Sequence record: OV754623
Strand: one strand, 5' to 3'
Length of the DNA stretch: 64,000 bases
Origin: Escherichia phage UGJNEcP1
Shown here: in pieces, positions 1-64,000 of the stretch
Numbering within the stretch: the first letter of the stretch is position 1
Layout: the number at the start of each line of letters is the position of its first letter
Notes under the pieces: generated by a model
Told to the model about the DNA's origin: nothing
What the model saw: only the letters and a program-made list of their open reading frames with translations
Database searches by the model: none
Translations under genes and position numbers: made by a program

Positions 1-1367
1 GTAGAATTCGACTTTTAGATTACAACCGTTTGTTACCATATGGACTTGTAGGACAAATAAAAAAGTTCTGTAACAATATGAGTTATTCTGTATGGATTGA
101 CCCTAAAATCTTTGAGACCGAAGACCTTACCAGGGAAGATTTTGACGCATGGCTTTCTAAACAAGAAATTTATTCCGGCAACGCCAAAATCGAACCACAT
201 TGGTATCAAAAAGATGCAGTATATGAAGGACTAGTTAATCGTCGTCGAATTTTAAACCTTCCAACATCAGCAGGTAAATCACTAATCCAAGCACTTTTAG
301 CTCGGTATTATCTAGAGAACTATGAAGGTAAAATTCTCATTATCGTCCCTACAACAGCATTGACAACCCAGATGGCTAATGATTTTGTTGATTATCGCTT
401 GTTTAGTCATTCGATGATTAAGAAAATTGGCGGTGGTGCTGATAAAGCGGACAAATCTAAAAACGACGCTCCAATTATTGTTGGCACATGGCAAACGGTA
501 GTTAAGCAGCCTAAAGAATGGTTCTCTCAGTTCGGTATGATGATGAACGATGAATGCCACTTAGCAACAGGCAAAAGTATTTCTTCAATCATCTCAGGAT
601 TAAATAATTGCATGTTTAAATTCGGTTTATCTGGCTCATTAAGAGACGGAAAAGCCAATGTAATGCAGTACGTAGGTATGTTCGGCGAAATCTTCCGTCC
701 TGTTAGCACGTCTAAATTAATGGAAGACGGACAGGTAACTGAGCTTAAGATTAATAGTATTTTCCTTCGTTATCCGGACGAATTCACCGTTAAATTAAAA
801 GGTAAAACATACCAAGAAGAAGTTAAAATTATTACCGGACTAAAACGTCGTACAAAGTGGATTGCTCAACTTTCGGTCAAATTGGCTAAGAAAGACGAGA
901 ACGCCTTTGTAATGTTTAAACACGTTACACATGGTAAAGAAATATTTGAAGCTATTAAAGAGCTTGGATACGAAAAAGTTTATTACGTATCAGGTGAAGT
1001 CGATACTGAAACACGTAACGCTCTTAAGGTCATGGCAGAAAATGGTAAAGGCATTATTATTGTCGCATCATATGGAGTATTCTCTACTGGTATTTCAGTC
1101 AAGAATCTTCATCATGTTATTTTTGCCCATGGTGTTAAATCAAAAATTATCGTACTTCAAACCGTAGGTCGCGTGCTTCGTAAGCATGGTTCTAAAGCTG
1201 TTGCTACAGTTTGGGATCTCATCGATGACGCAGGTGTAAAACCTAAATCATTAAATACTAAAAAGAAGTATACTCATCTTAATTACTTGTTAAAACACGG
1301 TATTGATCGTATCCAACGTTACGCTGATGAGAAATTTAACTATGTAATGAAAACAATTAATTTATAA
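1..1367 (+). CDS. uvsW: UvsW helicase (5' partial; frame opens at nt 3 and runs off the window start)
   Basis: ORF 30..1367 stays open in frame to the window edge. SF2 helicase motifs present (LPTSAGKS Walker A, DECH). Long near-identical stretches to T4 UvsW as recalled. Confidence 0.9.
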   Translation, partial: RIRLLDYNRLLPYGLVGQIKKFCNNMSYSVWIDPKIFETEDLTREDFDAWLSKQEIYSGNAKIEPHWYQKDAVYEGLVNRRRILNLPTSAGKSLIQALLARYYLENYEGKILIIVPTTALTTQMANDFVDYRLFSHSMIKKIGGGADKADKSKNDAPIIVGTWQTVVKQPKEWFSQFGMMMNDECHLATGKSISSIISGLNNCMFKFGLSGSLRDGKANVMQYVGMFGEIFRPVSTSKLMEDGQVTELKINSIFLRYPDEFTVKLKGKTYQEEVKIITGLKRRTKWIAQLSVKLAKKDENAFVMFKHVTHGKEIFEAIKELGYEKVYYVSGEVDTETRNALKVMAENGKGIIIVASYGVFSTGISVKNLHHVIFAHGVKSKIIVLQTVGRVLRKHGSKAVATVWDLIDDAGVKPKSLNTKKKYTHLNYLLKHGIDRIQRYADEKFNYVMKTINL

Positions 1368-1379
1368 GGGCTTCGGCCC
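1368..1379 (+). terminator. UUCG-tetraloop hairpin after uvsW (GGGC-UUCG-GCCC)
   Basis: Perfect 4-bp GC stem with UUCG loop right after the uvsW stop; no clear U-tract. Confidence 0.35.
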
Positions 1380-1392
1380 TTAGGAGATAAAA

Positions 1393-1626
1393 ATGGTACT
1401 TGAATTTAAACAATTTTTATACGAAGCATCTATTGACGAATTCATGGGTAAAATTGCTAGTTGTCATACCTTAGAAGGGCTTGAAGAATTGGAAGCTTAT
1501 TATAAGAAACGTATAAAAGAAACGGAATTAAAAGATACAGATGATATTTCTGTCAGGGATGCCTTAGCAGGTAAGCGTGCCGAACTTGAAGGCGACGATG
1601 ATGAGGATGAGGAAGAAGACTTCTAA
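1393..1626 (+). CDS. uvsW.1: UvsW.1, small acidic protein
   Basis: 77-aa ORF directly after uvsW with AGGAG SD; size, position and acidic C-terminus match T4 UvsW.1. Confidence 0.75.
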   Translation: MVLEFKQFLYEASIDEFMGKIASCHTLEGLEELEAYYKKRIKETELKDTDDISVRDALAGKRAELEGDDDEDEEEDF

Positions 1627-1683
1627 TTAAAAAAGGCCCGACCTTTTTGGAAGGGCCAAAAACCATAGGCAAAAAAGGTAACA

Positions 1684-1851
1684 CTATAGTAAAAGTTGGG
1701 TTTCGTTCAATTGCTCTTCTGAACTTTCTGAAACCGGCAATTGTTGGACATAATTATAACAAGGACCAGGATGTGCTGGACCTTTGTCTGTTTCAACAAC
1801 CAATGCAGAATCGATTGGAGTTTTACAGACAACACAAATCTTATCTGACAT
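1684..1851 (-). CDS. small Cys-containing protein (uvsY.-1 position), 55 aa
   Basis: Hand-translated minus ORF (MSDKICVVCKTP...) with GGAGG SD before the ATG; below the 60-aa ORF-track cutoff; fits the minus-strand uvsY cluster. Confidence 0.4.
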   Translation of the reverse strand: MSDKICVVCKTPIDSALVVETDKGPAHPGPCYNYVQQLPVSESSEEQLNETQLLL

Positions 1852-1883
1852 GATTGCCTCCTAAGTTGAAATTACATATCTAT

Positions 1884-2108
1884 TTATACCACTCGCATGC
1901 ACATATCGATACCCATATCTTTTGTATAAAAATACTCGTCGATATACCCAGCAAACTTCCCTTTAATATAAAGGACGTCTTCGCCACAAGGGTGGTCTGC
2001 TAGAATACGAATATCCTGGCGACGTAGACGATACTTTTCCATTAAGAATTTAATTTCAGTTTCAAATTCTTCATCATTATTAAAGGCATCTTCAATTGAA
2101 TAACGCAT
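1884..2108 (-). CDS. hypothetical protein (uvsY.-2 position)
   Basis: ORF track; start overlaps the uvsY stop by 1 nt (TAATG), typical T4 coupling. Confidence 0.5.
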   Translation of the reverse strand: MRYSIEDAFNNDEEFETEIKFLMEKYRLRRQDIRILADHPCGEDVLYIKGKFAGYIDEYFYTKDMGIDMCMRVV

Positions 2109-2521
2109 TATTGCCCCGCTTCAAATTCTCGCATGTCCTGGATATGTTTAAGTGCAAAACTACGAGACTTAACCGCGTCAAGTGCACCACTACAGAACTC
2201 AAGTAAAATTCCCCAGTATTGTAAAGTAGTCTCTATTTTAAGCACATCTTTATCAGCAGCCAGGACAGTTTTCATTTCAGATTTCTCGTATCGGTCCATA
2301 CTGAATTCATCACCGTCACCTCGTCCCGAGTAGTAGTCTAATCTTGCTTTTAGAGCAGTTTTCTTCTGAGTCTCTATACGCAACATTTCTTTACGAATAA
2401 ATGAGTGCTTACGTAGCCATTTGCTGTATAACTTAACATTATTCGCCGTCTCATATTGCAACTTTGACATATCAATAGCTAAGTCTGCGTCTAACTCTTC
2501 CTGTAAATCTTCCAGCTTCAT
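2108..2521 (-). CDS. uvsY: UvsY recombination mediator
   Basis: ORF 2108..2602 trimmed to internal Met 28 (MKLEDLQEEL...), giving 137 aa as in T4 UvsY; near-identical segments (KARLDYYSGRGDGDEFSMDRYEKSEMK). Confidence 0.9.
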   Translation of the reverse strand: MKLEDLQEELDADLAIDMSKLQYETANNVKLYSKWLRKHSFIRKEMLRIETQKKTALKARLDYYSGRGDGDEFSMDRYEKSEMKTVLAADKDVLKIETTLQYWGILLEFCSGALDAVKSRSFALKHIQDMREFEAGQ

Positions 2522-2601
2522 AATATTCTCTCTTTTAACTAATAATCTCCCGGCTGTATCGGAAGGACCTAAAACCATTATACATAGGTTGCCTTGAAGC
2601 A

Positions 2602-3000
2602 TTACACTCTATTGCTTGATGCTAATTGAAGTTTGATTTGTTCGATATCATCAGGGTTATCTACGACCGAAAATCTAATCTCTACTATAACTGTATAGTC
2701 ATCATATACTGGCGTTACACTTACAGAAAGTTTGTCGATGCGCGGCTCATAGTTACGGACGGCTGCCTGGATATTACGCTCAATCGTATCGGCTGTAAGT
2801 GGTGTCATGTTCTCGAAAAGTTCATCAACCAAATCGCATCCAAATTCTGGGTCGAAGGGGCGTGAGCCTTTTCTAGTTGTCACTATACCAAGAAGACTAT
2901 TTTTAATAGAACGAAGTCCTACAGAACGAGCAACGTCCTTGTTCCAATCCATACGCATTTCTGGGTCGATATCTGAATAAAGTTTATTGATATTAGACAT
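2602..3000 (-). CDS. 25: baseplate wedge protein gp25
   Basis: 132 aa, same length as T4 gp25; synteny uvsY-25-26. Confidence 0.85.
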   Translation of the reverse strand: MSNINKLYSDIDPEMRMDWNKDVARSVGLRSIKNSLLGIVTTRKGSRPFDPEFGCDLVDELFENMTPLTADTIERNIQAAVRNYEPRIDKLSVSVTPVYDDYTVIVEIRFSVVDNPDDIEQIKLQLASSNRV

Positions 3001-3626
3001 TATAGTAACTCAAAGAATTCTTTGAGGCCTCGTATTGTGTGAACATGTGACGCCCCACATTTGGGACATTTAATAGGGGTTGCCAGATAAATTGATGGCG
3101 ATACCAAAAGATTTTTAATATTGATCATGTCATCTTCTGTTATAAGGCCGTAAAGGTCGTTTATTTCAGCTTCAGTTAAATCTTCAACAGGGATGGACTC
3201 TCCATTGACAAAAACGGCCTCAATACATGAAGCAATCATTAATGCGATATTTTTATCGTCAAATAATTTAGGTTGGCGGAACTTAATTTTAATACCACTA
3301 AACGAATACCAGGGATCGGCCTGTTCATCTAATTGAGTGTGCAATAAATTCATATAGACTTGAAATGAATGCCCACAGGAACAATTCCAGGTGTGTTCTT
3401 GATTCACTTCACCTAACGAATGTGCCCACAGATTTACCAACAATAGCTCGGCTTCTTGTTTAGTCAAGTTTTTAGCATTAGAGCAATTAGTGATAATATT
3501 GTTCACTGCTGATTCAATAGTACCGGTAGCCCGCGCACCTATGAGTCCTAAATATTCTTTTAAAGTAAAGGCTCTACAATTCACTTCTTTATCGCCTAAA
3601 CGTACGGTAAACGTATATTTGTACAT
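3000..3626 (-). CDS. 26: baseplate hub subunit gp26
   Basis: 208 aa as T4 gp26; divergent from gene 51 across a shared late-promoter region. Confidence 0.8.
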   Translation of the reverse strand: MYKYTFTVRLGDKEVNCRAFTLKEYLGLIGARATGTIESAVNNIITNCSNAKNLTKQEAELLLVNLWAHSLGEVNQEHTWNCSCGHSFQVYMNLLHTQLDEQADPWYSFSGIKIKFRQPKLFDDKNIALMIASCIEAVFVNGESIPVEDLTEAEINDLYGLITEDDMINIKNLLVSPSIYLATPIKCPKCGASHVHTIRGLKEFFELL

Positions 3627-3644
3627 GTTAACTCCTTTATTGTT

Positions 3645-3656
3645 TATTTATAAATA
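3645..3656. promoter_or_regulatory. bidirectional late promoter (overlapping TATAAATA on both strands) for genes 26 and 51
   Basis: Palindromic TTATTTATAAATAA between the divergent starts at 3626 and 3674. Confidence 0.55.
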
Positions 3657-3673
3657 ATAGAAAAGGAGTAATT

Positions 3674-4426
3674 ATGGCTAATATAATTCGTTGTAAATTA
3701 CCGGATGGTGTTCATCGTTTCAAGCCGTTCACCGTAGCGGATTATAGAGACTTTTTACTAGTTAGAAATGATATCGAACATCGTTCGCCACAAGAACAAA
3801 AAGAAATAATTGCCGATCTGATTGATGATTATTTTGGCGAGTACCCTAAAACATGGCAACCATTTATATTCCTGCAAGTTTTTGCAGGCTCTATAGGCAA
3901 AACAAAAGTTCCCGTTATTTTCACTTGCCCTAAATGCTCTAAAGAAAAAACTGCACCATTTGAGATATATCAAAAAGAACTAGTCGAACCTGAACTTGAT
4001 GTTGCTGGTATAAAAATACGTTTTTCTTTCCCTGAAAAGTTTTATGACAACAAGGCATTAATGATAAGTGAAAACATAAAAGAAATATATTATAATGATG
4101 AATGGTACCCGTGGAATGATTTGACTGAAGAGAACCAAATCCAAGTAATAGAAGCAATAGACATTGACTCGCTCGAGAAGGTTATTGCTTCTATGAACCC
4201 TATTAATTTGACCCTTAGATTAGGTTGTTGTGAACGTCATGTTAAAACATATACTGATATCTTAGAGGTTTTTAAATTGTTAGTTAACCCTGATGAGATT
4301 TTTACATTCTATCAGATAAACCATTCACTAGTAAAGAGTCAATACACGTTGGATTCTATTATGCAAATGATTCCTGTTGAACGTGGTATTGCTTTAACAT
4401 TAGTAGAAAAGGACCATAAAAAATGA
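3674..4426 (+). CDS. 51: baseplate hub assembly catalyst gp51
   Basis: 250 aa; AGGAG SD; TATAAATA 18 nt upstream; synteny. Confidence 0.8.
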
Positions 4427-5595
4427 CAGTATTCCAACGTCCAGGATATCCTAACTTAAGCGTTAAATTATACCAAGATTATTCGGCTTGGCAAGAAAAT
4501 AGATACGTTGAACTCGCAGCAACAATAACAACTTTAACCATGCGAGATTCGCTATATGGAAGAAATGAAGGGATTCTTCAATTTTATGACACTAAAAACA
4601 TCCACACTAAAATGGACGGTAGACAGATAGTTCAAATCTCTGTTTCAAATTCAAACACACCTCTCCAAGTTAGAACTCGAATTTATGGATGTAGACATTA
4701 TTCTGTGTCTGTGGACTCAAAAGGTGACAATATTATTGCAATTGAGCTTGGAACAATACATTCTATAGAGAACCTTAAATTTGGGCGACCATTCTTCCCA
4801 GACGCAGGAGAATCTATACGTGAAATGTTAGGTGTCATATATAAAGACCGTACATTAATTACTCCGCCAATAAACACTATTAATGCTTATGTTCCTGATA
4901 TTCCTTGGACAAGCACATTTGATGATTATTTGGCATATGTCAGAGAATTAGGACTTGCTACAGCGAGTGATAAGTTCGTATTCGTATGGCAAGATATTTT
5001 AGGCGTAAACATGATTGACTACGATACTCTTATTGGTCAGGAAGGCATTAAGATGATTGTAGGCGAGCCAAATACCGTAGGTCAGTATATTCAAGAGCTT
5101 GAGTATCCATTAGTATGGGATTTCACCTGGATGACTAAAGCTAACCAATTTACAAGAGACCCTATTAAAAACGCCACGATATTCGCCCATTCATTTTTAG
5201 ATACATCTATTCCGGTTATTGTTACAGGCGATGGTGATAATGCTATTGTTGTGTCAAGATCTGGTGGATATTCCGAAATGACCTATCGTAATGGATTTGA
5301 AGAAGCAAGTCGTCTTCAGACAATGGCTCAATATGACGGATATGCTAAATGCACTACTACAGGTAATTTTAACATAACGCCTGCTACTAAAATTATATTT
5401 GTTGACCAAAAGAACCAATTCAAATCCGAATTTTACGTAGATGAAGTTATTCATGAGTTATCAAATAACAACTCACAAACTCATCTGTACATGTTTACCA
5501 ACTCAATGGTGTTAGAACCTGTTAACCCAGTTAAGGTTAAAAATGAACTTAAATCTGATTCTACCTCTAAAGAAAATAATTCTACCACAGTCTAA
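4423..5595 (+). CDS. 27: baseplate hub subunit gp27
   Basis: 390 aa (T4 gp27 391 aa); synteny 51-27-28-29. Confidence 0.85.
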
Positions 5596-6076
5596 TAAAA
5601 AGGTAATGATTCCTAAATTAGGGCTCAAACATTATAATCTTTTAAAGGACGTTAAAGGCCCTGATGAAAACATGAAAATCTTAGCTGATTCTATTTGTAA
5701 AAATATGAGTCCCGCAGATTTTGATTTTGCATGTCTACACATATTGGAATTTAATAACAAACTTAAGTCTGAAGTTGAAAAAGATGGATTCACTTATAAA
5801 CTAGATGACGTCTATGTATGCCAACGAACAGAATTCCAATTCCAAGGTAATACTTTTTATTTTAGACCCCCAGGCAAATTTGAACAATTCGCTACAATCA
5901 GTGAAATGCTATCAAATTGCTTAATAAAAGTTAATGACGAAGAGAAAGAAATTTCTTTCCTTGAGATGCCTGCTTTTGTAATCAAATGGGCAGAAGACCT
6001 TTCGACAACTATTGCTATTCCAGGCCCTAATGGTCCTATTAAGGGTATAGCAGAAATTATTGGATTGCTTGAATGA
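5543..6076 (+). CDS. 28: baseplate hub distal subunit gp28
   Basis: 177 aa as T4 gp28; overlaps the 3' end of gene 27. Confidence 0.75.
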
Positions 6077-7845
6077 AACCTGAAGAAATGAAATCCATGC
6101 GTAGAAATAAGGTCATTGCCGATAATAAACCACAAAAAGTAGCTGCTGATGCAGCTACCGATTCATTAGAAGCATTGAATAACATTTCATCAAAACTAGA
6201 CGATGTCCAAGCCGCGTCTGAACTCACATCACAAAGTGTAGAAGATAAAGGCAATGGAATTATTGAATCAATTGGAGACTTAAAGAATTCGACAGATAAT
6301 ACTGCTGAAGGCACAGAGCTTATCGCAGAAGTTATTGAAAAACAAACTGAAGTCACTAAAAGTATAAACGAAGTTTCTAGTGCAATAAGCTCTAAGTTAG
6401 ACCGATTAGCTACATTATTAGAGCAAAAATTACAAACATCTACCGCTATTCAAAATACAGGAGGCACCTCTCTTGAAGTAATTGAGAACGCAATACCTGT
6501 TAAAGTGGTTGAGAATGAAACTTCTGATGAGCTGTTTAAAGCATTACCTACACCTGAAAAGATTGATAATAAGCCAGACGAAGATTTCTTCCCGGCTCCG
6601 GTTCAAGAAAGTGCTAATTCTACTTCCGATTCTAAAGGCGGAATTAGCTTTAAATTGAGCGATAAAATTGCAATGCTCACCAAAACAGTTCAAACCGGGT
6701 TTAATAAATCAATATCAATTTCAGACAGAATTGCTGGAATGCTTTTCAAATACACTATAACGGCTGCTATTGAAGCAGCAAAAATGGCCGCACTTATTCT
6801 CGGTATTGTTATCGGTATTGATTTATTGATAGTCCATTTCAAATATTGGACAGACAAGTTCACTTCTGCCTGGGATTTATTTGATGAAAACTTTACTAAA
6901 TTCTCCGATGAAGCTCAAGAGTGGGGTAAATTCTTAAGTGATATATTCACTTCTATTGACTCGATAAAACAATTGTGGGAAGCTGGAGACTGGGGTGGTT
7001 TAACTGTTGCTATTGTCAAAGGTGTAGGAACAGCATTAATGAACTTAGGTGAACTAATTCAATTAGGAATGGCTAAACTCTCCGCGTCTATATTGCGTGC
7101 TATAGGTTTTGGTGATACCGCGGACGAAATAGAAGGACGTGCTTTGGAAGGATTCCAAGAAACTACCGGGAACAAATTAAAGAAAGAAGACCAAGAGAAA
7201 GTCGCTAAATATCAAATGAAGCGTGACGATGGGGAATTAGGAACCGTTTCTAAAGGTCTTGATATGTTACAACGCGGCAAAACATTCGTTACTAACTGGG
7301 TTCGTGGTAATGACAATAAAGAAGAGTTTAGTACAAGCGATGAGCGTGCTGCGGAATCAGCAAAATTAAAAGAGTTACCTGAAGAGGAGCGTAAAGAGGC
7401 GTATATAAAAGCTAATGAAACTCGTGCGGCACTGGTTAGATTTGAGGATTATATCGATAAAATCGATATGACTAATCCGGAAAATGCTAAAAACGTCGAG
7501 AAGTCTTATGCTGATTTAAGTAAACTTATTAAAGACCCTGAACTTAATAAAACTCCTGTTATTAAAAAGGAATTAGATGCTAGATTTGAAAAGCTAAATA
7601 ATAAAATGGCTGAAGCCAAAAAGGCTCAGACAACGGTTAAGCCTGAATCTTCGTCTAAATCTCCGGAAGCAAAACAAGTTCAGTCAATAGAGAAAGGACG
7701 TGCTTCTGAATCTAAACAACAGCAACCGGTAGCGGCGATTAGTAACACAAATAATGTCGTCAAAAAGAATACCGTAGTCCAGAATATGACCCCTGTAACA
7801 AGTACAACGGCTCCTGGAATTTTCCATGCCACCGGTGTTAATTAA
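6073..7845 (+). CDS. 29: baseplate hub subunit / tail length determinant gp29
   Basis: 590 aa as T4 gp29; coiled-coil-rich N-terminal half; synteny. Confidence 0.85.
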   Translation: MKPEEMKSMRRNKVIADNKPQKVAADAATDSLEALNNISSKLDDVQAASELTSQSVEDKGNGIIESIGDLKNSTDNTAEGTELIAEVIEKQTEVTKSINEVSSAISSKLDRLATLLEQKLQTSTAIQNTGGTSLEVIENAIPVKVVENETSDELFKALPTPEKIDNKPDEDFFPAPVQESANSTSDSKGGISFKLSDKIAMLTKTVQTGFNKSISISDRIAGMLFKYTITAAIEAAKMAALILGIVIGIDLLIVHFKYWTDKFTSAWDLFDENFTKFSDEAQEWGKFLSDIFTSIDSIKQLWEAGDWGGLTVAIVKGVGTALMNLGELIQLGMAKLSASILRAIGFGDTADEIEGRALEGFQETTGNKLKKEDQEKVAKYQMKRDDGELGTVSKGLDMLQRGKTFVTNWVRGNDNKEEFSTSDERAAESAKLKELPEEERKEAYIKANETRAALVRFEDYIDKIDMTNPENAKNVEKSYADLSKLIKDPELNKTPVIKKELDARFEKLNNKMAEAKKAQTTVKPESSSKSPEAKQVQSIEKGRASESKQQQPVAAISNTNNVVKKNTVVQNMTPVTSTTAPGIFHATGVN

Positions 7846-7853
7846 GGATTATT

Positions 7854-8963
7854 ATGATTAGTGTAAAAGAAATAGTAGTAGATGCAAAGGATTTAAATAA
7901 AGCAATCCCAGTCTCAGAAAGTGCCGGGCAAAGCACTAAAACCGAAACAACTACTAAAACTTATGTTGCTCAATTTCCTACAGGAAGAGCAGCCGGAAAT
8001 GACTCCACAGGAGACTTCCAGGTAACAGACCTTTATAAGAATGGATTATTATTTACCGCGTACAATATGTCTGCACGCGATTCAGGATCCCTCAGGAATT
8101 TACGTCCGGCGTATGCCGGGACTTCATCTAATGGTATCATATCAGATTTAACTGATAATGTAAAAGATGCAGTGACTAAATTCTCAAATGGATTGCTTCC
8201 TGCCGGAGCTAATAAGTCTACTATAAACAAAACTCCTGTTGCTAATATACTTTTGCCACGTTCCAAATCCGATGTTGATACAACTTCGCATCGTTTTAAT
8301 GATGTCGGTGATAGCCTTATTACTAAAGGTGGAGGTACTGCTACAGGTGTTTTAAGTAACATTGCTTCTACCGCAGTTTTTGGTGCATTAGATTCTATTA
8401 CTCAAGGGCTTATGGCCGATAATAACGAGCAGATTTATACGACTTCTCGTAGTATGTACGGCGGCGCTGAGAACCGTACTAAAGTCTTTACATGGGATTT
8501 AACTCCACGTTCAACTGAAGACCTTATGGCTATTATAAACATTTACCAATATTTTAACTATTTCTCATATGGTGAGACAGGTAAATCACAGTACGCCCAA
8601 GAGATTAAAAGTTATTTAGACGAATGGTACCGTTCAACGTTTATTGAGCCTATGACACCAGACGATGCAGTAAAAAATAAGACATTGTTTGAAAAGATTA
8701 CTGCGTCATTAACAAATGTATTAGTTGTAAGCAACCCTACAATTTGGATGGTTAAAAACTTTGGTTATACATCTAAATTTGACGGGTTAACTGACGTATT
8801 TGGCCCATGTCAAATTCAAAGCGTACGTTTTGATAAAACTCCAAATGGACAATTTAATGGTCTTGCTGTTGCTCCTAACTTACCATCAACATTTACGTTA
8901 GAGATAACAATGCGAGAAATTATTACATTAAACCGTTCTTCACTTTATGCGGGGACTTTCTAA
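7854..8963 (+). CDS. 48: baseplate tail-tube cap gp48
   Basis: 369 aa; synteny 29-48-54. Confidence 0.8.
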   Translation: MISVKEIVVDAKDLNKAIPVSESAGQSTKTETTTKTYVAQFPTGRAAGNDSTGDFQVTDLYKNGLLFTAYNMSARDSGSLRNLRPAYAGTSSNGIISDLTDNVKDAVTKFSNGLLPAGANKSTINKTPVANILLPRSKSDVDTTSHRFNDVGDSLITKGGGTATGVLSNIASTAVFGALDSITQGLMADNNEQIYTTSRSMYGGAENRTKVFTWDLTPRSTEDLMAIINIYQYFNYFSYGETGKSQYAQEIKSYLDEWYRSTFIEPMTPDDAVKNKTLFEKITASLTNVLVVSNPTIWMVKNFGYTSKFDGLTDVFGPCQIQSVRFDKTPNGQFNGLAVAPNLPSTFTLEITMREIITLNRSSLYAGTF

Positions 8964-9925
8964 TGTACTCTTTAGAAGAATTTAATAACCAAGCTATAAA
9001 TGCAGATTTCCAACGAAACAATATGTTTAGTTGTGTATTTGCTACTACACCATCAACCAAATCGTCTTCACTAATTTCGTCAATTGGTAGTTTTGCTTAT
9101 AATAACTTAGGGTTGGATTCAGATTGGCTAGGATTGTCTCAAGGTGATATCAATCAGGGCGTAACAACCCTGATTACAGCAGGAACACAGAAATTAATTC
9201 GAAAATCAGGTATAAGTAAATATCTGATTGGAGCAATGAGTCAACGTACGGTACAAAGCTTGTTAGGTGAGTTCACAGTAGGAGCTTATCTGATAGACTT
9301 CTTCAATATGGCATATAATAATACAGGTTTAATGATTTATTCTGTAAAAATGCCTGAGAACCGATTATCGTATGAAACGGATTTCAACTATAACTCCCCG
9401 AACATCCGAATTACCGGTCGTGAAATGGACCCGTTAGTAATAAGCTTTAGAATGGATTCTGAAGCATCTAACTTTAGAGCAATGCAAGACTGGGTAAACT
9501 CGGTCCAAGACCCTGTAACAGGTCTTCGCGCTTTACCACAAGACGTCGAAGCAGATATTCAGGTTAATTTACATGCACGAAATGGTTTACCACATACCGC
9601 TGTCATGTTCACTGGATGTATTCCTGTTAGTGTCTCTTCTCCTGAGTTAACGTATGATGGTGATAATCAGATAACAGTTTTTGATGTAACATTTGCTTAT
9701 CGCGTTATGCAATCAGGTGCTGTAAATAGACAGGCTGCTTTAGAATGGCTGGAATCAGGACTTATTAGTAGTGTTTCAGGAATGTTTGGAAATAATCAGA
9801 ATGATTCTGGACTAGGAAGTGCAGTATCAAGACTTTCTAGATTAGGTGGGACTGCTGGTGGTGTGTCTAATATAAACACATTGACAGGTGTTGTGAATTC
9901 TGCGTCAAGAGTTTTAGGACTATAA
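8963..9925 (+). CDS. 54: baseplate tail-tube initiator gp54
   Basis: 320 aa as T4 gp54; followed by a hairpin. Confidence 0.8.
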   Translation: MYSLEEFNNQAINADFQRNNMFSCVFATTPSTKSSSLISSIGSFAYNNLGLDSDWLGLSQGDINQGVTTLITAGTQKLIRKSGISKYLIGAMSQRTVQSLLGEFTVGAYLIDFFNMAYNNTGLMIYSVKMPENRLSYETDFNYNSPNIRITGREMDPLVISFRMDSEASNFRAMQDWVNSVQDPVTGLRALPQDVEADIQVNLHARNGLPHTAVMFTGCIPVSVSSPELTYDGDNQITVFDVTFAYRVMQSGAVNRQAALEWLESGLISSVSGMFGNNQNDSGLGSAVSRLSRLGGTAGGVSNINTLTGVVNSASRVLGL

Positions 9926-9931
9926 GAAAAA

Positions 9932-9948
9932 GGGAGACAACGTCTCCC
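9932..9948. terminator. hairpin GGGAGAC-AAC-GTCTCCC between genes 54 and alt.-1
   Basis: 7-bp stem; T-run follows on the minus strand, A-run precedes on plus. Confidence 0.5.
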
Positions 9949-9957
9949 TTTAGGGGT

Positions 9958-10251
9958 TTATTTACGGAATGAAAGGAATGCTGGTGCTCGGAATGGAGTA
10001 TCATCTTTAGAGTATTTAACTAATACGACCATTGGTACCTCTGTTTCTAAATGACCTGTCACTACACCGATAAAAATTTGATCAGTGTGCTCAGGGTCAC
10101 GAAAGTTTTTAAGAGGTTCCATAGCAATATGGAATGCACCTGGGAATACTCGATTCAATTCGTCAATCACAGCTTCGTTAAAAACATCATCTGCCGGGAT
10201 AACATCTTCAACTACCAGTTCTTGACCATTAAAGCGAAGCATAGATTTCAT
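9958..10251 (-). CDS. hypothetical protein (alt.-1 position)
   Basis: ORF 9958..10323 trimmed to Met 25, which has a GAGGAAA SD and sits just downstream of an early-type promoter. Confidence 0.45.
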   Translation of the reverse strand: MKSMLRFNGQELVVEDVIPADDVFNEAVIDELNRVFPGAFHIAMEPLKNFRDPEHTDQIFIGVVTGHLETEVPMVVLVKYSKDDTPFRAPAFLSFRK

Positions 10252-10280
10252 AACGTTTTCCTCATGTTGTTGATGGGATG

Positions 10281-10310
10281 ATAGTATCACACATCCATGT
10301 GTTTGTAAAC
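10281..10310 (-). promoter_or_regulatory. T4 early-type promoter (GTTTAC-N18-TACTAT)
   Basis: Read on the minus strand; overlaps the alt stop; spacer carries the palindrome ACACATCCATGTGT. Confidence 0.5.
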
Positions 10311-12397
10311 TATCCTTGGACAAATTTAAACGGAACTGATTCTAAATCCATTAAAGATGCTAACAATTTCAAACCTTTAGGTGCACTAGTTTTTTCTACA
10401 AATGAGGAGAACGATACCGGCTCATCTGATTCGATTTCACCCGTCATAGCAACCACCTCGCCTGTTTCCATGAGAACATCACCGTCGTAAATGACAGCTT
10501 CATCTAACTGGTCTGAGGACATGACTTCAGCTTGAATAAATTTAAGGTTGGATTCTAAACCTGCACCAGTATCAGATGACGCATCTGTAATTTTATTTAT
10601 CTGCAAGAGAATGCCTCTAGGCAAAATAATTTCTTGCTCATTAGGGTGATTACTCAACTGTCCTGGATAAATCACATTAACTTTATGGGCGCCATCAATA
10701 GCCCATCCAACGTTAACACGGATTTGTTCTGGTGCATGCATAGCTGTTCTTACTTGACTAGGAGAAATAGTAACACCTTCGTCATTATTGTCAATGTTAA
10801 GCTCTTTGCGAACTTCTTCAGGAGCAAGTCCAAGGGCAACGTTCTCTTTAAACCCACCGAAAATAATAGGAGCTAGTGAAGTGGAAACATAGTTTCTGAA
10901 ATAGAATACCTTATTTTTAACCATTGCTTCGTAAATAGGCATTCTGATAGACTGAGCTCTATATAACGTTAGTCCTTCAGGTAAACGGTCTCCATTTAAA
11001 AACGCCGAATCAAGACCATCAATAGCGCGTTTAACTTCATCTTCATCTGCAACATCGTAAAAATCTGGTTTATAACGACCTAACAACATATTATTGATAT
11101 CTATATATGCAGAAGAGGCATATTCACGAATAGCTCGTTTTTCAGCAACAGAGTATTGTTTAGGGTCCCGATTCATTGTTATATTAAAGGTGCCTCTAGC
11201 CGATTCTCGTGCATAAGTATACATCACATTAGACAAGAACGCTGATTTACGTTGTTTCCAAGTTCTTTCAGATACTTCAGCTAAAACGTCGTCAGGCAGT
11301 TGGAAATTATCACGTCTAAAATCTTCAAACCATTCGTCTTTAATAGAGTCTGCAATTTCATTTGCAGCTTCAACAAAAGCAGCTAATGCTTTAACAGATG
11401 TTGTTTTTTCGGTTTTAATTTTCTTAGCAAACTTTTCTAAAGTCGGCTTAATAACACTACCATAAGAAACTTCATCAGCAAATTTAAAGGATTCATCAAT
11501 ACGATTATAAATCTTATTTTCGATATCAGCAACTAAAGTGCCTTTTGCTGTGGACGATGCTTGGGCTAGTACGATTTCATATGCTTCAGGAAGTAATTCG
11601 GCTGTAGCCGGGCCACTAACTTCTTTAGCAGAATTTTCGTATTTCTGGAATAACTCACCTTCTTGTCGGTCAGCTTCTAAAGATTGACTTGCTGCAATAG
11701 CACGACGAGAAATTTTGGTGCGAGCAATAACAGGCTTATCTTTACGTTTTTCTTCTACCGCGGCAATAGAACCAGCGATAGCCGTTTCTTTGGTGACCTT
11801 TTCACCGGTCTTTTTACTCACATAAACTTCGCCAACATCAGAATCTACTTTCGTGTACAACTCTGTGTTAATGTTAGGGATGCCTTTAATATCTTCAATG
11901 TTGGCATTTTTACGAACCATCATCACATAGGTGTGTTTACCTGTGAATTGATACATTGCCGACAATACTTTAAAACGACCACCGGTTTTAGTAGAAACTA
12001 AACGAGCAAGAAGAGTTTGAAGCTGTTGTCCACGTCCTTTCAATTTCTTGGTAGGGAATCGGAACAGAACTGCATCCATACGAAGAGCTTTAACTTGTTC
12101 ATATACTGTATTGAAAATGGTGTTGATTGCATCAATAGGAGCAGGACCAAGGCCATTTTTCAATTCAGCGAGATTACCCTTTTCAGACAGACTCATAATA
12201 ACAACATGAGCGTATTTGTCGCCAAGTTTAACTTGTTTTACAGCGTCGCCTTCGGAAAGGTAAGAGAATAAACGAACTACGATGTTTGTATCGATATCAC
12301 CAATTTTCCAGACTTGTGGAACTTTAGCTTTAGGGTTCAAATTGACGACAGGAAGACTGCCTTCAGATTCAAACACTTCATTTAATTGTTCAGACAT
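10310..12397 (-). CDS. alt: ADP-ribosyltransferase Alt (packaged, modifies host RNA polymerase)
   Basis: 695 aa (T4 Alt 682 aa); position between gene 54 and DNA ligase; late-promoter-like ATAAATA upstream. Confidence 0.75.
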   Translation of the reverse strand: MSEQLNEVFESEGSLPVVNLNPKAKVPQVWKIGDIDTNIVVRLFSYLSEGDAVKQVKLGDKYAHVVIMSLSEKGNLAELKNGLGPAPIDAINTIFNTVYEQVKALRMDAVLFRFPTKKLKGRGQQLQTLLARLVSTKTGGRFKVLSAMYQFTGKHTYVMMVRKNANIEDIKGIPNINTELYTKVDSDVGEVYVSKKTGEKVTKETAIAGSIAAVEEKRKDKPVIARTKISRRAIAASQSLEADRQEGELFQKYENSAKEVSGPATAELLPEAYEIVLAQASSTAKGTLVADIENKIYNRIDESFKFADEVSYGSVIKPTLEKFAKKIKTEKTTSVKALAAFVEAANEIADSIKDEWFEDFRRDNFQLPDDVLAEVSERTWKQRKSAFLSNVMYTYARESARGTFNITMNRDPKQYSVAEKRAIREYASSAYIDINNMLLGRYKPDFYDVADEDEVKRAIDGLDSAFLNGDRLPEGLTLYRAQSIRMPIYEAMVKNKVFYFRNYVSTSLAPIIFGGFKENVALGLAPEEVRKELNIDNNDEGVTISPSQVRTAMHAPEQIRVNVGWAIDGAHKVNVIYPGQLSNHPNEQEIILPRGILLQINKITDASSDTGAGLESNLKFIQAEVMSSDQLDEAVIYDGDVLMETGEVVAMTGEIESDEPVSFSSFVEKTSAPKGLKLLASLMDLESVPFKFVQG

Positions 12398-12437
12398 AGT
12401 GTTTTCCTTTTAGTAATAATTTATATTTATGCCAAAA

Positions 12438-12453
12438 AGAGCCCGAAGGCTCT
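12438..12453 (-). terminator. intrinsic terminator (AGAGCC-UUCG-GGCUCU plus U-run)
   Basis: Tetraloop hairpin followed by TTTTT on the minus strand, between the ligase-region genes and alt. Confidence 0.55.
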
Positions 12454-12641
12454 TAATCCACAATCGGGAGCAAAGTACGATAAACTTCAAAATTAGGGCC
12501 TTTTTCGTACCCATTAACGTTATCTACGAAAACCCGATACGAATTTTCATTAGGAAAATCTAATATAATCTGAGAGCAAGAGGTGGAAACATCTCCACCA
12601 TCCTTCTTAGCTACAATAACTGTTTCTAAATAAGCTTTCAT
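12453..12641 (-). CDS. hypothetical small protein
   Basis: ORF 12453..12662 trimmed to Met 8, whose ATG overlaps the ligase stop (TAATG). Confidence 0.4.
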   Translation of the reverse strand: MKAYLETVIVAKKDGGDVSTSCSQIILDFPNENSYRVFVDNVNGYEKGPNFEVYRTLLPIVD

Positions 12642-14134
12642 TATAAACCTGTCTGGGACCACGGTCCAAATACGTCTTCAAATGAATCCGCTTCTGTTTT
12701 ATCAAAACGGAACCCTTTAATAATTGGAAGGAAAATACCTACAGTACCTTCACGGCCTTTAGAATGAACCCAACCATTACATTCACAATCAGCGATACGT
12801 CCAATTAATTTACCTTCACGAGCTTCGGTCATTAATCGTTCACGGTCTAAATCATGACGCTCGTCTAAAGGAATAAGAACCTTTACACCGTCAACTGTTT
12901 TATGAGTTGTATCTTTAAAACCTGAACCACAATCAGTTGTAATACGACGACAACGTGATACGAGTTCGACACCACCTAATTTGTTAGGGTCTTTAGAGTG
13001 TTCATAGTATCCTACAACTTCTAAAGCGATATCAATAACTTCTTTAAATTTAATTAGGTTCTTAGAGCGTTTGTTTTCCCAATATGAATCACGGTTTTTA
13101 AGGATAATACCTTCAAGACCTTGGTCAACATATTTTTTATAAACCACTTTAGCTTCGTCAAGATTACGAACTAACTGATTTTCAATTGGTTCAATTCGCT
13201 TAAAGCCTTCAGCCATATTTTCAAGAGCAGCAAAACGAACATCATATTTCTGACCTTTAATTTTGCCATCAGAATAGACTTCATCTAAAGGAACATAGTC
13301 CCAGGCTTGAAGAACCATACCTTCCGCTTCTTTAGGAGAAATAGTCCCTTGAAGAGATTTATTTGCTAAACCATTTGAAGTGCTACGGTCTGCAACTTGT
13401 ACTTCTTCGGATTCTTCATTATCGCCAAATAAGAACGACAGGTCATTTCCTGAGCTCACAGCCTTTTTAATATCAAATGAATGATAAACTAATTCACCGT
13501 CGATTAAAACCCCATTAGGGTGTCTTTCACGAGCTTCTTTAGTCATTTCCATTAGTTCATCTGCTAATAGGGTAAGACCATGGTATTCATTACCAGCACG
13601 AGAAAAGAATTGAACACCATCATCGCGAACTTCAGCGAAACAACGAGCACCATCTGCCTTTAATTGAGCAAATGCAGGCCATTTAATATTTTTAGTAATC
13701 AATTTCTCGTCATATGCAGATGCTAACATCTGTGGTTGCAATTGAATAAGTCCAGGCCACACCTTATTCGCAATAGACACTGAAGCACCTACTTCAAGGT
13801 CGCGCATCATTACACGACGAAGGACTTCTACATCATCAGGTTTACCGTCAGCGATATAACCCATGAGCTCTTTAATTGCCGCGTTACCAGTGAGTTTACG
13901 AGTGGCTAATGTGAACTCAATAAAATCCAACATGTCATCTAATTCAAGAAGACCATATGCTTGAGACCTTTCACCTGGTCCCGGCCATTTCTTAATATAA
14001 TACTGGATACCACGTGCATATGTTAAACGATACACACGTTCAAGTAATTTGTTGTCCTTATTTTTCTTAAGGATTTCTTGTTTTGTTTTAGTAGAACCGA
14101 TCGCAGCTATTTGGTTTAAAATATCTAAAATCAT
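12641..14134 (-). CDS. 30: ATP-dependent DNA ligase
   Basis: 497 aa; long near-identical stretches to T4 DNA ligase (YAFAQLKADGARCFAEV with the active-site Lys motif). Confidence 0.95.
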   Translation of the reverse strand: MILDILNQIAAIGSTKTKQEILKKNKDNKLLERVYRLTYARGIQYYIKKWPGPGERSQAYGLLELDDMLDFIEFTLATRKLTGNAAIKELMGYIADGKPDDVEVLRRVMMRDLEVGASVSIANKVWPGLIQLQPQMLASAYDEKLITKNIKWPAFAQLKADGARCFAEVRDDGVQFFSRAGNEYHGLTLLADELMEMTKEARERHPNGVLIDGELVYHSFDIKKAVSSGNDLSFLFGDNEESEEVQVADRSTSNGLANKSLQGTISPKEAEGMVLQAWDYVPLDEVYSDGKIKGQKYDVRFAALENMAEGFKRIEPIENQLVRNLDEAKVVYKKYVDQGLEGIILKNRDSYWENKRSKNLIKFKEVIDIALEVVGYYEHSKDPNKLGGVELVSRCRRITTDCGSGFKDTTHKTVDGVKVLIPLDERHDLDRERLMTEAREGKLIGRIADCECNGWVHSKGREGTVGIFLPIIKGFRFDKTEADSFEDVFGPWSQTGL

Positions 14135-14400
14135 TTGATGTCCTCGATTTTGGTTACGGTTCTATTATAAGCCACTTCATCTAGAAGCGATTTCAGCGTT
14201 TTCTGATAAGTGGTAATCCATTTACCGAGTCCTTCAACATAGTATTCTGAAATGTAGATGAACCCTTGTTCAACACACTCTTTAAATATTTCTGCGTCTT
14301 TTACTGAACGAAACAACGGCCAGTCTCGAAAGAACATGTTAACATGACCGTAGTCACGTGTGGTGTTTTTGCCATCTGTAATATCATGAACTACAAACAT
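14131..14400 (-). CDS. hypothetical protein (30.1 position)
   Basis: ORF track; ATGA overlap with the ligase start. Confidence 0.55.
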   Translation of the reverse strand: MFVVHDITDGKNTTRDYGHVNMFFRDWPLFRSVKDAEIFKECVEQGFIYISEYYVEGLGKWITTYQKTLKSLLDEVAYNRTVTKIEDIK

Positions 14401-14409
14401 AATTAACCC

Positions 14410-15234
14410 TTAACAATTTATAGACCAAGTCCATTTAGACGAATCTAAAGGAAAGTTTTGAATCGTCCACCACGGCTGCATATCAGTTGGTCCTGGGGTT
14501 CGCCAGGTATATGGAGTACGTGTTGTCGAGGGGCCACCAATTTGATTAGGCCATGCACCTGGACTTGTTGCACCAGATTCTTTAAGCAAATCCGCCAATC
14601 GTTTTAAAAGGTCTTCACGATCTGAATCTGAATTATTCTTAGGCAGAACCAAACGAGATTCAATATCATCCCACGTGTGTACACGTTGTGCAGTACGAGG
14701 AATGGCATCACGTTCACCACGAGCCAACCAATAAATCGGTACATTAAGAATTTCTGCCGCATGGTCACAATGATGAGCTAAATCGTCAACGTAACAAATT
14801 ACGTTATATTTTGTTTTAGCTAGTTCGAATAATTGTTCCTTTGAAGAATCATGACCACACATCATTACTTCAGAAAAAGCGCCTGGGAACAAAGCATTCA
14901 AATTAAATTGTCTATTCAATCGAGCATCAATTGAATCACCTAGCGCCGTCACGGCTACAAAATTATAGTCTTCTTTTAGTTTATTGATAACTCGAAGAGC
15001 ATCCGAATAAGGCGCTAAGTAACGAATAAAATCAGAGCGATTATATTTTTCTATTAATTGTTTACCAAGGTTATCGTCGGTATTGAACAGTTTACCAGGA
15101 GAAATAAATTTTTCGTCCTGAATCATTTTTAAAATATGTTCTAATGGAAGATTATATTTTTGGGCAAAATAAGGAAGTCCAGATTGCCAGCTTAAACATA
15201 CACCATCAATATCAGTCAAAATAGTAGGCTTCAT
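14410..15234 (-). CDS. conserved protein (30.2 position) with N-terminal HAD-like DxDG motif
   Basis: 274 aa; N-terminus ILTDIDGVCL resembles HAD motif I. Confidence 0.55.
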   Translation of the reverse strand: MKPTILTDIDGVCLSWQSGLPYFAQKYNLPLEHILKMIQDEKFISPGKLFNTDDNLGKQLIEKYNRSDFIRYLAPYSDALRVINKLKEDYNFVAVTALGDSIDARLNRQFNLNALFPGAFSEVMMCGHDSSKEQLFELAKTKYNVICYVDDLAHHCDHAAEILNVPIYWLARGERDAIPRTAQRVHTWDDIESRLVLPKNNSDSDREDLLKRLADLLKESGATSPGAWPNQIGGPSTTRTPYTWRTPGPTDMQPWWTIQNFPLDSSKWTWSINC

Positions 15235-15689
15235 AAAGAGTCTCTTAATAGGTTTAACACATCAATAAATTCAGCTTCAGTTAATATTGTATCATCTTTT
15301 GTTAGGTGGCTGGCCATGCTGTGCTTCAAAATTTTTCCTTTAGAGGCTTGTAAGGCATCGCGAAACCCCTTGTTTTGGATCGCTGCTTCAAAATATGCAT
15401 TTGTATATAATTCTTTCCATGCTTCAGAGTATCTTGAAAATGGAACTCCTAACCAGAAGAGAGTCCCATGGTCCTGAGCTCTTGCATAAGACCTTCCAGC
15501 TTGCTGTGCGGCCAGTCCTGACAGCCCAAATATACGTCTTTGTTGTTCAACATTTTTCACCTTACATCCTTGGAGAAATCCTTCAAGACCTCCGAATTGA
15601 ATACCATCCATAACGAAAGGCCATTGAGCAAAGTTACTTAATGCACATGACGGCCACTTGAAATTACTTCTTATTTCTAATTCAGACAT
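15231..15689 (-). CDS. NADAR/YbiA-like (DUF1768-type) protein (30.3 position)
   Basis: ORF 15231..15698 trimmed to the first ATG (Met 4); motif LSNF..PF..DG..F...E..LQ..K matches the YbiA/NADAR signature. Confidence 0.5.
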   Translation of the reverse strand: MSELEIRSNFKWPSCALSNFAQWPFVMDGIQFGGLEGFLQGCKVKNVEQQRRIFGLSGLAAQQAGRSYARAQDHGTLFWLGVPFSRYSEAWKELYTNAYFEAAIQNKGFRDALQASKGKILKHSMASHLTKDDTILTEAEFIDVLNLLRDSL

Positions 15690-15900
15690 CTTTAACACTT
15701 ATAATTTCAACATCAGCCCAATGACCGTATCCAGGTATACGGTCTTCGATAGATAAATTTCCGTCATTTTTAGGCATTTTAATTGACGTAACGTATGGTT
15801 CTAAACGGTTTTCTGCATAATACGGAAAAACGTCTGTTACACGATAAGTAACTTCAATCATTTCCGTACCAAACAATTTCTGGATTAATTTATTCAACAT
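15682..15900 (-). CDS. hypothetical protein
   Basis: ORF track; tight minus-strand array. Confidence 0.45.
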   Translation of the reverse strand: MLNKLIQKLFGTEMIEVTYRVTDVFPYYAENRLEPYVTSIKMPKNDGNLSIEDRIPGYGHWADVEIISVKDV

Positions 15901-16087
15901 GTTTCAACCCTTTAATAGGAGATAACTCTTTACCCATACGTATGTCAGAAGTCCAATCAACCCATTGAACAGCATACGCTTCATTGATAATTCCAGCGGC
16001 GGTTTTAAATTCAGGGAGAACTTTAAAAATCACCCCAGGAATTCCAACACCTTTTAATTGGACTGTTTGTGCTATTAAAAATTTCAT
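15890..16087 (-). CDS. hypothetical protein
   Basis: ORF track; promoter-like element upstream. Confidence 0.45.
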   Translation of the reverse strand: MKFLIAQTVQLKGVGIPGVIFKVLPEFKTAAGIINEAYAVQWVDWTSDIRMGKELSPIKGLKHVE

Positions 16088-16111
16088 ATTTTTCCACTTA
16101 CTAAAGAAATC

Positions 16112-16142
16112 ATTATACTCTAATCCGTCCTTGGATATAAAC
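16112..16142 (-). promoter_or_regulatory. possible early-type promoter (GTTTAT-N19-TATAAT)
   Basis: Upstream of the ORF starting at 16087; non-ideal spacer. Confidence 0.3.
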
Positions 16143-16756
16143 TACTTAATGAAATTAATTTCTACTGGATGAACAACAGGTTGAGCAGTGATATATTGAG
16201 TAATCGCTTTCATGACCAAAGCTTCAGAACCAGGATTTTTCTCAACGAATTCACGTGCTCGGTTATGAGCTTCGAGTTCACTCAATAAACCGGAACGCTG
16301 GCATCCACGGTCTTGAGTACCCTGTTCAGATAAAAGGACTACTACATATTTTTCATCGTCGTAGGGCTTAGCCAGTTGAGCAAATGTTCCTTTACTTCCA
16401 AAAGGAGAGTTATGACGCCACATCACACCGTGAGGAGTTTCAACCTTCGTATATTCGTGTGGGCCATTTTTCTTAGTTTCTTGCTGTGGAACTTCATAGA
16501 CCTTAGGGTTAGGACATTCAATAAAATGCTCATCTAAATCGGTCGAGAATATTAAAGTAAAACAATGTCTGAATTTACCAACACCTGCCTGATAAATTTT
16601 ACCTTCAGAAGTTCTAATTTCACAAACCGAGCCAGCATCAGTAACTTCTAAAACTTCAAAAGGCTCGATAAGGTCATATGAGAACATGTTTTTAAGGCGT
16701 GGAGTAATATCCCCATTTTTAAAATTCATTTTATAAAAAGTATTAACTTTAAACAT
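16142..16756 (-). CDS. hypothetical protein
   Basis: 204-aa ORF; tetraloop hairpin then GAGGAAA SD before the ATG. Confidence 0.55.
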   Translation of the reverse strand: MFKVNTFYKMNFKNGDITPRLKNMFSYDLIEPFEVLEVTDAGSVCEIRTSEGKIYQAGVGKFRHCFTLIFSTDLDEHFIECPNPKVYEVPQQETKKNGPHEYTKVETPHGVMWRHNSPFGSKGTFAQLAKPYDDEKYVVVLLSEQGTQDRGCQRSGLLSELEAHNRAREFVEKNPGSEALVMKAITQYITAQPVVHPVEINFIK

Positions 16757-16768
16757 AATTTCCTCAGT

Positions 16769-16784
16769 GGGAGCCGAAGCTCCC
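16769..16784 (-). terminator. tetraloop hairpin GGGAGC-UUCG-GCUCCC (terminator or leader stability element)
   Basis: Between the ORFs at 16792 and 16756; no U-run; directly precedes the SD. Confidence 0.35.
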
Positions 16785-16791
16785 AGTTAAA

Positions 16792-17157
16792 TTAGATATC
16801 GAATTCGTTCAGAACTACATCAAAGATTGCTTCCAGGTGTTCAGGTTTAGCTCGGTTACTCAGGATATGACGAATCCAAGTTTTAACCAGAAGTTTACGA
16901 TTAACACCGTTCCAGCAAGGATGAGTACCTAAATCACGCTGACGGAAATCATCATCTAATGCAATTTTAAAATTTGAACCTTCCATCGTGATTGAAACCG
17001 TGATGCCATTTTCAAATCGCATATAAACATAATTAGGAGTCATGCACTGTTCGATTTCACAAACTGTACCGTTTTCATGTTTCCATAAGCAAATAACTTC
17101 AGAAGAACCAGCGATACCGTTAGAAACATATTTACGTTCGAAGTTGATGTAGTTCAT
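16792..17157 (-). CDS. hypothetical protein
   Basis: ORF track; own early-type promoter at 17199..17227. Confidence 0.55.
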   Translation of the reverse strand: MNYINFERKYVSNGIAGSSEVICLWKHENGTVCEIEQCMTPNYVYMRFENGITVSITMEGSNFKIALDDDFRQRDLGTHPCWNGVNRKLLVKTWIRHILSNRAKPEHLEAIFDVVLNEFDI

Positions 17158-17198
17158 TTTATTCTCCAGATGTTTAAGTTGTTTGTTGGTACAGGTCT

Positions 17199-17227
17199 AT
17201 AATAACATAACCTGTACCAAAGTAAAC
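17199..17227 (-). promoter_or_regulatory. T4 early-type promoter (GTTTAC-N17-TATTAT)
   Basis: Upstream of the ORF starting at 17157; -10 sits between inverted repeats GGTACAGGT / ACCTGTACC. Confidence 0.55.
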
Positions 17228-17231
17228 TGTT

Positions 17232-17600
17232 TTATGCAACTTTAATCCAATTGTCTAAATTTAAAACACCTTTGGCTTTCATTTTTTCGATCAGGTTATC
17301 TGCTGTAATGCGTCCATTTTGATACCATGTAACATCTTCAGAGTAACCAGTTTCTTCGTCAACATATGTTTCTGAACGAATTTTACCGGTAATAATAGTT
17401 TTTAATTCGTATGTGTCACCTGTGAAAAAGTTTGCTAACACAATTTTCCAAGAGAAATCATCTGAAGGACCTTCAGGGGTCATACAACCTACGAACTCAA
17501 ATTGCTCTTTGTATAACATCCACTGGAATTCTTTAATTTCGATAGCTTTATAACCATCGTGGTCTTTACATTTGATGTATGAGTTCAGATTGATTTTCAT
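17232..17600 (-). CDS. hypothetical protein
   Basis: ORF track; own early-type promoter at 17643..17671. Confidence 0.55.
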   Translation of the reverse strand: MKINLNSYIKCKDHDGYKAIEIKEFQWMLYKEQFEFVGCMTPEGPSDDFSWKIVLANFFTGDTYELKTIITGKIRSETYVDEETGYSEDVTWYQNGRITADNLIEKMKAKGVLNLDNWIKVA

Positions 17601-17642
17601 TTTGTTCTCCGGTTTGTTTTATCGATTAGGTGGTACAAGTCT

Positions 17643-17671
17643 ATAGTAACACATCCTACAGGAGAGTAAAC
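17643..17671 (-). promoter_or_regulatory. T4 early-type promoter (GTTTAC-N17-TACTAT)
   Basis: Upstream of the ORF starting at 17600. Confidence 0.55.
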
Positions 17672-17707
17672 ATCTTTTTAAACTTTTTCTGCCCTAAACG
17701 CACAAAA

Positions 17708-17725
17708 GGGAGACCGAAGTCTCCC
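17708..17725 (-). terminator. intrinsic terminator (GGGAGAC-UUCG-GUCUCCC plus U-run)
   Basis: 7-bp GC-rich stem, UUCG loop, TTTT downstream on the minus strand. Confidence 0.6.
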
Positions 17726-17730
17726 TAAAA

Positions 17731-17910
17731 TTATGCAATAACCTTTCCAAAACGAGAAGCATCATCTCGAAGAACTGCACGTGCTCTGCGCATGATCTTC
17801 TCAACTGTTTGATTAATACGAGAGTTCGACCCACGCTTGTATCCAGCGCGTTTAGAGGTACCATCAACTTTCTTTTCAACTGCTTTCTTTGCTTTAGCTT
17901 GTTTTGCCAT
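17731..17910 (-). CDS. small Lys/Arg-rich protein (30.9 position), 59 aa
   Basis: Hand-translated (MAKQAKAKKAVEKK...); ends just before the hairpin plus T-run terminator at 17708..17725; below the ORF-track cutoff. Confidence 0.4.
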   Translation of the reverse strand: MAKQAKAKKAVEKKVDGTSKRAGYKRGSNSRINQTVEKIMRRARAVLRDDASRFGKVIA

Positions 17911-18074
17911 TATAAATTCTCTTTAAATGAAAATGCAGGACTTATTGACATTGCCTGCGCAAGCCCTCAAGGGGAACATAGGTTTTGGATATTTAACGAC
18001 AGGATAACCATAAACCTCGTCATCATACCAACCACGACTTAGACAGCTAACCTTTTGCTGACGCGTGATAGCAA

Positions 18075-18323
18075 TTATTTCAAAGTAATAACAAAATGAC
18101 GAACTGCTTTACGTGCGGCAGAAGCCAGAGGCTTAGCATATTTCAGTTCATCTTTTGCTTCCAGTTCAGAGGCCAAAGCTGCCTGTACCGGGTTCAGATG
18201 TTTGAAATAACGCAGGATTTCCAGTGCTTCGGCTTCAACATCAATTGACGCACCGTAGTTTTCGTGACCGTTATTCCATGCGTTGCGTTGCAGTTCAAGA
18301 GCGTGTTGTAATTGTTTAATCAT
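18075..18323 (-). CDS. rIII: rIII lysis-inhibition accessory protein
   Basis: 82 aa as T4 rIII; position next to gene 31; sequence resembles T4 rIII as recalled. Confidence 0.75.
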   Translation of the reverse strand: MIKQLQHALELQRNAWNNGHENYGASIDVEAEALEILRYFKHLNPVQAALASELEAKDELKYAKPLASAARKAVRHFVITLK

Positions 18324-18439
18324 TTTAAATTCTCAATTCGAGATAATATTTAGTAGCCACGTTCGTCTGAATTTCACCTTCTTTCGACAGGTCTCTCAGT
18401 TGTAGGCTACCGCTTAGAAGAGTGTTCTCTTCATATAGT

Positions 18440-18447
18440 TATTTATA
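18440..18447 (-). promoter_or_regulatory. late promoter TATAAATA upstream of rIII
   Basis: Exact TATAAATA on the minus strand just after the gene 31 stop; long leader to rIII. Confidence 0.35.
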
Positions 18448-18780
18448 TCACTTATAAAGACACGGAATAGCTTTATAGTGGCATGTTACGAATTTCTGTT
18501 TAATTTCTTTAGGTTGTTTAAGTCCCAAAGCCACAAATGGATGTGGAACATTTCGAATTTGTCCAACCGGTAGTGGAGTCAAATCACCGACTTCAACAAA
18601 ACCTTCAGGAACATCAGGACCTACAGAATGAACTACGCATAGTTCAGGAACTTCACCTTGAACACGTTTACCAATCACAAGTCCTGATTCGGTAACTTCT
18701 TCATCACCTGCTTGAGCGGGTTCAGAAACCAGAATAACATATTCACCAACAGCACGAATTGGGAGTTGTACTTCAGACAT
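18448..18780 (-). CDS. 31: co-chaperonin gp31 (GroES analogue for capsid folding)
   Basis: 110 aa; near-identical to T4 gp31 as recalled; MotA-box middle promoter upstream. Confidence 0.9.
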
Positions 18781-18810
18781 CTTATTTCCTTGTTGTTTGA
18801 CGATAGATTA

Positions 18811-18836
18811 ATAATACCATACTATTCGTAAAGCAT
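18811..18836 (-). promoter_or_regulatory. MotA-dependent middle promoter for gene 31 (MotA box ATGCTTTA, 12 nt, TATTAT)
   Basis: TGCTT-containing MotA box about 12 nt upstream of a -10 hexamer. Confidence 0.5.
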
Positions 18837-18837
18837 A

Positions 18838-19146
18838 TTACATAAGAAGCAAACGTTCTACCGGAGTACCATCAACCGAAATTACTTTATCAAGGCGGAA
18901 AGAACGCCACTGGCCTAACTTGGTATCGAATGCTCGAACTGATTCACGAGGTTCATAACGAACTTCTGTTGCCGGATTGTTATTTTCGTATTTGACTTCA
19001 AGTTCATCACGGGAGGCAAACATCGTACGAACATCACCGTTAGCCTTTTCAAATACAACACAATGAACGCCTACAGACAGAATAGTTTTAATACGTTCAC
19101 GAAGAACCATAGTTTCTTGTTCAGTTAAAATCATATTATTCACCAC
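18838..19146 (-). CDS. hypothetical protein (31.1 position)
   Basis: ORF track; synteny. Confidence 0.5.
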   Translation of the reverse strand: MVNNMILTEQETMVLRERIKTILSVGVHCVVFEKANGDVRTMFASRDELEVKYENNNPATEVRYEPRESVRAFDTKLGQWRSFRLDKVISVDGTPVERLLLM

Positions 19147-19717
19147 AAAAGTTTCGGATTTGTTCCCAATTCAGAGAACGAAGATTATTACGAGAGTACT
19201 GAATTACTTCAATACCAGCTTGTTTAAGAATGTCTGCCCAATTTTCAGGAGATCGGTCATATAATTCTGCATATACAACCTTTTTAATACCTGACTGTGT
19301 AATAGCTTTAGTGCAATCAGGACATGGAGAAAGTGTCGTATACAACGTAGCACCTTCAATAGAATTACCTTTACGAGCTGCAAACAAAATTGCATTCAGT
19401 TCCGCATGGATTTCGTTATTGGCAGACCATGCACTATGAGCAGCCCGATGTTCTTTAGCCAAAACAAAATTATCGGCCCGTCCAAATGCTGTAGTGCCTT
19501 CTTTATGCCCAGCAACGATGACTGGGATTGGTTTATTCTTCAACCAACCATTTTCAGATGCATGTTCGCAACAGTTAACGCCACCTGCAGGTGAACCGTT
19601 ATACCCAGTAGAAATAATGCGCCCATCTTTTTCAATGACTGCGCCAACTTTCCATGAACAACATTTTGATTCTTGAGAAATCAGATATGCAATCTGAAGG
19701 TATGTGCTAGCTTTCAT
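19136..19717 (-). CDS. cd: dCMP deaminase
   Basis: 193 aa as T4 Cd; zinc motifs HAE (HAELNAI) and PCxxC (SPCPDCTKAI). Confidence 0.9.
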   Translation of the reverse strand: MKASTYLQIAYLISQESKCCSWKVGAVIEKDGRIISTGYNGSPAGGVNCCEHASENGWLKNKPIPVIVAGHKEGTTAFGRADNFVLAKEHRAAHSAWSANNEIHAELNAILFAARKGNSIEGATLYTTLSPCPDCTKAITQSGIKKVVYAELYDRSPENWADILKQAGIEVIQYSRNNLRSLNWEQIRNFCGE

Positions 19718-20709
19718 TATTGAACCTTATTAATATAAGTTAACAGCTCTTTAGTTTGTTCCCAACTGATGCACGCATCGGTAACGGAAACGCCATAGGA
19801 CATATTATCAGAAATTTTTTGATTTCCTTCATGTAGGAATGATTCTATCATAATTCCTTTGACCAAATCATTAGCTGCTAAATTTTTACCAATACCAATT
19901 TGATTGCTATAATGCCCATCAGCGTTTGCATGGCTACAGTCAACCATTACATAATGATTCAGACCTACTGCCCTTGCTTTGTTAGAAGCTTCTTGAATAT
20001 CAGAAGAATGATAGTTCGGGCCGTTGGTCCCGCCACGCAATACGATATGCGTATTCTGATTACCTTCAGCTTCAACAATGCCTACAGTACCATCGACGTC
20101 CATACCCATATACCGATGAGGCCAGGCGGCACTATACATCGCGTCTGTAGCTACTTTAATAGAACCATTGGTTGCGTTCTTGAAGCCTACGCACATCGGT
20201 AGACCTGAAGCAATTTCACGATGTGTCTGACTTTCAGTCGTACGGGCGCCAATAGCAACCCATGAGAAAATACCAGAAAGATACTTAATCGTGAATGGGT
20301 CTAATACTTCAGTTGCTAATGGAAGTCCCATACGTAGAAGTTTACGACACAATGTTCGTGCAACTATAAGACCGTGGTTCATATCAAAACTTCCGTCAAG
20401 ATATGGATCATTTACAAGACCTTTCCAACCTACGGTAGTTCGAGGCTTTTCAAAATAAACGCGCATCACTAACAGAACATTAGGAAGACGAGTTTGAAGT
20501 TCAGCCAGACGTTTGCCGTATTCAACAGCAGCAATAGGGTCATGAATTGAACAAGGACCTACAACAATAAGTTTGCGTGGGTCTTCACCGTTCATAATCG
20601 AATTAACTTGTTCGCGATGAGAAGCCACTTGTGATGCGTAAGCTTCCGACAAAGGAATAATCTCAGCTAGTTCTTTTGGAGAAATAAGTTTTCCGACGAC
20701 AGGTAACAT
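19717..20709 (-). CDS. 3-deoxy-D-arabino-heptulosonate-7-phosphate (DAHP) synthase, class I (AroG/AroF/AroH type)
   Basis: 330 aa; GPCSIHDP, MRVYFEKPRTTVGWKGL, AIGARTTESQTHRE; putative metal ligands Cys (GPCS), His (CSHAN), Glu (IESFLHEG), Asp (TDACI), matching E. coli AroG as recalled. Confidence 0.85.
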   Translation of the reverse strand: MLPVVGKLISPKELAEIIPLSEAYASQVASHREQVNSIMNGEDPRKLIVVGPCSIHDPIAAVEYGKRLAELQTRLPNVLLVMRVYFEKPRTTVGWKGLVNDPYLDGSFDMNHGLIVARTLCRKLLRMGLPLATEVLDPFTIKYLSGIFSWVAIGARTTESQTHREIASGLPMCVGFKNATNGSIKVATDAMYSAAWPHRYMGMDVDGTVGIVEAEGNQNTHIVLRGGTNGPNYHSSDIQEASNKARAVGLNHYVMVDCSHANADGHYSNQIGIGKNLAANDLVKGIMIESFLHEGNQKISDNMSYGVSVTDACISWEQTKELLTYINKVQ

Positions 20710-20829
20710 AACAATCCTTAGGAGATATAAACAGATTCTGATTCAACAATACCTTTAACCGGATTAGACAGGCTAAGTTGGTAGTGCTTAGATTTATGAC
20801 CATTCTCGATAGTAATGAGATAGCTCTCA

Positions 20830-21066
20830 TTATAGTGTTCCATATACTCGAGTTGCTTCAACAAGACCATCACTGCCTAATTTAAGATTAGTAATTTGGT
20901 CACCATCTTTAGGATTAACGATTATGAGAAAAGAACGTGGAGATTCTTGAATAACTCGTAATGTTGCATCTTGGAAACGTTCAGACACTTTATTGATGAG
21001 TGCTTGAGCAAATTCTTTTACTTTAATCTGAAATTCGTGTACTGTAATTGGGTTTTCACTTAGCAT
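20830..21066 (-). CDS. hypothetical protein
   Basis: ORF track; early-type promoter and GAGGAAA SD upstream. Confidence 0.45.
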   Translation of the reverse strand: MLSENPITVHEFQIKVKEFAQALINKVSERFQDATLRVIQESPRSFLIIVNPKDGDQITNLKLGSDGLVEATRVYGTL

Positions 21067-21094
21067 TTCTATTTCCTCATTTGTTGGTAGAGTT

Positions 21095-21124
21095 ATAGTA
21101 TCACAACTCCACCATGTTGTAAAC
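21095..21124 (-). promoter_or_regulatory. T4 early-type promoter (GTTTAC-N18-TACTAT)
   Basis: Upstream of the ORF starting at 21066. Confidence 0.5.
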
Positions 21125-21126
21125 CA

Positions 21127-21402
21127 TTAAATTGCTTTGCATTCAATTTTTTGTGTACCGAAATTGATATCACACTGGATAACTAAATCACCATCAAGAT
21201 CAAATACCACTATGACGTGCGCAGACCCAGGGAGAAGAGTAATAGCAATAGAATCTACTTGGTCTGGGAGCAAAGCATTGAGTACATGAGTTAGTTGAGC
21301 ATGAACTCTGAGTTCGGCTGCATTATCAAGCACTTCAAACATATTATTAGCAATAATCTGACTGAAGACTACCTTTACAATTTCAGAATAAGTTGGGAAC
21401 AT
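21127..21402 (-). CDS. hypothetical protein
   Basis: ORF track. Confidence 0.45.
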   Translation of the reverse strand: MFPTYSEIVKVVFSQIIANNMFEVLDNAAELRVHAQLTHVLNALLPDQVDSIAITLLPGSAHVIVVFDLDGDLVIQCDINFGTQKIECKAI

Positions 21403-21409
21403 AATTACC

Positions 21410-21634
21410 TCAGTGTACAGTATTTACTTTAACTCGAACAACAAATCGCTCGGTCGGTTCACCTACAGGAACAAACTCTACATGATATTCGCCTTTGTAA
21501 CGAGTATTCAGATCATTACGAATTCCTGCGAGTTTGTTTATTAATGTAGGACTCATATTAAGTCCCACTAGTTCACGAAGCATTTTGTATGCTTCATCTT
21601 CGATTTCATGATGTTTATCGTACATAGTTTTCAT
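21410..21634 (-). CDS. hypothetical protein
   Basis: ORF track. Confidence 0.45.
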   Translation of the reverse strand: MKTMYDKHHEIEDEAYKMLRELVGLNMSPTLINKLAGIRNDLNTRYKGEYHVEFVPVGEPTERFVVRVKVNTVH

Positions 21635-21805
21635 TTAACCATTCAATTGCCTGGTCGACGTTATCAAATATACCGCCGTCCAAACGTTCTTCATGCTCAT
21701 AGTCCAGCACATCAATACCGAACTGTCCATTTACTAAAGGCCAGGCTACAAACAAATATTCTTTATGCTGTTCGATGGCCTCAATCACTTCATATAATCG
21801 TTTCA

Positions 21806-21806
<1 letters not shown>
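21615..21806 (-). CDS. hypothetical protein
   Basis: ORF track; directly upstream of pseT. Confidence 0.4.
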
Positions 21807-22892
<1,086 letters not shown>

Positions 22893-22893
<1 letters not shown>

Positions 22894-23192
22894 TATTTTA
22901 TTCCTAAGAAAATTTCAAGAATACGAATGTTATGCTCGCGCCGGTCTTTATTAATTTCAGCAACGTTTTTATTAATTGACGTACTTCTAACGTTTGAAGA
23001 AATAAATTTAATCATATGACTTTTGAGTTGTTGCAAATCCAACCCTTTTTCTTTAGCAGCTTTACGAAGAGCTTTACCTGCTTCATCTAGTGCCTTTGCT
23101 GCATCTTTGTCATAATTGCCAAGTGACATTCCACGACAGATATCAATATACTCATCGGACCGTTTGATGTAATTCTCTAGTAATGTTTTCAT
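22893..23192 (-). CDS. hypothetical protein
   Basis: ORF track; early-type promoter at 23221..23250. Confidence 0.5.
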
Positions 23193-23220
23193 TTAGATTT
23201 CCTCAATTATCCATAGGAGC

Positions 23221-23250
23221 ATTATACTCTGCTCCTGAGAGTTTGTAAAC
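23221..23250 (-). promoter_or_regulatory. T4 early-type promoter (GTTTAC-N18-TATAAT)
   Basis: -10 flanked by inverted repeat AGGAGCAGAG / TGCTCCT; near copy of the ndd promoter at 52148..52177. Confidence 0.55.
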
Positions 23251-23474
23251 TATTTTACTAAAGATTCAATATACTCGTGAAGAGCTTTAGTCGCTACTGC
23301 CCACTTATTCTGATATTCATTTTTCAGATTAGCACGAGACTGAACTAACAATCGGTCATTAGTCGGAGGCAAAGATTCTAATCGTTGAATCTGGCGCCCA
23401 TAAATCATAGCCGCCATTTCAGATTCATAGATAAGCCCTTTAATGTATTCATGTTGTTCTTTAGTCATTGGCAT
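23250..23474 (-). CDS. hypothetical protein
   Basis: ORF track. Confidence 0.45.
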   Translation of the reverse strand: MPMTKEQHEYIKGLIYESEMAAMIYGRQIQRLESLPPTNDRLLVQSRANLKNEYQNKWAVATKALHEYIESLVK

Positions 23475-23755
23475 TTTTCCTCTTTTAAACCACTACGATA
23501 ATAACATATCATAGTCTTCTGGTCATGTACATATCTTTTTACATCGTTTAACCAGATACGAAATTCTTGAGAGTCTTCAAACGGCATTCCAACCCACGGA
23601 TTACCATCAATAACCTTTACTTGCCATTTCTGGTTATATTCAACAATAGATTCAGGCCATGGCGGATGTAAAGTTTCTTTAGGGCTTAAGGGCACATCCT
23701 GGGCACATCCAGCCAAAATACTAATAGATAATACAACTGCGGTTAATTTAATCAT
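23465..23755 (-). CDS. pseT.2: outer-membrane spanin (o-spanin), lipoprotein
   Basis: N-terminal signal with lipobox LAGC; directly downstream of and overlapping the i-spanin candidate; position matches the T4 spanin pair. Confidence 0.6.
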   Translation of the reverse strand: MIKLTAVVLSISILAGCAQDVPLSPKETLHPPWPESIVEYNQKWQVKVIDGNPWVGMPFEDSQEFRIWLNDVKRYVHDQKTMICYYRSGLKEEKCQ

Positions 23756-24108
23756 TCTGAGAGCTTCCTGAGGTCTTCTGCAAAGGAATCGAAGGACTTG
23801 TTGATTTGTTTTTCGACCAATCCTGGTTTACTTGCCACCACGTTCTTCTTCTTCGAATCCTTACGGAGCTTTTCATTTTCAGCCTTAAGTTGGTCAACTA
23901 AAACACGATTCTTATAAGTCATTTCTTCGATTGACTGATATTGAGCTTTGAAGTCGTCTAATACTTTAGCATTGTTTTTAGCAGTCTCTTTAACAGAAGC
24001 TAATTCAGTATTCAACGAATCAACTTTGTTGTTTAAGACCACTATTGTTATCGTAGAAACTAGAGCAAAAGCTGCTACTATAGCATAAATCGGATTTACT
24101 TTAAGCAT
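23752..24108 (-). CDS. pseT.3: inner-membrane spanin (i-spanin)
   Basis: N-terminal transmembrane segment (IYAIVAAFALVSTITIVVL) followed by coiled-coil-like sequence. Confidence 0.6.
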   Translation of the reverse strand: MLKVNPIYAIVAAFALVSTITIVVLNNKVDSLNTELASVKETAKNNAKVLDDFKAQYQSIEEMTYKNRVLVDQLKAENEKLRKDSKKKNVVASKPGLVEKQINKSFDSFAEDLRKLSE

Positions 24109-24596
24109 GTTTTAATAATCTCAATGATTTCATCTCGGGATAAACCATTAATAAGAACGGTTTTCAAACCATCACACTGGATTTTGTACGATTCAAACAA
24201 TACACACAACTCTTCTGCTGTATGATACGGACTTGAAATTCCGAGGCGGTTGAATTTGTCGGTAAGAGGGTCGCAAATAATGTAGAATTTTATACCTGCG
24301 ATATGTACGTTTGGTTGACTAATATTAACGAAAACATTAGCGTCATATTTAGTCAAATTGTTTTGAAGAAATTCTACCATGGCATTAACTGCTTCTGGCA
24401 TCGCTTCGCGTTTCTCTTCAGCGTATCGGGTGGAATACTCTTTTTGTTTTACTTTCTTTTTAAGATTTTTGGCCAGTGTAACACGTAGGTCAGTAAGATA
24501 ACCAACTGGACGTCCTTTCTTAAAGACCCGGATTCCGTCAGTTGTGTCTCCAAAAGCGGTTACGACCATATCATTAGTAATCAATTGCATATTCAT
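24096..24596 (-). CDS. alc: Alc, inhibitor of host transcription on cytosine-DNA
   Basis: 166 aa (T4 Alc 167 aa); position between the spanins and rnlA. Confidence 0.6.
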   Translation of the reverse strand: MNMQLITNDMVVTAFGDTTDGIRVFKKGRPVGYLTDLRVTLAKNLKKKVKQKEYSTRYAEEKREAMPEAVNAMVEFLQNNLTKYDANVFVNISQPNVHIAGIKFYIICDPLTDKFNRLGISSPYHTAEELCVLFESYKIQCDGLKTVLINGLSRDEIIEIIKTCLK

Positions 24597-24626
24597 AATT
24601 TTCTCCTCGTGTTATTGATAAAAGCC

Positions 24627-24656
24627 ATAGTAACACCTTCCTTGGTGTTTGTAAAC
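24627..24656 (-). promoter_or_regulatory. T4 early-type promoter (GTTTAC-N18-TACTAT) upstream of alc
   Basis: Spacer contains CCAAGGAAGG. Confidence 0.55.
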
Positions 24657-24658
24657 CA

Positions 24659-25792
<1,134 letters not shown>

Positions 25793-25809
25793 TCAGTTAG
25801 TTTTTTTAA

Positions 25810-25839
25810 ATTGTACCACAATCCTTGTGGTATGTAAAC
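25810..25839 (-). promoter_or_regulatory. T4 early-type promoter (GTTTAC-N18-TACAAT) upstream of rnlA
   Basis: Spacer palindrome CCACAAGGATTGTGG. Confidence 0.5.
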
Positions 25840-26249
25840 TACTTTTTCTTATGTTGGATATTCCAAGGCGGGTTGAACTTTTTGATAAAAAGCGGTTCTT
25901 CAAGGTCCATTGTTGCGATGGTCATTGAACCAAGTTCGTTGGTGACTGAAAGGTCAAAACATTGGCGGGCCCAGAATTCAACCTTTTTGCCTTGCATTAA
26001 GGCATCCAAAATCATAAGTGATTTTCTTGAATCTGAAGTCTGGTCTTTTCGATTTATGGCTGTTCGATAATAGTTAATGCGTTTCTTTAAATTCTTGGTT
26101 TTACCAATATACACAAGTTCGTCATCTATAGCAATAGCATATATGACATTTTTCTTATTAGGGACATCAACTGTTTTAATTGTTGCATCTTCTAATAGCT
26201 CCAATTCTGTATATTTAATAAAGGAATATTCAGCGGCGATATCTTTCAT
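25839..26249 (-). CDS. denA: endonuclease II (GIY-YIG family)
   Basis: 136 aa as T4 EndoII; VIYAIAIDDELVYIGKTKNLKKRINYY GIY-YIG motif. Confidence 0.85.
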   Translation of the reverse strand: MKDIAAEYSFIKYTELELLEDATIKTVDVPNKKNVIYAIAIDDELVYIGKTKNLKKRINYYRTAINRKDQTSDSRKSLMILDALMQGKKVEFWARQCFDLSVTNELGSMTIATMDLEEPLFIKKFNPPWNIQHKKK

Positions 26250-26257
26250 AATAAAGT

Positions 26258-26271
26258 GGGACCGAAGTCCC
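26258..26271 (-). terminator. tetraloop hairpin GGGAC-UUCG-GUCCC between nrdB and denA
   Basis: Lies between an AAGGA SD-like sequence and the denA AUG. Confidence 0.35.
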
Positions 26272-26275
26272 GTCC

Positions 26276-27451
26276 TTAGAAATATTTTTTGTATGAATTG
26301 ATTACATTTTGGTCTACATCATTATCAATTTGTGCGACAAGATAAGAACTGATTTCAACTTCCTGAGGAGCTGCTTGAACTAAATCGGAGTTCAGATATT
26401 CACGAATCCAAGGATATGGATGCTTGGTCGGAGCATCAGTGATTGGGCATGGCAAACCACACTGTTTCATACGAGACACAGTCAAGTAATCAACAAAAGC
26501 ACACATACTCTGCGTATTGATACCTGGACATGTACCGTCTTTAAAGAGGTGTGCAGCCCATTCCTTCTCTTGTCTATTTACTTCCATAAAAATGTCAACT
26601 GCTTCTTGTTCACATTCTTTAGCAATTTGAACCCACTCATCACCATCAGTACCAGATTGAAGTTGACGGATAATATACTGAGTACCCTTGAGGTGGAGTT
26701 GTTCGTCACGAGCAATGAACTTCATAATCTTTGCATTACCTTCCATAATTTCCATATTTTTATGGAAGTTGAAAGTACATGCAAATGATACGTAAAAACG
26801 AATAGCTTCTAAGGCGTTGATAACATGCAAACAGAGATAAAGAGACTTCATTAAATCACGCTTGGCGTTAAACATTATTTCTTCGTACATCTCAATATCA
26901 TTCTGCTGGCATGAGCCTATTGAACACTCGTAAACTTCCTTAGCATTTTCCCAATGACGAGTCTTGACTAGAACATCATCGTAATATTTACCTATTGATT
27001 CAGCTCGTTTCATGATTGCTTCGTCTAATACAATTTCATCAAATACCTTAGATGGGTCAGTATAAAGATTTCGCATGATATGAGTATATGAACGACTGTG
27101 AATAGTTTCACTGAATGTCCATGTTGCAACCCACGTATCTAATGAAGGGTCAGAAATCAGTGCCATAAGTACCGCAGATGGGGCCCTGCCTTGGATAGAA
27201 TCTAATAATGATTGATACTTAAGATTGTTTGTAAAGATGTCCTGTTGGAACTGAGGAAGCTTATTGAACTGCGCAGAGTCCAACATCAAGTTTACCTCTT
27301 CGGGGCGCCAGAAAAATGACAATTGCTTTTCGGTCAAATCTTCAAAAACTTTATGGCGTTGAATATCATAACGCGCAATACCAAGACCAGAACCAAAGAA
27401 CATCGGCTCATTCAAAACATCGACTTGTTGTGTGTTAAAAACTGTACTCAT
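26276..27451 (-). CDS. nrdB: ribonucleotide reductase class Ia beta subunit (no intron)
   Basis: 391-aa continuous ORF; di-iron/tyrosyl radical protein; resembles T4 NrdB. Confidence 0.95.
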   Translation of the reverse strand: MSTVFNTQQVDVLNEPMFFGSGLGIARYDIQRHKVFEDLTEKQLSFFWRPEEVNLMLDSAQFNKLPQFQQDIFTNNLKYQSLLDSIQGRAPSAVLMALISDPSLDTWVATWTFSETIHSRSYTHIMRNLYTDPSKVFDEIVLDEAIMKRAESIGKYYDDVLVKTRHWENAKEVYECSIGSCQQNDIEMYEEIMFNAKRDLMKSLYLCLHVINALEAIRFYVSFACTFNFHKNMEIMEGNAKIMKFIARDEQLHLKGTQYIIRQLQSGTDGDEWVQIAKECEQEAVDIFMEVNRQEKEWAAHLFKDGTCPGINTQSMCAFVDYLTVSRMKQCGLPCPITDAPTKHPYPWIREYLNSDLVQAAPQEVEISSYLVAQIDNDVDQNVINSYKKYF

Positions 27452-27505
27452 TATATTTTCTCACTTAGTTTTAACTCATCCATGAGTAAATTATAATCAA
27501 AAGAC

Positions 27506-29761
27506 TTAAAGCTTACAAGCAGAACAATCTTCAGCTTTAGGTGTTTCTAATTCATAGTCATCTGTACCCGACCCATCACGAGTGTTATGATAGTAGAGGT
27601 TTTTTCCGCCAAAGTACCAGAAGTAAAGCAGATCGTCAAGCATTACTGACATTGGCACTTTACCTTTCTCAAATATCGCAGGGTCATAGTAGGTATTAGC
27701 AGAAGCAGATTGGCACACCCATTTCAACATGATAGCAACTTGAGTCAAATAAGGTTTATTACCTTTCTTAGCAAGTTTCCACGCGTAGTCGTAAAGACTC
27801 ATGTTATGTTCTATATTAGGAACAACCTGACGGAAGTTGCCTTCTTTAGATTCTTTAATACTTACTGGACCACGTGGTGGCTCAATCCCGTTTGTAGAGT
27901 TCGATACTTGACTGCTTGACTCACAAGGCATGAGTGCAGACAACGTTGAGTTACGAATTCCATGTTCTTTGAGTTCAGCTCGAAGTTCTTCCCAGTCACA
28001 GACGTAGTTCGGGGCTGCGATTTGGTCAATCTTTTTATTGTACCAGTCGATAGGTAATTCGCCTCTAGACCATTTAGTGTCTGAATAATACTCGCAAGGT
28101 CCTTTTTCTTTGGCGAGTTTGATTGAAGCTTTGATAAGGCCATATTGCAATCTCTCAAACAATTCATGGGTCAAATCGTTAGCGTCTTCATATGAAGCAA
28201 AGTTAGAAGCTAACCATGCAGCATAGTTCGTAACACCCACGCCAAGGTTTCGACGCTTTTTAGCTTTTAAAGCTTCTGGAACCGGATAATCTTGATAGTC
28301 TAACAGGTTATCAAGTGCACGTACTTGTACTTCAGCAAGTTCATTAATTTTATCTTGGTCTTGCCAATCAAATTTATCTAATACAAAAGCAGATAATGTG
28401 CATAAACCAATTTCAGCATCAGGACCATTCACATCATTAGTTGGAATAGCGATTTCACAACATAAGTTACTCTGTCGAATTGGAGCTTTTTCGCGAATAA
28501 ATGGAGTGTAGTTATTCGTGTTATCAACAAACTGTGGATAAATTCGAGCAGTGCCAGAACGTTCAGTCATGAACAATTCAAAGAGTTCTAGTGCTTTGAT
28601 TCTTTTCTTTCTGATTGTTGGGTCTTTTTCAGCTTTCTCATAAAGCTCACGGAATTTATCTTGATCTTCAAAGAACGAGTAGTATAGTTCGCCTGACATT
28701 TCGTGAGGGCTAAATAAAGTAATATAATCATTTTTACCAAGGCGTTCCATCATAAGGTCATTAATCTGAATTCCGTAGTCCATATGTCGAATACGGTTTT
28801 CATCCACGCCTTTGTTATTTTTCAGAACTAATAGGTTCTCTACTTCTAAGTGCCACATCGGATAATACGCTGTAGCAGCACCACCACGAATACCGCCTTG
28901 AGAACAAGATTTTACTGCAGTTTGGAAATGTTTCCAGAATGGAATAACACCAGTATGTCGAACTTCACCCATACCAATCTTAGAACCTTCTGCACGAAGC
29001 ATACCAACGTTGATACCTATACCAGCTCGTTTAGAAATATATTCAATAATTGATGCTGAAGTTTTGTTAATAGATTTTAATGAATCACCGGCTTCAATAA
29101 CTACACAACTAGAGAACTGGCGAGTCGGAGTACGAGCACCTGCCATAATTGGAGTAGGCAATGAAACTTGATGAGTAGAAACAGCATCATAAAAACGAAT
29201 AATATGTTTCAAACGGTCATGAGTTTCGTCTTGATGTAAGGCCATACCAATAGCCATGATAGCAAACTGGGGAGTTTCATAAATCTTCCCAGTTGTTTTA
29301 TCTTTAACTAGATATTTTTCTTTAAGCTGCATAGCACCAGCATAAGTCAGGTCGAAATCTCGCTCGTGTTTAATCTGTGAATCAAGATAAATGATTTCTT
29401 CTGCAGAATATCTAGACAACAGCTCAGGGTCGTATTTGCCTTCATTAACACAGTAAGAAATATGGTCGATAAAAGCAGGAGGTTCAAACTGTCCATATAC
29501 ATCTTTACGAAGTGCAAACATTAATCCTTTAGCGGCAACATATTGATAATCGGGTTCTTCGACAGAAATCGAGTTAGCTGCAACTTTAATACAAATCTTC
29601 TGGATATCTTTGGTGCTCATCCCATCGACAAGATGGGTCTTAATTTCTTCGTACAATTCATATGGGTCGATTTGTGTTCCTTCACATTGCCAAGTTAAGA
29701 CTTGAATAATTTTCTGTGCATCAAAATTTTGGGATACACCACTGCTCTTAGTTACTTGCAT
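27506..29761 (-). CDS. nrdA: ribonucleotide reductase class Ia alpha subunit
   Basis: 751 aa; near-identical to T4 NrdA across long stretches as recalled. Confidence 0.95.
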   Translation of the reverse strand: MQVTKSSGVSQNFDAQKIIQVLTWQCEGTQIDPYELYEEIKTHLVDGMSTKDIQKICIKVAANSISVEEPDYQYVAAKGLMFALRKDVYGQFEPPAFIDHISYCVNEGKYDPELLSRYSAEEIIYLDSQIKHERDFDLTYAGAMQLKEKYLVKDKTTGKIYETPQFAIMAIGMALHQDETHDRLKHIIRFYDAVSTHQVSLPTPIMAGARTPTRQFSSCVVIEAGDSLKSINKTSASIIEYISKRAGIGINVGMLRAEGSKIGMGEVRHTGVIPFWKHFQTAVKSCSQGGIRGGAATAYYPMWHLEVENLLVLKNNKGVDENRIRHMDYGIQINDLMMERLGKNDYITLFSPHEMSGELYYSFFEDQDKFRELYEKAEKDPTIRKKRIKALELFELFMTERSGTARIYPQFVDNTNNYTPFIREKAPIRQSNLCCEIAIPTNDVNGPDAEIGLCTLSAFVLDKFDWQDQDKINELAEVQVRALDNLLDYQDYPVPEALKAKKRRNLGVGVTNYAAWLASNFASYEDANDLTHELFERLQYGLIKASIKLAKEKGPCEYYSDTKWSRGELPIDWYNKKIDQIAAPNYVCDWEELRAELKEHGIRNSTLSALMPCESSSQVSNSTNGIEPPRGPVSIKESKEGNFRQVVPNIEHNMSLYDYAWKLAKKGNKPYLTQVAIMLKWVCQSASANTYYDPAIFEKGKVPMSVMLDDLLYFWYFGGKNLYYHNTRDGSGTDDYELETPKAEDCSACKL

Positions 29762-29848
29762 ATATTCCTCAGTATAGGTTGATAGACATTACTCCAAACG
29801 GGATAGTATTTATCCCGTTAATTTATTACACACTTTTAAACTGAAGCG

Positions 29849-30103
29849 TTAATTATTCTTAGCAATAATTTCTTTGTATTCTTTAGGAGTCAAGACCGTA
29901 ATATCGAAATAAACCAATGGTTCTTTTTCCATACCGTAACCACCACAAAATTCACGATATTCATAAATTCGTTCATGTGAATAGCAAATGAATCGTTCAC
30001 CTTTAACTGTGATTTCACTATTTGGTGAAGGGATATCTAGTTCGGTAGGATTTTTCATTTCAAAAATTGTGGTGCCATATGAATTAATAAAACGTAAAAT
30101 CAT
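29849..30103 (-). CDS. hypothetical protein (nrdA.1 position)
   Basis: ORF track; between td and nrdA. Confidence 0.5.
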   Translation of the reverse strand: MILRFINSYGTTIFEMKNPTELDIPSPNSEITVKGERFICYSHERIYEYREFCGGYGMEKEPLVYFDITVLTPKEYKEIIAKNN

Positions 30104-30104
30104 T

Positions 30105-30965
30105 TTATACCGCCATTTTAGCTTTGATAGCTGGATGTGATTCGTAATTTTTAAGAACGAAATCAGAATGTGTCATTGTTCCGGTAACCCAGTCCATTTG
30201 GATTTTTGTAGGCCAATTCTCAAAATTACTAGGCCAATTAATTTCAAGAGAACATAACTCTTTAGGTTCACGTCGAAGAACTTCTTTGCATTGTTCTACA
30301 TGATTGCTGTAGATATGCGTGTTGCCGCCTGAGAACACTAAATCACCTGGGATAAGATTACACATCTTAGCTACAATATGAGTCAAGGCAGCGTACGAGG
30401 CAATGTTGAATGGCAAGCCCAAGAAAACATCTACACTGCGTTGATACCATTGTAAATCAAGATGCCCATTACGCACATTAAATTGATAGAACATATGACA
30501 AGGAGGAAGAGCCATTTGGTCAATTTCGGCAGGGTTCCATGCAGAAACTATTTGACGACGGTCAGTTGGTAATTTTTTAATACGGTTGATTGTTTCAACT
30601 AATTGGTCTACACCACCGAAATCACGCCATTGCTTACCATAAATAGGACCAAGTTCGCCACTATGATATCCAAGGTCTTTTGCCTGATTTTCATAGTTGT
30701 CGTCCCAAATAGTTTTGCCTTCAATTAGACTACCATGAGTGCGAATACGCAAATCATTAACATTGGTAGAACCAGACATGAACCACAGTAGTTCGGCAAT
30801 ACAAGCTTTCCATGCTAATTTCTTAGTTGTTACTGCAGGGAATCCTTTAGTAAGGTCCCATCGCAATTTAGTTCCGAACAGGGCAATAGTGCCGGTACCT
30901 GTACGGTCGTCTGTTTCGTAGCCATTTTCTAAGATATCTTTAATCAGGTATTGGTATTGTTTCAT
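30105..30965 (-). CDS. td: thymidylate synthase (no intron)
   Basis: 286 aa continuous, same length as spliced T4 TS; active-site motif ALPPCH. Confidence 0.95.
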   Translation of the reverse strand: MKQYQYLIKDILENGYETDDRTGTGTIALFGTKLRWDLTKGFPAVTTKKLAWKACIAELLWFMSGSTNVNDLRIRTHGSLIEGKTIWDDNYENQAKDLGYHSGELGPIYGKQWRDFGGVDQLVETINRIKKLPTDRRQIVSAWNPAEIDQMALPPCHMFYQFNVRNGHLDLQWYQRSVDVFLGLPFNIASYAALTHIVAKMCNLIPGDLVFSGGNTHIYSNHVEQCKEVLRREPKELCSLEINWPSNFENWPTKIQMDWVTGTMTHSDFVLKNYESHPAIKAKMAV

Positions 30966-31549
30966 TTATAAACGCTCTCAGTAATTTCGGTGAGTTCATC
31001 AATTCTGTAGTAATGAGATTCTACCATAGAACGTTGAAGCATAATATCCTGGACGAAATCTTTATCAAGTTGAACATCAGAATTAACACGACATTTCTTA
31101 ATGATTTTAGTCATCACGATTTCATCGGCATAAGGCAGTGCTTGTTTAAGTAGAGCAGGACCGCCAATAACAGATACATCAACATGTTCAGTAGAAAGTT
31201 TAAACGGTACATCAGTTGCAGGGCTAAACAGGTTAATTTCACCACCTGTTACCAAGGTAATAAATTCAGATTGGGTGATATAGAACCGTGCAAGTTCATC
31301 AGTTTTAGTCCTAGGCAGTTTTCTGGCCATATCAGTGACAACCACATGAGTACGATCTGGGAGTAAACGAGGTAATGATGCAAAAGTCTTAGCACCCATA
31401 ACCATTACAGTGTTTTTAGTGCGAGCAACAAAGTTACTCATATCTTGTTTGATATGCTTCCATGGAAGTCCATCACCTAATCCAAAAGCATATTCCAGTT
31501 TATCATCAACTGTTTTAGACGGGGCACATGCGAATACTAATTTAAGCAT
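30962..31549 (-). CDS. frd: dihydrofolate reductase
   Basis: 195 aa; resembles T4 DHFR (GLGDGLPW); ATGA overlap with td. Confidence 0.9.
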   Translation of the reverse strand: MLKLVFACAPSKTVDDKLEYAFGLGDGLPWKHIKQDMSNFVARTKNTVMVMGAKTFASLPRLLPDRTHVVVTDMARKLPRTKTDELARFYITQSEFITLVTGGEINLFSPATDVPFKLSTEHVDVSVIGGPALLKQALPYADEIVMTKIIKKCRVNSDVQLDKDFVQDIMLQRSMVESHYYRIDELTEITESVYK

Positions 31550-31790
31550 TTTTAAGTCCTTTAATAACTTTTTGGATTTGTGATTTAGATGAAACTAGTT
31601 CTGTCTGAATTTCAAAACCGTCAGTTTGGTCAAATGTTGTAACACAAACACGAGGTTTTGTTGTGTATCGCCCAGACAAATCAAATGCGTCACCAATGAA
31701 TTCGGCCAAATCCGGATGGTCTAAATTAACTGAAGTATAAACTTCATATCCGACATCAGCGCCTTGAGAGTATTCAACAACAACATTCAT
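31542..31790 (-). CDS. hypothetical protein (frd.1 position)
   Basis: ORF track. Confidence 0.5.
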   Translation of the reverse strand: MNVVVEYSQGADVGYEVYTSVNLDHPDLAEFIGDAFDLSGRYTTKPRVCVTTFDQTDGFEIQTELVSSKSQIQKVIKGLKNA

Positions 31791-31792
31791 AA

Positions 31793-32041
31793 TTATTTCC
31801 TCAGATTTTTCTTAACAACTTTCCAATCAGCTTTAAACTGATCGACGTCAGAATGATAAATCCAGAATCCTGCACTTTCACCATCTTCGTAGAGTGGACA
31901 TCCATCACATTCTTCGTTCCAACCCATTTCGCGTAAAGCTTCTTCAGCTTGTTCAAGGAGTTCGGCGTCTTTACCAACGATGTTGAAGTACCATTTACCT
32001 CTAACTTCAGAATCTTTGATGCTCTGGCGTTGCAATCTCAT
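31793..32041 (-). CDS. hypothetical protein (frd.2 position)
   Basis: ORF track; promoter-like element upstream. Confidence 0.5.
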   Translation of the reverse strand: MRLQRQSIKDSEVRGKWYFNIVGKDAELLEQAEEALREMGWNEECDGCPLYEDGESAGFWIYHSDVDQFKADWKVVKKNLRK

Positions 32042-32075
32042 TTTATTCTCCTCTTCACTTTTATTTGATAGGGCT

Positions 32076-32105
32076 ACTATAACATAGCCCTATCTGATTG
32101 TACAC
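32076..32105 (-). promoter_or_regulatory. early-type promoter variant (GTGTAC-N18-TATAGT)
   Basis: Palindrome TAGGGCTA...TAGCCCTA around the -10; homologous to the elements at 52409 and 52921. Confidence 0.4.
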
Positions 32106-32509
32106 TACTTTTTAAAAGTTTTTTGCAAAAGTTTGATGATTTCGTCGACGTTGGTTTCATCTACGATACAATGGATTTTTGTTACACCTAAAGTTATACC
32201 TTCGTTAGTAGGTTGAGGCTTTTCTAAAGTTACCTCAGTAAAGTACTCAATAAAGTATTTGAACTCGTCAGGATAAATCTCAAAATAAGTTTCAATTTCA
32301 CCACCGGCAGAGCATACAGTACCATCTTCCATAGTTACACTTACTACGTTTGACGTATCGCTATCATAATCAGGTTCCATTCCGTTTACAACAAAACTAG
32401 GCCCGTGGAGTTCAATCAATTTTAACATCTTAGCGTTATTATGTGGTGCTTCTTGAACAAAGTCGTCTTTAAATAAAGGGTTAATGATATAAGATTTTCC
32501 GATTTCCAT
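32105..32509 (-). CDS. hypothetical protein (frd.3 position)
   Basis: ORF track; early-type promoter and GAGGAAA SD upstream. Confidence 0.5.
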   Translation of the reverse strand: MEIGKSYIINPLFKDDFVQEAPHNNAKMLKLIELHGPSFVVNGMEPDYDSDTSNVVSVTMEDGTVCSAGGEIETYFEIYPDEFKYFIEYFTEVTLEKPQPTNEGITLGVTKIHCIVDETNVDEIIKLLQKTFKK

Positions 32510-32538
32510 TTTGATTTCCTCATGTTGTTGATAGGTCT

Positions 32539-32567
32539 ATACTAACACATCCAGGGAAGAAGTAAAC
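32539..32567 (-). promoter_or_regulatory. T4 early-type promoter (GTTTAC-N17-TAGTAT)
   Basis: Upstream of the ORF starting at 32509; leader TATAGACCTATCAACAACATGAGGAAA. Confidence 0.5.
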
Positions 32568-32598
32568 AACTTTTTCGGCAATTTACAGATACTCAAAA

Positions 32599-32616
32599 GG
32601 GAGACCGAAGTCTCCC
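32599..32616 (-). terminator. intrinsic terminator after gene 32 (GGGAGAC-UUCG-GUCUCCC plus U-run)
   Basis: Identical hairpin to 17708..17725; TTTT follows on the minus strand. Confidence 0.6.
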
Positions 32617-32622
32617 GATTTA

Positions 32623-33525
32623 TTATAGACCAGCTAACAGGTCATCGAGGTCACCATCATCAGAGGATGAGGTAGAGCTCATGAAGTCATCTTCAGTTTT
32701 TGCAGAACTAAAGGCTTCCATGTCTTTATCAAAATCGTCAAGGTCAGAAGCAACTTTATCTGCAACAGAAGCTGCGGCAGCTGCTGCACCGCCCAGAGCG
32801 GCAGTACCAAGAACCTTAGCGAAAGATTCATTTAATTTTTCAAAGGATTTGAACTGGTCTTTAGCCGTCAAAGTGGTAAGGTCTACCATCTGGTCATATA
32901 GTTCTTTCTGGAATGCTTCATCATTAATACGAGGAATTTCAGATTGACCCAAGAATTTAGATTCGTCATAGTTGCTAAAACCAGAAACCTGCTTAGCTTT
33001 CAGAACGAAGTTAGCACCTTCAAATGGACAAGTAACATCAACTGGAGTTTCACCCATTTCGGTATCAACTGCAATCATTGCATTGATTTTGTCCCAAATC
33101 TTTTTACCGAAACGATATTTAAATACTTTACCTTCGTTATCTGGAGCTTGAGGGTCTTTAACAACCAGAATATTAGCCCAATAAGAAGTTTTACGTTTCA
33201 GTTGAGAATATTCAGTTTTGTTGGTATTGTACAGGTCATTTTTAATAATGTACTGACATACAGGACAAGAGTCGTAATCCCCATGTGTAGAAGAGCAATT
33301 TTCAATATACCATTTACCATTTTTCTTGAAACCGTGGTTAACAAGAATTGCAAATGGTAGTGCATCATCAGTTTTTGCTGGCAAGAAACGAATTACCGCT
33401 TGACCATTACCTGATGCATCTAGCTTCAGCTTCCATTCGCCTTTATCTTCTGAAGAGAAACCTTTGTTACCGTTCAGTTTAGCCATTTGAGCAGCGAGGT
33501 CAGCAGTAGATTTACGTTTAAACAT
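32623..33525 (-). CDS. 32: single-stranded DNA-binding protein gp32
   Basis: 300 aa; zinc-binding H-x12-C-x9-C-x2-C region and acidic C-terminus; near-identical to T4 gp32 as recalled. Confidence 0.95.
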
Positions 33526-33612
33526 TATATTTACCTTTATTTAGATTATTTAATTTATTTACAGTTGGTTGCTACGACACTTATACCTCGTAGCTGGTAT
33601 GTTTTATTTATA
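33526..33612 (-). promoter_or_regulatory. gene 32 leader: A/U-rich translational operator, upstream hairpin, and TATAAATA late promoter (33605..33612)
   Basis: mRNA-sense leader AAAUAAAUUAAAUAAUCUAAAUAAAGGUAAAUAUA before the AUG; hairpin GCUACGA...UCGUAGC further upstream. Confidence 0.5.
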
Positions 33613-33641
33613 AAGTAATTTTAACACGCAAGAAATAAAGC

Positions 33642-34295
33642 TTAATACTTACATGATTTGATTGTTTCTATGAACAATTTCTTAGCAGCATTTCCATCGA
33701 TTTGAAGTATTTTTCGATATGCCTTTAATTTGGTAGAATAATTTTGCCAGACTAAATTGTCGGTAAGTTCGTCATGCTTATCTATAATATTCAAGAATGA
33801 ATCTAACAACAAGAAGGTTTCAAATGAAATTATATTGCTTTGTAGCAATTTAAATATGTAGCTCGACTGAACTTTATTATTATAATCAAATATCTCTTGA
33901 AGCGCACTAACTTCCACTTTCTTACTGAAATAGTAGATGTTACGTACGTCTTCAGCAAACGTCTCCTTGGCTTGTTTGAGACGTCCAATGTATTCCCTAT
34001 AGAAAACTAATGCATCAGCGTCTGATATCTCACCAATCCATGCGTCTTGGTTAGCAACTAAGTTGCTTATGAATATCAAGGTGAGTTCCTTCAATTTATA
34101 TTTCTCTGCTAGTTTTTCAAAGAAATATTTATCTCGGCGTTTTTGATACGCATTATCCGAAACACGCATGCACCAGTTATATTTGATTACGTCATACCGA
34201 CCACCAAAATGGTTTTTGCACATCAAGTATAGTTTATATACTGATTTTCCATTAATATAACGTTCTCCATCAGGAGGCATGCGTATTTTAATCAT
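33642..34295 (-). CDS. 59: helicase loader gp59
   Basis: 217 aa as T4 gp59; near-identical segments (DVIKYNWCMRVSD, AWIGEISDADALVFYREYIGRLKQ). Confidence 0.9.
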   Translation of the reverse strand: MIKIRMPPDGERYINGKSVYKLYLMCKNHFGGRYDVIKYNWCMRVSDNAYQKRRDKYFFEKLAEKYKLKELTLIFISNLVANQDAWIGEISDADALVFYREYIGRLKQAKETFAEDVRNIYYFSKKVEVSALQEIFDYNNKVQSSYIFKLLQSNIISFETFLLLDSFLNIIDKHDELTDNLVWQNYSTKLKAYRKILQIDGNAAKKLFIETIKSCKY

Positions 34296-34971
34296 ATTTC
34301 CATCCGGGCCATTTTGAAGATTTAAGTCTATATGTAACTAAAGACGCAGAAATATTAAAAACATTTGAAACTTCTTTACACGAGGCGTATTTTATACCAT
34401 CAATAGTTATAGGTTTTTGTTTTTTAATAGTCCTTTCTCTAGAATGTGGTTTTGAATTTGCTATTCTAAGAGCTTCTTTAGTGGAATCAGGCATCGCCTT
34501 ATTCGTTTTTCTCCCTTTTCGGACTTTACTCAAGGCCAATTTGTGAGCTTCAGATAGTTTCTTACCCTTATTAGGGGACGGTATTTTTCTTTCTAGTCTT
34601 GTTTTAGATACTTTAGCCTTAGTCTCTTCAGATCTAGGTTTACCTAATTTAGAAAGTGAAATGGCCCTTTTAGCTTCATCACTTTGTTTTTTGCCAGGAC
34701 CACCTTTACCACCGGGAACTAAGTTATAAGTATCATCTCGCAAAACAAAATCTTCATTAACCAATTCTGCTTCTTTTTTATAGGCGTCCTTGTCATTATC
34801 ATATTCATAAAGAATTTCGGTATAAAAATTTTTTAGTCCATATTTAGCTTTGGCCGCTAATATAGCGCGGCCTGATCCAATATACCAATCTTTCTCTTTA
34901 TGTTTTTTATGTACGCCTATATAAATTTTACCATTTATTTTATTGGTAGTTTTATACACAACGTATTTCAT
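34288..34971 (-). CDS. GIY-YIG homing endonuclease (Seg/I-TevI-like) with NUMOD3 repeats and C-terminal HTH
   Basis: N-terminal YVVYKTTNKINGKIYIGVHK GIY-YIG motif; repeated basic NUMOD-like motifs; C-terminal helix-turn-helix-like segment. Confidence 0.8.
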   Translation of the reverse strand: MKYVVYKTTNKINGKIYIGVHKKHKEKDWYIGSGRAILAAKAKYGLKNFYTEILYEYDNDKDAYKKEAELVNEDFVLRDDTYNLVPGGKGGPGKKQSDEAKRAISLSKLGKPRSEETKAKVSKTRLERKIPSPNKGKKLSEAHKLALSKVRKGRKTNKAMPDSTKEALRIANSKPHSRERTIKKQKPITIDGIKYASCKEVSNVFNISASLVTYRLKSSKWPGWKYD

Positions 34972-35306
34972 AATAAGAAATCTAACGTATTAGTTTTTTC
35001 ACCACGAGCAACTGATGGGCGAAGCATGTTTTCGTCAATTGCTTCGCTTGTAATTTTTTCAACAATTCCTGTAGGAATAAATTTAGCAAATTGTGTTTCT
35101 GGAATAGAATTTTCTTCCAAGAAAGCAGTTGTTGCTTCTAAATAAGACATACCAAATTGTTCAACCATGGATTCAATAATGAATCCGTTTTCTTGCCGGT
35201 CAAGCAATTTAGCGATATCATCTTTATCGTGTTTTACTGCTAATTCTTGTTCAGATAAACCGGCCTCATCAACCGGTTTAATATCACTTAGTGAAAACTG
35301 TGTCAT
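34968..35306 (-). CDS. 33: late transcription accessory protein gp33
   Basis: 112 aa as T4 gp33; near-identical as recalled. Confidence 0.85.
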   Translation of the reverse strand: MTQFSLSDIKPVDEAGLSEQELAVKHDKDDIAKLLDRQENGFIIESMVEQFGMSYLEATTAFLEENSIPETQFAKFIPTGIVEKITSEAIDENMLRPSVARGEKTNTLDFLL

Positions 35307-35553
35307 AAAGCTCGACTACCTCTTCGTTTTCAGCTTCAAATTGGTCACGAGCATCTTTATGATAAAGAGCTAACAAACGATTAAACATTTTTCCATCAAC
35401 GCCAAGCTCTTCTTTAGCACGAGTACGAATGTCTTTAATCAGTTCATTATAACCAGAAATTTTAAGTTTGTTATCGGAAGCTTCCTTGACTAGTTTAGCC
35501 AGTTCTTCACCATGCACATCTTGATTAAATTCAACTGCTTCTTTCTTAGCCAT
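35284..35553 (-). CDS. dsbA: double-stranded DNA-binding protein DsbA
   Basis: ORF 35284..35571 trimmed to Met 7 (GAGGT SD), giving 89 aa as T4 DsbA. Confidence 0.75.
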   Translation of the reverse strand: MAKKEAVEFNQDVHGEELAKLVKEASDNKLKISGYNELIKDIRTRAKEELGVDGKMFNRLLALYHKDARDQFEAENEEVVELYDTVFTK

Positions 35554-35560
35554 GTTTACC

Positions 35561-36478
35561 TCAGAATTCATTAATTACACTTGTTAATTTAGAAAGACCA
35601 GATTTTACAAAATATGAATAAATCTTGCCTTTAGGTTGTTGTTTATATGAGTTATAATACTCTATAATGGTTGAAGCAATATTATCAGGGATATAATCAA
35701 AATCAATGAGAACCAAATTTTCTTGATACCGTTTATATTCTTCTGCACTTAATAATACTTCAGCTTGAGAACGGTCGTTAGCAATTGCTTCAATAATTGA
35801 TGTTTTCATGCTCGGAGTTCGTTCACCTTCAACTCGAGTAAACCAGAAGTCACCACGAACTCGAACAGATGCGACACCATCCTTACGGTCACCTTTAAGA
35901 ATTTTAGTCATGCAATCAATTTCAGCAGAACCATTCTTAATTTTAACCCATTTTTTCTGTGGTGGCGACCACTGTTTAACGTTAGGATATTTGTGTAATT
36001 GTGTAAAGTCACCATCTGATGCAACAATACATACCTTATGTCCAGCTAATGACAAATATTTGGTTAATACACCAATATGGTCATCCGCTTCATACTTGTC
36101 AATATCCATTACAACGTATGGCATGTATTTCTTAATCTCATCAACAACTTGATGGAGTGCAGTAAAATATCCTTCCCAATCCCACTTTGAAGCTTCACGA
36201 TCGGTTTTACGATTTTTCTTGTAATAGTAAGCAAAGTCACGTCGCCAATAACCTGAAGTAGCATTATCCATACACAATACAAATTTTGTATAGCCTTGCT
36301 TACGGAACATCACTACGTTTTTACGAATTGAATTCAAGATTACATGGCGAACCATCGGAACAGTAATTTTATCGCCGTCTTCAAAGTTGTTTAATGCAGC
36401 TGCCAATGCAATGTTACTAAAGTCGGCAAGTGCAATACCTTCTTTGTAATCTTCATCCAACATCATTTCTAAATCCAT
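35561..36478 (-). CDS. rnh: RNase H (5'-3' exonuclease / flap endonuclease)
   Basis: 305 aa as T4 RNase H; near-identical segments (KYEADDHIGVL, SDGDFTQLHKYPNVKQWSP). Confidence 0.9.
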   Translation of the reverse strand: MDLEMMLDEDYKEGIALADFSNIALAAALNNFEDGDKITVPMVRHVILNSIRKNVVMFRKQGYTKFVLCMDNATSGYWRRDFAYYYKKNRKTDREASKWDWEGYFTALHQVVDEIKKYMPYVVMDIDKYEADDHIGVLTKYLSLAGHKVCIVASDGDFTQLHKYPNVKQWSPPQKKWVKIKNGSAEIDCMTKILKGDRKDGVASVRVRGDFWFTRVEGERTPSMKTSIIEAIANDRSQAEVLLSAEEYKRYQENLVLIDFDYIPDNIASTIIEYYNSYKQQPKGKIYSYFVKSGLSKLTSVINEF

Positions 36479-36510
36479 ATGAACCTCTTGTTCAGTTAGT
36501 CAACTTGACT

Positions 36511-36540
36511 ATAGTAACACACTCATTTGAAAGCGTAAAC
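36511..36540 (-). promoter_or_regulatory. T4 early-type promoter (GTTTAC-N18-TACTAT) upstream of rnh
   Basis: In the divergent rnh / gene 34 intergenic region. Confidence 0.5.
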
Positions 36541-36543
36541 TGG

Positions 36544-36551
36544 TATAAATA
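36544..36551 (+). promoter_or_regulatory. late promoter TATAAATA for gene 34
   Basis: Exact TATAAATA about 30 nt before the gene 34 ATG. Confidence 0.55.
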
Positions 36552-36581
36552 AGTATTATTGAAACAATAAAGGAAAAACGA

Positions 36582-39500
36582 ATGGCCGACATCAAACGTA
36601 AGTTCAGAGCCGAAGACGGTCTGGACGCCGGTGGCGACAAGATTGTTAACGTAGCATTAGCCGACCGTACAGTAGGTACAGATGGCGTAAACGTTGACTT
36701 CCTGGTACAAGAAAACACCGTTCAAGTATATGATTCTACGCGTGGATATAACAAAGGATTTGTTGTTCTTTATGACAACCGTTTATATCAAGCAATAAAT
36801 GATATCGTGTCTCCTTCAGGGGCATTTAACCTTTTACAATGGCGTGCAGTTCGTACCGATGCACAATGGATAACTGTCGCTTCTGGGACTTATCAACTTT
36901 CTTCAGGTGAATCTATTTCGGTTAACACTGGTGCTGGCAATGATATGGTTTTCACATTGCCAAATGCGCCGGTTGATGGTGATACTGTTGTTTTGGCTGA
37001 TATTGGTGGAAGAACCGGGACAGTTAAAGTACAGATTAACGCGTCTGTGCAGAGTATTTTAAACTTTAGAGGTGAACAAGTTCGTACAGTTTTAATGACG
37101 CGCCCACGTTCACAACTATTGTTTGTGTTTAGTAATCGCTTGTGGCAGATGTATATCATTGATTATGGTAAAGAATCAATCACTGTTACACCTGCGACAC
37201 CATATCAAGCACAAGCAAATGATTTTATCGTTCGTCGTTTTACTAGTGCAGCACCAATCAACATTACACTTCCACGTAATGCTAACAATGGCGATATAAT
37301 CACCCTAGTCGATTTAGATAAATTAAACCCACTGTATCATACAATTGTTAAAACATTTGATGATACAACGTCTATTGGTGAAGTCGGGACTCATATTGCC
37401 GAAGGCAGAAATGACTCTGACGCGTTTTTTGTTTTTGATGCTTCAAATAGTTTATGGCGTATATGGGAAGGCGACCAGAAATCGCGTCTTCGTATTATCC
37501 GTGCGGATTCAAATATTCGTCCAAATGAAGAAGTTCTTATTTTTGGCACAAATAACGCTACATCCGGAACTATTAATCTTACGCTGCCTACAGGAATTTT
37601 GAGTGGTGACACTGTTAAAATTTCAATGAACTACATGCGTAAAGGCCAAACAGTAAAAATTAAAGCTGCCGAAGGTGATACAATTGCTTCTTCTGTTGCA
37701 TTGCTTCAGTTCCCTAAACGTTCTGAATATCCACCTGATGCTCAATGGGTCTCTGTTACTGAACTAGAATTCAATGGCACTACTTCGTATGTTCCTGTAT
37801 TAGAATTAGCATATATTGAAGATACCGATTCCGACACTCATTATTGGGTTGTGCAACAGAATGTCCCTACGGTAGAACGTGTTGATGCTGGAACTGATGC
37901 TACACGAGCTCGTTTAGGTGTTATTGCTCTTGCTACTCAAGCGCAAGCAAATGTTGATTTAGAGAATACTCCAGCTAAAGAAGTGGCTATTACTCCTGAA
38001 ACGTTGGCAAATCGTACAGCAACTGAAGCTCGACGTGGTATCGCTAAAATTGCTACAACAGCACAAGTTAACCAGAATTCCACAGCAACATTTGTGGACG
38101 ATACTATTGTTACGCCTAAAAAACTAAATGAGCGTACAGCAACTGAAACTCGTCGTGGTCTTGCTGAAATTGCTACTCAGGCTGAAACCGATGCTGGTCT
38201 TGACGACACAACGATTATTACACCTAAGAAATTGCAGGCACGTCAGGGTTCTGAAACACTATCTGGTATAGTTAAATATGTATCAACTACTTCTGCTACT
38301 CCTGCTGAAACTCGTGGGGCAGCAGGCACTAACGTTTATAATAAAACCGTAAATAATTTAACTATTTCCCCTAAAGCCCTTGACCAATATAAAGCAACTT
38401 ATGCTCAACAAGGTGCAGTAATTTTAGCTGTTGATAGTGAAGTAATTGCTGGACAATCTCAAGCAGGTTATTCTCACGCTGTAGTAACTCCTGAAACACT
38501 ACATAAGAAAACTTCTACTGATGGACGTATTGGTTTAATTGAAATTGCTACGCAAGCAGAAACTAATACTGGGACTGATTATACACGTGCAGTAACGCCT
38601 AAGACGTTAAATGATAGGAAAGCTACGGAAGGAATATCCGGCATAGCCGAACTTGCTACGCAAGTTGAATTTGATACTGGAACTGATGATACTCGTATCT
38701 CGACTCCACTGAAAATTAAAACTCATTTTGATTCTTCTGACCGTACCAGTGTTAATTCTGATTCCGGACTTATTGAAGAAGGAACCTTGTGGAACCATTA
38801 TACTCTTGATATTTCTAAAGCAAATGAAACACAACGTGGTACACTTCGCGTAGCGACCCAGGCAGAATCTAATGCAGGAACTTTAGATGATGTTCTTATT
38901 ACTCCTAAAAAGCTTTTAGGGACTAAGTCCACTGAAACGTCTGAAGGCGTAATTAAGGTTGCTACTCGGGCTGAAACTGTAACAGGAACTTCTGCTAATA
39001 CTGCTGTATCTCCTAAGAATTTAAAATGGATTGTCCAGAACGAACCAACATGGGCTGCTACTACGGCAATTCGCGGATTCGTTAAAACTTCATCCGGTTC
39101 TATTACATTTGTTGGTAATGATACAGTTGGTTCAACACAACCTTTAGAATCATATGAGAAAAATAGCTATGCAGTATCACCATATGAATTAAACCGTGTA
39201 CTTGCTAACTATTTACCATTAAAAGCAAAAGCTGCTGACGCAAATTTATTAGATGGCCTAGATTCATCTCAGTTCATTCGTAGGGACATTGCACAGACGG
39301 TTAATGGTTCACTAACCTTAACCCAACAAACGAATCTGAGTGGCCCTCTTGTATCATCTAGTACCGCTACGTTTGGTGGATCAGTTTCGGCAAATAGTAC
39401 ATTAACTATTTCTAATACTGGAACGGCAACTCGTCTGATTTTTGAAAAAGGACCTCAGACTGGAACTAACCCAGTACAGACGATGACTATCAGAGTTTGG

Positions 39501-40457
39501 GGAAATCAGTTTGGTGGTGGTTCAGATACAACACGTTCTACCGTATTTGAAGTTGGCGATGAAACGTCTAATCACTTTTATTCTCAACGTAATAAAGCTG
39601 GTAATATAACGTTTAGCATTAATGGTACTGTAATGCCAATAAATGTTAACGCTTCGGGTTCATTGAATGCGAATGGCGTAGCAACATTTGGTAGTTCAGT
39701 TACTGCTAATGGCGAATTCATCAGCAAGTCTGCAAATGCTTTCAGAGCAATAAACGGTGATTACGGATTCTTTATTCGTAATGATGCTGCTAATACCTAT
39801 TTTATGCTCACTGCATCTGGTGATCAGACTGGCGGATTTAATGGATTACGTCCTTTGGCTATTAATAATGCATCTGGTCAAGTAACGATTGGTGAAAGCT
39901 TAATCATTGCCAAAGGTGCTACTATAAATTCAGGTGGTTTAACTGTTAACTCGAGAATTCGTTCTCAGGGTTCTAAAACTGCTGATTTATACACTCGTGC
40001 TCCTACTGCTGATACAGTCGGGTTCTGGTCAGTTGACATTAACGATTCAGCCACTTATAACCAATTCCCGGGTTATTTTAAAATGGTTGAAAAAACTAAT
40101 GAAGTGTCTGGACTTCCGTACTTAGAACGTGGTGAAGAAGTTAAATCCCCTGGTACTTTGACTCAGTTTGGTAATACGCTTGATTCTCTTTACCAAGATT
40201 GGATTACTTATCCAACGACACCGGAAGCGCGTACCACTCGCTGGACTCGTACATGGCAGAAAACTAAAAATTCTTGGTCAAGTTTTGTTCAGGTATTTGA
40301 TGGTGGAAACCCTCCTCAACCTTCTGATATTGGTGCTTTACCTTCTGATAATGCAACAATCGGAAACTTGACAATAAGGGATTTCTTAAGGATTGGTAAC
40401 GTCCGCATTATTCCAGACCCTGTGAATAAATCTGTTAAATTCGAGTGGATTGAATAA
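36582..40457 (+). CDS. 34: long tail fibre proximal subunit gp34
   Basis: 1291 aa (T4 gp34 1289 aa); TATAAATA late promoter upstream; internal repeats of the type ATExRRGxxEIATQAETxxG. Confidence 0.9.
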   Translation: MADIKRKFRAEDGLDAGGDKIVNVALADRTVGTDGVNVDFLVQENTVQVYDSTRGYNKGFVVLYDNRLYQAINDIVSPSGAFNLLQWRAVRTDAQWITVASGTYQLSSGESISVNTGAGNDMVFTLPNAPVDGDTVVLADIGGRTGTVKVQINASVQSILNFRGEQVRTVLMTRPRSQLLFVFSNRLWQMYIIDYGKESITVTPATPYQAQANDFIVRRFTSAAPINITLPRNANNGDIITLVDLDKLNPLYHTIVKTFDDTTSIGEVGTHIAEGRNDSDAFFVFDASNSLWRIWEGDQKSRLRIIRADSNIRPNEEVLIFGTNNATSGTINLTLPTGILSGDTVKISMNYMRKGQTVKIKAAEGDTIASSVALLQFPKRSEYPPDAQWVSVTELEFNGTTSYVPVLELAYIEDTDSDTHYWVVQQNVPTVERVDAGTDATRARLGVIALATQAQANVDLENTPAKEVAITPETLANRTATEARRGIAKIATTAQVNQNSTATFVDDTIVTPKKLNERTATETRRGLAEIATQAETDAGLDDTTIITPKKLQARQGSETLSGIVKYVSTTSATPAETRGAAGTNVYNKTVNNLTISPKALDQYKATYAQQGAVILAVDSEVIAGQSQAGYSHAVVTPETLHKKTSTDGRIGLIEIATQAETNTGTDYTRAVTPKTLNDRKATEGISGIAELATQVEFDTGTDDTRISTPLKIKTHFDSSDRTSVNSDSGLIEEGTLWNHYTLDISKANETQRGTLRVATQAESNAGTLDDVLITPKKLLGTKSTETSEGVIKVATRAETVTGTSANTAVSPKNLKWIVQNEPTWAATTAIRGFVKTSSGSITFVGNDTVGSTQPLESYEKNSYAVSPYELNRVLANYLPLKAKAADANLLDGLDSSQFIRRDIAQTVNGSLTLTQQTNLSGPLVSSSTATFGGSVSANSTLTISNTGTATRLIFEKGPQTGTNPVQTMTIRVWGNQFGGGSDTTRSTVFEVGDETSNHFYSQRNKAGNITFSINGTVMPINVNASGSLNANGVATFGSSVTANGEFISKSANAFRAINGDYGFFIRNDAANTYFMLTASGDQTGGFNGLRPLAINNASGQVTIGESLIIAKGATINSGGLTVNSRIRSQGSKTADLYTRAPTADTVGFWSVDINDSATYNQFPGYFKMVEKTNEVSGLPYLERGEEVKSPGTLTQFGNTLDSLYQDWITYPTTPEARTTRWTRTWQKTKNSWSSFVQVFDGGNPPQPSDIGALPSDNATIGNLTIRDFLRIGNVRIIPDPVNKSVKFEWIE

Positions 40458-40465
40458 GAGGTATT

Positions 40466-41593
40466 ATGGAAAAATTTATGGCTAAGTTTGGACAAGGATA
40501 CGTCCAAACGCCATTTTTATCGGAAAGCAATTCAGTACGATTTAAATTAAGCATAGCGGGCTCTTGCCCGCTATCAACATCTCCTGCTTATATTAAGTTC
40601 CAGGATAATCCACTTGGGTCTCAGGTTTTTTCCGTTGGATTAAACGTTCGTGTAATAAACCCTACAACAGGTACAGTAGTTGAATCTAAGACATATAATT
40701 TCTCTACTGAAAACGACACCACGTCAAGTGCATTTGTTACTTTCATGGACACATATGCTTCAAATTTTATATTTGCTCTTGTTACTAACGCTAAAACAAA
40801 CTTTCCACCTGAAGTTCTTGCATGGTTTAATAAAGCCGGAAGTTCTGCTATTCCATTAGCTCAACAAGTTTTAAATATAGTGGACATTTCTTATTCGGCA
40901 TTTTATATTTCTGGTAAGAATGCTATAGCACTAGAACATATTAAGTATAGTAATAAGAAAACTTCAACCGACTATAGTACACCACTTGATGTTGTGTATG
41001 ACACAATCGATGATATCGGTGCTACCGGCTTCCCTAGTCGTACGTATGAATCGTCAGACACATTTTTATCTGCCATTGGAGGTACTAATAATGAAATTAA
41101 AAGGATGCCTACAACATCCCTTATTACACCTCTCGCTGGGTATAAATTGAAGCCTGGAGATTTCCTTTATATGAAATTCCAACTAATGGCTGATGCCGAT
41201 TTGTTAGCACAAGGGACGACACGACTTTCTATTCGTTTCTTTAAATCTCCTTCTACTTCACCTATTTCATTTAAGGATACAAACTTTGATGGGGCTGCAG
41301 GTGAATGGAAGATATATGAAGACTACATAGAAATTCCTGCTGGTGCTGACGGGTTCACGATTTATTGTTATCGTACAGCTCCAGTCGGGCAAGGTGGATT
41401 AAGAAACGTTATATTCACTGAAGTATCATGTAATGGAAGCGTTTCAAAACCTGCCGAGTTTGGTATAAATGGTATTCGTGTAAATTATGTTTCAGAATCT
41501 TTAAGTGCCCCAGACATAATGACATTACCTACTCAATCTTCAACTGATACTGGTAAGGTATTTGGACAAGAATTTAAAGAAGCATCAGAATAA
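40466..41593 (+). CDS. 35: long tail fibre hinge gp35
   Basis: 375 aa; synteny 34-35-36-37; terminator hairpin after the stop. Confidence 0.85.
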   Translation: MEKFMAKFGQGYVQTPFLSESNSVRFKLSIAGSCPLSTSPAYIKFQDNPLGSQVFSVGLNVRVINPTTGTVVESKTYNFSTENDTTSSAFVTFMDTYASNFIFALVTNAKTNFPPEVLAWFNKAGSSAIPLAQQVLNIVDISYSAFYISGKNAIALEHIKYSNKKTSTDYSTPLDVVYDTIDDIGATGFPSRTYESSDTFLSAIGGTNNEIKRMPTTSLITPLAGYKLKPGDFLYMKFQLMADADLLAQGTTRLSIRFFKSPSTSPISFKDTNFDGAAGEWKIYEDYIEIPAGADGFTIYCYRTAPVGQGGLRNVIFTEVSCNGSVSKPAEFGINGIRVNYVSESLSAPDIMTLPTQSSTDTGKVFGQEFKEASE

Positions 41594-41598
41594 ATTTA

Positions 41599-41616
41599 GG
41601 GAGACTTCGGTCTCCC
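41599..41616 (+). terminator. intrinsic terminator after gene 35 (GGGAGAC-UUCG-GUCUCCC plus U-run)
   Basis: Hairpin followed by ATTTTTG on the plus strand. Confidence 0.65.
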
Positions 41617-41623
41617 ATTTTTG

Positions 41624-41631
41624 TATAAATA
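41624..41631 (+). promoter_or_regulatory. late promoter TATAAATA for gene 36
   Basis: Exact TATAAATA after the gene 35 terminator, about 25 nt before the gene 36 ATG. Confidence 0.55.
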
Positions 41632-41655
41632 TGGTATACATATAAGGAGACAACT

Positions 41656-42321
41656 ATGGCCGATTTAAAAGCTGGTAGTACAACTGGCGGTGCTGTTATA
41701 TGGCATCAAGGTAATTTCCCTTTAATGCCGGCAGGTGATGACGTCCTGTATAAAACGTTTAAACTCTATTCAGAATATAATAAGCCACAAGCGGCTGATA
41801 ACGATTTCGTTTCTAAAGCTAATGGTGGTACGTATGCCGCTCGAGTAACATTTAATAATGGTGTGCAAGTACCTTATGCCGTAAATAACACAAATCAAAG
41901 TGGTATTTATCCTGGCAATGGCGATGCTGCTACTTTTGATACAGCAAATATTGATATTGTTTCATGGTATGGCATTGGTTTTAAATCATCACAAGGATCT
42001 GCAGGTAGAACTGTTGTTGTTAACACTCGTACTGGTGATATCAGCACTAAAGGTGGTATTTATGCAACTGGTCCTGTCCGTTCTAACGCTACTGCTCCTA
42101 TAGCAGCGAATGACCTTACTAGAAAGGACTATGTTGACGGACGAATAAATATTGTTACGGATAACGCAAATTCCCGTGTATTGCGTAAAGGCGATACCAT
42201 GACTGGTACTTTAACAGCACCAAACTTTTTCTCACAGAATCCGGCGTCTGAGGCTAATCATGTTCCTCGTTTCGACCAGATTGTAATTAAAGATTCTGTT
42301 CAAGATTTCGGCTATTATTAA
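41656..42321 (+). CDS. 36: long tail fibre distal connector gp36
   Basis: 221 aa as T4 gp36; near-identical N- and C-termini; TATAAATA upstream. Confidence 0.9.
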
Positions 42322-42329
42322 GAGGACTT

Positions 42330-45300
42330 ATGGCTACATTAAAACAGATACAATTTAAAAGAAGCAAAGTGGCAGGAGTTAATCCTACTGCAGCACAATT
42401 AGCCGAAGGCGAATTAGCGATAAACTTAAAAGATCGAACTCTTTTTACTAAAGATGACCTCGGTAATATTATTAGCCTAGGCTTTGCTAAGGGTGGGGAT
42501 ATTAACGGTAATGTAACTCAAACTGGCGATTATTTACAAAACGGCACGTATAATCTCAATGGAAATCAGTTTGTTTATGCAGGAAAATACATTGAATTTT
42601 TACCTAAAACCACTGGAAATGGCGCTTGGGCTAACCAACATTCGAATAAAGCCCCTATCTTTACAGATTTAAGTTCAACTACTTCTGTTTCAGAATACCA
42701 TCCACTGATTAAACAACGCTATAAAGATGGAACTTTTTCTGCTGGTACATTAGTAAACGAAGGTAGTTTTAAATTCCATTATATTGATGAAACCGGGACT
42801 TCAAAATACTGGACTTTTAATCGAAACGGTAATTTTCAAGTTGATTCCGGAAGTTTATTAGTATCTAATGGATATTTAGTTACTCAAAGTAATATTGAAA
42901 CTAAAGCTGGTTCTTTAATTGGTCCTAAAGTTATTACCAAAAATATCAATGTGAGCACTAAATCTTGGGACACTAATATTGATACTGCATATGATTTAGT
43001 TTCATTACCGACTTGGCAGTATACTCCAACCGAAACAGATTTGGATACTAATGGTATAAACTACCTTCGTAAATTCCGCGGACATGTTTCTTCTGCTATT
43101 TTCCATGAAGTTGCTGATGCTCGTTCAGGTAAACCACAGAATATTTCGTATTGGACAGGACGTAATGCTGAAGTTTATCAATGGTCTTATACCACAGATG
43201 GGCGTATGTCTGTTGCTAATTCGATAGGTATAGGTCTTGCTGATGTTGGTGACCAAGGACGTTATCCATTGGTTTCGTTTGGTAAAGGTATTGCAATTGG
43301 TGACAATGATACTGGTATTAAATGGGTTCGTGACGGGGTTATCGATTTAGTTGCGAATGGTATTTCTGCCGGCACTATTCTTAATAACGGTATTAACAGT
43401 ACTAAAAAATTGATGGTTGGTTATAGTCGAGATTCTGGTTCTACTTGGGATTACCCAAATAACAACCAAGCAATGTTTACTGCGCGTACCGATGTTGATG
43501 GTAATAATAACGGTGACGGTCAGACTCATATCGGTTATAGTAGCAATGCCAAGATGTATCACTATTTCCGTGGCACTGGTCGTATGTCCGTTAGTATGGG
43601 TGATGGGCTTCTTGTTGAGCCTGGCATTTTAGATATTAAAACCAGTTCAAATAGGGTTGCTATTAGAGCAGATGGTACATTTGACTCAACCCAACGTATT
43701 TCAATGCGTACTGGGTTATTTTTATCAGGTGATGACAATACCAATGCTTTGACATTTAAAGCGCCTACAGGCGTTGACGGGACAAAAACCATTAACTGGG
43801 ATGCAGGTACTCGTAATGGTCAGAATAAAAATACTGTAACCATTAAAGCATGGGGTAACTCATTTAACGCTGAAAAGGGTAATAGAGAAACTGTATTTGA
43901 AGTATCAGATTCACAAGGTTATTATTTTTATGCTCAACGTACCAACCCGGCTTCTGGTGAAACAGTAGGTCCTGTTAACTTTAAATTTAACGGAACTGTC
44001 GAAACAGGCCATATCATAGGCCTTGGTAATATAAGTGCCTCCGGTACAGGTTCTTTTGGTGGCAATGTTACCATGACTAATGGCCTGTTTGTCCAAGGTG
44101 GTTCTTCTATTACAGGCCAAGTTAAAATTGGTGGAACAGCTGATGCATTAAGAATTTGGAATGCTGAATACGGTGCTATTTTCCGTCGTTCTGAAGATAA
44201 GCTTTATATTATTCCAACCCCGCAGAATGCTGGCGAATCAGGTGGTATTTCTAATTTACGTCCGTTCTATATTACATTAAGTACCGGTAAAGTTTCTATG
44301 GACCATGATGTAGATATCGGTGGTGGAATATTTAAAGTAGAAACTAGTGGAACAACAGCAGGGAAACGTATTACAGTTAATGCGGCGTCAGATGCTATTA
44401 GAATAAATGCCCCAACGCAAGAGTCTTCTAACTTTATTCAAGGACGTAAAGCAGATGTTACAAAATGGTATTTAGGTATTGGCGATGGCGGCAACGTCGT
44501 TCGTATGCATAGTTACACCTATTCACATGGTATTGCACTGAATTCTGATACTGTCGATATTACTAAACCATTAAAAGTTGGTAATGCTCAATTCGGTACT
44601 GATGGTAATATCACTGGTGGTTCTGGTAATTTTGCTAACTTGAATACCACAATAAATAACCTTAAGACAGATATTGTCTCAAGTTATCCAATTGGTGCTC
44701 CGATTCCTTGGCCTACTGATACACCTCCTGAAGGTTATGCCATAATGGAAGGCCAGACGTTTGATACTGACTTGTATCCTAAGTTAGCTGCGGTGTATCC
44801 TTCCGGCGCTCTGCCTGATATGCGCGGTCAAACTATCAAGGGTAAACCATCCGGGCGTGCTGTATTAAGTACAGAAGCAGACGGTGTTAAGTCACATAGC
44901 CATAGTGCAAGTGCGTCAAGCACGGATTTAGGTACTAAGACCACTTCTAGTTTTGATTACGGTAGCAAAACGACTTCAAGCTTTGATTATGGTACTAAAA
45001 CCAGTAATACTACTGGTAACCATAACCATACAGTGAGTGGTAATACTAGTGCCGCTGGTAATCACCAGCACTCACAGACAGGCCCAAGAGGACCTAGTAA
45101 CCAACCGACCGGGATATTTCCTAATGGGGCTACTCTAATTAGTGGGACTCAGGTTATTAGTTTTGGCCTAAGCAACGGTATCGTGCCTGGTACAAGCCAA
45201 TATATTGCAAAGTCGTCAACAGAAGGTAACCATACCCATAGTTGGTCAGGAACTACTAGCGCTACTGGTAACCATGCCCATACGGTAGGTATTGGTGCTC

Positions 45301-45443
45301 ATACCCATTCGGTAGGTATTGGTGCTCATTCTCATACTGTTGCAATTGGTTCCCATGGGCATACAATAACTGTAAATGCCACAGGAAATACAGAAAACAC
45401 TGTTAAAAACGTTGCTTTTAACTATATCGTTCGTTTAGCATAA
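42330..45443 (+). CDS. 37: long tail fibre distal subunit gp37 (receptor-binding tip)
   Basis: 1037 aa; C-terminal His-x-His repeats ([22 protein letters not shown]) typical of the T4 gp37 needle domain. Confidence 0.9.
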
Positions 45444-45449
45444 GGAGAA

Positions 45450-45463
45450 GGGACTTCGGTCCC
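45450..45463 (+). terminator. hairpin GGGAC-UUCG-GUCCC plus U-run after gene 37, within the gene 38 translation initiation region
   Basis: Follows the gene 37 stop; sits between an AAGGAG SD and the gene 38 AUG. Confidence 0.55.
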
Positions 45464-45473
45464 TTTTTATAAT

Positions 45474-46025
45474 ATGAAACTCTATCACTATTATTTTGAC
45501 ACTAAAGAATTTTACAAAGAAGAAAATTATAAACCATTAAAAGGCGTAGGATTTCCGGCTCATTCGACACCAAAAAAACCTTTAGACCCTAAAGAAGGCT
45601 ATGCTGTTATATTTGACGAACGCGAGCAAGAATGGGTATATGTTGAAGACCATCGTGGAAAAACAGTATGGACTTATGATAAGCAAAAAATTGTTATTGA
45701 CACTCCAGGTGCTCTTCAAAATGTTACTACAGAAGAACCTGGTGAATTTGACATTTGGACCGACGACGGGTGGAAGGAAGATGAAGCATATAAACGCGTA
45801 GTTCAACGTGATAAGAAAATTCATGAACTCTATAAATTATTCAGTGTTTTAAGTTCTCTTATTGACGCAGAGGTTGCTAATAGAGAAGAAAAACGAAAAT
45901 TTAAAGAGCTCAAAAAATTCTTTGCCCTTTTAGAAAAACATGAACATCTTGGCGGCGAATTCCCTAAATTCCCTGACCTTGAAAAAAAATCTATTGTCAA
46001 AGCGATTATAAATATCTTTAAGTAA
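45474..46025 (+). CDS. 38: tail fibre assembly chaperone gp38 (T4 type)
   Basis: 183 aa as T4 gp38; near-identical N-terminus (HYYFDTKEFYKEENYKP). Confidence 0.85.
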   Translation: MKLYHYYFDTKEFYKEENYKPLKGVGFPAHSTPKKPLDPKEGYAVIFDEREQEWVYVEDHRGKTVWTYDKQKIVIDTPGALQNVTTEEPGEFDIWTDDGWKEDEAYKRVVQRDKKIHELYKLFSVLSSLIDAEVANREEKRKFKELKKFFALLEKHEHLGGEFPKFPDLEKKSIVKAIINIFK

Positions 46026-46034
46026 GGAGGTATT

Positions 46035-46697
46035 ATGGCAACACCAAAAGTGTCATTTTCGCCTAGTGATATTCTATTTGGGTTGCTAGATCGTATTTTC
46101 AAAGATAACGCTACTGGAAAGGTTTTAATGTCCCGAGTAGCGGTAATTATTCTTTTGTTCCTAATGGCACTAATATGGTACAAAGGAAGTATTTTGCTGG
46201 ATTATTATGTAAGAGCTAAGTATGATACTTATACTGAAATAATCCAAAAAGAACGAGCTTTACGTTTTGAATCTGCGGCTCTAGAACAACTGCAAATAGT
46301 TCATATCTCATCTGGTGCAGATTTTAGTGCTGTGTATTCTTTCAGACCTAAAAACTTAAATTATTTTGTCGACCTTATAGCTTATGAAGGCAAACTACCT
46401 AGCACAATTTCTGAAAAGTCGCTTGGTGGATTCCCGGTGGATAAAACGGCTAATGAATATATAATTCATTTAAGTGGCCGTCATTTCTCATCTAAATCAG
46501 AATTTGCATTTTTGCCTACAAAATCTAAGACTGCCGAACTTTCTTATATGTATAGTTGTCCATACTTTAATTTGGATAACATCTATGCTGGAACTGTGGC
46601 GATGTATTGGTATAAGGGGAATAATAATATACTTGAGGAAGATCGCTTAGCGGCTATATGCAACCAAGCGATCCGAATACTAGGAAGGGCTAAATAA
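46035..46697 (+). CDS. t: holin T
   Basis: 220 aa; single N-terminal transmembrane segment; near-identical to T4 holin as recalled. Confidence 0.9.
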   Translation: MATPKVSFSPSDILFGLLDRIFKDNATGKVLMSRVAVIILLFLMALIWYKGSILLDYYVRAKYDTYTEIIQKERALRFESAALEQLQIVHISSGADFSAVYSFRPKNLNYFVDLIAYEGKLPSTISEKSLGGFPVDKTANEYIIHLSGRHFSSKSEFAFLPTKSKTAELSYMYSCPYFNLDNIYAGTVAMYWYKGNNNILEEDRLAAICNQAIRILGRAK

Positions 46698-46970
46698 TTA
46701 GTTGTTAGAATACATCGCTAAATGACGATAAATATTTTCAAAACCTTCATTGAATTCACTAATCAGTGTTTTCTTTTCTTCGGCAGTTAAATTTGTAATT
46801 AGTTTTCTAAAAGAATTCTGATTTAGCTGCCGACCATCTTTTTTAATTCCAATCTCATTCAAGAATCCGATGAAACTTGCTCGGTCTTCAACAATATCTT
46901 CCCTAGAGAATTTAATCAAAATAGAAGCAATAGTAATAATTTCACGTACAATTTCAATATCTTTATTCAT
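46698..46970 (-). CDS. asiA: anti-sigma70 factor AsiA
   Basis: 90 aa as T4 AsiA; near-identical (ILIKFSREDIVE, FLNEIG). Confidence 0.85.
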   Translation of the reverse strand: MNKDIEIVREIITIASILIKFSREDIVEDRASFIGFLNEIGIKKDGRQLNQNSFRKLITNLTAEEKKTLISEFNEGFENIYRHLAMYSNN

Positions 46971-47016
46971 AACGTTTTATTCATTCTACTTAGTTGATAT
47001 GGATATAGTACCATTA

Positions 47017-47232
47017 TCAGTGTTGATTGTAAACAGCTTTTTCTACGCTTTTAACGTAATTGACGTAGTCTTCCTGTTCGTACGAGTGTAAGGCTAAGAA
47101 CAGAGCTAATAGTTCATTATAGACTAAAGCCTCACGCTCGCGTTCGGCCTCTACTACGTTCTGAAGATTATGGCTCATACCGTTCCTTATAACTATCAAT
47201 ATAGTCCTGTATGTCGAAGAATGACATTTCAT
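47017..47232 (-). CDS. hypothetical protein
   Basis: ORF track; overlaps the next ORF; start uncertain. Confidence 0.3.
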   Translation of the reverse strand: MKCHSSTYRTILIVIRNGMSHNLQNVVEAEREREALVYNELLALFLALHSYEQEDYVNYVKSVEKAVYNQH

Positions 47233-47467
47233 ATTCTAGGGCATTAAGAGCCCGTTCTTCAGTATAGTCAGAACCAAAGACGATAGTGATTTCACCAGGC
47301 TTCATGTGATTGAAATCAACACTAAAAGGAATACGAGAACATACTTCGTCTGCCATATCTGCAACAACACTACGATACACTTCTCGGTTAACCTGATAAA
47401 GCTCTGCAAGTTCTTCGCATCGAATAACAAGTTCAGTGGCAGGATTTTCTTTGATTTTAGTAAGCAT
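47168..47467 (-). CDS. acidic protein, possible Arn-like anti-restriction protein
   Basis: ORF 47168..47554 trimmed to Met 30 (about 99 aa, acidic); position between asiA and motA as for T4 arn. The upstream ATG at 47554 with ATGA coupling is an alternative start. Confidence 0.35.
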   Translation of the reverse strand: MLTKIKENPATELVIRCEELAELYQVNREVYRSVVADMADEVCSRIPFSVDFNHMKPGEITIVFGSDYTEERALNALEYEMSFFDIQDYIDSYKERYEP

Positions 47468-47550
47468 AGTCTTTACCCTTATGTTTTTGTTTGCGTTTAG
47501 ATTGAAGTTCTGATTTCTTCTTGTCCTTATGGACAGAAGCCTTATTGAAA

Positions 47551-47769
47551 TCATGTTTTGCTACAAGATTGTTCATAATGATTTATAACCTCATTTAAGC
47601 ATTTATCGGTAAAAGAAAACTTTTTAGCCACAGAACATTCGATAATGTGCTCTTTCAAATCTTTAGAGTCGGTATATCCCATCTCAGTAATAAAGTGGCG
47701 AATTAAAGCTTTATTCTTATCATTGACAGAATTAAAATAATCTGCTTTAGAATCAATTATTCTCATCAT
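47551..47769 (-). CDS. hypothetical protein
   Basis: ORF track. Confidence 0.45.
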   Translation of the reverse strand: MMRIIDSKADYFNSVNDKNKALIRHFITEMGYTDSKDLKEHIIECSVAKKFSFTDKCLNEVINHYEQSCSKT

Positions 47770-48034
47770 CTAATTTCCTTAATTGATATTGCAACGAGCT
47801 AATAATTTCTTCATTCATTTTAATATACATGTCACACAAGAAAGATTTTAACCCGTCACGAATAATTGCTAACTTATCACCTTTACATAAATTGACCAAA
47901 TAAGGATGATCTAAAGCATCCCAACCAGGCTGATTAGCATACATACCATAGTTTTCTTCCATCATATGATTAAGACGTTTGATATCTTGGATACGTGTTT
48001 CAATAGCATCTTTCTGGAGTTGTTTAATATTCAT
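47753..48034 (-). CDS. hypothetical protein
   Basis: ORF track. Confidence 0.45.
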   Translation of the reverse strand: MNIKQLQKDAIETRIQDIKRLNHMMEENYGMYANQPGWDALDHPYLVNLCKGDKLAIIRDGLKSFLCDMYIKMNEEIISSLQYQLRKLDDENN

Positions 48035-48495
48035 TAATAAAGGTCCTCTGAATAAAGTTCTTTCTCACTTCCGCCACGTTCAATACGTACCTGTCCAGCA
48101 TATGTTGCAATAATCATTGCTTCTTCACGAGTCCAGTAATTAGAGTATTGGTCGATAAAGCCTTGGTCGTCACCACAAACTTGTTGCGAGACTAATTGAG
48201 GACCAACTATATCAAGTACTTCAGCCATATCTTTAGAGTAATGACGAACTCCAGGAATAACCAGAGTTCCACCGCTCTTCAATTTAAACCTATTAGCTGC
48301 ACATACTATAACACGTTGAACTTTTTGGTCATTATTCCAATAGCATGTTTGCCAACAGATTTCAGGAACTTCATTCATTATATCATCAGCAGAATAATTA
48401 TAACCGTAGGACTGGAATTTTTCTGCTAGACTTTCAGGAGTCTCACGAGACAAGGCCAAATCTAATAGCTCTAAACGTTCTTTAAATGATTTCAT
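48034..48495 (-). CDS. hypothetical protein
   Basis: ORF track; ATGA overlaps at both ends. Confidence 0.5.
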
Positions 48496-48836
48496 TTAAA
48501 CCATTCCTTAATACGTTGCCAAATAGATTTTTGTGCTTGTTTATTTACACCAATCGAACGAATAACTGGTTGTGACTGCTGATATTCTTTATAATCTTCT
48601 TTATAGATTTCGTAAGCTGCATCAACAAATGAACTGATCGCTGCCATGTAGTTTTTACGAAGACCACCAGGAGCTACTCCATTAGGGAATTCGGAATTTT
48701 CGCGAATAATTAAATATAACCCAGCTTTAACCTTTACAATTGTCCCTAAATAAGCCCCGTGGTACCAAATATCCCATCCTTCCTGAGTAGGTTCTGCACA
48801 TTTACGAAGTTCGTTAATAATATTCAGCTTATTCAT
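48492..48836 (-). CDS. hypothetical protein (motA.1 position)
   Basis: ORF track. Confidence 0.5.
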
Positions 48837-48846
48837 TATGTATTCC

Positions 48847-49479
48847 TCACAGTACGTTAGTTACAAGAGTAATGATTTCTTTGGACACATTAGGGAAGTC
48901 AATGTAAGTATATTTACCACCGATCTTAATCTTAACATCATTTTCAAGAGAAGTAAACAGCTTTGATTCAGTTTCTGACATGTTGTATGCAAAGATTCTA
49001 AGAGCGCCATCTCGTCGAATTTCAATTTGGCGAATGCCTAGAACTCGTTTAGCGAATCGAACTTCTAAGTTACTACGGTTTTCACCAATTTCTTTAACTT
49101 CAACTTTATCTTTAATATTTTCAAAAACAAAGTTTGCTAATTCATGCATTTCAGGAGTAACTCCACGTGCTTTTCTAGTGTTACGTTTCTGAAGAAGTTC
49201 TGGAGCATTTTCTTGGGCAAAGAGGTCTGCAGCTTTTTGGATAATATCCATTGCTTCGCCTGTTGCTATAAGTCCATCACCAGATTTTTCGACTAAACCT
49301 TTCTTAATCAATACACCAATGTTAGAGTTAACAACCGATGCATTGTATTCAGCTTCCAGAGCTTCACGGACATTAGCAGCAGTGGTGAAGTTGTTCTTAA
49401 TGATATAAACCATTATTGCAGCAGTTTTTTCATTCAGAGCGTTTTCAGAAGCTTTGATGATGTAAGTAACTTTAGACAT
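48847..49479 (-). CDS. motA: middle-promoter transcription activator MotA
   Basis: ORF 48847..49539 trimmed to Met 21 (MSKVTYIIKAS...), 210 aa versus T4 MotA 211 aa; early-type promoter upstream. Confidence 0.85.
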   Translation of the reverse strand: MSKVTYIIKASENALNEKTAAIMVYIIKNNFTTAANVREALEAEYNASVVNSNIGVLIKKGLVEKSGDGLIATGEAMDIIQKAADLFAQENAPELLQKRNTRKARGVTPEMHELANFVFENIKDKVEVKEIGENRSNLEVRFAKRVLGIRQIEIRRDGALRIFAYNMSETESKLFTSLENDVKIKIGGKYTYIDFPNVSKEIITLVTNVL

Positions 49480-49547
49480 TTTATTTCTCCAATTTGGTTG
49501 TTTTGTTTTGATATGTCTATAATACCATGTTTGAAGCAAAAGTAAAC
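49474..49547 (-). repeat. promoter-leader cassette, copy 1 (motA)
   Basis: 74 nt, about 93 percent identical to 49795..49868. Confidence 0.7.
49519..49547 (-). promoter_or_regulatory. T4 early-type promoter (GTTTAC-N17-TATTAT) for motA
   Basis: Spacer includes a TGCTTCA MotA-box-like motif. Confidence 0.55.
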
Positions 49548-49584
49548 TTTATTTTGGGCTCTTTTTCAAAAGCCCTGGTAAAAT

Positions 49585-49800
49585 TTACAAACTCATTTCT
49601 TTAATAAGGCTAATAAGTTTTGCCTTTTTAGAACGAAGCTTTTCTAAATGATGCCCATTTGAACCGCGAACCACTAAAGAATTGATTTCAACTTCTAAGA
49701 AATTTAATTCTTCAACAAGTGCTTTACGGAGAGCATTCATACCAGGTTTAACTTTACCGAAACGAGTAGTTGTGTTTTGAGTTAATTTCATTTTAGACAT
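49585..49800 (-). CDS. hypothetical small protein expressed from a duplicated motA promoter-leader
   Basis: 71-aa ORF; its upstream 74 nt (promoter, leader, SD, first codons MSK) is a near copy of the motA upstream region. Confidence 0.5.
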   Translation of the reverse strand: MSKMKLTQNTTTRFGKVKPGMNALRKALVEELNFLEVEINSLVVRGSNGHHLEKLRSKKAKLISLIKEMSL

Positions 49801-49868
49801 TTTATTTCTCCAATTTGGCTGTTTTGTTTTGATAGGTTTATAATATCATGTTTGAAGCAAAAGTAAAC
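49795..49868 (-). repeat. promoter-leader cassette, copy 2 (upstream small ORF)
   Basis: 74 nt, about 93 percent identical to 49474..49547; includes -35, -10, leader, SD and the first codons. Confidence 0.7.
49840..49868 (-). promoter_or_regulatory. T4 early-type promoter (GTTTAC-N17-TATTAT), duplicate of the motA promoter
   Basis: Near-identical copy 321 nt upstream of the motA promoter. Confidence 0.55.
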
Positions 49869-49896
49869 TGTTTTCGTGAGAAAAAAATGCACAAAA

Positions 49897-49912
49897 GGGA
49901 GCTTCGGCTCCC
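49897..49912 (-). terminator. intrinsic terminator after gene 52 (GGGAGC-CGAA-GCUCCC plus U-run)
   Basis: Hairpin followed by TTTTGTG on the minus strand, upstream of the duplicated promoter. Confidence 0.55.
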
Positions 49913-49988
49913 TAATCATGTTTGTCTAACCAATACAGCCAAATCACTAGTGCAGCTATTGCACCGAGAAATCCTAAGGCTAGGGCAC

Positions 49989-51314
49989 TCAAAGTGCCTC
50001 CAAGTCTTTAGTGTACTCTGTCACAACATCAGTAGACTTCCAATACTCGTTTTCTTCTTTCTTAGCTTTAGCTTCTTCTGCTAGTTTACGTGCTTCGTCG
50101 GAAGTGATATGGAAGATGTTAAGACCTACCAGTTTATCGACATGTTCTTTATACATTTCGATTTGTGCTAGCTCTTCAGTCAAAGCTTTACGAGTCTTGC
50201 CTTGAATCACAATTTCACCGGCAATAACTTTTTTGATGAAGTGTGCCTTAGCAAAAGCAAGTTTAAATGCTTTTTCAGATTCAAGGATTTTGTTGTCAAT
50301 ACGTTTCTGAACGTAAGTCTTACGGACTTCAACAAAATCTTTGATTAAGTCCACTACGTTATCGTAGACCGCTAATTTACCCTTTTCATTAATCACTGTG
50401 ATGTTTTGTGAACGACGTTCGATGAGACTAAAATCTTTCATGATTTTTTCGTGACGTAGCTCTTCATCATCAGGAAGCGAGTACTCTTTACGGAACTTCA
50501 CCTTAAACCCAAAGCCGTGTTCACCACAATCATCTTCCCATGAGATTAGACCTTTGTCTTCCAACGGGTCAAGAACCTTACTCACATACGTTTCACGGTC
50601 GAATTTATATGGGATTTCAGTTATCTGCATTTGAGTGCGAGATGTGAACTTATATGTTCCGTGAATCTCATAACGCCCATCAACTTCATGTACTTCACCA
50701 CGGAATTCCGGGAATTCAACTTTTGGCTTAGTGACATTTTTACCTTGAAGAGCTTGTAATACAGCCTTTTTAACTGATTTAAAACTATGAGGCAGAATAT
50801 TTGTTGCGTAACCGGTTGCAATACCAGAGACGCCATTCAAAAGAACTGTCGGAATAATAGGAAGATAGAATTTTGGTGGAACGTGTTCTTTATCTTCATG
50901 AGCTGGAGCGTATTCAGTATCTTTATAGACATTATAGAAATTTTTACTTACACGAGCAAAAATATAACGAGATGCTGCAGCTTTTTGGACTGTTCTAGAA
51001 CCAAAGTTGCCCTGGCCGTCTAACAGTGGATAGTTGTTGTTCCATGTGTTAGCCATCAATGCACCTGCATCTTGTGCAGAAGATTCGCCATGATGATAAC
51101 CTAAATCTGCAACACCTCCTGCAATTGACGCAAGTTTATGAAATTTTTCTTTATTACCACGAGCCAAATCTAATGCCCGATGAACAACAAAACGTTGAAC
51201 CGGCTTAAATCCATCAATCATGTTTGGGATTGCACGGTTTTCAACGGTGTACATCGCATATGCTAAGGCTTCGTTATCAATAATACTTTTTAGATTACGA
51301 GAATTCAATTGCAT
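49989..51314 (-). CDS. 52: DNA topoisomerase II medium subunit gp52
   Basis: 441 aa (T4 gp52 442 aa); GyrA-like N-terminus; near-identical to T4 as recalled. Confidence 0.9.
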   Translation of the reverse strand: MQLNSRNLKSIIDNEALAYAMYTVENRAIPNMIDGFKPVQRFVVHRALDLARGNKEKFHKLASIAGGVADLGYHHGESSAQDAGALMANTWNNNYPLLDGQGNFGSRTVQKAAASRYIFARVSKNFYNVYKDTEYAPAHEDKEHVPPKFYLPIIPTVLLNGVSGIATGYATNILPHSFKSVKKAVLQALQGKNVTKPKVEFPEFRGEVHEVDGRYEIHGTYKFTSRTQMQITEIPYKFDRETYVSKVLDPLEDKGLISWEDDCGEHGFGFKVKFRKEYSLPDDEELRHEKIMKDFSLIERRSQNITVINEKGKLAVYDNVVDLIKDFVEVRKTYVQKRIDNKILESEKAFKLAFAKAHFIKKVIAGEIVIQGKTRKALTEELAQIEMYKEHVDKLVGLNIFHITSDEARKLAEEAKAKKEENEYWKSTDVVTEYTKDLEAL

Positions 51315-51318
51315 ATTT

Positions 51319-51459
51319 TCACCATATTAATGAACGAATAACCATTATAACATCTGAAATGAAAAGCACTACTTGGATTAGTCCAAACATCACACCATAA
51401 TACAGAACCGTAAGCAACAACAAGAGCCCGAAGGCTCCTGCTAAGATTTTCTTAATCAT
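51319..51459 (-). CDS. small hydrophobic membrane protein, 46 aa (ac/52.1 position)
   Basis: Hand-translated (MIKKILAGAFGLLLLLTVLYYGVMFGLIQVVLF...); start overlaps the upstream small ORF stop; not in the ORF track. Confidence 0.35.
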   Translation of the reverse strand: MIKKILAGAFGLLLLLTVLYYGVMFGLIQVVLFISDVIMVIRSLIW

Positions 51460-51604
51460 TACTCGCCTTTAACACGTTAAGAAGAGCTAAGACCGCTAAG
51501 GTGCCTTGTGATACGGCTTGTTGAAATACTGTTGTTTCGCCTGTAACTAAAGTGTTAACGAATAAAAACAACCAACACAGCAATGCAATAATCCATGATA
51601 CCAT
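51452..51604 (-). CDS. small hydrophobic membrane protein, 50 aa
   Basis: Hand-translated (MVSWIIALLCWLFLFVNTLV...); GAGGT SD; directly downstream of ndd. Confidence 0.35.
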   Translation of the reverse strand: MVSWIIALLCWLFLFVNTLVTGETTVFQQAVSQGTLAVLALLNVLKASND

Positions 51605-51656
51605 TTTAATTACCTCAAAAATAAATTAAAGGACTATTAAGCTAGGCCCGTATAAA

Positions 51657-52103
51657 TTAGTAACTCTGCAGAATGAATTTGAAATTATCTGCCAGAAGAC
51701 GGTTCATTTCAGTGAGTGTTTGATATTCTGATGTATGATTGCGAGTGAATGCCAGAGCCAATTGTCCTTTACCATAACCAGTAGTCAGGGGTTTCATGTT
51801 CTTAGCTGCAACAAAGATTACATCATATTCAATATTGTTAGTGCCCATAGTACGGGCTAGTTGTGAACGGCCTTGACGAATGTGAGAAAGAATTGCATCC
51901 AACCCTTGTTTAGAACGTTGACGTCCTACAAAGAATCGTGCTGCTACTTGTCGCCAATCAGATGAACCTTTAACAAAGAAGTAAAAACCTTCACGAGAAC
52001 GAAACTCTTTAGAAACTTCAGAACCGTATTCACCATTACGAACTACTGCAACAACTTCACCGCCAACTGCCAGAAGGTCTTTACGAGTTAAATATTTGGA
52101 CAT
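51657..52103 (-). CDS. ndd: nucleoid disruption protein Ndd
   Basis: 148 aa (T4 Ndd 151 aa); position between gene 52 and denB; promoter upstream. Confidence 0.65.
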
Positions 52104-52147
52104 GCTAATTTCCTCAATTGATTAATGTTTTTGTAATCCATGAGAGC

Positions 52148-52177
52148 ATTATACTCTGCTCTCAAGAGTTTGTACAA
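52148..52177 (-). promoter_or_regulatory. early-type promoter variant (TTGTAC-N18-TATAAT) upstream of ndd
   Basis: -10 flanked by GAGAGCA / TGCTCTC. Confidence 0.45.
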
Positions 52178-52179
52178 TT

Positions 52180-52380
52180 TTATTCGGCCATATCAGAACG
52201 TTCAAAAAGCTCTTCAACAGTTAAACATTCAGTGTCATCCTCAATAAAGAATCGAGTCCAACACGTTGGGGCGATACAGTTATGAGTTTGTCCGGCGATA
52301 GAAGCTACACGAATAAGCTGCTGACCGTTATTCAGAACAAATTTTTCACCAATTTCAACATCTTTAAAAAGCTTAGCCAT
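52180..52380 (-). CDS. hypothetical protein (ndd.1 position)
   Basis: ORF track; promoter at 52409..52438. Confidence 0.45.
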   Translation of the reverse strand: MAKLFKDVEIGEKFVLNNGQQLIRVASIAGQTHNCIAPTCWTRFFIEDDTECLTVEELFERSDMAE

Positions 52381-52408
52381 TTTGTGTTCCTCATGTTTCA
52401 GTAGGACT

Positions 52409-52438
52409 ACTATACCATAATCCTACCTTGTTGTAAAC
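52409..52438 (-). promoter_or_regulatory. T4 early-type promoter (GTTTAC-N18-TATAGT)
   Basis: Palindrome GTAGGA...TCCTAC around the -10. Confidence 0.5.
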
Positions 52439-52630
52439 AATTAAATTACATTAAAATATGTTAAAGCCAACCATGTTCCTGTGAACGAACACGCAATGTA
52501 AAAACCCGTATCGCAAATTGTTCTTAGTACAATAAGAAGTGCATTTTTCATAAGTACCTCAATGCAATTGAAAATATTATACAAATCATAGGGATACTAA
52601 GCAACCATATTCCGATCCACATTTTAGAGC

Positions 52631-52894
52631 TCATAGCTCAACTTCCGCCAGTTCCATATATCCTTTGTTGATAGTCTCTTTAAGGTCTTTAGAAAGAATG
52701 ACATTAAAATGGTCGTTCATATGTCCGTTAACTAAACGAGTTATTTCGGCTTCAGATGACATATAAGGCACGTCTGAGTCCCAATGAGATAGTCCCAAAT
52801 GGGTATAAATCATCCCTTCGTCATCTGCAGTGTTGTACATTGAAACAAATTCGCCTGTTACTTTATGTTTTGCGTAGAAAAATTTAAATTTCAT
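52631..52894 (-). CDS. hypothetical protein
   Basis: ORF track; promoter at 52921..52950. Confidence 0.45.
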   Translation of the reverse strand: MKFKFFYAKHKVTGEFVSMYNTADDEGMIYTHLGLSHWDSDVPYMSSEAEITRLVNGHMNDHFNVILSKDLKETINKGYMELAEVEL

Positions 52895-52920
52895 AATGTT
52901 ATCCTCTTTTAGATAGGACT

Positions 52921-52950
52921 ACTATAACATAGTCCTACTTAGTTGTAAAC
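52921..52950 (-). promoter_or_regulatory. T4 early-type promoter (GTTTAC-N18-TATAGT)
   Basis: Palindrome TAGGACTA...TAGTCCTA around the -10. Confidence 0.5.
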
Positions 52951-52962
52951 ACTTTTATGAAA

Positions 52963-53520
52963 TTAAAGATGAAGATACCACCCGTTGTAGTTGCTCTTGC
53001 GGACGATTTTCTTTAGGTCTTCATGGTCTCCCACAAACTTTATAGAATAAGAGAAGACGTCAGGTGAGGTTTCTTTGACATCTAATATAATAATGCAATC
53101 TGCGACTCGATGATTCAAGAAGGGCCCTATATTGATTCCATTACCACCCGGATAATCACCGCTGTATCCTGTGGTAACCGAAATCCATTTAGAATCTATC
53201 TGATGGGTCTTTACTTCTACGCGTAGACCACAGTACTTAGGATGAGCTAAAACGTCCCACGCATACGTGTACGGGTCTTCTACGTCTTCAATACCTTTAT
53301 TAACATATCCGTCTAGCCAATTTGCTACTACGTACTCTGCAAAGACCGCAACCTTACAACGTCGAACTACATCTTCTTTGTTTTGGTCAGGATTTTGGCT
53401 CAGGGAATACCGAGCAGTGTCAGCAATCTTCACCTTCATTTCACTAGTCAAAAACTCATTCGACAGGATAAATGTCGGAAGATTCTTCAGTCTCAACAGT
53501 CCCAAGTTCGTCTTTACCAT
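52963..53520 (-). CDS. endonuclease IV-like protein (denB position)
   Basis: ORF 52963..53583 trimmed to Met 22 (GAGGT SD), giving 185 aa as T4 DenB; assignment by size and synteny only. Confidence 0.45.
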   Translation of the reverse strand: MVKTNLGLLRLKNLPTFILSNEFLTSEMKVKIADTARYSLSQNPDQNKEDVVRRCKVAVFAEYVVANWLDGYVNKGIEDVEDPYTYAWDVLAHPKYCGLRVEVKTHQIDSKWISVTTGYSGDYPGGNGINIGPFLNHRVADCIIILDVKETSPDVFSYSIKFVGDHEDLKKIVRKSNYNGWYLHL

Positions 53521-53743
53521 AGATACCTCTGATGTGTAGTTCGCCAAAATAAATGCGGTCACCTTCTTCAAGATATTCAGCATCTACAGATGGAATTTCA
53601 ATAACAACTTCGTCGCATTCTAACCAGCCGTAGTGTGCATCACCAGGATGTTTTACCAATTTAGCACAATAAACTGATTTACACTTATGATGACCACGAA
53701 GATTAGCAATTTTGGATTCTGATACGTCAAATGGATGAATCAT
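53456..53743 (-). CDS. hypothetical protein (denB.1 position)
   Basis: ORF track; SD after the rIIB terminator hairpin. Confidence 0.4.
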   Translation of the reverse strand: MIHPFDVSESKIANLRGHHKCKSVYCAKLVKHPGDAHYGWLECDEVVIEIPSVDAEYLEEGDRIYFGELHIRGIYGKDELGTVETEESSDIYPVE

Positions 53744-53763
53744 AATTACCCCTAAAGAAAAAA

Positions 53764-53779
53764 GGGGACCGAAGTCCCC
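53764..53779 (-). terminator. intrinsic terminator after rIIB (GGGGAC-UUCG-GUCCCC plus U-run)
   Basis: Hairpin followed by TTTTTCTTT on the minus strand. Confidence 0.6.
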
Positions 53780-53784
53780 AATTA

Positions 53785-54732
53785 TTATTCTGCAAATAAT
53801 TCAGTAACGTCTGAAATTACTTCATAACGACATGTACGCATCTTAGCATCACCATAGTCAACTGGGATGGATACAACATCACGTGGATGAACTTTAACCT
53901 TAACAACTTTATCTGAGCTAGAACCAAAGTAACGAATATATGATTTAGCACAAACGTGGAGACCGCGAGAACAGGTTTGTGTATCATCGTCGTTAACTCG
54001 AGTACGAGGCATTGAAACAACTTTACCAGGCGAGTTATCAAATGTGCCACTATAGCAATCTAAATAGTCTTTACGAACTACTTTCCATGCATAGAAATAC
54101 CCATCTTCAGTGATTTCAATATCGTTTGCAACCAAGAAGTCGAATAAACGTTGTACAGCTTTTTCGCTTGGGTTTTCTAACAGGTTTTCAAGGAATGGCA
54201 GATAGAATTTAAAGTCTTCACCTTTTTCCATGGAATCAATAATACGGTTAACCAGCCCTGAACGAATCTCTATACCTTGATAAAATAAACTACCACCTTC
54301 AATAGTAACATTACCGTCAACAAACTTACTAATAGCTTTCTTGATGTTAATAAGTTCGACAGCTTTACTAAGGTTTCCTGCGACCAAATTAGCTTTAATT
54401 TCTTCAAAATTTGCATGACTTGATGGGGTCGCATTGTATGCTACGCGTCCTTCAATGATTGAAATAAATTTAGATGACGCGTTCCATATGATTTCAGGAC
54501 GATGTCCGCCGATAATAGGTTCATCATTTTCTGGAACTTCTTCGATTACATAAGAGGCATCGTTTGCTTCAGGGACAACGCCTTCAGCTTTAAAATTCTT
54601 AACAATCTTACGAAGAGTATCTGTTGAAATGTCGAAGTAATCGGCAATTTCTTTACGAGTCCATTTGCCTGATTCAACCAGGCCGTAAGCTTCTAACTGT
54701 TCTTCTTGGGACAAGCATTTGATATTGTACAT
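53785..54732 (-). CDS. rIIB: rIIB membrane-associated protein
   Basis: 315 aa (T4 rIIB 312 aa); near-identical central and C-terminal segments (YFYAWKVVR, HVCAKSYIR). Confidence 0.9.
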   Translation of the reverse strand: MYNIKCLSQEEQLEAYGLVESGKWTRKEIADYFDISTDTLRKIVKNFKAEGVVPEANDASYVIEEVPENDEPIIGGHRPEIIWNASSKFISIIEGRVAYNATPSSHANFEEIKANLVAGNLSKAVELINIKKAISKFVDGNVTIEGGSLFYQGIEIRSGLVNRIIDSMEKGEDFKFYLPFLENLLENPSEKAVQRLFDFLVANDIEITEDGYFYAWKVVRKDYLDCYSGTFDNSPGKVVSMPRTRVNDDDTQTCSRGLHVCAKSYIRYFGSSSDKVVKVKVHPRDVVSIPVDYGDAKMRTCRYEVISDVTELFAE

Positions 54733-54741
54733 AATGTTTCC

Positions 54742-56955
54742 TTATTTGGCCGCTTCCACGGCCTTCATGAATTTAACGATTTGAGCGACCTGTTCTTTTG
54801 AAAGAGTACCACGTCGTCCCATGTATTCTGACACAATATGATAATTGGTTTCAAATTCAATAACCATTTTATCATCATTATCGTAAGCATTATCTTTAAG
54901 CTTATCGAAAATTTTAGCACACAATTCTAACTTCCTGTTCAGGTCTGTATTAGTAGCACCTGCGAATCGATTCCATCCCCAGCGATTATTTACTGTTGAG
55001 AGTTTTGCAAAGTCTTTACTGATTTCTTTGTTCTTAGAGCTAAAATACTTACTAAGGAAGTTAAGCTCTTCATTACGAGTAATATGATTCAAATAAGGCT
55101 GTGCTCTACGACTTGGTGATACATACTCATCATAATCTACTTTATCGATTAGCATAATATAGTCATTAATTGATTTTTCAAACAAACATTCTACTTCACC
55201 AAGTTTACGAACTTTCTTAGCAATCTGTGGGCGAACTACAGTGAACTCTTTAATACCTGACAAATCGGCAATACGAGTCAAGAAATTAGAATCATAGTTC
55301 AACCAACCTTTATCTGCGTCAAGACATTCAGCGTTAGAACGATTACGAATTACAACATAACCTTGAATCTCATCAGCTTTACCGGCCGGAATAAAGAGAT
55401 CTTCTGATACCCAAACATCGTTTTCATTCTTAAAGAACCGATGAGCACTCGGCGATTTAGGACGAGGCTGCGATGAACGTTCTTTAACTTCAATCCACGG
55501 TTTAACTAATGCAAGAATTTCAGATGTCTTATAAAATTTAAGGCTATCACCAGCGAAAATAACCTTTAATCGTTCCAGAAGTTTCATTGCAACTTCATCT
55601 TCCGGGTTAATGAATAATACGCTACTACCCCATCCGGAAGGAACCTTATCAACGAGTGTTGATGCATCGGTGGAAGTCAAAGCATCGTTCAGAGCACGCA
55701 TCATTGGTACGCGGCCTTTCACATCGTCAATAACGATATCAATATGCTTACGACTAATACCTAGCAGGCTATTAATTGAAATAGTTGCAGACGAGCTTCC
55801 GCTTTCACGAATACGACGAAGTCGTGGGTCTGAAACGATATCATATACAACGCCAAGGTTGCACCATTCAGGTCCCATTTTAAAACGTTTGTACAACTCA
55901 GAATAAGTTAGTTGTTCTTTAGAGTATTTCAGTGATTCAATATTAGAACCGGCTTTTTCCATATATTTACGAGCAGAGTAACCAAGAGAATCGATTTCAC
56001 GGAATACATGACGTGGATATTCACAATCAATCCATTTCTTAGAATCTTCAGCAAATAATTTTGCATCGATTTCTGCAACACGTTTATGGATATTTGCTAC
56101 TGTACGTTTATCAAATGACAATGCTTCACGAGACGGGGCTACATCTAGTTCACCCATAGGGAATTTAATATAAGCTGTAGTGCATCGCGTCATCATCCAT
56201 GTTTGTTCTTTAATAACACTTCCGATTGGATATACAATACCGCCATAAACAGCCATGATATTACCACGTTCACCCCATGGAGCTTCCTTGGCCAAATATA
56301 CATCGTCAAATTCAGGAAAGTATTTAATATCTTTAACACCGCGAACTTCTGCAATATCACCTAGAGGACGCATAACATATGCAATTTCAGATGCGAACTT
56401 TTCAAAATCTTCTGGGTTAACAGGTACAACTACTTCTACACCCGTACGGTCATCAGGACCCATCTTATCTACAAAGGTTGGCTTAATCTGTGGACCACTG
56501 TCATCTTGGTAGATTACGTAACCACGAACTTCACCGTTGTGATAAGACGTAAGGTTAAACGTATCAGTATATGCTAGCGGAGCTTTAGAGCCGAGTCCGA
56601 ATCCACCAATGAAATCGTTACTCGATGTTTTAGTTGAAGCAAAATATGAGTTATAGATTCCTGGCTCTTCGTCATTACCTCGAATGGTGAAATCACTCAT
56701 ACCAGGACCAAAGTCTCGAACTACAAAACGTGGGTCTAAACGACCTGGTGCCTGAACAATAAACTTATCAGTGCAACCATTAAGAATTTGTCCATCGATA
56801 CAGTTTGTGATTAATTCACGTACACAAGCCAATTCTTTGTTTGTATAAAGGTCATTAGACAAAATCTTATAAACTTTGCTATTGCCTTGAATAGTAAATG
56901 CTGTGCTCTTACCGCCTGAACCAATAATCGTTTCTTTAGCCGTTTCAATAATCAT
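54742..56955 (-). CDS. rIIA: rIIA membrane-associated protein
   Basis: 737 aa (T4 rIIA 725 aa); directly upstream of rIIB. Confidence 0.9.
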   Translation of the reverse strand: MIIETAKETIIGSGGKSTAFTIQGNSKVYKILSNDLYTNKELACVRELITNCIDGQILNGCTDKFIVQAPGRLDPRFVVRDFGPGMSDFTIRGNDEEPGIYNSYFASTKTSSNDFIGGFGLGSKAPLAYTDTFNLTSYHNGEVRGYVIYQDDSGPQIKPTFVDKMGPDDRTGVEVVVPVNPEDFEKFASEIAYVMRPLGDIAEVRGVKDIKYFPEFDDVYLAKEAPWGERGNIMAVYGGIVYPIGSVIKEQTWMMTRCTTAYIKFPMGELDVAPSREALSFDKRTVANIHKRVAEIDAKLFAEDSKKWIDCEYPRHVFREIDSLGYSARKYMEKAGSNIESLKYSKEQLTYSELYKRFKMGPEWCNLGVVYDIVSDPRLRRIRESGSSSATISINSLLGISRKHIDIVIDDVKGRVPMMRALNDALTSTDASTLVDKVPSGWGSSVLFINPEDEVAMKLLERLKVIFAGDSLKFYKTSEILALVKPWIEVKERSSQPRPKSPSAHRFFKNENDVWVSEDLFIPAGKADEIQGYVVIRNRSNAECLDADKGWLNYDSNFLTRIADLSGIKEFTVVRPQIAKKVRKLGEVECLFEKSINDYIMLIDKVDYDEYVSPSRRAQPYLNHITRNEELNFLSKYFSSKNKEISKDFAKLSTVNNRWGWNRFAGATNTDLNRKLELCAKIFDKLKDNAYDNDDKMVIEFETNYHIVSEYMGRRGTLSKEQVAQIVKFMKAVEAAK

Positions 56956-56967
56956 ATTTTTCTCTCA

Positions 56968-57168
56968 TCACAAGTTACGTTTAAAAATTTCTGCCACTTC
57001 GAGAAGTTCTTCTTTAGTAGCTGTATCGGTTTGTATTTTATATCGAATTTCTTTAAAGCGTTCTTTAAAGGACTCTGCTGACTCGATATCAAAAAATCTT
57101 TGGATAAGCCGGAATTCCCGGAGCACTGCTTTATCAAAAAGTTCCAAGTCCACGTTATATGTTCTCAT
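56968..57168 (-). CDS. hypothetical protein (rIIA.1 position)
   Basis: 66-aa ORF; preferred over the overlapping 56952..57137 frame on composition. Confidence 0.5.
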   Translation of the reverse strand: MRTYNVDLELFDKAVLREFRLIQRFFDIESAESFKERFKEIRYKIQTDTATKEELLEVAEIFKRNL

Positions 57169-57260
57169 AATATTCTCTTCAGTAGATTCCTAGGGCACTA
57201 TTACTAAAGACCATATAATCTATCATCTTATGTGTAATAGTGCCTCAGGCTATTCAGGAT

Positions 57261-58361
57261 TTACGCTGTGAAGATTTTATCCCACATCGCAACAACTGCA
57301 TCTCGGTTATACTTCTTCCATACTGCTTCAGCACGTTTAACTCGAGCTTCGTATGTGTCAGTGAATTCTAATACAGCTTTTGTGTAAAGCGCAACTACTT
57401 CTTTCTTAGGAGTAGAGGAATCAATTTCTACACGCACAGTATCTGGGTCGTATTCGAATGTCGCATGAGGATAATCCTTAAAAACTAACTGGATTACAGG
57501 GACACCTTTAGAGATGGCTTCAATAGAACTATTCTCTACAGTACCTGTGTCAGGACACGTATTAATAAGTGCTTTAGCTGTTTTAAGACGTTCCATAATT
57601 TCACTGTGTGGAGCATCAATAATAACAGGATATTTAGCTGGTGGCGCCCATTTGCTTGGACAGTATCCTGCACCATTTTCGCCTAGTGCTTTAATCGCTT
57701 CAAGAGCAACATCAGTACGACGCATTTTAGTGTCATAACGTTGTGCACTAATAATCAGATCCGTCGCCGGAAGAACTTCTGGCTTTTCAGTCAAACAAAT
57801 AACCGGATAATCTTCGGCTTCAAACAACGGATTTGCTCGCCAATAATCATAATCAATTTTGTCAGTCAGACCTGAAGTCATATAACAATATTTGCGTTCA
57901 AATTCACGGAAGGCTTTAGTAGGAGCATAACTCTTACCACCATTCTTATGAATTTGAATAGTCTGGTCCCAAATTTGAACAATGCCACGAGATACCGGTT
58001 CAAATGGTGTTGCCATAAAATTCTTATGAACTTTAGAGAGACCTGCGTCTTTAATTGCCTGAACGGTTAGTTTAGTCGGTTCCATAGTAACAACAAAATC
58101 GTATTCATGGATGCCGGCTAGTTCAACAATCTTACGAGCCATAGTATAACTCATACCTAGACTGAATTTAGTCAGATGACCAACAGGATGATGATTAACT
58201 TTCCAATCACCAAATGTGTCATTATCAAAACCGATATAATCAATATCAGCACCGATGGACACAAGATATTTCAACACGTTCAAATGAACCGCTTCAAGAC
58301 CACCTTGTACACGGTCAGGATTAAATGGGACTGCACGAGATGGGATAAACATAACTTTCAT
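57261..58361 (-). CDS. candidate GT-B fold glycosyltransferase
   Basis: 366 aa; Rossmann-like N-terminus (MKVMFIPS...GGLE) and C-terminal E-x(n)-E...G-PVI motif (VENSSIEAISKGVPVI). Confidence 0.5.
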   Translation of the reverse strand: MKVMFIPSRAVPFNPDRVQGGLEAVHLNVLKYLVSIGADIDYIGFDNDTFGDWKVNHHPVGHLTKFSLGMSYTMARKIVELAGIHEYDFVVTMEPTKLTVQAIKDAGLSKVHKNFMATPFEPVSRGIVQIWDQTIQIHKNGGKSYAPTKAFREFERKYCYMTSGLTDKIDYDYWRANPLFEAEDYPVICLTEKPEVLPATDLIISAQRYDTKMRRTDVALEAIKALGENGAGYCPSKWAPPAKYPVIIDAPHSEIMERLKTAKALINTCPDTGTVENSSIEAISKGVPVIQLVFKDYPHATFEYDPDTVRVEIDSSTPKKEVVALYTKAVLEFTDTYEARVKRAEAVWKKYNRDAVVAMWDKIFTA

Positions 58362-58387
58362 AATTAAGCCTTATTAAAATTAAAATG

Positions 58388-58405
58388 AAGCTCCCGAAGG
58401 AGCTT
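58388..58405 (-). terminator. hairpin AAGCUCC-UUCG-GGAGCUU at the 3' end of gene 39
   Basis: Overlaps the last codons and stop of gene 39; U-rich sequence downstream. Confidence 0.4.
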
Positions 58406-60221
58406 AGGACATCCATTCTTTACGAAGTTCTGAATCATCACCCATCAACATTTCAAAGAGTTCTTTCCAATTTTCAGGAAGTTTAACTACGTCGTACACA
58501 GGGTTCTGAATCATTTCACGATATTCTGACTTTTCAAGGGAGCCTAATCCCTTGATGTATCTAATACTATGCTTAGGCAGTGTATCTTTAACTTCTTCAT
58601 ACTCAGCTACAGTATAAAACCATTTTTGAGTTTTGCCAATTTGTGCAATAATTACAGGCGTTTTAACAAAACGAATACGTCCTTGTTCAAACAATTCAGG
58701 CCAATTACTAAAGAAAGCAAGCAAAGCCGGATAGATACTTCCAAGACCGTCGTGATCTGCATCGGTCATAATTGCAATATTACGATAGTTCGTATTCTCT
58801 GCCTTTTCACCAAGAATAAGACCTGTGATAGCACAGATATCGAAGAGCTCTTTGTTCTTCATCATATCGGCATATGACATACCCCAGCTATTCATCACCT
58901 TACCACGTAATGGGAATCCACCGTGTAGTTCACGGTCACGAACATCAATGAGATAACCAATTGCCGAATCACCTTCTGTTAAAAACAATGTTGTATCTGC
59001 ATCTTTACCGCATTGGTTAGCTTTAATATGCTTATGAACCTTAGCTTTAGTTGCCTTTTTAGCTGCTTTAGTTTCTGCAGCCTTTTCTGCCGCCAATTTA
59101 CGAGCTAATGCTGCTTCAACAATAGGCATAATCAAGGCTTCGTTTTTAAGAAGTGCCTGAGCAATTTTCTTAGCATCTAATTGGATATGATTACGAATAT
59201 CACCGTACGTTGACGTTAAACGCTCTTTAGTCTGAGAATCAAAACGCATGTTGCTCATGTCTCTAATAAACATCAACATTGTGAGACATTCTTTAACACG
59301 AGCTTTAGTGACTTCAATACCCTTATATTTCTTTTTAATACCTGGCAAAAGATGTTCACAGATATCATCCATTACACATTCAACATGATGACCACCATTT
59401 TTAGTATGGATGTTATTCACATAAGTTAAATGACGGAAGCCATCTGGTGATGTTGTGAATGCTATAGAAACTTTATCATTTTCTTGAATGATGTTATCTT
59501 CACCAAATTGTTTAGCAAATCGTTTAAAATTACCATCAACCTTTTTACCATTAAATGTGAACTTGATATCAGGATAAACGACTGCCAATGTTTGAAGTCG
59601 GTCTAAAGTAATATCTAAATAAATTTGAGATAAATTGTGCTCTTCAAACGAAGAGAAATCAGGAGTGAAGATTACTTTAGTGCCTTTACCTTTAGATTTC
59701 TTAGAAGACCATGATTTGTTTTCCATTCCATTTGAACAGTTAACAGTGATTTCATTTTCGCCATCTGACGTAATGCCTGTAAACAACGTAGAGAAGATAT
59801 TAGTTAAACTACTCCCGACGCCATTCATACCACCAGTCTTGCGTTCAGAGTCATCACCAAAGTTACCACCGGCCTTTGGAATAGTCCAGGCTGCTACAGG
59901 CCCAGGAATTTGTTCACCTGTTTGGTCGGTAACTAAACCTTGAGGAATACCACGTCCGTTATCTTCCACCGAAACTTGATTATTTTTAATTTGCACATCA
60001 ATTTTATTTGCAAACTTAAATGATGTACGAATAGCTTCATCAACCGAGTTGTCAATAATCTCATCGATTAATTTAACCAGACCAGGAACATATTCAACTT
60101 GTTGATATTTACCAAACAAAAAACGCTCATGTGCTTCTTTAGCTGAAGAACCAATATACATACCACTGCGTTTCTTAATATGTTCTACATCCGACAATAC
60201 CTTAATTTCATTTTTAATCAT
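58404..60221 (-). CDS. 39: DNA topoisomerase II large subunit gp39 (unsplit 39+60 form)
   Basis: 605 aa; GHKL ATPase N-terminus; one continuous ORF covering what T4 splits into genes 39 and 60. Confidence 0.9.
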   Translation of the reverse strand: MIKNEIKVLSDVEHIKKRSGMYIGSSAKEAHERFLFGKYQQVEYVPGLVKLIDEIIDNSVDEAIRTSFKFANKIDVQIKNNQVSVEDNGRGIPQGLVTDQTGEQIPGPVAAWTIPKAGGNFGDDSERKTGGMNGVGSSLTNIFSTLFTGITSDGENEITVNCSNGMENKSWSSKKSKGKGTKVIFTPDFSSFEEHNLSQIYLDITLDRLQTLAVVYPDIKFTFNGKKVDGNFKRFAKQFGEDNIIQENDKVSIAFTTSPDGFRHLTYVNNIHTKNGGHHVECVMDDICEHLLPGIKKKYKGIEVTKARVKECLTMLMFIRDMSNMRFDSQTKERLTSTYGDIRNHIQLDAKKIAQALLKNEALIMPIVEAALARKLAAEKAAETKAAKKATKAKVHKHIKANQCGKDADTTLFLTEGDSAIGYLIDVRDRELHGGFPLRGKVMNSWGMSYADMMKNKELFDICAITGLILGEKAENTNYRNIAIMTDADHDGLGSIYPALLAFFSNWPELFEQGRIRFVKTPVIIAQIGKTQKWFYTVAEYEEVKDTLPKHSIRYIKGLGSLEKSEYREMIQNPVYDVVKLPENWKELFEMLMGDDSELRKEWMS

Positions 60222-60270
60222 GTTGTCTCCTCGTTATGAAGGTATTCTATCATCCGAAATCTAAAGCAAA

Positions 60271-60286
60271 AAGGGCCGAAGCCCTT
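60271..60286 (-). terminator. intrinsic terminator (AAGGGC-UUCG-GCCCUU plus U-run)
   Basis: Hairpin followed by TTTTTGC on the minus strand, between gene 39 and the ORF at 60285..60728. Confidence 0.55.
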
Positions 60287-60728
60287 ATTTAAATTTAATT
60301 TTCTGAAGTGCATCAATTGCAGCTAAACGCCCTTGTTCACTTTTAACTGTAATGACCACATCGCCTGATACGATCACCGAACCATCAACAAATTCTATAG
60401 AGCCTTTTTTGAAATCGACAGCTGTATCTGGTTCCGGAACTTCTTCAAAGAATTTAAATTCTGCACCATAAATCAGAATATCACCTTGCATACTAATGAT
60501 TGTACGTCTAGGTCCATCGGTTTCAGCGGCAATCATTGAAACACCATAACCAATCATCTCTTCTACAATAAAATCTCTTGATAATAAAACTGTATGCAGA
60601 GTAGTGTTAAGACGTTTACCAGTTGTATTAAGAATTCTCAAGAAATTATCTTCTTGACCTTTGATAATACGATATTTCTTACCAACTTCAAAACCTTTAA
60701 AACCTTTAAAAGCCGTATTAAAAGCCAT
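60285..60728 (-). CDS. hypothetical protein
   Basis: ORF track; terminator hairpin at its 3' end. Confidence 0.5.
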   Translation of the reverse strand: MAFNTAFKGFKGFEVGKKYRIIKGQEDNFLRILNTTGKRLNTTLHTVLLSRDFIVEEMIGYGVSMIAAETDGPRRTIISMQGDILIYGAEFKFFEEVPEPDTAVDFKKGSIEFVDGSVIVSGDVVITVKSEQGRLAAIDALQKIKFK

Positions 60729-60730
60729 AA

Positions 60731-60910
60731 TTAACCCTTCTTAAGTAAGTCGTAAAAACCACCGTTCACATGTTTAGGAGCAGAAACCCGACGAGTAGAC
60801 AGACGATGACATTCAGGGCAAACATCGTTTTCTCGTTCAGAAATCCTTTTAATTTTTTCATATTCATGACCACAATCTTCAGATTGACATTTATAGTCGT
60901 ATAACGGCAT
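60731..60910 (-). CDS. FmdB-family zinc-ribbon protein, 59 aa
   Basis: Hand-translated ([20 protein letters not shown]...VCPECH...RRVSAP); two CxxC pairs and the FmdB-like MP.Y.Y.C..CGH..E pattern; TAATG overlap with the upstream ORF. Confidence 0.5.
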   Translation of the reverse strand: MPLYDYKCQSEDCGHEYEKIKRISERENDVCPECHRLSTRRVSAPKHVNGGFYDLLKKG

Positions 60911-61323
60911 TATTGTTCCTTAAAATGTGCTTTCAACATTTGATACAAAGACCATGCCTGGTCGTTATTTTCGATAGTAATCGTCATCACAGGAAATTCA
61001 GACAATTCGTCAAGTTCATCAGAATCTTGCTCTTCAGACGCTTGATATGGATTTCCAACTTCGTCAAAGAACTCTGCTTCATTCGTGGAGAGCCAGATAA
61101 AGTTTTCATCAAGGATATCACCGCCTGTTGCGTATCCAACCGTGCCAGTAGATGTTAAAATTTTAGTAGGACGTCCGAGATGGTCAACATCTAATACTTT
61201 AAATGGTTCCATGCCAAGACGTCGTGCATAAATCCCATTATCAGTGTGGTCTTTAATAAACTCTTCTTGGGCACGTTTATCTATAAATTGATACCATGAG
61301 TTAACGCGGAATTTATTAGCCAT
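60910..61323 (-). CDS. hypothetical protein
   Basis: ORF 60910..61341 starts on TTG in the track; trimmed to the ATG at Met 7, which overlaps the upstream stop (TAATG). Confidence 0.5.
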
Positions 61324-61550
61324 TAGTAAGTTTCCTTCCAATAAGTTGTACCATTTTCAGTGATTTCACGGAAGATACCATAGATAGGCATTTCATCGCC
61401 GAGTTTTTCGTAAACGTAAACCACTTCGGTGTAGCATAAAAATTCAGTCCAGTTTTTCTGTACAACAACTAAATCAGGATTAAACAGAACATCTTCAAAC
61501 TCATCGATGTTTGAATCGGTAGTTACGTTTTTAATGATTTGACGTTTCAT
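61323..61550 (-). CDS. hypothetical protein
   Basis: ORF 61323..61595 trimmed to Met 16 (GAGGAG SD); the track start falls inside the predicted promoter. Confidence 0.45.
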
Positions 61551-61578
61551 AATATTCTCCTCTTGTTTTGATAGGTCT

Positions 61579-61608
61579 ATAGTATCATAGACCATAGTTG
61601 TTGTACAT
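61579..61608 (-). promoter_or_regulatory. possible early-type promoter (weak -35, TACTAT -10)
   Basis: Conserved leader TATAGACCTATCAAAACAAGAGGAG; -35 deviates from GTTTAC. Confidence 0.3.
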
Positions 61609-62132
61609 CATTTTAGCAAAATAAAATCAACTTGTTCTGCCAATGAACGTCTGAACATTAATTGACAACTTCCAAGGATGAAATCAGGTGCTTCATAGAC
61701 CGCGATGTAGTATCCTTTAGCTTTCAAGAGTTCAACATCCACCTGGTCATCAAACCATGCATAGACCGCGTCAACACTTTCAAATCCAAAATAGAACTCT
61801 TGAGCCCAATCTTCGCTCAATTCAAATGTGTGCTCAATTCTATGGTATCTTAAGGTATTTTGTTCAAGGAGTTTGTCTTCATTTACTGTAGGACGATTAG
61901 GGACATTATAGTTGTCGCCATGATGGTAGAAGTTACCTGAGAGTATTCCATGCTTATCAAGGAACTCCCATGTTTCTTCAGAGTTGTCGGTGCCCGACCA
62001 ACCGTATGGCGAACGAGGTTCTTTATTCCAAGAGGTTTCCCAAATTCTGACGGCTTTACCGTCTTCAATAGCAATTCCTGGTAATGATTCACGTTGAGTA
62101 CAAAAACTACGTTCTACTCGGTAAACTAACAT
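61608..62132 (-). CDS. hypothetical protein
   Basis: 174-aa ORF; early-type promoter and GAGGAG SD upstream. Confidence 0.5.
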   Translation of the reverse strand: MLVYRVERSFCTQRESLPGIAIEDGKAVRIWETSWNKEPRSPYGWSGTDNSEETWEFLDKHGILSGNFYHHGDNYNVPNRPTVNEDKLLEQNTLRYHRIEHTFELSEDWAQEFYFGFESVDAVYAWFDDQVDVELLKAKGYYIAVYEAPDFILGSCQLMFRRSLAEQVDFILLK

Positions 62133-62158
62133 ATTATTCTCCTCTGGTTGATATGGTT

Positions 62159-62187
62159 ATAATATCAAAACCAGAGGAGAAGTAAAC
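62159..62187 (-). promoter_or_regulatory. T4 early-type promoter (GTTTAC-N17-TATTAT)
   Basis: Upstream of the ORF starting at 62132; inverted repeat CTCCTCTGGTT / AACCAGAGGAG. Confidence 0.5.
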
Positions 62188-62191
62188 AACT

Positions 62192-62611
62192 TTATGCAAA
62201 AGATGCTGGACAATATTTTTTGATTTGGAACTCAGGAACTACCATGAACTGACCAGCAAAAACAATGTTATAAAGCTTGACGCCATCTTCAACCCATTGG
62301 TCACTGATGAACCCAGCGACTTGATTCGTTGTCCACGGTGTTCCGTCTGTCGCAGAGGCAATGGTGAACTTGTGGTCTTTTACAACTAAAACCGATCTGC
62401 ACAGTTTCCATTTGAACGCTTTTTCTTCCGGTTCAATGAATTGGCTTTTAACGTAACCAATGTTACCATCGGCGTCACGAACTTTAATTTCGTTACGTCC
62501 AAAAACAGGATCACTCACATAAAGAACTTCAACCAACTTCCCGGCAACTTTAGAGCGAGAAGCATCCGATACGTGTACATAATCACCAATAGAGAGATTT
62601 GCAATATTCAT
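62192..62611 (-). CDS. paralogue A of a tandem family (KOW-like N-terminus, DQWVEDG C-terminal motif)
   Basis: C-terminus GFISDQWVEDGVKLYNIVFAGQF shared with the next two genes; N-terminus SIGDYVHVSDASRSKVAGKLVEV shared with paralogue B. Confidence 0.55.
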   Translation of the reverse strand: MNIANLSIGDYVHVSDASRSKVAGKLVEVLYVSDPVFGRNEIKVRDADGNIGYVKSQFIEPEEKAFKWKLCRSVLVVKDHKFTIASATDGTPWTTNQVAGFISDQWVEDGVKLYNIVFAGQFMVVPEFQIKKYCPASFA

Positions 62612-62620
62612 AATAATTCC

Positions 62621-63085
62621 TTAAGCTTTACGAGGAGACACATAGCGAGTGATTTCAGATTCTTCAACAACTCGGAAGTCACCTAAGAATACAATATTGT
62701 ATAGCTTTTTACCATCTTCAACCCATTGGTCGCTGATGAAGCCGCACATAGTATCAGTTTTGCTTGGATAACCGTATTCGTCGATGTAATCAAATTCTTT
62801 ATCGGTTATAAATTCAACGCCTTTGCAAAGGGCCCATTTGAACTGTGTAGTAGGCTCAACGATATCGCTTGAAGCAAATTGGACTCGTATATGTTTTTCC
62901 AGGAATTTAGGACTTACGTAAGCATACTGGGCATCTTGTCCGCCAAAACTCGGGATGATTCGAACTTTAACTTCTTTAACACGTCCCATGCCGTTAGTAC
63001 GAAGCCCTGCTACTTCAACCAGACGACCTGCAGCTTTAGAACGAGAAGCAGGAGATACACGAAGGATTTCACCAATAGTAATCAT
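62621..63085 (-). CDS. paralogue B of the tandem family
   Basis: ORF 62621..63148 trimmed to Met 22 (track start lies in the promoter); GFISDQWVEDGKKLYNIVFLGDF. Confidence 0.55.
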   Translation of the reverse strand: MITIGEILRVSPASRSKAAGRLVEVAGLRTNGMGRVKEVKVRIIPSFGGQDAQYAYVSPKFLEKHIRVQFASSDIVEPTTQFKWALCKGVEFITDKEFDYIDEYGYPSKTDTMCGFISDQWVEDGKKLYNIVFLGDFRVVEESEITRYVSPRKA

Positions 63086-63115
63086 AATTTCTCTCTCTTT
63101 GTTTAAATTGAATTC

Positions 63116-63145
63116 ACTATACTCCATCCATCCTTGGATGTACAA
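63116..63145 (-). promoter_or_regulatory. early-type promoter variant (TTGTAC-N18-TATAGT)
   Basis: Upstream of paralogue B (start 63085); spacer CCAAGGATGG. Confidence 0.45.
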
Positions 63146-63147
63146 CA

Positions 63148-63642
63148 TTAATTAAGGATATTAACCACAGCACTACGTGGAACAACACTAAAATCACCAG
63201 CATGAACAACGTTAATAAGTTCAACACCATCTTCAATCCACTGGTCAGTTACCCATCCACTCACTGGACCTGCGAACGGACGTCGAATTGAAACGGCTTT
63301 ACACAACAAATCAGTAGGCTCAATAGGCTTAATCAGAGTACCGTACATACAAGCGATGTCCATATCAAAGTGGAGACCATCTTTAACAGGTGCTTCTTCA
63401 ATCAACAGTTCAAAGTCTGTGCTTGGAAGGGCGGTAGTAGAAATTGTACCGTATGAATTTTTAATTTCTAAGAATAACCAAGGGCCTTCAGCTTGTTTGA
63501 TGAAGTTAACAATAGTGAAACTATTACCTTGAGTGGCACCTAAAATTTCACAAAACTTTTCATAAGCTCGCACTGAAGCACCGTACCAATTGATTTGTTT
63601 TTCGTCTTTCAGGATGTAAGTAGCCGTAGTATTGATATTCAT
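63148..63642 (-). CDS. paralogue C of the tandem family (C-terminal domain only shared)
   Basis: C-terminus GWVTDQWIEDGVELINVVHAGDF; own promoter and AGGAAA SD. Confidence 0.55.
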   Translation of the reverse strand: MNINTTATYILKDEKQINWYGASVRAYEKFCEILGATQGNSFTIVNFIKQAEGPWLFLEIKNSYGTISTTALPSTDFELLIEEAPVKDGLHFDMDIACMYGTLIKPIEPTDLLCKAVSIRRPFAGPVSGWVTDQWIEDGVELINVVHAGDFSVVPRSAVVNILN

Positions 63643-63673
63643 AATGTTTTTCCTGTTTGGTTAAGATAGAAAG

Positions 63674-63703
63674 ATTATACTCCAACCATCCTTGGTTGTA
63701 AAC
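63674..63703 (-). promoter_or_regulatory. T4 early-type promoter (GTTTAC-N18-TATAAT)
   Basis: Upstream of paralogue C (start 63642); spacer CCAAGGATGG. Confidence 0.5.
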
Positions 63704-63707
63704 TGTT

Positions 63708-64000
63708 TTATCGCTGTTTTACACTTAACGGGTCAGGATTCTCAGGGACATCTTCAAGGCCAAGCGCATAACGCTGGGCATATTTTAACATCAAAATATC
63801 TTTAGCACAATCATGAATACTATCATGGGCAACGAATCCTTTTAGCGTACCCATCGGTAATGGACACATACTTAATCCTCGTGTCAACGAGTAAGCTTCG
63901 ATTGCCGTACGAATATCACGTTGAGCCCAGAATTTAACAGGTTCTAATTTATCAGTATCAATATCTGGTTCAAGAACACCTTCATCACGATAGAGGTCAC
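63708..64000 (-). CDS. hypothetical protein (3' end only; start lies beyond the window)
   Basis: Hand-translated minus frame open to the window edge, ending ...ENPDPLSVKQR just upstream of the 63674..63703 promoter. Confidence 0.35.
   Translation of the reverse strand, partial: DLYRDEGVLEPDIDTDKLEPVKFWAQRDIRTAIEAYSLTRGLSMCPLPMGTLKGFVAHDSIHDCAKDILMLKYAQRYALGLEDVPENPDPLSVKQR

Follow-up and report, generated by a model that had tools for sequence, protein, structure and literature searches.

Escherichia phage UGJNEcP1 carries an intact orthologue of the T4 anti-DarT factor gene 30.3 (adfN), encoding a NADAR-fold protein

The gene at 15231..15689 (minus strand) in the 64,000-nucleotide stretch of Escherichia phage UGJNEcP1 analysed here (OV754623; hereafter, the window) is an orthologue of the characterised T4 gene 30.3 (AdfN), the function of which has already been published (2024-2025). 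The gene very probably encodes AdfN, a small, single-domain ADP-ribosylglycohydrolase of the NADAR fold that counters DarT1.

Gene order and identity of the 30.3 locus

Positions 14000-17000 of the window were 100% identical to Escherichia phage UGJNEcP2 (OV877511.1), which is classified in Straboviridae, Tevenvirinae, genus Mosigvirus (the genus of RB69). A T4-type early-gene string occupies the minus strand from 10.3 to 18 kb of the window and includes the following features:

10310..12397 (about), minus strand: alt
12453..12641, minus strand: alt.1
12641..14134, minus strand: DNA ligase (30)
14131..14400, minus strand: 30.1
14410..15234, minus strand: 30.2 (274 aa)
15231..15234, minus strand: overlap of the adfN stop and the 30.2 start (ATGA)
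15231..15689, minus strand: 30.3 (adfN; T4 30.3 orthologue), 152 aa, phage NADAR of the core-only type
15234..15278, minus strand: adfN codons 138-152, C-terminal helix, intact
15321..15323, minus strand: adfN codon H123, last-strand residue marking phage NADARs
15561..15584, minus strand: adfN codons E36 to K43 (EGFLQGCK), with the catalytic Glu/Lys pair of NADARs
15682..15689, minus strand: overlap of the 30.4 stop and the adfN start, 8 nt (ATGTCTGA)
15682..15900, minus strand: 30.4
15890..16087, minus strand: 30.5
16142..16756, minus strand: 204-aa ORF
16792..17157, minus strand: 30.7
17232..17600, minus strand: 30.8
17731..17910, minus strand: 30.9

The ORF reported at 15231-15689 in an earlier note, made from the letters alone, was recovered with exactly these coordinates. 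It begins with ATG, the same start as annotated for T4 30.3; translation from a GTG located three codons further upstream would yield a product of 155 aa instead. The start/stop overlaps with 30.4 and 30.2 at both ends of adfN, arranged as annotated in T4, indicate a translationally coupled early-gene string. The output of a promoter and terminator scan was no better than that for shuffled sequence and was left unused.

The adfN protein matched Pfam PF08010 (Phage_30_3, 'Bacteriophage protein GP30.3') with E=4e-69 and 231.2 bits (cut-off 36) over profile positions 1-138 of 138, far more than chance would produce, and it also matched PHROG 652. It was identical to T4 gp30.3 (NP_049816) at 146 of 152 positions (96%) with no gaps. 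The six window-to-T4 substitutions (K11R, H74R, E89P, I120V, M125I, and H128G) leave E36, K43, and H123 untouched, and none of them falls on a known catalytic residue. Both genes have 30.4 upstream and 30.2 downstream, followed by ligase; they differ in these substitutions and in genus, T4 being a Tequatrovirus. The codon differences from T4 comprised 37 synonymous and 6 non-synonymous ones, which indicates that adfN is under purifying selection. With tblastn, homologues were detected in 1,510 phage records. About 730 of these records reached at least 60% identity; the remaining 780 fell below 60% and come from phages infecting Klebsiella, Aeromonas, Acinetobacter, Vibrio, Ralstonia, and others.

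The nucleotide identity to T4 across 12641..17910 (-) was mosaic: 86-91% in 30.3, 30.7, and 30.9 and only 63-70% in ligase, 30.1, 30.2, 30.4, and 30.5. This pattern suggests either short-segment recombination between T-even genera or unusually strong constraint on 30.3, 30.7, and 30.9. The internal out-of-frame ORF 30.3' annotated in T4 (75 aa) has a counterpart at 15449..15553 (-) that keeps the start position and stops after 34 codons; since its frame is interrupted at 89% nucleotide identity, the ORF is not conserved, which argues against 30.3' being a real gene. The 204-aa ORF fills the slot occupied in T4 and RB69 by the gene 30.6 of about 95 aa; tblastn against the loci of T4 and RB69 gave nothing for it, its sole clear match being PHROG 17531 (unknown function), with weak matches to other PHROGs of unknown function. 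At 19717..20709 (-), a full-length DAHP synthase (3-deoxy-7-phosphoheptulonate synthase) of the AroF/G/H type was found (TIGR00034, E=2.4e-128; NF009395, E=1.2e-136), directly adjoining the dCMP deaminase gene, where T4 has the small ORFs cd.1-cd.5. It resembles an auxiliary metabolic gene of phages, serving the shikimate pathway. The anti-DarTG2 macrodomain gene tk.4/adfM had no tblastn match in the window.

NADAR fold and relation to other NADAR proteins

The earlier note had assigned the protein to the YbiA/NADAR superfamily and had named a DUF1768 profile match as the check. For the adfN protein itself this match was absent: PF08719 (NADAR, formerly DUF1768) gave nothing at E<=1, a phmmer search of PDB sequences nothing at E<=10, and the NCBIfam and PADLOC scans no match. 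The NADAR link is therefore based on family-level, profile, and structural evidence. In an alignment of 56 diverse gp30.3 family members (A1), 23 matched PF08719 on their own (best E=1.5e-7), and several homologues are named 'YbiA (DUF1768 family)' by JGI. The A1 profile retrieved E. coli YbiA (2b3w) from the PDB at E=0.006, and hhalign of A1 against YbiA gave a probability of 94.1% and E=1.3e-7 over residues 15-122. E36 and K43 (motif EGFLQGCK) were invariant in the 56 sequences and aligned in the profile comparisons with the E...K of YbiA SEHYFQAQKF; the catalytic Glu/Lys of NADARs correspond to E88/K95 in the E. coli C7 NADAR. The signature given in the earlier note, LSNF..PF..DG...E..LQ..K, was right in its residues and their order (ALSNFAQWPFVMDGIQFGGLEGFLQGCK) and schematic in its spacing, as three residues separate LSNF from PF and six separate DG from E (A16-L-S-N-F-AQW-P-F-VM-D-G-IQFGGL-E36-GF-L-Q-GC-K43). 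H123, also invariant in A1, follows strand 120-122 of the predicted model; the last-strand residue is His in phage NADARs, Glu in the YbiA family, and Asp in DarG1/BC4488 (PMC11125620, PMC11543638). The predicted model has the NADAR fold and consists of a core-only single domain, with 13 residues preceding the first core helix. The claim of the earlier note that the adfN protein belongs to the NADAR/YbiA superfamily thus finds support in transitive sequence evidence, in the profile-profile comparison, and in the predicted fold.

E. coli YbiA (PF08719) is the closest solved structure by sequence, at about 16-21% identity to the adfN protein. It is annotated 'N-glycosidase YbiA' in MG1655, and together with the JGI names this would fit a housekeeping N-glycosidase that clears reactive riboflavin-pathway intermediates or serves NAD/ADP-ribose metabolism. 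Such a role has, however, a very slight chance of being the correct one: the Glu that defines the YbiA family on the last strand is replaced by His123, the published phylogeny puts the gp30.3 cluster nearest to the DarG1 NADARs, and the phenotype demonstrated is counter-defence. The ybiA gene is chromosomal, lying between rhlE and dinG, unlike the phage-borne adfN; it is reported to belong to a LexA-controlled operon and has been linked to riboflavin metabolism.

DarG1 (BC4488 family; Geobacter lovleyi NADAR, PDB 8bat) differs from the adfN protein in having an N-terminal extension (219 vs. 152 aa), an Asp instead of His at the last-strand catalytic position, and an adjacent DarT gene. There is no DarT1 toxin gene beside adfN, its neighbours being 30.4 and 30.2; no ART domain was found in any of the eight products of 30.1 to 30.8, nor any defence-system match with PADLOC. 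Moreover, T4 AdfN cannot replace DarG1 in uninfected cells. The homologues flagged 'ncbi' were considered as bacterial or DarT-linked candidates and rejected, as their contigs look phage- or prophage-like (integrase, endonuclease, and small ORFs) and contain no DarT.

Probable counter-defence function and genomic context

The DarTG1 resistance of T2 and T4 was mapped to gene 30.3 through RB69 x T2/T4 recombinants, and the gene was renamed adfN, for anti-DarT factor NADAR (Johannesman et al., Nat Commun 2025; PMC11825919). According to the same work (PMC11825919), T4 and T2 without adfN form no plaques on DarTG1 hosts, RB69 is rescued by adfN expression, the AdfN-T4 mutants E36A and K43A are impaired in vivo, ADP-ribose is removed from DarT1-modified DNA by purified AdfN-T4 and not by E36A, and the thymidine-targeting DarTG2 is unaffected by AdfN-T4. 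In vitro, the T4 phage NADAR hydrolysed guanosine-ADPr and not thymidine-ADPr (Toxins 2024; PMC11125620), and the G-ADPr activity was confirmed (Toxins 2026; PMC12945103). In a 2025 transposon screen (HIDEN-SEQ), insertions in 30.3/adfN were lost specifically on DarTG1 hosts. Where the host has no DarTG1, the growth of T4 is normal even when adfN is missing. The T4 protein was shown to be a guanine-specific DNA ADP-ribosylglycohydrolase, both necessary and sufficient for the escape of T-even phages from DarTG1 (Johannesman 2025; Toxins 2024; HIDEN-SEQ 2025). The methods of PMC11125620 give the T4 phage NADAR (gp30.3) construct as 'residues 1-208', although T4 gp30.3 has 152 aa; tags may have been counted in, or a different protein may be meant.

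The enzymatic activity and the anti-DarTG1 phenotype are thus taken from the literature on the T4 protein, and the orthology, fold, active-site residues, and intact frame were seen for the window gene. The earlier note had proposed, by inference, that the gene counters DarT-like toxins by stripping ADP-ribose from guanine in DNA; the demonstration of this role for the 96%-identical T4 orthologue supports the proposal, and we infer that the window allele would behave like AdfN-T4. In the proposed mechanism, host DarT1 would ADP-ribosylate guanines of the infecting phage DNA and block its replication, and AdfN would hydrolyse the guanine-N2-ADP-ribose bond and restore replicable DNA. AdfN would act like the host DarG1 antitoxin, but as an orphan carried by the phage. 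It would neither bind nor inhibit the toxin, and thymidine-ADP-ribose (DarT2) would not be its substrate. The probability that the protein instead inhibits DarT1 by binding, in the manner of AdfA and with no enzymatic action, is close to negligible. Toxin binding is known for some counter-defence proteins, including AdfA-RB69(R164H) (PMC11825919), but AdfN-T4 was found not to bind DarT1 (no two-hybrid interaction), the catalytic mutants were impaired, and the purified protein cleared ADP-ribose from DNA (PMC11825919); the catalytic residues are conserved in the window protein.

The substrate range may extend beyond DarT1 lesions in DNA. Clearance of G-ADPr from both RNA and DNA in vitro is reported for every NADAR family, the T4 phage NADAR among them (PMC12945103), other ADP-ribosylating defences were raised as a possibility by the authors of the AdfN paper, and the family is spread over diverse phages and hosts (Aeromonas, Vibrio, Acinetobacter, Ralstonia, and jumbo phages). 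These observations would suit a more general eraser of nucleic-acid modifications, with RNA guanosine-ADP-ribose or the lesions of other guanine-targeting ADP-ribosyltransferase defences as the main substrates and DarTG1 as one target. The only known in vivo phenotype is, however, directed against DarTG1, and we regard this wider role as possible but rather unlikely; it would extend the AdfN explanation rather than replace it.

The earlier note had also placed the gene about 3 kb from alt. The measured distance is 2.8 kb, with alt.1, ligase (30), 30.1, and 30.2 in between. Its hint that this proximity matters found no support in distant phages, where homologues lie in tRNA clusters or by SbcCD-like genes, away from alt. 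Specifically, the homologue is located within or alongside the tRNA gene cluster, and not beside ligase, in Aeromonas 44RR2.8t.2 (4001-4450 of neighbourhood L013), Salmonella Melville (4004-4447 of L015), and Ralstonia RSP15 (3995-4513 of L018). It adjoins SbcCD-like genes in Vibrio D525, and in jumbo phages it is surrounded by unrelated ORFs, alt being absent within 4 kb. In an RB49-like Krischvirus, 30.3 directly abuts ligase. The proximity of adfN and alt probably reflects conserved gene order and little beyond. It is accordingly very improbable that the protein is a self-directed eraser balancing the phage ADP-ribosyltransferases Alt, ModA, and ModB, a role that would explain why alt is nearby on the same strand and that could draw on the retention of the alt-ligase-30.2-30.3 order in an Acinetobacter T4-like phage. 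Besides the positions of the homologues in other lineages, the T4 record describes Alt as a mono-ADP-ribosyltransferase acting on RNA polymerase, a protein, whereas NADARs act on base-linked ADP-ribose (guanosine-ADPr, not thymidine-ADPr), and the normal growth of adfN-less T4 on hosts without DarTG1 also speaks against it. In the public record of Klebsiella phage phi1_146002 (PP889458.1; 4001-4441 of L014), the gp30.3/NADAR homologue is labelled 'virion RNA polymerase', an evident misannotation.

In uninfected cells AdfN-T4 gives no protection against DarT1, and it is of little help to T5 and Bas25; a requirement for a further T-even factor (a co-factor or localisation) has been proposed. AdfN-Bas32 and AdfN-Bas60, from T5-like and Vequintavirinae phages, are likewise phage NADARs; they too overcome DarTG1, with specificity for guanine lesions. 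They belong to other, independently acquired NADAR clades, however, and are effective in the absence of infection and for unrelated phages. Full activity of the gp30.3 type, in contrast, is restricted to infection by T-even phages. The missing T-even partner might be encoded in the same early-gene string, for example by the translationally coupled, HAD-like gp30.2; if so, the locus would be a two-part counter-defence module and not a lone enzyme, though we consider this improbable. The gp30.2 protein has an N-terminus resembling HAD phosphatases (MKPTILTDIDGV) with a DxDGV motif (Pfam HAD_2 sub-threshold, E=0.02) and a C-terminal tail rich in Pro, Thr, and Trp. In the sampled 4-kb neighbourhoods of 30.3 homologues, a 30.2 homologue was present about 1 kb or less downstream only in Straboviridae with the T4 gene order (T4, RB69, Acinetobacter LemonAid, and Klebsiella phi1_146002). 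It was absent within 4 kb in seven lineages (an RB49-like Krischvirus, 44RR2.8t.2, Melville, D525, two phages of Ralstonia, and a metagenomic phage of roughly 300 kb), and the gene of 254 aa that follows the jumbo-phage homologue bears no relation to 30.2. With co-location limited in these neighbourhoods to phages with the T4 gene order, neither 30.2 nor another 30.x neighbour was supported as a conserved partner.

Integrity of the allele in comparison with RB69

RB69 gp30.3 (NP_861905) is the published non-functional allele, and RB69 is sensitive to DarTG1 (PMC11825919). RB69 belongs to the same genus as UGJNEcP1 and the DNA of the two alleles is nearly identical, but one extra T at gene position 411 of RB69 yields a 137-aa protein without the C-terminal helix. 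In a three-way DNA alignment, this T was absent from the window and T4; the window gene encodes the full 152 aa, and helix 138-151 is present in its predicted model. Truncation at the RB69 frameshift point reduced AdfN activity (PMC11825919). Exact matches in IMG/VR numbered 0 for the RB69-type junction and 5 for the intact junction, which, at such small numbers, is consistent with the RB69 lesion being unusual.

Many truncated 30.3 alleles, of 83-126 aa, are present in sequenced T-even phages (homologues P0008, P0013-P0017, P0052, and P0102), and in some database products PF08010 is fused to 30.7 (PF06919), 30.8 (PF06019), PF11097, or PF26911. Together these truncations and fusions indicate that the 30.3 region often decays or suffers deletions, in line with expectation if the gene is an accessory one for counter-defence.

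UGJNEcP1, a Mosigvirus, has a seemingly functional copy of this characterised counter-defence gene and, unlike RB69, should resist DarTG1 and form plaques on DarTG1 hosts. The allele may therefore be of use in host-range prediction, UGJNEcP1 being predicted to infect DarTG1-bearing E. coli that block RB69.

Follow-up and report, generated by a model that had tools for sequence, protein, structure and literature searches.

Candidate promoter and stem-loop cassettes at early gene junctions of an RB69-like T4-type phage

The segment between positions 17199 and 17671 of the Escherichia phage UGJNEcP1 sequence (record OV754623) is delimited by two promoter-like elements on the minus strand. This raises the question whether these and similar elements are promoter early stem-loop (PeSL) cassettes, which have been proposed to shuffle small ORFs in T4-type genomes, and what the inverted repeats within them are for. 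An earlier note on this DNA had proposed such cassettes and had considered the palindromes as possible regulator binding sites; the coordinates given in it all hold. The window, i.e. the whole stretch of 64,000 nucleotides that was analysed, matches Escherichia phage UGJNEcP2, an RB69-like T4-type member of Mosigvirus, with 100 % identity.

Early promoters of the window

The pattern GTTTAC-N16-19-TANNAT occurred 15 times in the window and in 15/15 cases on the minus strand, with 1.23 matches expected; none of 100 shuffles gave more than 5. Fourteen of these matches are located upstream of genes; the exception, at 48929, lies within motA. The motif check against background thus confirmed a strong enrichment (15 vs 1.2) on this strand, but the earlier count of at least 20 promoters with GTTTAC and TAnnAT was too high for exact matches. 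Twenty-one promoters are obtained once variants are admitted, namely a -35 hexamer with one mismatch (GTGTAC, TTGTAC, ATGTAC, GTTTAT) or the -10 hexamer TATAGT. A scan of the window with the generic sigma-70 consensus showed no enrichment (75 vs 66±8), and only the T4-type pattern was enriched.

Each of the 21 promoters (P01 to P21) is located 5' of a Shine-Dalgarno sequence (SD) and an ATG. The spacer length is 17-19 nt in 21/21, TG is present at -15/-14 in 16/21, and the position matrix shows an A-tract at -43 to -39. The 22 nt preceding the -35 contain 74 % AT (A 42 %) in comparison to 62 % (A 32 %) in the window. In 14/21 promoters the stop codon of the preceding gene overlaps the -35 or is at most 13 nt away, and the leader from the -10 to the annotated ATG comprises 24-44 nt in 20/21, with SDs of the GAGG/GGAG type. 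Small ORFs of unknown function (30.7, 30.8, ORF71), next to which PeSLs of hyperplastic regions are preferentially expected, follow some cassettes; other cassettes stand in front of alc, rnlA, motA, ndd and rnh, which are conserved early genes. When the same pipeline was applied to T4, the start of the cd.2/cd.3 promoter was predicted at 133295, in agreement with its name in the T4 record, Pe133295. Orthologues in RB69 were detected for P01, P03 and P05-P08; for RB69, 57 early promoters had already been predicted (Nolan et al. 2006, PMC1524935; Hinton 2010, PMC2988021). These features and the orthology to catalogued T4 early promoter (Pe) sites identify the 21 elements as putative Pe promoters of the T4 type. 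By the same orthology, the host sigma-70 RNA polymerase would start approximately 7 nt past the -10, right after infection. An independent search for dispersed repeats returned the families D1, D2, D7, D8, D10 and D14, all of which are promoter cassettes (30-83 nt, 60-93 % identity) and rank among the window's largest repeats of this kind.

All 21 promoters are located on the minus strand. At the lower end of the segment, P03 (17186..17227) lies 5' of the 30.7 homologue and reads GTTTAC-17-TATTAT; its 12-bp hairpin (TTGGTACAGGTT/GACCTGTACCAA) brackets the -10 and folds with -19.5 kcal/mol (z -3.15). P04 (17643..17671; GTTTAC-17-TACTAT), at the upper end and 5' of the 30.8 homologue, is without a strong embedded hairpin, and its leader contains a copy of a P03-type 3' arm without the partner (AGACTTGTACC). 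P05 (21085..21124), which precedes the cd.2 homologue and has T4 Pe133295 as its orthologue, possesses a 10-bp bracket with one G·U pair (TGGTGGAGTT/AACTCTACCA; z -3.43). Further brackets were detected in P09 (32067..32105; 5' of frd.1; GTGTAC-18-TATAGT; 9 bp, GATAGGGCT/AGCCCTATC; z -5.16), in P16 (52400..52438; GGTAGGATT/AGTCCTACT, two G·U pairs) and in P17 (52913..52950; GTAGGACT/AGTCCTAT), which precedes a small hypothetical ORF (52631-52894) in the denB region. The copies at 32076, 52409 and 52921 belong to a single family, as had been noted before. P06 (23215..23250; GTTTAC-18-TATAAT; family A) combines the bracket AGGAGC/GCTCCT with the spacer stem ACTCT/AGAGT, and P15 (52141..52177; 5' of ndd; TTGTAC-18-TATAAT) shows the bracket TGAGAGC/GCTCTCA; the differences between these two brackets are compensatory. 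The pair at 23221 and 52148 is indeed a near copy, with 25/30 identical positions and 83 % identity across 46 nt. The bracket of P12 in the asiA region (47005..47034; GATAATGG/CCATATC) is bulged and weak.

In a second group the stem is located within the spacer. P07 (24627..24656; 5' of alc) contains the hairpin AACACC-aaggaa-GGTGTT, P08 (25810..25839; 5' of rnlA) an 8-bp hairpin (TACCACAA-gga-TTGTGGTA), P20 (63116..63145; TTGTAC-18-TATAGT) the hairpin CATCCA-agga-TGGATG and P21 (63674..63703) the hairpin CAACCA-agga-TGGTTG. P01 (10276..10310; 5' of the alt.-3 homologue; GTTTAC-18-TACTAT) can form either the spacer stem ACACA/TGTGT or the alternative bracket GGATG/CATCC. P02 (16112..16142; GTTTAT-19-TATAAT), which is part of a segment replaced in RB69, has just a weak 4-bp spacer stem (ATCC/GGAT). 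Of the five sites that had been grouped by the spacer heptamer CCAAGGA, four carry it exactly, but 25810 reads CACAAGGA. P18 (61574..61608; 5' of cef; ATGTAC-18-TACTAT) has a stem that overlaps the -10 (GGTCTAT/ATAGACC). The leader of P18, TATAGACCTATCAAAACAAGAGGAG, formerly listed as shared, occurs just once in the window, at 61557, but related leaders (AGACCTATCAA...) are repeated. P19 (62137..62187) forms a 13-bp hairpin (TTCTCCTCTGGTT/AACCAGAGGAGAA; -23.9 kcal/mol, z -5.89), whose 3' arm holds the SD of the downstream gene (GAGGAG). Embedded hairpins were found neither in P10 (32539..32567; 5' of frd.2) nor in P11 (36511..36540; 5' of rnh), the leading promoter in its transcription unit, which is located in a divergent region opposite gene 34.

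Pairing within the promoters

A census of the 21 promoters revealed an embedded stem in 14 and a stand-alone upstream stem in three more; a convincing embedded hairpin is absent from 7/21. Stems of at least 5 bp within the spacer are present in 8/21 promoters in comparison to a background of 5.8 % (p=1e-5), and the complementarity of spacer and leader is specific for the individual promoter (permutation p<0.0002); the inverted repeats at these promoters, claimed before, thus exceed chance. In 74 non-redundant promoters of relatives (IMG/VR T4-like loci), the same complementarity reached z=-13. Brackets account for six and SD-pairing for four of the 21 window promoters, with strong SD-pairing in P19 only; among the 74 promoters of the relatives the respective numbers are 19 and 18. 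The T4 early promoters show the same hairpins when analysed with the same pipeline, and SD-pairing was also detected at T4 Pe136300 and Pe166771. Eight cassettes have fold z-scores from -2.1 to -5.9; in the intergenic fold census, with z-scores from mononucleotide shuffles, the mean of the early-strand intergenic regions is -2.1, whether a promoter is present or not. No known RNA family was detected in the window with Rfam at gathering thresholds.

The 5' arm is situated in the spacer, and the 3' arm is found in the spacer, after the -10 (-6 to +3) or on the Shine-Dalgarno sequence. Because transcription starts downstream of the 5' arm, the hairpin is absent from the cassette's own transcript and can form solely in RNA reading through from upstream. 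In the position matrix, the consensus A-22 G-21 G-20 A-19 pairs with C-3 C-2 T-1, and the complementary positions are T-17/A-6, G-20/C-3, G-21/C-2 and A-22/T-1.

In an unselected, gapless alignment of 76 promoters the covariation score was 0.236 vs 0.172, a value reached by 0/500 shuffles, and slid registers of the alignment gave lower scores. Shuffled columns are still paired at 43.7 %, and part of the pairing signal is thus due to the self-complementary promoter consensus. The bracket helix of family A is 93.5 % paired, with changes on both sides in 4/7 pairs (0/500 shuffles). An H-type pseudoknot in family A, formed by ACTCT/AGAGT together with the bracket, was considered and rejected; there is one compensatory case only for the first helix, and nucleotides for a connecting loop are absent. 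At one orthologous site, some relatives have a bracket stem, the arms of which covary, and others a spacer stem. Internal mismatches comprise G·U and A·C in a ratio of 20:9 in comparison to 293:497 in chance helices (37 % G·U; p=5e-4), and folding is better for the sense than for the antisense strand (paired p=0.001). This excess of G·U over A·C points to an RNA hairpin of the sense strand, although relatedness among the compared promoters limits the independence of the G·U and covariation counts. At the level of sequence, these data indicate that compensatory changes preserve the pairing and that selection acts on it in the RNA of the sense strand. Compensatory pairing together with G·U tolerance on the sense strand only argues that the stem is a feature of read-through transcripts and not a DNA or protein-binding feature, which narrows the possible roles of the stem-loop in PeSLs.

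Beside the embedded stems, stand-alone hairpins occur. The hairpin GGGAGAC-UUCG-GUCUCCC is present in three identical copies (GGGAGACTTCGGTCTCCC; exact at 17708(-), 32599(-) and 41599(+), 0 expected), as had been reported in the earlier note. The first, T1 (17703..17726, minus strand), lies 31 nt upstream of the -35 of P04, and T2 (32594..32617, minus strand) lies upstream of P10; both are followed by UUUUG. The third copy (41599..41623) is located on the plus (late) strand between genes 35 and 36, is followed by AUUUUUG and has no early promoter attached. With stems of 7-8 bp, five G-C pairs and the tails TTTTG, TTTTG and ATTTTTG, the three copies look like ordinary intrinsic terminators, T1 being of the stand-alone, terminator type. 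The terminator scan, which detects stand-alone GC-rich hairpins only, lists 32599-32616 and misses 17708, because an additional A-T pair moves the tail window. A further hairpin, T3 (49892..49912, minus strand; GGGAGC-CGAA-GCUCCC, then UUUUG), is located downstream of gene 52. About ten more GC-rich UUCG hairpins are intergenic and on the transcribed strand, and several are followed by U-runs. Hairpins with C(UUCG)G tetraloops are said to have been described from intercistronic regions of T4 by Tuerk and co-workers in 1988; the copies in the window are stand-alone and outside promoters.

Only three cassettes have a stand-alone hairpin attached (T1, T2 and T3 upstream of P04, P10 and P14, respectively). 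In the relatives, an embedded stem was present in 2/12 cassettes with an upstream hairpin vs 35/57 without (Fisher p=0.009); in the window by itself, with three cases, this test was not significant (p=0.25). In the relatives, an embedded stem is thus mostly missing where a GC-rich hairpin already stands upstream on its own, which suggests that each junction has a single hairpin.

Possible functions of the embedded hairpins

PeSLs were defined in RB49 and phi1 as an AT-rich tract with the upstream stop, an early promoter of the sigma-70 type, a stem-loop, and an SD with ATG (Arbiol et al. 2010, PMC2839356). The stem-loop may be located between -35 and -10, overlap either of them, or lie upstream of the -35 or just before the start site. 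The positions of the embedded stems are those of the commonest PeSL subclasses, and the idea that embedded hairpins depart from PeSLs was rejected, since that study describes these positions. The sequence-level PeSL features of PMC2839356 were found in the window, in support of the match drawn earlier: the layout, G-T pairs in the stems, a dispersed repeat family, and the alternation between a small ORF flanked by two cassettes and a single cassette in a close relative are shared with RB49/phi1. In contrast, the RB49/phi1 promoters are near-perfect TTGACA-N17-TATAAT with polyG/polyC stems, whereas the window has GTTTAC/nTGTAC at the -35 and AT-richer, variable stems; terminator activity and mini-circles, the product of recombination between neighbouring cassettes, were shown experimentally for RB49/phi1. 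According to Comeau et al. (2014, PMC4122927), the PeSLs of PST/T4 have TTTACW-N17-TAYWAT and an 'AGNA-loop-TCNT' stem, which match the window consensus of promoter and A-22 G-21 G-20 A-19 / C-3 C-2 T-1 stem. The figure legend there places the stems directly 5' of the promoter, while most stems of the window are inside it; RB69-like phages are not included there, and the accessible text reports no covariation or strand-bias analysis.

It is likely that the elements are regulatory cassettes of the PeSL type of a T4-type phage, with roles of a hairpin in read-through RNA and in recombination. The PeSL cassette as such is already described, but was previously uncatalogued in the RB69-like group. 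At face value, this is a result at the level of annotation: the early genes of an RB69-like phage are organised with cassettes known from RB49/phi1, PST/T4 and nt-1/KVP40. Such a compact junction consists of the upstream stop in an A-rich, UP-like tract, the -35 (GTTTAC/nTGTAC), a spacer of 17-18 nt, usually with TGn, the -10 (TAyTAT/TATAAT), and an A-rich leader followed by SD and ATG. The inverted repeat in the promoter DNA would become a hairpin in RNA that reads through from an upstream promoter. There, it may serve the upstream cistron as an end-of-message structure, blocking 3' exonucleases once the A-rich leader or the SD is cleaved, and perhaps as a weak attenuator. If the hairpin pairs with the SD, it would also keep the downstream gene from being translated from read-through RNA, and the proposed consequence is that this gene relies on its own promoter.

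Among the alternatives, the view of the PeSL authors that embedded stem-loops are terminators or attenuators against the upstream polymerase, isolating each cassette, is possible but rather doubtful for the window. The stem-loop of PeSL211/210 (phi1/RB49) reduced lacZ expression approximately as rrnB T1 does (PMC2839356), and embedded and stand-alone terminator-type hairpins interchange in relatives. However, a U-tract follows none of the embedded stems, whose tails are CAAAUAAAAG, CAACAAAC and CUAAAAG, and they are thus not canonical intrinsic terminators, in conflict with that role. Moreover, the terminator scan recovered stand-alone GC-rich hairpins only, the stems are weaker and AT-richer than the polyG/polyC stems of RB49, and delayed-early expression in T4 needs read-through over such junctions (PMC2988021).

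Action of the repeats as DNA, i.e. as a cruciform or single-strand hairpin that is a recombination hot spot or protein target, with the RNA hairpin being incidental, is improbable. The PeSL authors speculated on a DNA-binding protein targeting stem-loops and mapped an RB49 crossover to the loop; according to the T4 record, the 14 nt that make up the Pe133295 hairpin loop were once reported as the inverted complement, and the gene 52 terminator T3 has the loop CGAA in the window and RB69 but its reverse complement UUCG in L011. The strand asymmetry described above is unexpected for duplex DNA, AT-rich stems of 5-9 bp are poor at cruciform extrusion, and both mapped indel junctions lie in the leader or upstream flank, outside the stem. 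Even less probable is that the symmetry is without function in itself and results from the self-complementary consensus plus templated quasi-palindrome mutation, which is well known in T4. The complementary consensus positions and the pairing of shuffled columns agree with this, but promoter-specific pairing is far above the consensus level (z=-13), stems are kept across genera despite changed sequence and placement, they are depleted where a stand-alone hairpin exists, and the G·U bias is not accounted for. The reading of the palindromes as operators of a dimeric phage or host regulator, e.g. an early-promoter shut-off factor, was rejected and is very unlikely. It would suit the overlap of the repeats with the core promoter, the recurrent GGA around -20, and the shut-off of T4 early promoters, which is unexplained (PMC2988021, PMC3014915). 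A fixed, conserved half-site was not found: the arms differ wholly between promoters and covary (AGGAGC/GCTCCT, GAGAGC/GCTCTC, GGGACC/GGTCCT, GAGGAC/GTCCTC), the symmetry centre, near -22 in spacer stems, is found near -11 in bracket stems, the loops lack symmetry (AGGA), and only the sense strand tolerates G·U pairs. The suggestion of regulator sites in the earlier note is thus not supported.

The SD-pairing cassettes of the preferred reading resemble the T4 genes e, soc, 49 and I-TevI, in which a promoter inside a hairpin controls translation (reviewed in PMC3014915). In P19 and in 18/74 promoters of relatives, the 3' arm likewise holds the SD, and the proximal start follows the 5' arm; with this layout the proximal transcript alone would expose the ribosome binding site. 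In contrast, the e/soc/49/I-TevI promoters are late (TATAAATA) and delay translation, while the embedded promoters of the window are early; those hairpins pair with the SD, and most window cassettes do not. SD-pairing cassettes such as P19 would be expected to function in the manner of this family without belonging to it.

The window promoters share the UP-like A-tract, the GTTTAC -35, TGn, the -10 and a C-rich stretch at -3 to -1 with T4/RB69 Pe promoters, and the descriptions of the latter attribute the extra conserved positions to RNA polymerase contacts (PMC1524935, PMC2988021). Symmetry, palindromes or stems are unmentioned in these two texts as searched, and the open-access literature provided neither an earlier report of dyad symmetry in T4 early promoters nor usable maps of T4 3'-ends or start sites. 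As a tentative proposal, the extra conserved positions (GG around -21/-20, CC around -3/-2 and a stretch rich in G and T that precedes the -10) might largely be arms of RNA hairpins selected in read-through transcripts, every early junction might have one insulating hairpin, stand-alone if space permits and otherwise folded into the promoter, and a sizeable subclass might hide the SD. If this is true, the principle of e/soc/49/I-TevI would widen from a few late-promoter cases to an early-gene rule in T4-like phages including T4, and early genes of the SD-hiding subclass would be translated only from the transcript of their own promoter. The same architecture occurs at catalogued early promoters of T4, the best-studied phage.

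Cassettes and small ORFs

As dispersed repeats of 50-85 nt, the cassettes could also provide homology for recombination by which small ORFs are gained or lost together with their own promoter. One arrangement of this kind concerns ORF71 (49585-49800, minus strand), which lies between two copies of repeat D8 with 93 % identity across 83 nt, namely P13 (49471..49553; promoter, leader and first codons of motA) and P14 (49792..49874). ORF71 is missing from RB69 and L011, where the slot holds a single cassette, and in other relatives the slot holds unrelated ORFs. The single cassette of L011 is a chimera of the upstream side of P14 and the leader of P13. The second case is RB69ORF245c, which is flanked in RB69 by a repeated leader/SD segment next to P10, the repeat being the leader/SD segment of P10.

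Two of about eight indels in comparison to RB69 have cassette repeats at their junctions; four other indels lack them. No such repeats border the inserted aroF, the duplicated frd.1 or the inserted homing endonuclease. The claim that cassettes shuffle small ORFs is thus borne out by a signature at two sites, but not for most other indels. At these two sites, the ORF71 and RB69ORF245c indels fit the prediction of PeSL shuffling, from which we infer shuffling as a process, and two gains or losses of small ORFs become traceable to cassettes. For phage engineering, the cassettes may mark safe points for insertions and deletions and may be used as self-contained expression units. Among the relatives, the interval between gene 52 and motA varies from 192 to 1363 bp and contains one to three promoters.

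Early promoters and their inverted repeats

The minus strand of the window carries early and middle genes (alt, 30, 31, cd, pseT, alc, rnlA, nrd, td, frd, 32, 59, rnh, asiA, motA, 52, ndd, denB, rII, 39, cef and motB) and the plus strand late tail-fibre genes; the window (record positions 6923-70922) spans uvsW to dexA in T4 terms. A 10-kb slice was 100 % identical to UGJNEcP2 (OV877511.1; Straboviridae, Tevenvirinae, Mosigvirus) and 97-98 % identical to many RB69-like coliphages, and RB69 is nearly colinear with the window.

The pattern GTTTAC-N16-19-TANNAT was found 15 times, on the minus strand only, and is enriched over background (1.23 matches expected; maximum of 5 in 100 shuffles). The 20 or more promoters to which the earlier note had assigned a GTTTAC -35 and a TAnnAT -10 are reached only if one -35 mismatch (GTGTAC, TTGTAC, ATGTAC, GTTTAT) and the -10 sequence TATAGT are allowed; this brings in the remaining sites named there and yields 21 promoters (P01-P21), every one with an A-rich leader, an SD (Shine-Dalgarno sequence) and ATG downstream. 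A generic sigma-70 scan of the window showed no enrichment; the promoter signal is specific to the T4-type pattern. The position matrix of the 21 promoters comprises an A-tract (-43 to -39), the -35 element, G-20 (17/21), TG at -15/-14 (16/21) and the -10, followed by A-6, C-3, C-2, T-1, A+1 and T+2. The 22 nt upstream of the -35 have an AT content of 74 % (62 % overall), and at 14 of the 21 promoters the stop codon of the upstream gene overlaps the -35 or is at most 13 nt away (e.g. TAGTTTAC). The near-copy sub-families hold, and a repeat search of the window independently ranked the cassettes among its largest dispersed repeat families. The proposed CCAAGGA-spacer group is present at four of five cited sites, the fifth having CACAAGGA, and the leader sequence quoted as shared occurs exactly once.

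Distinct from the early cassettes, MotA-box middle promoters (e.g. ATGCTTTAC-N11-TATTAT and TTGCTTTAG-N12-TAGAAT) lie on the minus strand at 18781-18837, 33526-33641 and 60222-60284. Late TATAAATA motifs are present in several intergenic regions.

The inverted repeats noticed around the promoters are real and promoter-specific. When the 17-18 nt spacer (arm 1) was paired with the sequence after the -10 (arm 2), the mean duplex energy in the window was -9.0 kcal/mol for own arms and -6.0 kcal/mol for arms swapped between promoters, and 0 of 5000 permutations reached the value of the own arms; for 74 non-redundant promoters from T4-like loci of IMG/VR the values were -9.9 and -6.5 kcal/mol (z=-13). 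Three layouts occur. Spacer stems usually enclose a GGA-containing loop (P08, TACCACAA-gga-TTGTGGTA; similarly P07, P20, P21 and P01), and stems of at least 5 bp are present in 8/21 promoters compared to 5.8 % of background 22-mers (p=1e-5). In bracket stems (6-12 bp; e.g. P03, P05, P06, P09 and P15-P17) the 5' arm stops 4 nt short of the -10, which is directly followed by the 3' arm, so that TGn and the -10 form the loop. In P19 the SD is paired (TTCTCCTCTGGTT with AACCAGAGGAGAA), as in 18 of the 74 relatives' promoters. Eight cassettes showed fold z-scores from -2.1 to -5.9 (ViennaRNA, dinucleotide shuffles).

Arbiol et al. (PMC2839356) divide promoter-early stem-loop (PeSL) cassettes into five subclasses by the place of the stem: between -35 and -10, overlapping the -35 or the -10, within the AT-rich tract upstream, or immediately ahead of the start. 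Of these, the first two are the most frequent, and the authors draw attention to G-T pairs. The idea that PeSL stems stand only upstream of the promoter was dropped, since embedded positions are listed there. For PST/T4, TTTACW-N17-TAYWAT with an AGNA-loop-TCNT stem was described (Comeau et al., PMC4122927), which matches the self-complementary promoter consensus of the window. As stem positions fit the former and the consensus the latter paper, the hairpin quantified here is the PeSL stem-loop; the original observation is confirmed, and its PeSL interpretation is supported at the level of sequence. For RB69, 57 early promoters were predicted in the genome paper, which mentions neither stems nor symmetry (PMC1524935), a review of T4 transcription likewise does not mention them (PMC2988021), and 'RB69' is absent from the 2010 PeSL paper (PMC2839356).

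The leader of P04 (17643-17671) bears a 3' arm of the P03 type (AGACTTGTACC; P03, 17186-17227) for which the P04 spacer offers no 5' partner, as would be expected if a crossover in the -10 region had parted the arms of a bracket hairpin; in the compared locus L006 both counterparts have paired arms. In the nrdA/nrdB gap (27452-27505, minus strand), the palindrome ACTCAT-GG-ATGAGT is set in ATTTAC-TCATGGATGAGTTAAAAC-TAAGTG, which resembles a promoter whose -10 is degenerate. This may be the remnant of a cassette, comparable to the 'half PeSL' of PMC4122927.

Conservation of the pairing

When 76 promoters were aligned without selection or gaps and read in a single bracket register, 48.7 % of the cells pair compared to 43.7 % after column shuffling, and the covariation score was 0.236 versus 0.172 (0/500), with every slid register lower. 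An AGAG-TATAAT family chosen by context alone (11 distinct sequences, five phage groups, three genomic sites) has a bracket helix that is 93.5 % paired, in which both sides change in 4/7 pairs (0/500); its arms are AGGAGC/GCTCCT, GAGAGC/GCTCTC, GGGACC/GGTCCT and GAGGAC/GTCCTC. At the P05-orthologous site, with the end of the upstream gene (AGCAATTTAA) as anchor, some relatives have a bracket (GGTGGAGTT/AACTCTACC, GGTAGAGTT/AGCTCTACC or (C/T)GGTAGGACT/AGTCCTACC(G/A)) and others a spacer stem (CACCA-NGGA-TGGTG) instead; here a hairpin is kept, its placement is not.

Folding is better for the sense than for the antisense strand (paired p=0.001), and inside real helices the ratio G·U:A·C is 20:9, compared to 293:497 in chance helices from the same arms (binomial p=5e-4). 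Both are expected of sense-strand RNA and unexpected of duplex DNA or a protein site, and the suggestion that the palindromes are regulator binding sites is disfavoured by this bias. Judged from these comparisons, compensatory changes conserve the pairing, at the RNA level. Covariation, strand bias and the pattern of one hairpin per junction described below, all three obtained by sequence analysis, are not reported in the open literature searched.

Transcription start, stand-alone hairpins and possible function

Applied to T4, the pipeline predicted that the cd.2/cd.3 promoter starts at 133295, in agreement with the name in the T4 record, Pe133295; the start is hence the seventh position downstream of the -10. 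The 5' arm thus lies upstream of the cassette's own start, as does the whole hairpin in bracket and spacer stems, and the hairpin is possible only in RNA from an upstream promoter. All three layouts are present among T4's own early promoters. At Pe133295, the P05 orthologue (window 21085-21124), the T4 record (NC_000866) describes 14 nt (133300-133313; positions 5301-5314 of the T4 locus L063) as 'inverted complement of previously reported sequence; corrects the early promoter Pe133295'. These are exactly the loop TTGTGATATTATAG, with the -10 inside, between the bracket arms GGTAGAG/CTCTACC; flipped, it would read CTATAATATCACAA, with TATAAT inside. Either the earlier sequencing was wrong, or the loop does flip between the inverted repeats.

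The three GGGAGAC-UUCG-GUCUCCC hairpins reported as identical are exact (GGGAGACTTCGGTCTCCC) at 17708(-), 32599(-) and 41599(+). With a GC-rich stem, a UUCG tetraloop and a U-run behind it, they look like ordinary terminators of a kind common in T4-type genomes. Two stand upstream of P04 and P10 and only these belong to cassettes; the third has no promoter and separates genes 35 and 36 on the late strand. Structure is a general feature of early-strand intergenic regions, whether they contain a promoter or not (mean z -2.1), and promoterless junctions carry GC-rich UUCG hairpins. Among the relatives, an embedded hairpin is present in 2/12 promoters preceded by a stand-alone GC-rich hairpin and in 35/57 others (p=0.009); the window alone offers too few cases (p=0.25).

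The simplest reading is that each junction has a single end-of-message hairpin, which is placed inside the promoter where the stop codon directly adjoins the -35. No U-run follows the embedded stems of the window, so they are not canonical intrinsic terminators. The attenuator model of the PeSL authors is a serious rival, and weak attenuation by the embedded hairpin would be possible. For its function we infer, and favour, protection of the 3' end of the upstream message once the RNA has been cut at the SD or within the A-rich leader, where T4 RegB and RNase E act, RegB being blocked by secondary structure (PMC3014915). Where the SD is paired, read-through RNA would probably be translationally silenced. 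The same principle is known from T4 e, soc, 49 and I-TevI (PMC3014915), although the promoter is late there and early here.

Downstream of gene 52 (49892-49912, minus strand), the window and RB69 have GGGAGC-CGAA-GCUCCC (sense), and the compared locus L011 (14798-14825) has GGGAGC-UUCG-GCUCCC. With identical stems and an exactly reverse-complementary loop, the whole terminator hairpin appears inverted. The promoterless intergenic region 57169-57260 (minus strand) contains an 11-bp stem (GGCACTATTAC/GTAATAGTGCC) with a 31-nt loop, and its fold z of -5.3 is among the strongest of all intergenic regions scored (P19's region, -6.9).

Cassettes and gene content

P13 and P14 are the two most similar cassettes (93 % identity over 83 nt); they are 321 nt apart and enclose one small ORF (ORF71, 49585-49800). 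In relatives, the gene 52-motA interval varies from 192 to 1363 bp; it contains one to three early promoters and small, unrelated ORFs. ORF71 is missing in L011 and RB69, which have one cassette each; that of L011 combines a P14-type upstream flank with a P13-type leader. Furthermore, RB69 ORF245c, between promoter and frd.2, is flanked by the repeated leader/SD segment ATCAACAA(A/C)ATGAGGAAA, and in the window the promoter stands directly on frd.2. No cassette was found at the edges of the other differences to RB69 (aroF insertion, frd.1 tandem duplicate, homing endonuclease, two short intergenic indels). Cassette recombination would explain some of the plasticity, not all.

The insertion at 19717-20829 (about 1.1 kb) places a gene for an aroF-like DAHP synthase between cd.2 and cd and is common to many other RB69-like phages; neither edge has an early-promoter cassette. 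Between genes 59 and 33 there is a homing-endonuclease gene (34288-34971, 227 aa), which RB69 lacks at this place (671-nt insertion). At 31542-32041, two adjoining 82-aa ORFs (239 extra nt) replace the single frd.1 of RB69 in what looks like a tandem duplication, with no cassette involved. Three tandem paralogous ORFs (62192-63642, minus strand), two annotated as motB-like and the third as hypothetical, share the coding repeats D3 and D13; P21 lies upstream of this cluster, P20 upstream of its middle copy and P19 directly downstream of the cluster.

Follow-up and report, generated by a model that had tools for sequence, protein, structure and literature searches.

A phage DAHP synthase with clade-wide replacements at the feedback-inhibitor site, encoded between cd.2 and cd in T4-like phages

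The DAHP synthase locus

The window analyzed here is a stretch of 64,000 nucleotides from Escherichia phage UGJNEcP1 (sequence record OV754623), which matches Escherichia phage UGJNEcP2 (Mosigvirus) at 100% identity; there, the gene of interest is annotated aroF. An earlier note, made from the sequence alone, had read a 330-aa ORF on the minus strand as a class I DAHP synthase (DAHPS) lying between cd and pseT, at a place where T4 has only small cd.x ORFs. Both parts of this placement agree with the annotation of the locus (Table 1): pseT lies at 21806-22705, and, more precisely, the DAHPS ORF is flanked by cd.2 and cd and takes the place that cd.1 has in T4. Also present is the overlap of stop and start codons described in that note, with the DAHPS stop codon (TAA, 19719-19717) and the cd start codon (ATG, 19717-19715) sharing one base in the string TAATG. 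In a three-way DNA alignment, the spacer upstream of the ORF and the ORF itself make up a 1113-bp segment that is missing from RB69, and the two junction repeats, ATAATGAGAGCTATC and ATAATGAAAGCTAGC, lie 1113 bp apart.

A promoter-like site upstream of cd.2 falls in a conserved alignment block (columns about 325-370) and occupies a position homologous to that of the T4 early promoter Pe133295 (named as in the T4 record), located between cd.3 and cd.2. Matches to this consensus occur at chance density, and the support for the site comes only from its positional homology to T4; with that reservation, the site likely drives a cd.2-DAHPS-cd transcript. No promoter consensus match was found inside the 120-bp spacer, the nearest minus-strand site being upstream of cd.2, and a scan of 18700-22900, from the promoter through cd, found no terminator-like site on the minus strand. 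We rejected a regulatory RNA in the spacer, where folding gave a z of -0.26 and the one Rfam hit was at chance level and elsewhere. We likewise set aside a defense or anti-defense role, since PADLOC gave no match for the DAHPS gene or its neighbors and nothing to this effect was found in the literature.

The earlier note regarded DAHPS as the only ORF in the window assignable to a host-type biosynthetic pathway. This claim was too broad, because the window also contains nrdB (about 26276-27451), nrdA (about 27506-29761) and td (from about 30105), in addition to cd. DAHPS is the only biosynthetic ORF that we noticed in the window outside nucleotide metabolism. The host shut-off functions alc and denA are also encoded within the window, and Tyr (4.1%) and Phe (4.4%) are abundant in the ORFs of the window as a whole when set against usual E. 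coli values.

Table 1. Features of the DAHP synthase locus, with positions in the window
Feature	Position	Strand	Basis
DAHP synthase ORF, 330 aa, type I-alpha (3-deoxy-7-phosphoheptulonate synthase)	19717..20709	-	ORF list, ATG start
cd, dCMP deaminase, 193 aa, downstream neighbor	19136..19717	-	PF00383 E=1.5e-26, annotation of the identical record
cd.2 homolog, 78 aa, DUF7320, upstream neighbor	20830..21066	-	PF24005 E=1.5e-35, aligns with RB69 and T4 cd.2
Shine-Dalgarno AAGGA, 5 nt 5' of the DAHPS ATG	20715..20719	-	direct sequence reading
120-bp spacer, cd.2 to DAHPS start	20710..20829	-	three-way DNA alignment
Left junction repeat ATAATGAGAGCTATC, 13/15 copy of the cd start region	20819..20833	-	alignment, sequence
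Right junction repeat ATAATGAAAGCTAGC, holding the DAHPS stop and cd start	19706..19720	-	alignment, sequence
Sigma-70/T4-early-type promoter-like site, TTTACA-17-TACTAT with TG	21095..21123	-	promoter scan
Cys53 codon, metal ligand (AroG Cys61)	20551..20553	-	alignments, residue table
His260 codon, metal ligand (AroG His268)	19930..19932	-	alignments, residue table
Glu289 codon, metal ligand (AroG Glu302)	19843..19845	-	alignments, residue table
Asp311 codon, metal ligand (AroG Asp326)	19777..19779	-	alignments, residue table
Remodeled allosteric-site segment, D137-G146 (DPFTIKYLSG)	20272..20301	-	residue table, clade-fixed scan
P171 codon (AroG S180)	20197..20199	-	clade-fixed scan
Y200 codon (AroG F209)	20110..20112	-	clade-fixed scan
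A214 codon (AroG T223)	20068..20070	-	clade-fixed scan

A type I-alpha enzyme with an intact catalytic site

The identification of the ORF as a class I DAHP synthase is borne out by Pfam, NCBIfam and PHROG matches far beyond chance. The search against PF00793 (DAHP_synth_1) that the earlier note had proposed was significant (E=5.2e-75; 252 bits against a cutoff of 25.5; residues 36-323), NCBIfam TIGR00034 (aroFGH) matched residues 6-327 with 427.7 bits against a cutoff of 173.2, and PHROG 5045 matched from end to end (E=3e-182). Among the NCBIfam subfamily models, the phage protein scored above the cutoff of the AroF-type NF009395 (455 bits, cutoff 343) and under those of the AroH (386, cutoff 463) and AroG (363, cutoff 568) models. 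Its closest sequence match in the PDB was E. coli AroF (6AGM, E=5e-105).

The translation contains all three signature motifs named in the earlier note: GPCSIHDP (residues 51-58), MRVYFEKPRTTVGWKGL (82-98) and AIGARTTESQTHRE (152-165). Careful alignment also recovered its four putative metal ligands (Cys, His, Glu and Asp) as C53, H260, E289 and D311, which are invariant across all phage orthologs and all full-length bacterial homologs that we examined. The eight PEP and E4P residues (R92, K97, P98-R99-T100 of the KPRT motif, R165, K186 and R234) are present in every phage sequence, bringing the retention of metal, PEP and E4P residues to 12/12 in every phage ortholog. The KPRT motif is what tells DAHPS from KDO8P synthase.

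The AF2 model of the phage protein (pLDDT 90.2, pTM 0.90) was matched by Foldseek to AroG and NmeDAH7PS (1KFL, 8E0U, 4HSO) with a TM of 0.95 and an rmsd of 1.5 Å. The type I-alpha fold is a (beta/alpha)8 barrel with an N-terminal extension and an internal beta-hairpin (PMC4735112). The model retains the beta6a/6b hairpin (strands 198-203 and 209-214) and most N-terminal helices, and it shows a shortened N-terminal extension, with residues 1-10 modeled as coil. The ORF is confirmed as a type I-alpha DAHP synthase with an intact catalytic site, and we infer that it catalyzes the reaction PEP + E4P -> DAHP + Pi.

Distribution and evolution of the phage gene

The gene itself is already known. A DAHPS homolog is annotated in 212 GenBank phage records (INPHARED), the gene has its own PHROG family (5045, 'phospho-2-dehydro-3-deoxyheptonate aldolase', filed under moron, AMG and host takeover), and it appears in a 2020 preprint as an AMG without an assigned function (bioRxiv 10.1101/2020.01.19.911818). 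Its novelty is therefore lower than the earlier note implied, and what this work adds is the analysis of the allosteric site. In the searchable literature, we found only two passing mentions of a phage DAHPS, and no assay, complementation, transcript, metabolome or knockout data.

At least five genera of T4-like phages (Mosigvirus, Kanagawavirus, Marfavirus, Winklervirus and Bragavirus) share the arrangement cd.2-DAHPS-[cd.1]-cd, a conserved slot that DAHPS also occupies in an uncultured T4-like contig. Three of these genera (Mosigvirus, Kanagawavirus and Marfavirus) have DAHPS translationally coupled to cd; in Winklervirus and Bragavirus, the two genes are separated by one or two ORFs. The T4-like phages that carry the gene infect E. 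coli, Klebsiella, Enterobacter, Serratia, Erwinia, Edwardsiella and Proteus. T4 and RB69 are without it, and at the Mosigvirus level it is present in 139 records and missing at the same junction in 11 (RB69 and about 10 others). Since the gene is evidently dispensable, any benefit that it brings must be conditional. A cellular-type enzyme encoded in a complete Mosigvirus genome and variably present among its relatives, it fits the genomic side of the AMG definition.

In a neighbor-joining tree computed from Kimura distances, the phage sequences formed a monophyletic, phage-only clade (bootstraps 94-100/100), and no identity to a bacterial sequence exceeded about 55%. In the comparison with AroF, AroG and AroH suggested in the earlier note, the protein encoded in the window is 43-51% identical to AroH, AroG and AroF. 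Values of dN/dS between genera range from 0.11 to 0.22 (about 0.15), indicating purifying selection, and the GC3 of the gene is 0.293, compared with a phage mean of 0.288. An unrelated viral contig of 262 kb, L028, carries a DAHPS homolog that matches PHROG 5045 from end to end and overlaps a thymidylate kinase gene; neighbor-joining support for a shared viral ancestor of the T4-like, L028-type and phage HJ05 enzymes was only 49-68%. We left out the 'Bacteriophage sp.' fecal contigs H89 and H90, which are unverified and unannotated and encode a different DAHPS subgroup. These comparisons indicate that the phage DAHPS is an old, phage-specific lineage inherited at a constant position in the early region of T4-like phages.

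Clade-wide replacements at the inhibitor site

We scanned 350 alignment positions without prior selection for differences fixed between the phage clade (18 non-redundant sequences) and 98 bacterial homologs. Only six positions emerged, which in AroG numbering are P150I, Q151K, D155G, S180P, F209Y and T223A; the first three correspond to I141, K142 and G146 of the phage protein. Residues I150, K151, G155, P180 and Y209 are each found in 17-18/18 phage sequences, whereas the bacterial homologs have Q151 in 98/98, S180 and F209 each in 97/98, D155 in 95/98 and P150 in 91/98. All six replacements are constant to this degree (17-18/18) although the phage sequences share just 57% identity overall, and the adjacent pocket positions 212, 214 and 215 drift within the phage clade.

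Five of the six positions are published AroG inhibitor-site or feedback-resistance positions. According to the literature, Q151 and S180 of AroG touch the main chain of the inhibitor, D155 forms a stabilizing salt bridge, and the variants P150L, S180F and F209A/S are feedback-resistant. In our alignments, the catalytic site is untouched, and the only clade-wide differences from about 100 bacterial enzymes sit on the inhibitor site.

The N-terminal extension, which belongs to the allosteric apparatus of type I-alpha enzymes (PMC4735112), is shorter in the phage enzyme by 8 residues than in AroG, by 9 than in AroF and by 7 than in AroH. The earlier note had put the shortfall relative to AroG at about 10-15 residues, which is too many; the remainder of the 20-residue length gap is made up of internal loop deletions and a shorter C-terminus. 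Ahead of the column of AroG P19, the protein encoded in the window has 10 residues and the phage clade 8-12, compared with 19 in AroF and 16-53 in the bacterial homologs. The extension contributes to the inhibitor site of the adjacent subunit, with Asp6 and Asp7 of AroG as contacts, and AroF N8K and N-terminal deletions are feedback-resistant variants.

The possibility that the enzyme is deregulated, raised in the earlier note from its N-terminus, is supported, and the clade-wide replacement of P150, Q151, D155, S180 and F209 is the stronger argument for it. Because the N-terminal extension is short and the six replacements are fixed, the phage DAHPS is most likely insensitive to Phe, Tyr and Trp, as judged from its residues. 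The invariance of the replaced residues across the phage clade fits a remodeled, still functional site as well as it fits a disabled one.

Proposed role and alternative explanations

The flux of carbon into the shikimate pathway is set by DAHPS, mainly through feedback inhibition (PMC9529685). The explanation that we favor, and hold to be reasonably probable, is that the phage provides an early-expressed, feedback-insensitive DAHPS that forces carbon into this pathway after host shut-off. Early transcription of the gene would start at the conserved promoter upstream of cd.2, its translation would proceed in tandem with that of cd, and with its aromatic amino acid feedback site dismantled or remodeled, the enzyme would run unchecked. 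The signals in favor of such expression are this promoter, a good Shine-Dalgarno sequence, the TAATG overlap and the lack of a minus-strand terminator-like site in the interval scanned. With host transcription off, the host AroF, AroG and AroH could be neither induced nor released from feedback, so the phage enzyme would keep the flux-controlling entry step open, and the remaining host enzymes would turn DAHP into chorismate and onward into aromatic amino acids, folate and quinones. The activity, inhibitor insensitivity, early timing and physiological benefit of the phage DAHPS are the parts of this account that we infer.

Many GenBank records label the gene as an ordinary Tyr-sensitive AroF-type isozyme, which would add regulated capacity. 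AroF is indeed both the nearest solved structure and the nearest E. coli paralog (51% identity), the NF009395 subfamily cutoff is passed, the residues at AroG positions 211 (Gly) and 147 (Pro) are as in AroF, and S213G variants of N. meningitidis DAH7PS, altered at the equivalent position, have been crystallized with and without Tyr, according to their entry titles. However, every phage sequence has Lys and Pro in place of Q151 and S180, the binders of the inhibitor main chain in AroG and AroF, P150, D155 and F209 are replaced as well, and the N-terminal segment is truncated, which leaves this reading improbable. Since the phage enzyme has neither the inhibitor-contact residues nor the N-terminus expected of it, the 'Tyr-sensitive' filing should go; judging by these residues, the label 'aroF, Tyr-sensitive' in GenBank phage records is probably wrong. 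We consider it very improbable that the enzyme uses a different aldose phosphate, converting arabinose-5-phosphate to KDO8P or providing a sugar for hypermodified DNA (arabinosyl-hmC in Mosigvirus being an example), even though KDO8P synthases also fall under PF00793 and RB69, a Mosigvirus, has arabinosyl-hmC with a donor pathway that is not settled (PMC6024577). A KDO8P synthase or other PF00793 member is rejected on the aroFGH equivalog score of 428 bits together with KPRT, the motif for the E4P phosphate. The link to arabinosyl-hmC is rejected because RB69, in which this modification was demonstrated, is without the gene and the candidate arabinose module has another location, from gene 43 to uvsX (PMC6024577); the gene also occurs outside Mosigvirus. 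The accessory distribution of the gene, missing from T4 and the RB69-type Mosigviruses, might be expected of a recent host capture or a decaying passenger without phage function, but such an origin is scarcely credible for a gene that encodes a protein only 43-51% identical to host AroH, AroG and AroF, has no bacterial relative above about 55%, and keeps every catalytic residue. Recent capture from the host is effectively refuted by these identities together with the phage-like GC3, the synteny in five genera and the dN/dS of about 0.15.

The allosteric pocket may have been re-specified instead of destroyed, with another small molecule, such as chorismate, prephenate or a nucleotide-pool metabolite, or a protein partner regulating the enzyme through the surface formed by I141, K142, G146, P171, Y200 and A214. 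The constancy of the six replacements next to drifting positions 212, 214 and 215 would suit such a site, as would the hairpin and most of the N-terminal helices, which are kept in the model, the new charge brought by Q151K, and the recurrence of S180P in the L028 lineage and phage HJ05 with other residues at 151 and 155. Yet no result points to a candidate ligand, the conserved residues lie at the tight-dimer interface, where structural constraint alone could fix them (PMC4735112), and a bulky aliphatic residue at 150 with loss of the S180 hydroxyl is the pattern of feedback-resistant mutants; we regard re-specification as unlikely. It is also unlikely that the enzyme is active and unregulated but serves another end, either as an E4P/PEP drain that keeps pentose-phosphate carbon as ribose-5-phosphate for nucleotides or as a supplier of chorismate to pABA and folate for the heavy one-carbon demand of the phage (td, frd and dCMP hydroxymethylase). 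Folate is made from chorismate (PMC9529685), and the gene lies within a nucleotide-metabolism region, adjacent to cd and near nrdAB, td and frd, with the translational coupling to cd in three genera and the overlap with thymidylate kinase on L028 pointing in the same direction. Adjacency is nevertheless weak evidence, as pseT, small ORFs and gene 31 share the same block and DAHPS is separated from cd in Winklervirus and Bragavirus. We give a small chance to the idea that the pocket has been turned into a non-aromatic effector site, or locked to make a constitutive E4P/PEP sink, tying shikimate entry to nucleotide synthesis. Observations that bear on this idea are six substitutions invariant through more than 40% sequence divergence, the coupling to cd here and the L028 overlap; if true, aromatic and nucleotide metabolism would be connected here in a way that has not been described for cells.

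Significance

DAHP synthase is the shikimate pathway's valve and is under tight feedback control in cells. The overexpression of a feedback-resistant DAHP synthase, as practiced by metabolic engineers, is the same device as the one proposed here for the phage. As the gene is already catalogued, finding it is no news, and its role is the point of interest. If the phage enzyme is feedback-insensitive, as our favored explanation holds, the solution of metabolic engineers would clearly have evolved in a virus too, and the enzyme would be a natural, ready-made resistant DAHPS for the production of aromatic compounds. It would also offer a tractable AMG system in E. coli, for which natural plus and minus phages exist (JS09-type and RB69-type), and which could show what limiting metabolite a T-even phage needs after host shut-down.

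Comparison with known enzymes

E. coli AroF (6AGM/6AGL), AroG (1KFL, 1QR7) and AroH belong to the same family as the phage enzyme (PF00793/TIGR00034) and resemble it in the metal ligands, the PEP/E4P residues and the predicted (beta/alpha)8 fold with its beta6a/6b hairpin. The phage enzyme is 51%, 47% and 43% identical to AroF, AroG and AroH, respectively, and differs from them by three short loop indels, a shorter C-terminus and an N-terminal extension shorter by 7-9 residues. It is a full member of PHROG 5045, and the record label 'Tyr-sensitive aroF' is unsupported by its allosteric-site residues. DAHPS genes in IMG/VR, mostly from giant-virus MAG bins and of putative viral origin, also have intact catalytic residues, and the set includes fusions of DAHPS, chorismate mutase and prephenate dehydratase. 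These genes differ from the phage enzyme in being 40-52% identical to it, in having the canonical P150/Q151/D155/S180/F209/T223 and a full-length N-terminus, and in falling outside the T4-like clade.

The changes in the phage enzyme share positions with feedback-resistant DAHPS variants (AroG P150L, S180F, F209A/S and D146N; C. glutamicum AroF P155I/L), the likeness lying in a bulky aliphatic residue at 150, the loss of the Ser180 hydroxyl and an altered residue at 209. Unlike these engineered or selected variants, the phage combination is natural, multi-site and fixed across a whole clade, and it comes together with an N-terminal truncation.

Identity and catalytic residues of the phage enzyme

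An earlier note on this sequence proposed a phage DAHP synthase (DAHPS) beside cd, and that interpretation was upheld with minor corrections. In a profile search the ORF matched Pfam DAHP_synth_1, the profile named there (E=5.2e-75). Against NCBIfam it scored 427.7 bits with the aroFGH equivalog (cutoff 173.2) and 455 bits with NF009395, the AroF-type subfamily (cutoff 343), and it was covered end to end by PHROG 5045, 'phospho-2-dehydro-3-deoxyheptonate aldolase' (E=3e-182). Among solved structures, E. coli AroF (6AGM, E=5e-105) is nearest in sequence, with the DAH7PS of N. meningitidis and the AroG of E. coli coming next. An AlphaFold2 model (49 sequences; mean pLDDT 90.2, pTM 0.90) superposed on the AroG and NmeDAH7PS structures with a TM score of 0.95 and an rmsd of 1.5 Å. 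All three signature motifs quoted in the note are present in the translation, the four putative metal ligands align as C53, H260, E289 and D311, and the described stop/start overlap with cd amounts to one shared base.

Features of the cd.2-cd region, in window coordinates
Feature	Position	Strand	Basis
DAHPS ORF, 330 aa, ATG start	19717-20709	minus	ORF list and profile matches
Shine-Dalgarno AAGGA	5 nt ahead of DAHPS ATG	minus	sequence
DAHPS stop/cd start overlap, one base, TAATG	19719-19715	minus	sequence
Promoter-like site TTTACA-17-TACTAT with TG	21123-21095	minus	promoter scan; aligns with the early promoter annotated in T4 between cd.3 and cd.2
Left junction 15-mer ATAATGAGAGCTATC	20833-20819	minus	alignment and sequence
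Right junction 15-mer ATAATGAAAGCTAGC, cd start region	19720-19706	minus	alignment and sequence
Left-edge repeat, perfect 8-bp hairpin UAAUGAGA-GCUA-UCUCAUUA	20813-20833	minus	
55-aa ORF opened by left-edge repeat, overlapping DAHPS start	20663-20830		
Antisense sigma-70-like site (10/12) TTTACC-17-TATAAT with TG	19885-19913	plus	
Weak hairpin ~120 nt downstream of antisense site	20035-20052	plus	
gp31.1 homologue, downstream of cd	18838-19146	minus	Pfam WYL_2 (Sm-like SH3 beta-barrel), E=3.7e-9

No terminator-like site was found on the minus strand within 18700-22900, which spans the promoter-like site through cd, and early transcription of cd.2, DAHPS and cd together is the likely mode of expression. 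The antisense promoter-like site is probably noise, because such sites are about as numerous here as chance predicts (10 found against 11.5 expected).

Distribution and age of the gene

The region shares 100% identity with Escherichia phage UGJNEcP2 (OV877511.1; Straboviridae, Tevenvirinae, Mosigvirus), whose record already names the ORF 'aroF'. Searching 50,697 phage records with tblastn, we found homologues in 212, most of them annotated as DAHP synthase: 139 at 95% identity or more, from Escherichia and Shigella Mosigviruses; 47 at 60-80%, from phages of Enterobacter, Edwardsiella, Klebsiella, Serratia and Erwinia; and 26 below 60%. Given these records, the UGJNEcP2 annotation and the mention of a DAHP synthase domain in the phiC120 genome paper, the presence and annotation of the gene are known, and it is a known annotated phage auxiliary metabolic gene; full-text literature searches turned up no phage DAHP synthase that had been studied biochemically or genetically. 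One 98%-identical protein cluster (P0001) bears the NCBI name '3-deoxy-7-phosphoheptulonate synthase [Escherichia coli]', although its longest contig, of 170,875 bp, is a phage genome entered under the name of the host.

Recent capture from a host is contradicted by several measures: the phage enzymes form a clade of their own (100/100 and 94/100 bootstraps in two neighbour-joining trees), the best bacterial sequences are only ~52-55% identical, third-position GC is 0.293 against a phage average of 0.288 +/- 0.05, and dN/dS between genera is 0.11-0.22, with dS saturated. By these comparisons the gene has long resided in T4-like genomes and is under purifying selection.

Changes at the feedback site

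We aligned the phage enzymes with E. coli AroG, AroF and AroH and ~95 further bacterial homologues, and recorded the residues at twelve catalytic or substrate positions and at eighteen positions round the AroG phenylalanine site. The twelve are invariant in all phage and bacterial enzymes aligned. Independently of this list, all 350 AroG positions were scanned for those where one residue is shared by at least 90% of 98 bacterial sequences and another, rare in bacteria, by no fewer than 17 of the 18 non-redundant phage sequences. Only six passed (bacterial residue, AroG position, phage-clade residue): P150I, Q151K, D155G, S180P, F209Y and T223A. The AroG substitutions P150L, S180F and F209A/S confer feedback resistance, Gln151 and Ser180 (AroF Gln152 and Ser181) touch the main chain of bound Phe/Tyr, and Asp155 forms a salt bridge stabilising the inhibitor site (reviewed in PMC9529685); five of the six clade-defining changes therefore fall on published inhibitor-site or resistance positions. 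By our hypergeometric estimate, the chance of this overlap with 11 listed positions out of 350 is of order 1e-7; the sixth change is two residues away from V221, which is likewise a resistance position. The pattern is statistically sharp, and remodelling throughout the clade at precisely the feedback site appears to be undescribed so far.

In type I-alpha enzymes the N-terminal extension, together with a beta-hairpin, forms the allosteric machinery and Phe site (PMC4735112). The alignment places 8-12 residues before the AroG P19 column in the phage clade versus 16-53 in the bacterial homologues. The N-terminus is shorter than that of AroG, as the earlier note had it, but by 8 residues (9 against AroF, 7 against AroH) rather than 10-15. 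Asp6/Asp7 of the neighbouring AroG subunit presumably contact the inhibitor, and we take AroF N8K to be tyrosine-resistant.

Other viral DAHP synthases

The IKGPYA signature and short N-terminus recurred in 10 of 10 T4-like contigs recovered from IMG/VR and in none of ~65 other contigs labelled as viral, where the residues are still canonical or nearly so (mostly PQDSFT). Partial versions occur in two other phage lineages: L028, a viral contig of 262 kb, has P, N, H, P, Y and S at 150, 151, 155, 180, 209 and 223, and Aeromonas phage HJ05 has A, H, P, P and V at 150, 151, 155, 180 and 209. Bootstrap support for grouping these two enzymes with the T4-like clade is only 49-68%. The HJ05 residues suggest that the canonical feedback site may be lost generally among phage DAHP synthases.

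The HJ05 homologue (79-kb genome, not T4-like) is a 'hypothetical' ORF at 3899-5062, 38% identical with all catalytic residues. That of L028 (IMGVR_UViG_3300028829_003504, 2956-4005; PHROG 5045, 49% identical to the window enzyme) has a topoisomerase IB-like gene on one side and on the other a thymidylate kinase gene that overlaps it, and is a second phage DAHPS adjoining nucleotide metabolism. Very AT-rich ORFs of 630-680 aa occur in IMG/VR contigs L058, L064, L068, L076, L078, L081, L084-L086, L089, L091, L092 and L095, many with the GVMAG label of giant-virus bins. The L064 ORF, the one scanned, combines a canonical DAHP synthase with a weak chorismate mutase match and a prephenate dehydratase domain (PDT E=8e-16), a predicted DAHPS-PheA fusion. 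The contigs of this group may represent either a genuine phenylalanine module of viruses or contamination from cells.

Interpretation

The most economical reading is of a DAHP synthase with normal catalysis that would have lost aromatic amino acid binding. The window also encodes Alc and endonuclease II, so host aro genes would not be inducible after infection; an unregulated early DAHPS would maintain the DAHP supply in the infected cell, and surviving host enzymes would carry DAHP on to chorismate. Window ORFs contain 4.4% Phe and 4.1% Tyr, above the ~3.9% and ~2.8% of E. coli, which is weak evidence consistent with extra aromatic demand.

The allosteric site may instead answer to a new effector: the replaced residues are invariant in the phage clade, which would fit a disabled site but equally one that is re-specified or under structural constraint. 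Another reading makes the enzyme an E4P/PEP sink or a folate supply, tied to the adjoining nucleotide genes. It might also be an ordinary Tyr-sensitive isozyme; like AroF it has Gly at 211 and Pro at 147, so its ancestor was probably AroF-like, but the 'Tyr-sensitive' label is not supported. A role in arabinosyl-hmC was rejected because RB69 lacks the gene. Remodelling of the feedback site is directly testable in E. coli by simple genetics and enzymology.

Comparison with T4 and RB69

In a three-way DNA alignment of the window, RB69 and T4, the segment missing from RB69 is 1113 bp, a 120-bp spacer plus the DAHPS ORF. It is flanked by ATAATGAGAGCTATC and ATAATGAAAGCTAGC, identical at 13 of 15 positions, and thus the first cd codons are repeated at the left junction. 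This would fit gain or loss of the segment via short-homology recombination, and the repeat looks like a scar of that event.

RB69 cd (NC_004928, 13743-14252) is annotated as 169 aa, not 193. When it is compared with the window and T4, a +1 indel followed by a +2 indel lies near its 3' end (alignment columns ~2236-2275), the result either of a real frameshift or of errors left from the old sequencing of the reference genome. The gp31.1 homologue is labelled 'tail fibers protein' in several GenBank records, which looks like a propagated misannotation.

The T4 order is pseT-cd.5-cd.4-cd.3-cd.2-cd.1-cd-31.2-31.1-31, that of the window pseT-...-cd.3-cd.2-DAHPS-cd-31.1-31, and in RB69, the type Mosigvirus, cd.2 directly adjoins cd. 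This unbroken junction occurs in 11 Mosigvirus-level records versus 139 with the gene, which is common but dispensable, as RB69-type phages and T4 do without it. The same slot holds DAHPS in Kanagawavirus Entb_45, Marfavirus PWKp18, Winklervirus X20, Bragavirus phiP4-3 and one uncultured T4-like contig. X20 and phiP4-3 have a T4 cd.1 homologue (E=2e-10 and 1e-7) as the ORF separating DAHPS from cd, and the fullest arrangement is therefore cd.2-DAHPS-cd.1-cd, from which DAHPS is missing in T4, cd.1 in the window and both in RB69.

Follow-up and report, generated by a model that had tools for sequence, protein, structure and literature searches.

Genes 59 and 33 of T4 overlap directly, with nothing between them. 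In Escherichia phage UGJNEcP1 (record OV754623), a T4-like coliphage of the genus Mosigvirus, an open reading frame for 227 amino acids lies at this junction, within the window of 64,000 nucleotides that makes up the whole stretch of DNA analysed here. What does this reading frame encode, is it a mobile gene, and which DNA would its product attack? The explanation that we hold with good confidence, from sequence comparison and a structure model, is a functional free-standing gene for a homing endonuclease with a predicted GIY-YIG nuclease of the I-TevI/Seg type, one of a lineage specific to the place where genes 33 and 59 meet in T4-like phages of enterobacteria.

Databases already list the gene as a homing endonuclease. 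Many GenBank records call it 'homing endonuclease' (OV877511.1 among them) or 'Seg-like', with ortholog entries such as 'SegH; similar to RB3 segH' in Shf125875 (AIM50821) and 'putative Seg-like homing DNA endonuclease' in AV109, and these annotations rest on similarity only. In the literature, we found neither a characterised endonuclease at 33/59 nor a cleavage or homing assay for this endonuclease or any of its orthologs. The impact on annotation is accordingly small, this being a standard Seg-type homing endonuclease already so labelled. Its modest value is that of a clean natural system, with a precisely defined insertion site and many carrier and empty genomes sequenced.

A cassette placed at a stop/start overlap

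The endonuclease gene, recognised from its open reading frame and profile matches, lies on the minus strand, as do all features described below, at positions 34288..34971, and starts with ATG. Upstream lies gene 33, the late-transcription coactivator (34968..35306, PF16805), and downstream gene 59, the helicase loader and putative target gene (33642..34295, PF08993 and PF08994). A preliminary description of this DNA had reported that the reading frame overlaps its neighbours at either end, and this is indeed so. The upstream junction is a 4-nt ATGA (34968..34971) in which the ATG of the endonuclease and the TGA stop of gene 33 share bases; the downstream junction is the 8-nt ATGATTAA (34288..34295), where the gene 59 start falls within the last endonuclease codons (tAT GAT TAA).

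In phages with an empty site, the same ATGA provides both the gene 33 stop and the gene 59 start. The cassette, 676 bp long and promoter-less, is placed exactly at this stop/start overlap, and the endonuclease ATG takes over the coupling site once used by gene 59. The first bases of gene 59 supply the endonuclease stop codon, while the 3' end of the insert re-creates the ATGA(TTAA) start context for gene 59. A Shine-Dalgarno-like GGATGGA lies within the insert just 5' of the gene 59 start, and the record of phage 55 annotates a ribosome binding site for the gene 59 junction.

No TATAAATA late promoter occurs between 33612 and 36544. A late promoter belonging to the endonuclease gene was rejected on these grounds, the nearest TATAAATA motifs being found only at 33605 (5' of gene 32) and 36544 (gene 34). 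Sigma-70-like matches are not enriched (18 against 12.9 ± 3.8 in shuffled sequences), and folding at the endonuclease start equals that of shuffles (z 0.03), giving no indication of a hairpin that would sequester the ribosome binding site. Expression is probably driven by the gene 33 transcript and stop codon. Such a promoter-less cassette design is typical of the seg and mob genes of T4 (PMC2988022).

Domain organisation of the predicted endonuclease

Three successive parts can be recognised in the predicted protein. The family alignment, Foldseek and BLASTP delimit an N-terminal GIY-YIG catalytic domain (aa 1 to ~89; 34705..34971). It is followed by a basic linker with NUMOD3-type helices (34426..34704), defined by PF07460, a repeat scan, composition and the helices of the model, and by a C-terminal helix-turn-helix DNA-binding domain of the I-TevI type (aa ~183-226; 34291..34425), found with PF20987, phmmer and Foldseek. 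The GIY-YIG, NUMOD3 and C-terminal helix-turn-helix architecture proposed in the preliminary description is thereby borne out by Pfam, TIGR01453 and Foldseek.

Among Pfam families, I-TevI_DNA-bd (PF20987) matches aa 183-226 with an E value of 3.4e-12 (46.5 bits, cutoff 27) and NUMOD3 (PF07460) aa 93-122 with an E value of 2.5e-5 (24.6 bits, cutoff 20.4). SegE_GIY-YIG (PF19835) comes slightly below its 25-bit cutoff (22.4 bits, E 1.5e-4). PF01541 has no match in the 227-aa endonuclease and is on record for the orthologs P0004, P0011-12 and P0014-16. The NCBIfam profile TIGR01453, 'group I intron endonuclease', covers aa 4-225 and provides a curated match above threshold (74 bits, cutoff 56.05), so that the profile hit on which the earlier reading depended does exist. 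PHROG 314, 'homing endonuclease', matches with an E value of 2.3e-56.

In an alignment of 30 homologs, Y6, Y17-I-G19, H21, E67 and N83 are invariant. We take E67 to correspond to the catalytic Glu (E75 of I-TevI) and N83 to the structural Asn (N90 of I-TevI), with roles carried over from I-TevI. The Y82-N83 pair in 'TYNL' matches 'GYNI' of I-TevI by motif and position, the BLASTP register there being off by one residue. In the family alignment no invariant Arg stands out as a counterpart of I-TevI R27: R35, at the start of a predicted helix (35-44), varies among orthologs (R/K/A/S/T), and K43 is invariant among homologs.

Basic residues abound in the linker (30% K+R). Its NUMOD3-type helices begin at aa 97, 114 and 140, and a weaker one is placed near aa 162. 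Composition excludes a zinc finger, as the whole protein contains a single Cys. The AlphaFold model has an overall pLDDT of 85, exceeding 90 over aa 1-20 and 41-80, and its top PDB matches in Foldseek are the I-TevI DNA-binding domain (1i3j_A) and catalytic domain (1mk0 and 1ln0), with target-normalised TM scores of 0.67 for 1mk0 and 0.60-0.65 for 1ln0 and probabilities of 0.99-1.0 (1.00 for 1mk0). With phmmer against PDB sequences only the DNA-binding domain 1i3j_A was retrieved; the kinship of the catalytic domain surfaced through the structure model and Foldseek. The prediction that the product is an I-TevI/Seg-type GIY-YIG endonuclease thus holds on profiles and model alike.

Relationship with I-TevI and the Seg endonucleases

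I-TevI, from the td intron of T4, is colinear with the 33/59 endonuclease over its full length: in both, a long linker joins a GIY-YIG domain at the N terminus to a helix-turn-helix at the C terminus. BLASTP gives 27% identity (E 3e-10). The two differ in other aspects. The I-TevI linker carries a zinc finger, in place of which the 33/59 endonuclease has NUMOD3 helices, and the 33/59 gene, unlike that of I-TevI, lacks both its own promoter and any detectable hairpin over its ribosome binding site. I-TevI is also intron-encoded, whereas the 33/59 endonuclease lies between intact genes 33 and 59. No Rfam family matched in 32500-36600 at E values up to 1, and with the flanking genes intact an intron-encoded endonuclease was rejected.

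Among the Seg proteins of T4, SegG is the neighbour by position. It is encoded by gene 32.1, between genes 32 and 59, and cleaves gene 32 of T2 (PMC2988022); the T4 locus agrees with the earlier statement that segG sits there and not at 59/33. SegG and the 33/59 endonuclease are alike in being free-standing, promoter-less GIY-YIG cassettes beside gene 59, in the same replication and late-transcription cluster, and localized marker exclusion is the expected outcome for either (PMC2988022). They lie on opposite sides of gene 59, and the target of SegG is gene 32, whereas gene 59 is the putative target here. A relocated SegG was rejected, with a BLASTP E value of 0.3 and T4 segG being located at 32/59. 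Dhakavirus phages such as IME540 possess both a SegG-like open reading frame and the 33/59 endonuclease.

The closest T4 paralog by sequence is SegD, encoded between genes 23 and 24; tblastn aligns the two at ~33.5% identity across 98% of the length, and both belong to the same Seg-type GIY-YIG subfamily. The record of Yersinia phage PST gives the equivalent tblastn match as segD. At 33% identity SegD is, by sequence, a paralog and not an ortholog, and in a review table its activity is entered as 'ND', with the target likewise marked unknown (PMC2988022). SegF, encoded between soc and 56, is the model for 'intronless homing': it cuts the essential gene 56 of a relative devoid of the endonuclease and converts a short flanking tract (PMC2988022). 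It is drawn as a GIY-YIG/HNH hybrid, with locus and target unrelated to those of the 33/59 endonuclease (PMC2988022), and it was characterised experimentally whereas the latter is known from sequence and model. SegH, going by the title of Sandegren et al. 2005, a reference in the same review, replaces mobC/mobE genes, at a locus other than 33/59 (PMC2988022).

Distribution at the 33/59 junction

Since a scan of IMG/VR with gp59 yielded a single close Mosigvirus locus, the population analysis was conducted on GenBank phage records. Among 154 Mosigvirus records, about 28 carry the gene (~18%, about one in six) and 125 have a clean empty 33/59 junction. The copies of the 28 records occupy the same slot with 94.7-100% identity. 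In Dhakavirus, the slot is filled in 3 phages among ~45 records, with an equivalent insert of 679 bp. The slot also houses orthologs at 47-58% identity in four metagenomic contigs and in Dhakavirus, Serratia, Kosakonia and Enterobacter phages, and it is filled in at least five phage groups. The independent, free-standing insertion suggested by the preliminary description is therefore polymorphic, far from being conserved at this position in all relatives.

Could the gene be kept chiefly for the benefit of the phage, by excluding co-infecting relatives, by stimulating recombination or amplification close to replication genes, or through DNA-binding regulation comparable to autorepression by I-TevI? 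Purifying selection that looks old and deep orthologs at one site would agree with such a role. In addition, SegB is reported to help immune evasion by promoting amplification (PMC13096335), and I-TevI doubles as a repressor (PMC2988022). However, the gene is absent from most Mosigvirus and Dhakavirus isolates, and the locus has no sign of cargo or of a defence-related partner, and we consider this possibility most improbable.

Selection and mobility

The nine intact copies have a pN/pS of 0.11 with a pS of 0.119, a synonymous diversity similar to that of neighbouring essential genes, and sequence comparison shows them to be under purifying selection. The AV116 copy has a +1 frameshift and is decayed, which would fit a homing cycle. 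In the flanks, the clusterings place carriers among non-carriers and Fst is ~0 in rnh, dsbA/33, distal 59 and 32; the gene therefore moves relative to its flanks. Linkage on the gene 33 side cannot be judged because the 3' end of gene 33 is nearly invariant.

These data bear on the proposal that the gene is an inactive or decaying relic, passively inherited and lost by deletion, with the variants of gene 59 described below reflecting shared segment ancestry. The frameshifted AV116 copy, the low share of carriers in Mosigvirus, the weak Pfam GIY-YIG scores and the want of an obvious conserved Arg could all be read in that sense. Against it stand the constraint on the nine intact copies, the catalytic Tyr, Glu and Asn, kept invariant in orthologs down to 37% identity, and the scattering of carriers over the clusters of flanking genes. 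Moreover, with at least five phage groups sharing the slot, repeated precise loss through a 4-bp repeat is less parsimonious than gain by homing. A relic is consequently very unlikely.

A patch of gene 59 that tracks the endonuclease

Association of single-nucleotide variants with presence of the endonuclease delineated a variant patch of 66 bp at the 5' end of gene 59 (34204..34269; nt ~27-92, codons ~9-31), with a core at 34204-34236. The comparison was based on 10 carrier and 11 non-carrier loci from Mosigvirus and on 3 and 4 from Dhakavirus, the three Dhakavirus carriers being close relatives. In the 100-bp bin of the patch, 9 of 10 variable sites are linked to presence, as against none of ~336 other variable columns, and Fst reaches ~0.68 in gene 59 nt ~1-140. 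The derived core is found in all 10 Mosigvirus carriers and in 2 of the 11 non-carriers (Fisher p 2e-4).

The substitutions of Mosigvirus carriers are TAC>TAT, CAA>AAC (gp59 Q28N) and AAT>GGT (gp59 N31G). The four core positions at which all 10 carriers are derived represent double-hit codon changes, and gp59 otherwise has a pN/pS of 0.03-0.06. Among phages with an empty site, p000v, JS09 and HX01 have KQHFNG in gp59, and AV111 and F2 have the derived KNHFGG. Gly at gp59 position 31 is present in none of the other genera sampled. Dhakavirus exhibits parallel fixed differences at gene 59 nt 57-78, including a 3-nt codon change, ATG>CAA (M25Q). The same ~35-bp interval is thus altered in two genera with endonucleases only 57% identical. 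We read the patch either as target and immunity site of the endonuclease or as a tract co-converted with it.

A farther-reaching reading, to which we give slightly under even odds, is that the 33/59 lineage has repeatedly forced replacements into the conserved N-terminal domain of gp59 (Q28N and N31G; M25Q), with a target inside codons ~19-31. A genuine homing endonuclease might alternatively recognise or cut DNA outside the patch, be it the 33/59 junction, the 3' end of gene 33 or a more distant site, with the patch as a hitchhiking co-conversion tract. Insertion at the ATGA overlap by itself breaks any site spanning the junction, two further fixed differences of Dhakavirus fall within gene 33, at 24 and 36 bp upstream, and SegG cuts away from its own gene (PMC2988022); the gene 33 side also varies too little for a test. 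Nevertheless, the sites fixed in carriers (34204-34236) lie farther from the junction than those polymorphic in carriers (34248 and 34269), in the sequences compared the opposite of simple linkage decay, and the changes are clustered double- and triple-hit codons in the highly constrained gp59, falling in the same interval in both genera. A site elsewhere is accordingly possible and rather unlikely. By eye, no convincing CNNNG motif of the I-TevI cleavage type is seen in the patch, and we therefore propose no cleavage position.

A possible homing cycle

The endonuclease would be translated from the existing rnh-dsbA-33-59 polycistronic message by coupling to that of gene 33. When a phage lacking the gene infects the same cell, its helix-turn-helix and that of no other protein and NUMOD3 helices would bind within the first ~100 bp of gene 59, at about nt 55-95, and the tethered GIY-YIG domain would cut near the bound site. 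Recombination-dependent repair off the carrier genome could then copy in the endonuclease gene with a short flanking tract. Carriers may evade self-cleavage through the patch substitutions (TAC>TAT, Q28N and N31G for Mosigvirus, M25Q for Dhakavirus). As with SegF and SegG of T4, markers close to the 33/59 junction would be locally excluded; for this endonuclease, the local marker exclusion proposed in the preliminary description is suggested by population-genetic footprints.

Two easily grown coliphage genera would offer a ~35-bp candidate target in an essential replication gene, together with candidate protein-changing immunity substitutions, and hence a convenient case for intronless homing, marker exclusion and the homing cycle. 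The endonuclease could explain why therapeutic Mosigvirus and Dhakavirus phages are locally mosaic around genes 33/59/32, and it possibly adds a monomeric GIY-YIG specificity that is new to nuclease engineering. If gp59 was indeed forced to change, selfish cleavage and not host adaptation would explain its only non-synonymous hotspot, and the carrier/immune, empty/susceptible and empty/immune alleles would constitute a live snapshot of the homing cycle, in parallel in several phage genera. The core considered 'immune' does occur without the gene in ~21 of the 125 empty-site records, 13 of which are near-identical LF82 isolates; from their sequences, these records fit resistant empty alleles and also plain recombination.

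A GIY-YIG homing endonuclease gene

The ORF at 34288..34971 on the minus strand, placed at exactly this position in the preliminary description, has an ATG start and encodes 227 aa. It lies in the minus-strand gene order rnh, dsbA, 33, endonuclease ORF, 59 and 32, each neighbour being confirmed by Pfam. The surrounding 2.2 kb are nearly identical to Escherichia phage UGJNEcP2 (OV877511.1; Tevenvirinae, Mosigvirus). Over the 8.2 kb compared, the two are a single base apart, at 34399 (A in the window, G in the record), a synonymous third codon position within the endonuclease ORF, with protein identity still at 100% (tblastn).

Pfam searches revealed the I-TevI DNA-binding domain (PF20987) at aa 183-226 (E 3.4e-12) and the NUMOD3 motif (PF07460, E 2.5e-5), while the SegE-type GIY-YIG profile PF19835 scored 22.4 bits, below its 25-bit cutoff. 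The NCBIfam model TIGR01453, 'group I intron endonuclease', matched nearly the full length with 74 bits (cutoff 56 bits), and PHROG 314, 'homing endonuclease', with an E-value of 2.3e-56. Six residues, Y6, Y17, G19, H21, E67 and N83, are invariant across 30 aligned homologs. By motif, position and a colinear BLASTP comparison with I-TevI, they represent the tyrosines of the GIY and YIG motifs, the catalytic Glu and the conserved Asn; no conserved equivalent of I-TevI R27 was identified. The AlphaFold model built from this alignment (mean pLDDT 85) has as top PDB matches 1i3j, the I-TevI DNA-binding domain, and 1mk0 and 1ln0, the I-TevI catalytic domain (TM 0.60-0.67, normalised to the target). 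Profiles, alignment and fold therefore bear out the architecture first proposed, a GIY-YIG nuclease with NUMOD-like basic repeats and a C-terminal HTH. The linker contains 30% Lys+Arg and three clear helices of the form S-[DE]-E-x-K-x-x-h-S, from aa 97, 114 and 140, with a weaker fourth; one linker module is missing from the short orthologs (197-204 aa). As the whole protein holds one Cys, there is no zinc finger.

Distribution at the 33/59 junction

The junction was matched in 154 Mosigvirus records; the endonuclease gene is present in 28 of them, and in 125 genes 33 and 59 overlap without interruption. These 28 represent about 25 distinct phages after removal of RefSeq duplicates, and their endonucleases share 94.7-100% identity. 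T4 has segG at 32/59, as previously described, and a direct 59/33 overlap, and none of the fifteen T4 homing endonucleases tabulated in a review is located at 33/59 (PMC2988022). Among T4 proteins, SegD is the nearest paralog (about 33% identity); SegG, considered as a relative, was rejected for lack of significant similarity (E 0.3).

The same slot is occupied in Dhakavirus IME540, AnYang and LQ5 (57% protein identity to the window), in Serratia phages CHI14, CBH8 and LC53 and Kosakonia phage Kc304 (50-52%), in Enterobacter phage KMB20 (48%) and in metagenomic contigs encoding the orthologs P0002, P0006, P0008 and P0012 (48-58%). On all four contigs, the endonuclease gene overlaps both neighbours, its start by 4 nt with the gene 33 stop and its end with gene 59. 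Within Dhakavirus, the gene is found in three phages out of about 45 records, the others showing a clean absence of 679 bp. The endonuclease belongs to a lineage that keeps to the 33/59 junction in several genera.

Between genes 59 and 32, many Dhakavirus phages have a further ORF, about 205 aa long and with a SegG-like motif (DDYFNLVYAGGG), at 3845-4462 in IME540 (sequence L004), at 3346-4011 in sequence L052, and downstream of gene 59 in sequences L046, L048 and L050. The VR5 record labels it 'similar to T4 SegG', and JS98 lacks it. Gene 59 of IME540 and AnYang therefore has endonuclease genes on both sides. Phage PaulHMueller (MZ501098.1, L028) shares about 96-97% identity with Mosigvirus genomes over 32-rnh, yet the taxonomy line of its record reads Tequatrovirus, probably an outdated label.

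Insertion anatomy and expression

In empty-site phages, the 33/59 overlap reads ...TTATT[ATGA]TTAAAATACGC, and in the window ...TTATT[ATGA]AATACG...(endonuclease)...GGATGGAAAT[ATGA]TTAAAATACGC, a cassette adding 676 bp. The endonuclease uses for its ATG what was the 33-stop/59-start overlap. Gene 59 now starts within the last endonuclease codons (tAT GAT TAA) and supplies, with its first bases, the endonuclease stop codon. Within the insert, a GGATGGA run occupies the expected Shine-Dalgarno position for gene 59, where one GenBank record annotates an RBS. In most orthologs (Dhakavirus and most metagenomic copies) the endonuclease starts with ATGATTAA (M-I-K...), identical to the first eight bases of gene 59, and an 8-bp direct repeat thus flanks the insert; in the Mosigvirus copy, loss of one codon (Ile) has left ATGA alone. 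A duplicated gene 59 start may have been the source of the endonuclease N-terminus.

No T4-type late promoter (TATAAATA) was found between those serving genes 32 and 34; one such motif lies at 33605-33612 on the minus strand. Sigma-70-like sites were not enriched, no Rfam family matched, and no significant RNA structure spans the endonuclease start. Because no other expression signals were found, the gene looks like a promoter-less cassette on an existing polycistronic message, a design described for segC, segF, segG and several mob genes (PMC2988022).

Selection and a differentiated patch in gene 59

The region from rnh to 32 was aligned for Mosigvirus loci, 10 with the endonuclease gene and 11 without it. 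The nine intact endonuclease copies have a pN/pS of 0.11 and a synonymous diversity of 0.119, near that of gene 59 (0.126) and rnh (0.112). An inactive relic is unlikely, this selection and the distribution of the gene both speaking against it. The AV116 copy has a one-base insertion (+1 frameshift) near window position 34665, with a stop at codon 107, and its C-terminal 138 codons alone are annotated, as a 'hypothetical protein'; the copy is decaying or the insertion is a sequencing error.

When clustered by rnh, dsbA+33, distal 59 or 32, carriers are interleaved with non-carriers (Fst ~0), the sole exception being the 5' end of gene 59. Across 34179-34278, nine of the ten variable sites show an association with the presence of the endonuclease; among the other ~336 variable columns, none does. 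All 10 carriers read TATATAAACTATACTTGATGTGCAAAAACCAyTTTGGTGG (gp59 ...K27 N28 H F G31 G), and 9 of 11 non-carriers TATACAAAC...GCAAACAACATTTTAATGG (K Q H F N G; Fisher p 2e-4). Two codons are doubly hit, CAA>AAC and AAT>GGT, in a protein with a pN/pS of 0.03-0.06 elsewhere; Gly31 occurs in 0 other genera sampled, T4 and its relatives having KQHMNG or similar.

The observed family membership, insertion anatomy, polymorphism, selection and localized association are best read as a functional free-standing GIY-YIG homing endonuclease, with activity predicted. The gene would be expressed by coupling to gene 33, and its product would recognise and cut gene 59 within the first ~100 bp in phages that lack the endonuclease; recombinational repair would then copy in the gene with a short tract whose substitutions protect carriers. 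Analogy with SegF, SegG and I-TevI (PMC2988022) is the basis for the proposed cleavage and its exact site, for the route of expression and for a bias in inheritance. In the main alternative, the endonuclease would target the junction itself or a site in gene 33, and the gene 59 patch (34204-34269) would hitchhike. Positions 34248 and 34269, closer to the junction, are polymorphic among carriers while the farther core (34204-34236) is fixed, the opposite of what plain linkage decay predicts.

The proposed target/immunity patch in gene 59 is also supported, though not decisively, by Dhakavirus, a small sample of three closely related carriers and four non-carriers compared over 1.8 kb. Seven of the ten fixed differences fall in gene 59, at nt 15, 57, 63, 73-75 and 78, including a three-base codon change, ATG>CAA (M25Q), and this interval overlaps the Mosigvirus core (gene 59 nt 60-92). 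Among the 125 empty-site records, 21 are at most three mismatches from the AV111-type sequence, making the full four-base susceptible core impossible in them; 13 of the 21 are near-identical LF82 isolates. Three classes therefore coexist among database alleles: carrier/derived, empty/ancestral and empty/derived.

Many GenBank records already label the gene as a homing or Seg-like endonuclease, and our literature search found no paper characterising an endonuclease at 33/59. The present analysis adds the 33/59-faithful lineage over several genera and a named candidate target/immunity patch within gp59.

In IMGVR_UViG_2700989062_000001 (L019, ~3001-3090), gene 59 has an apparent frameshift near codon 19-20, where GTCTGTTGTAC contains an additional T; the position falls inside the interval of the putative target patch, and an assembly error may be the cause. 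Among Mosigvirus genomes, gene 32 (32623-33525) and its upstream spacer (33526-33641) vary more than the rest of the region, with a nucleotide diversity of ~0.055-0.061, a pN/pS of 0.12 and two or more deeply divergent groups of alleles, phage 55 differing by 15 codons in length. None of this variation is linked to the endonuclease.
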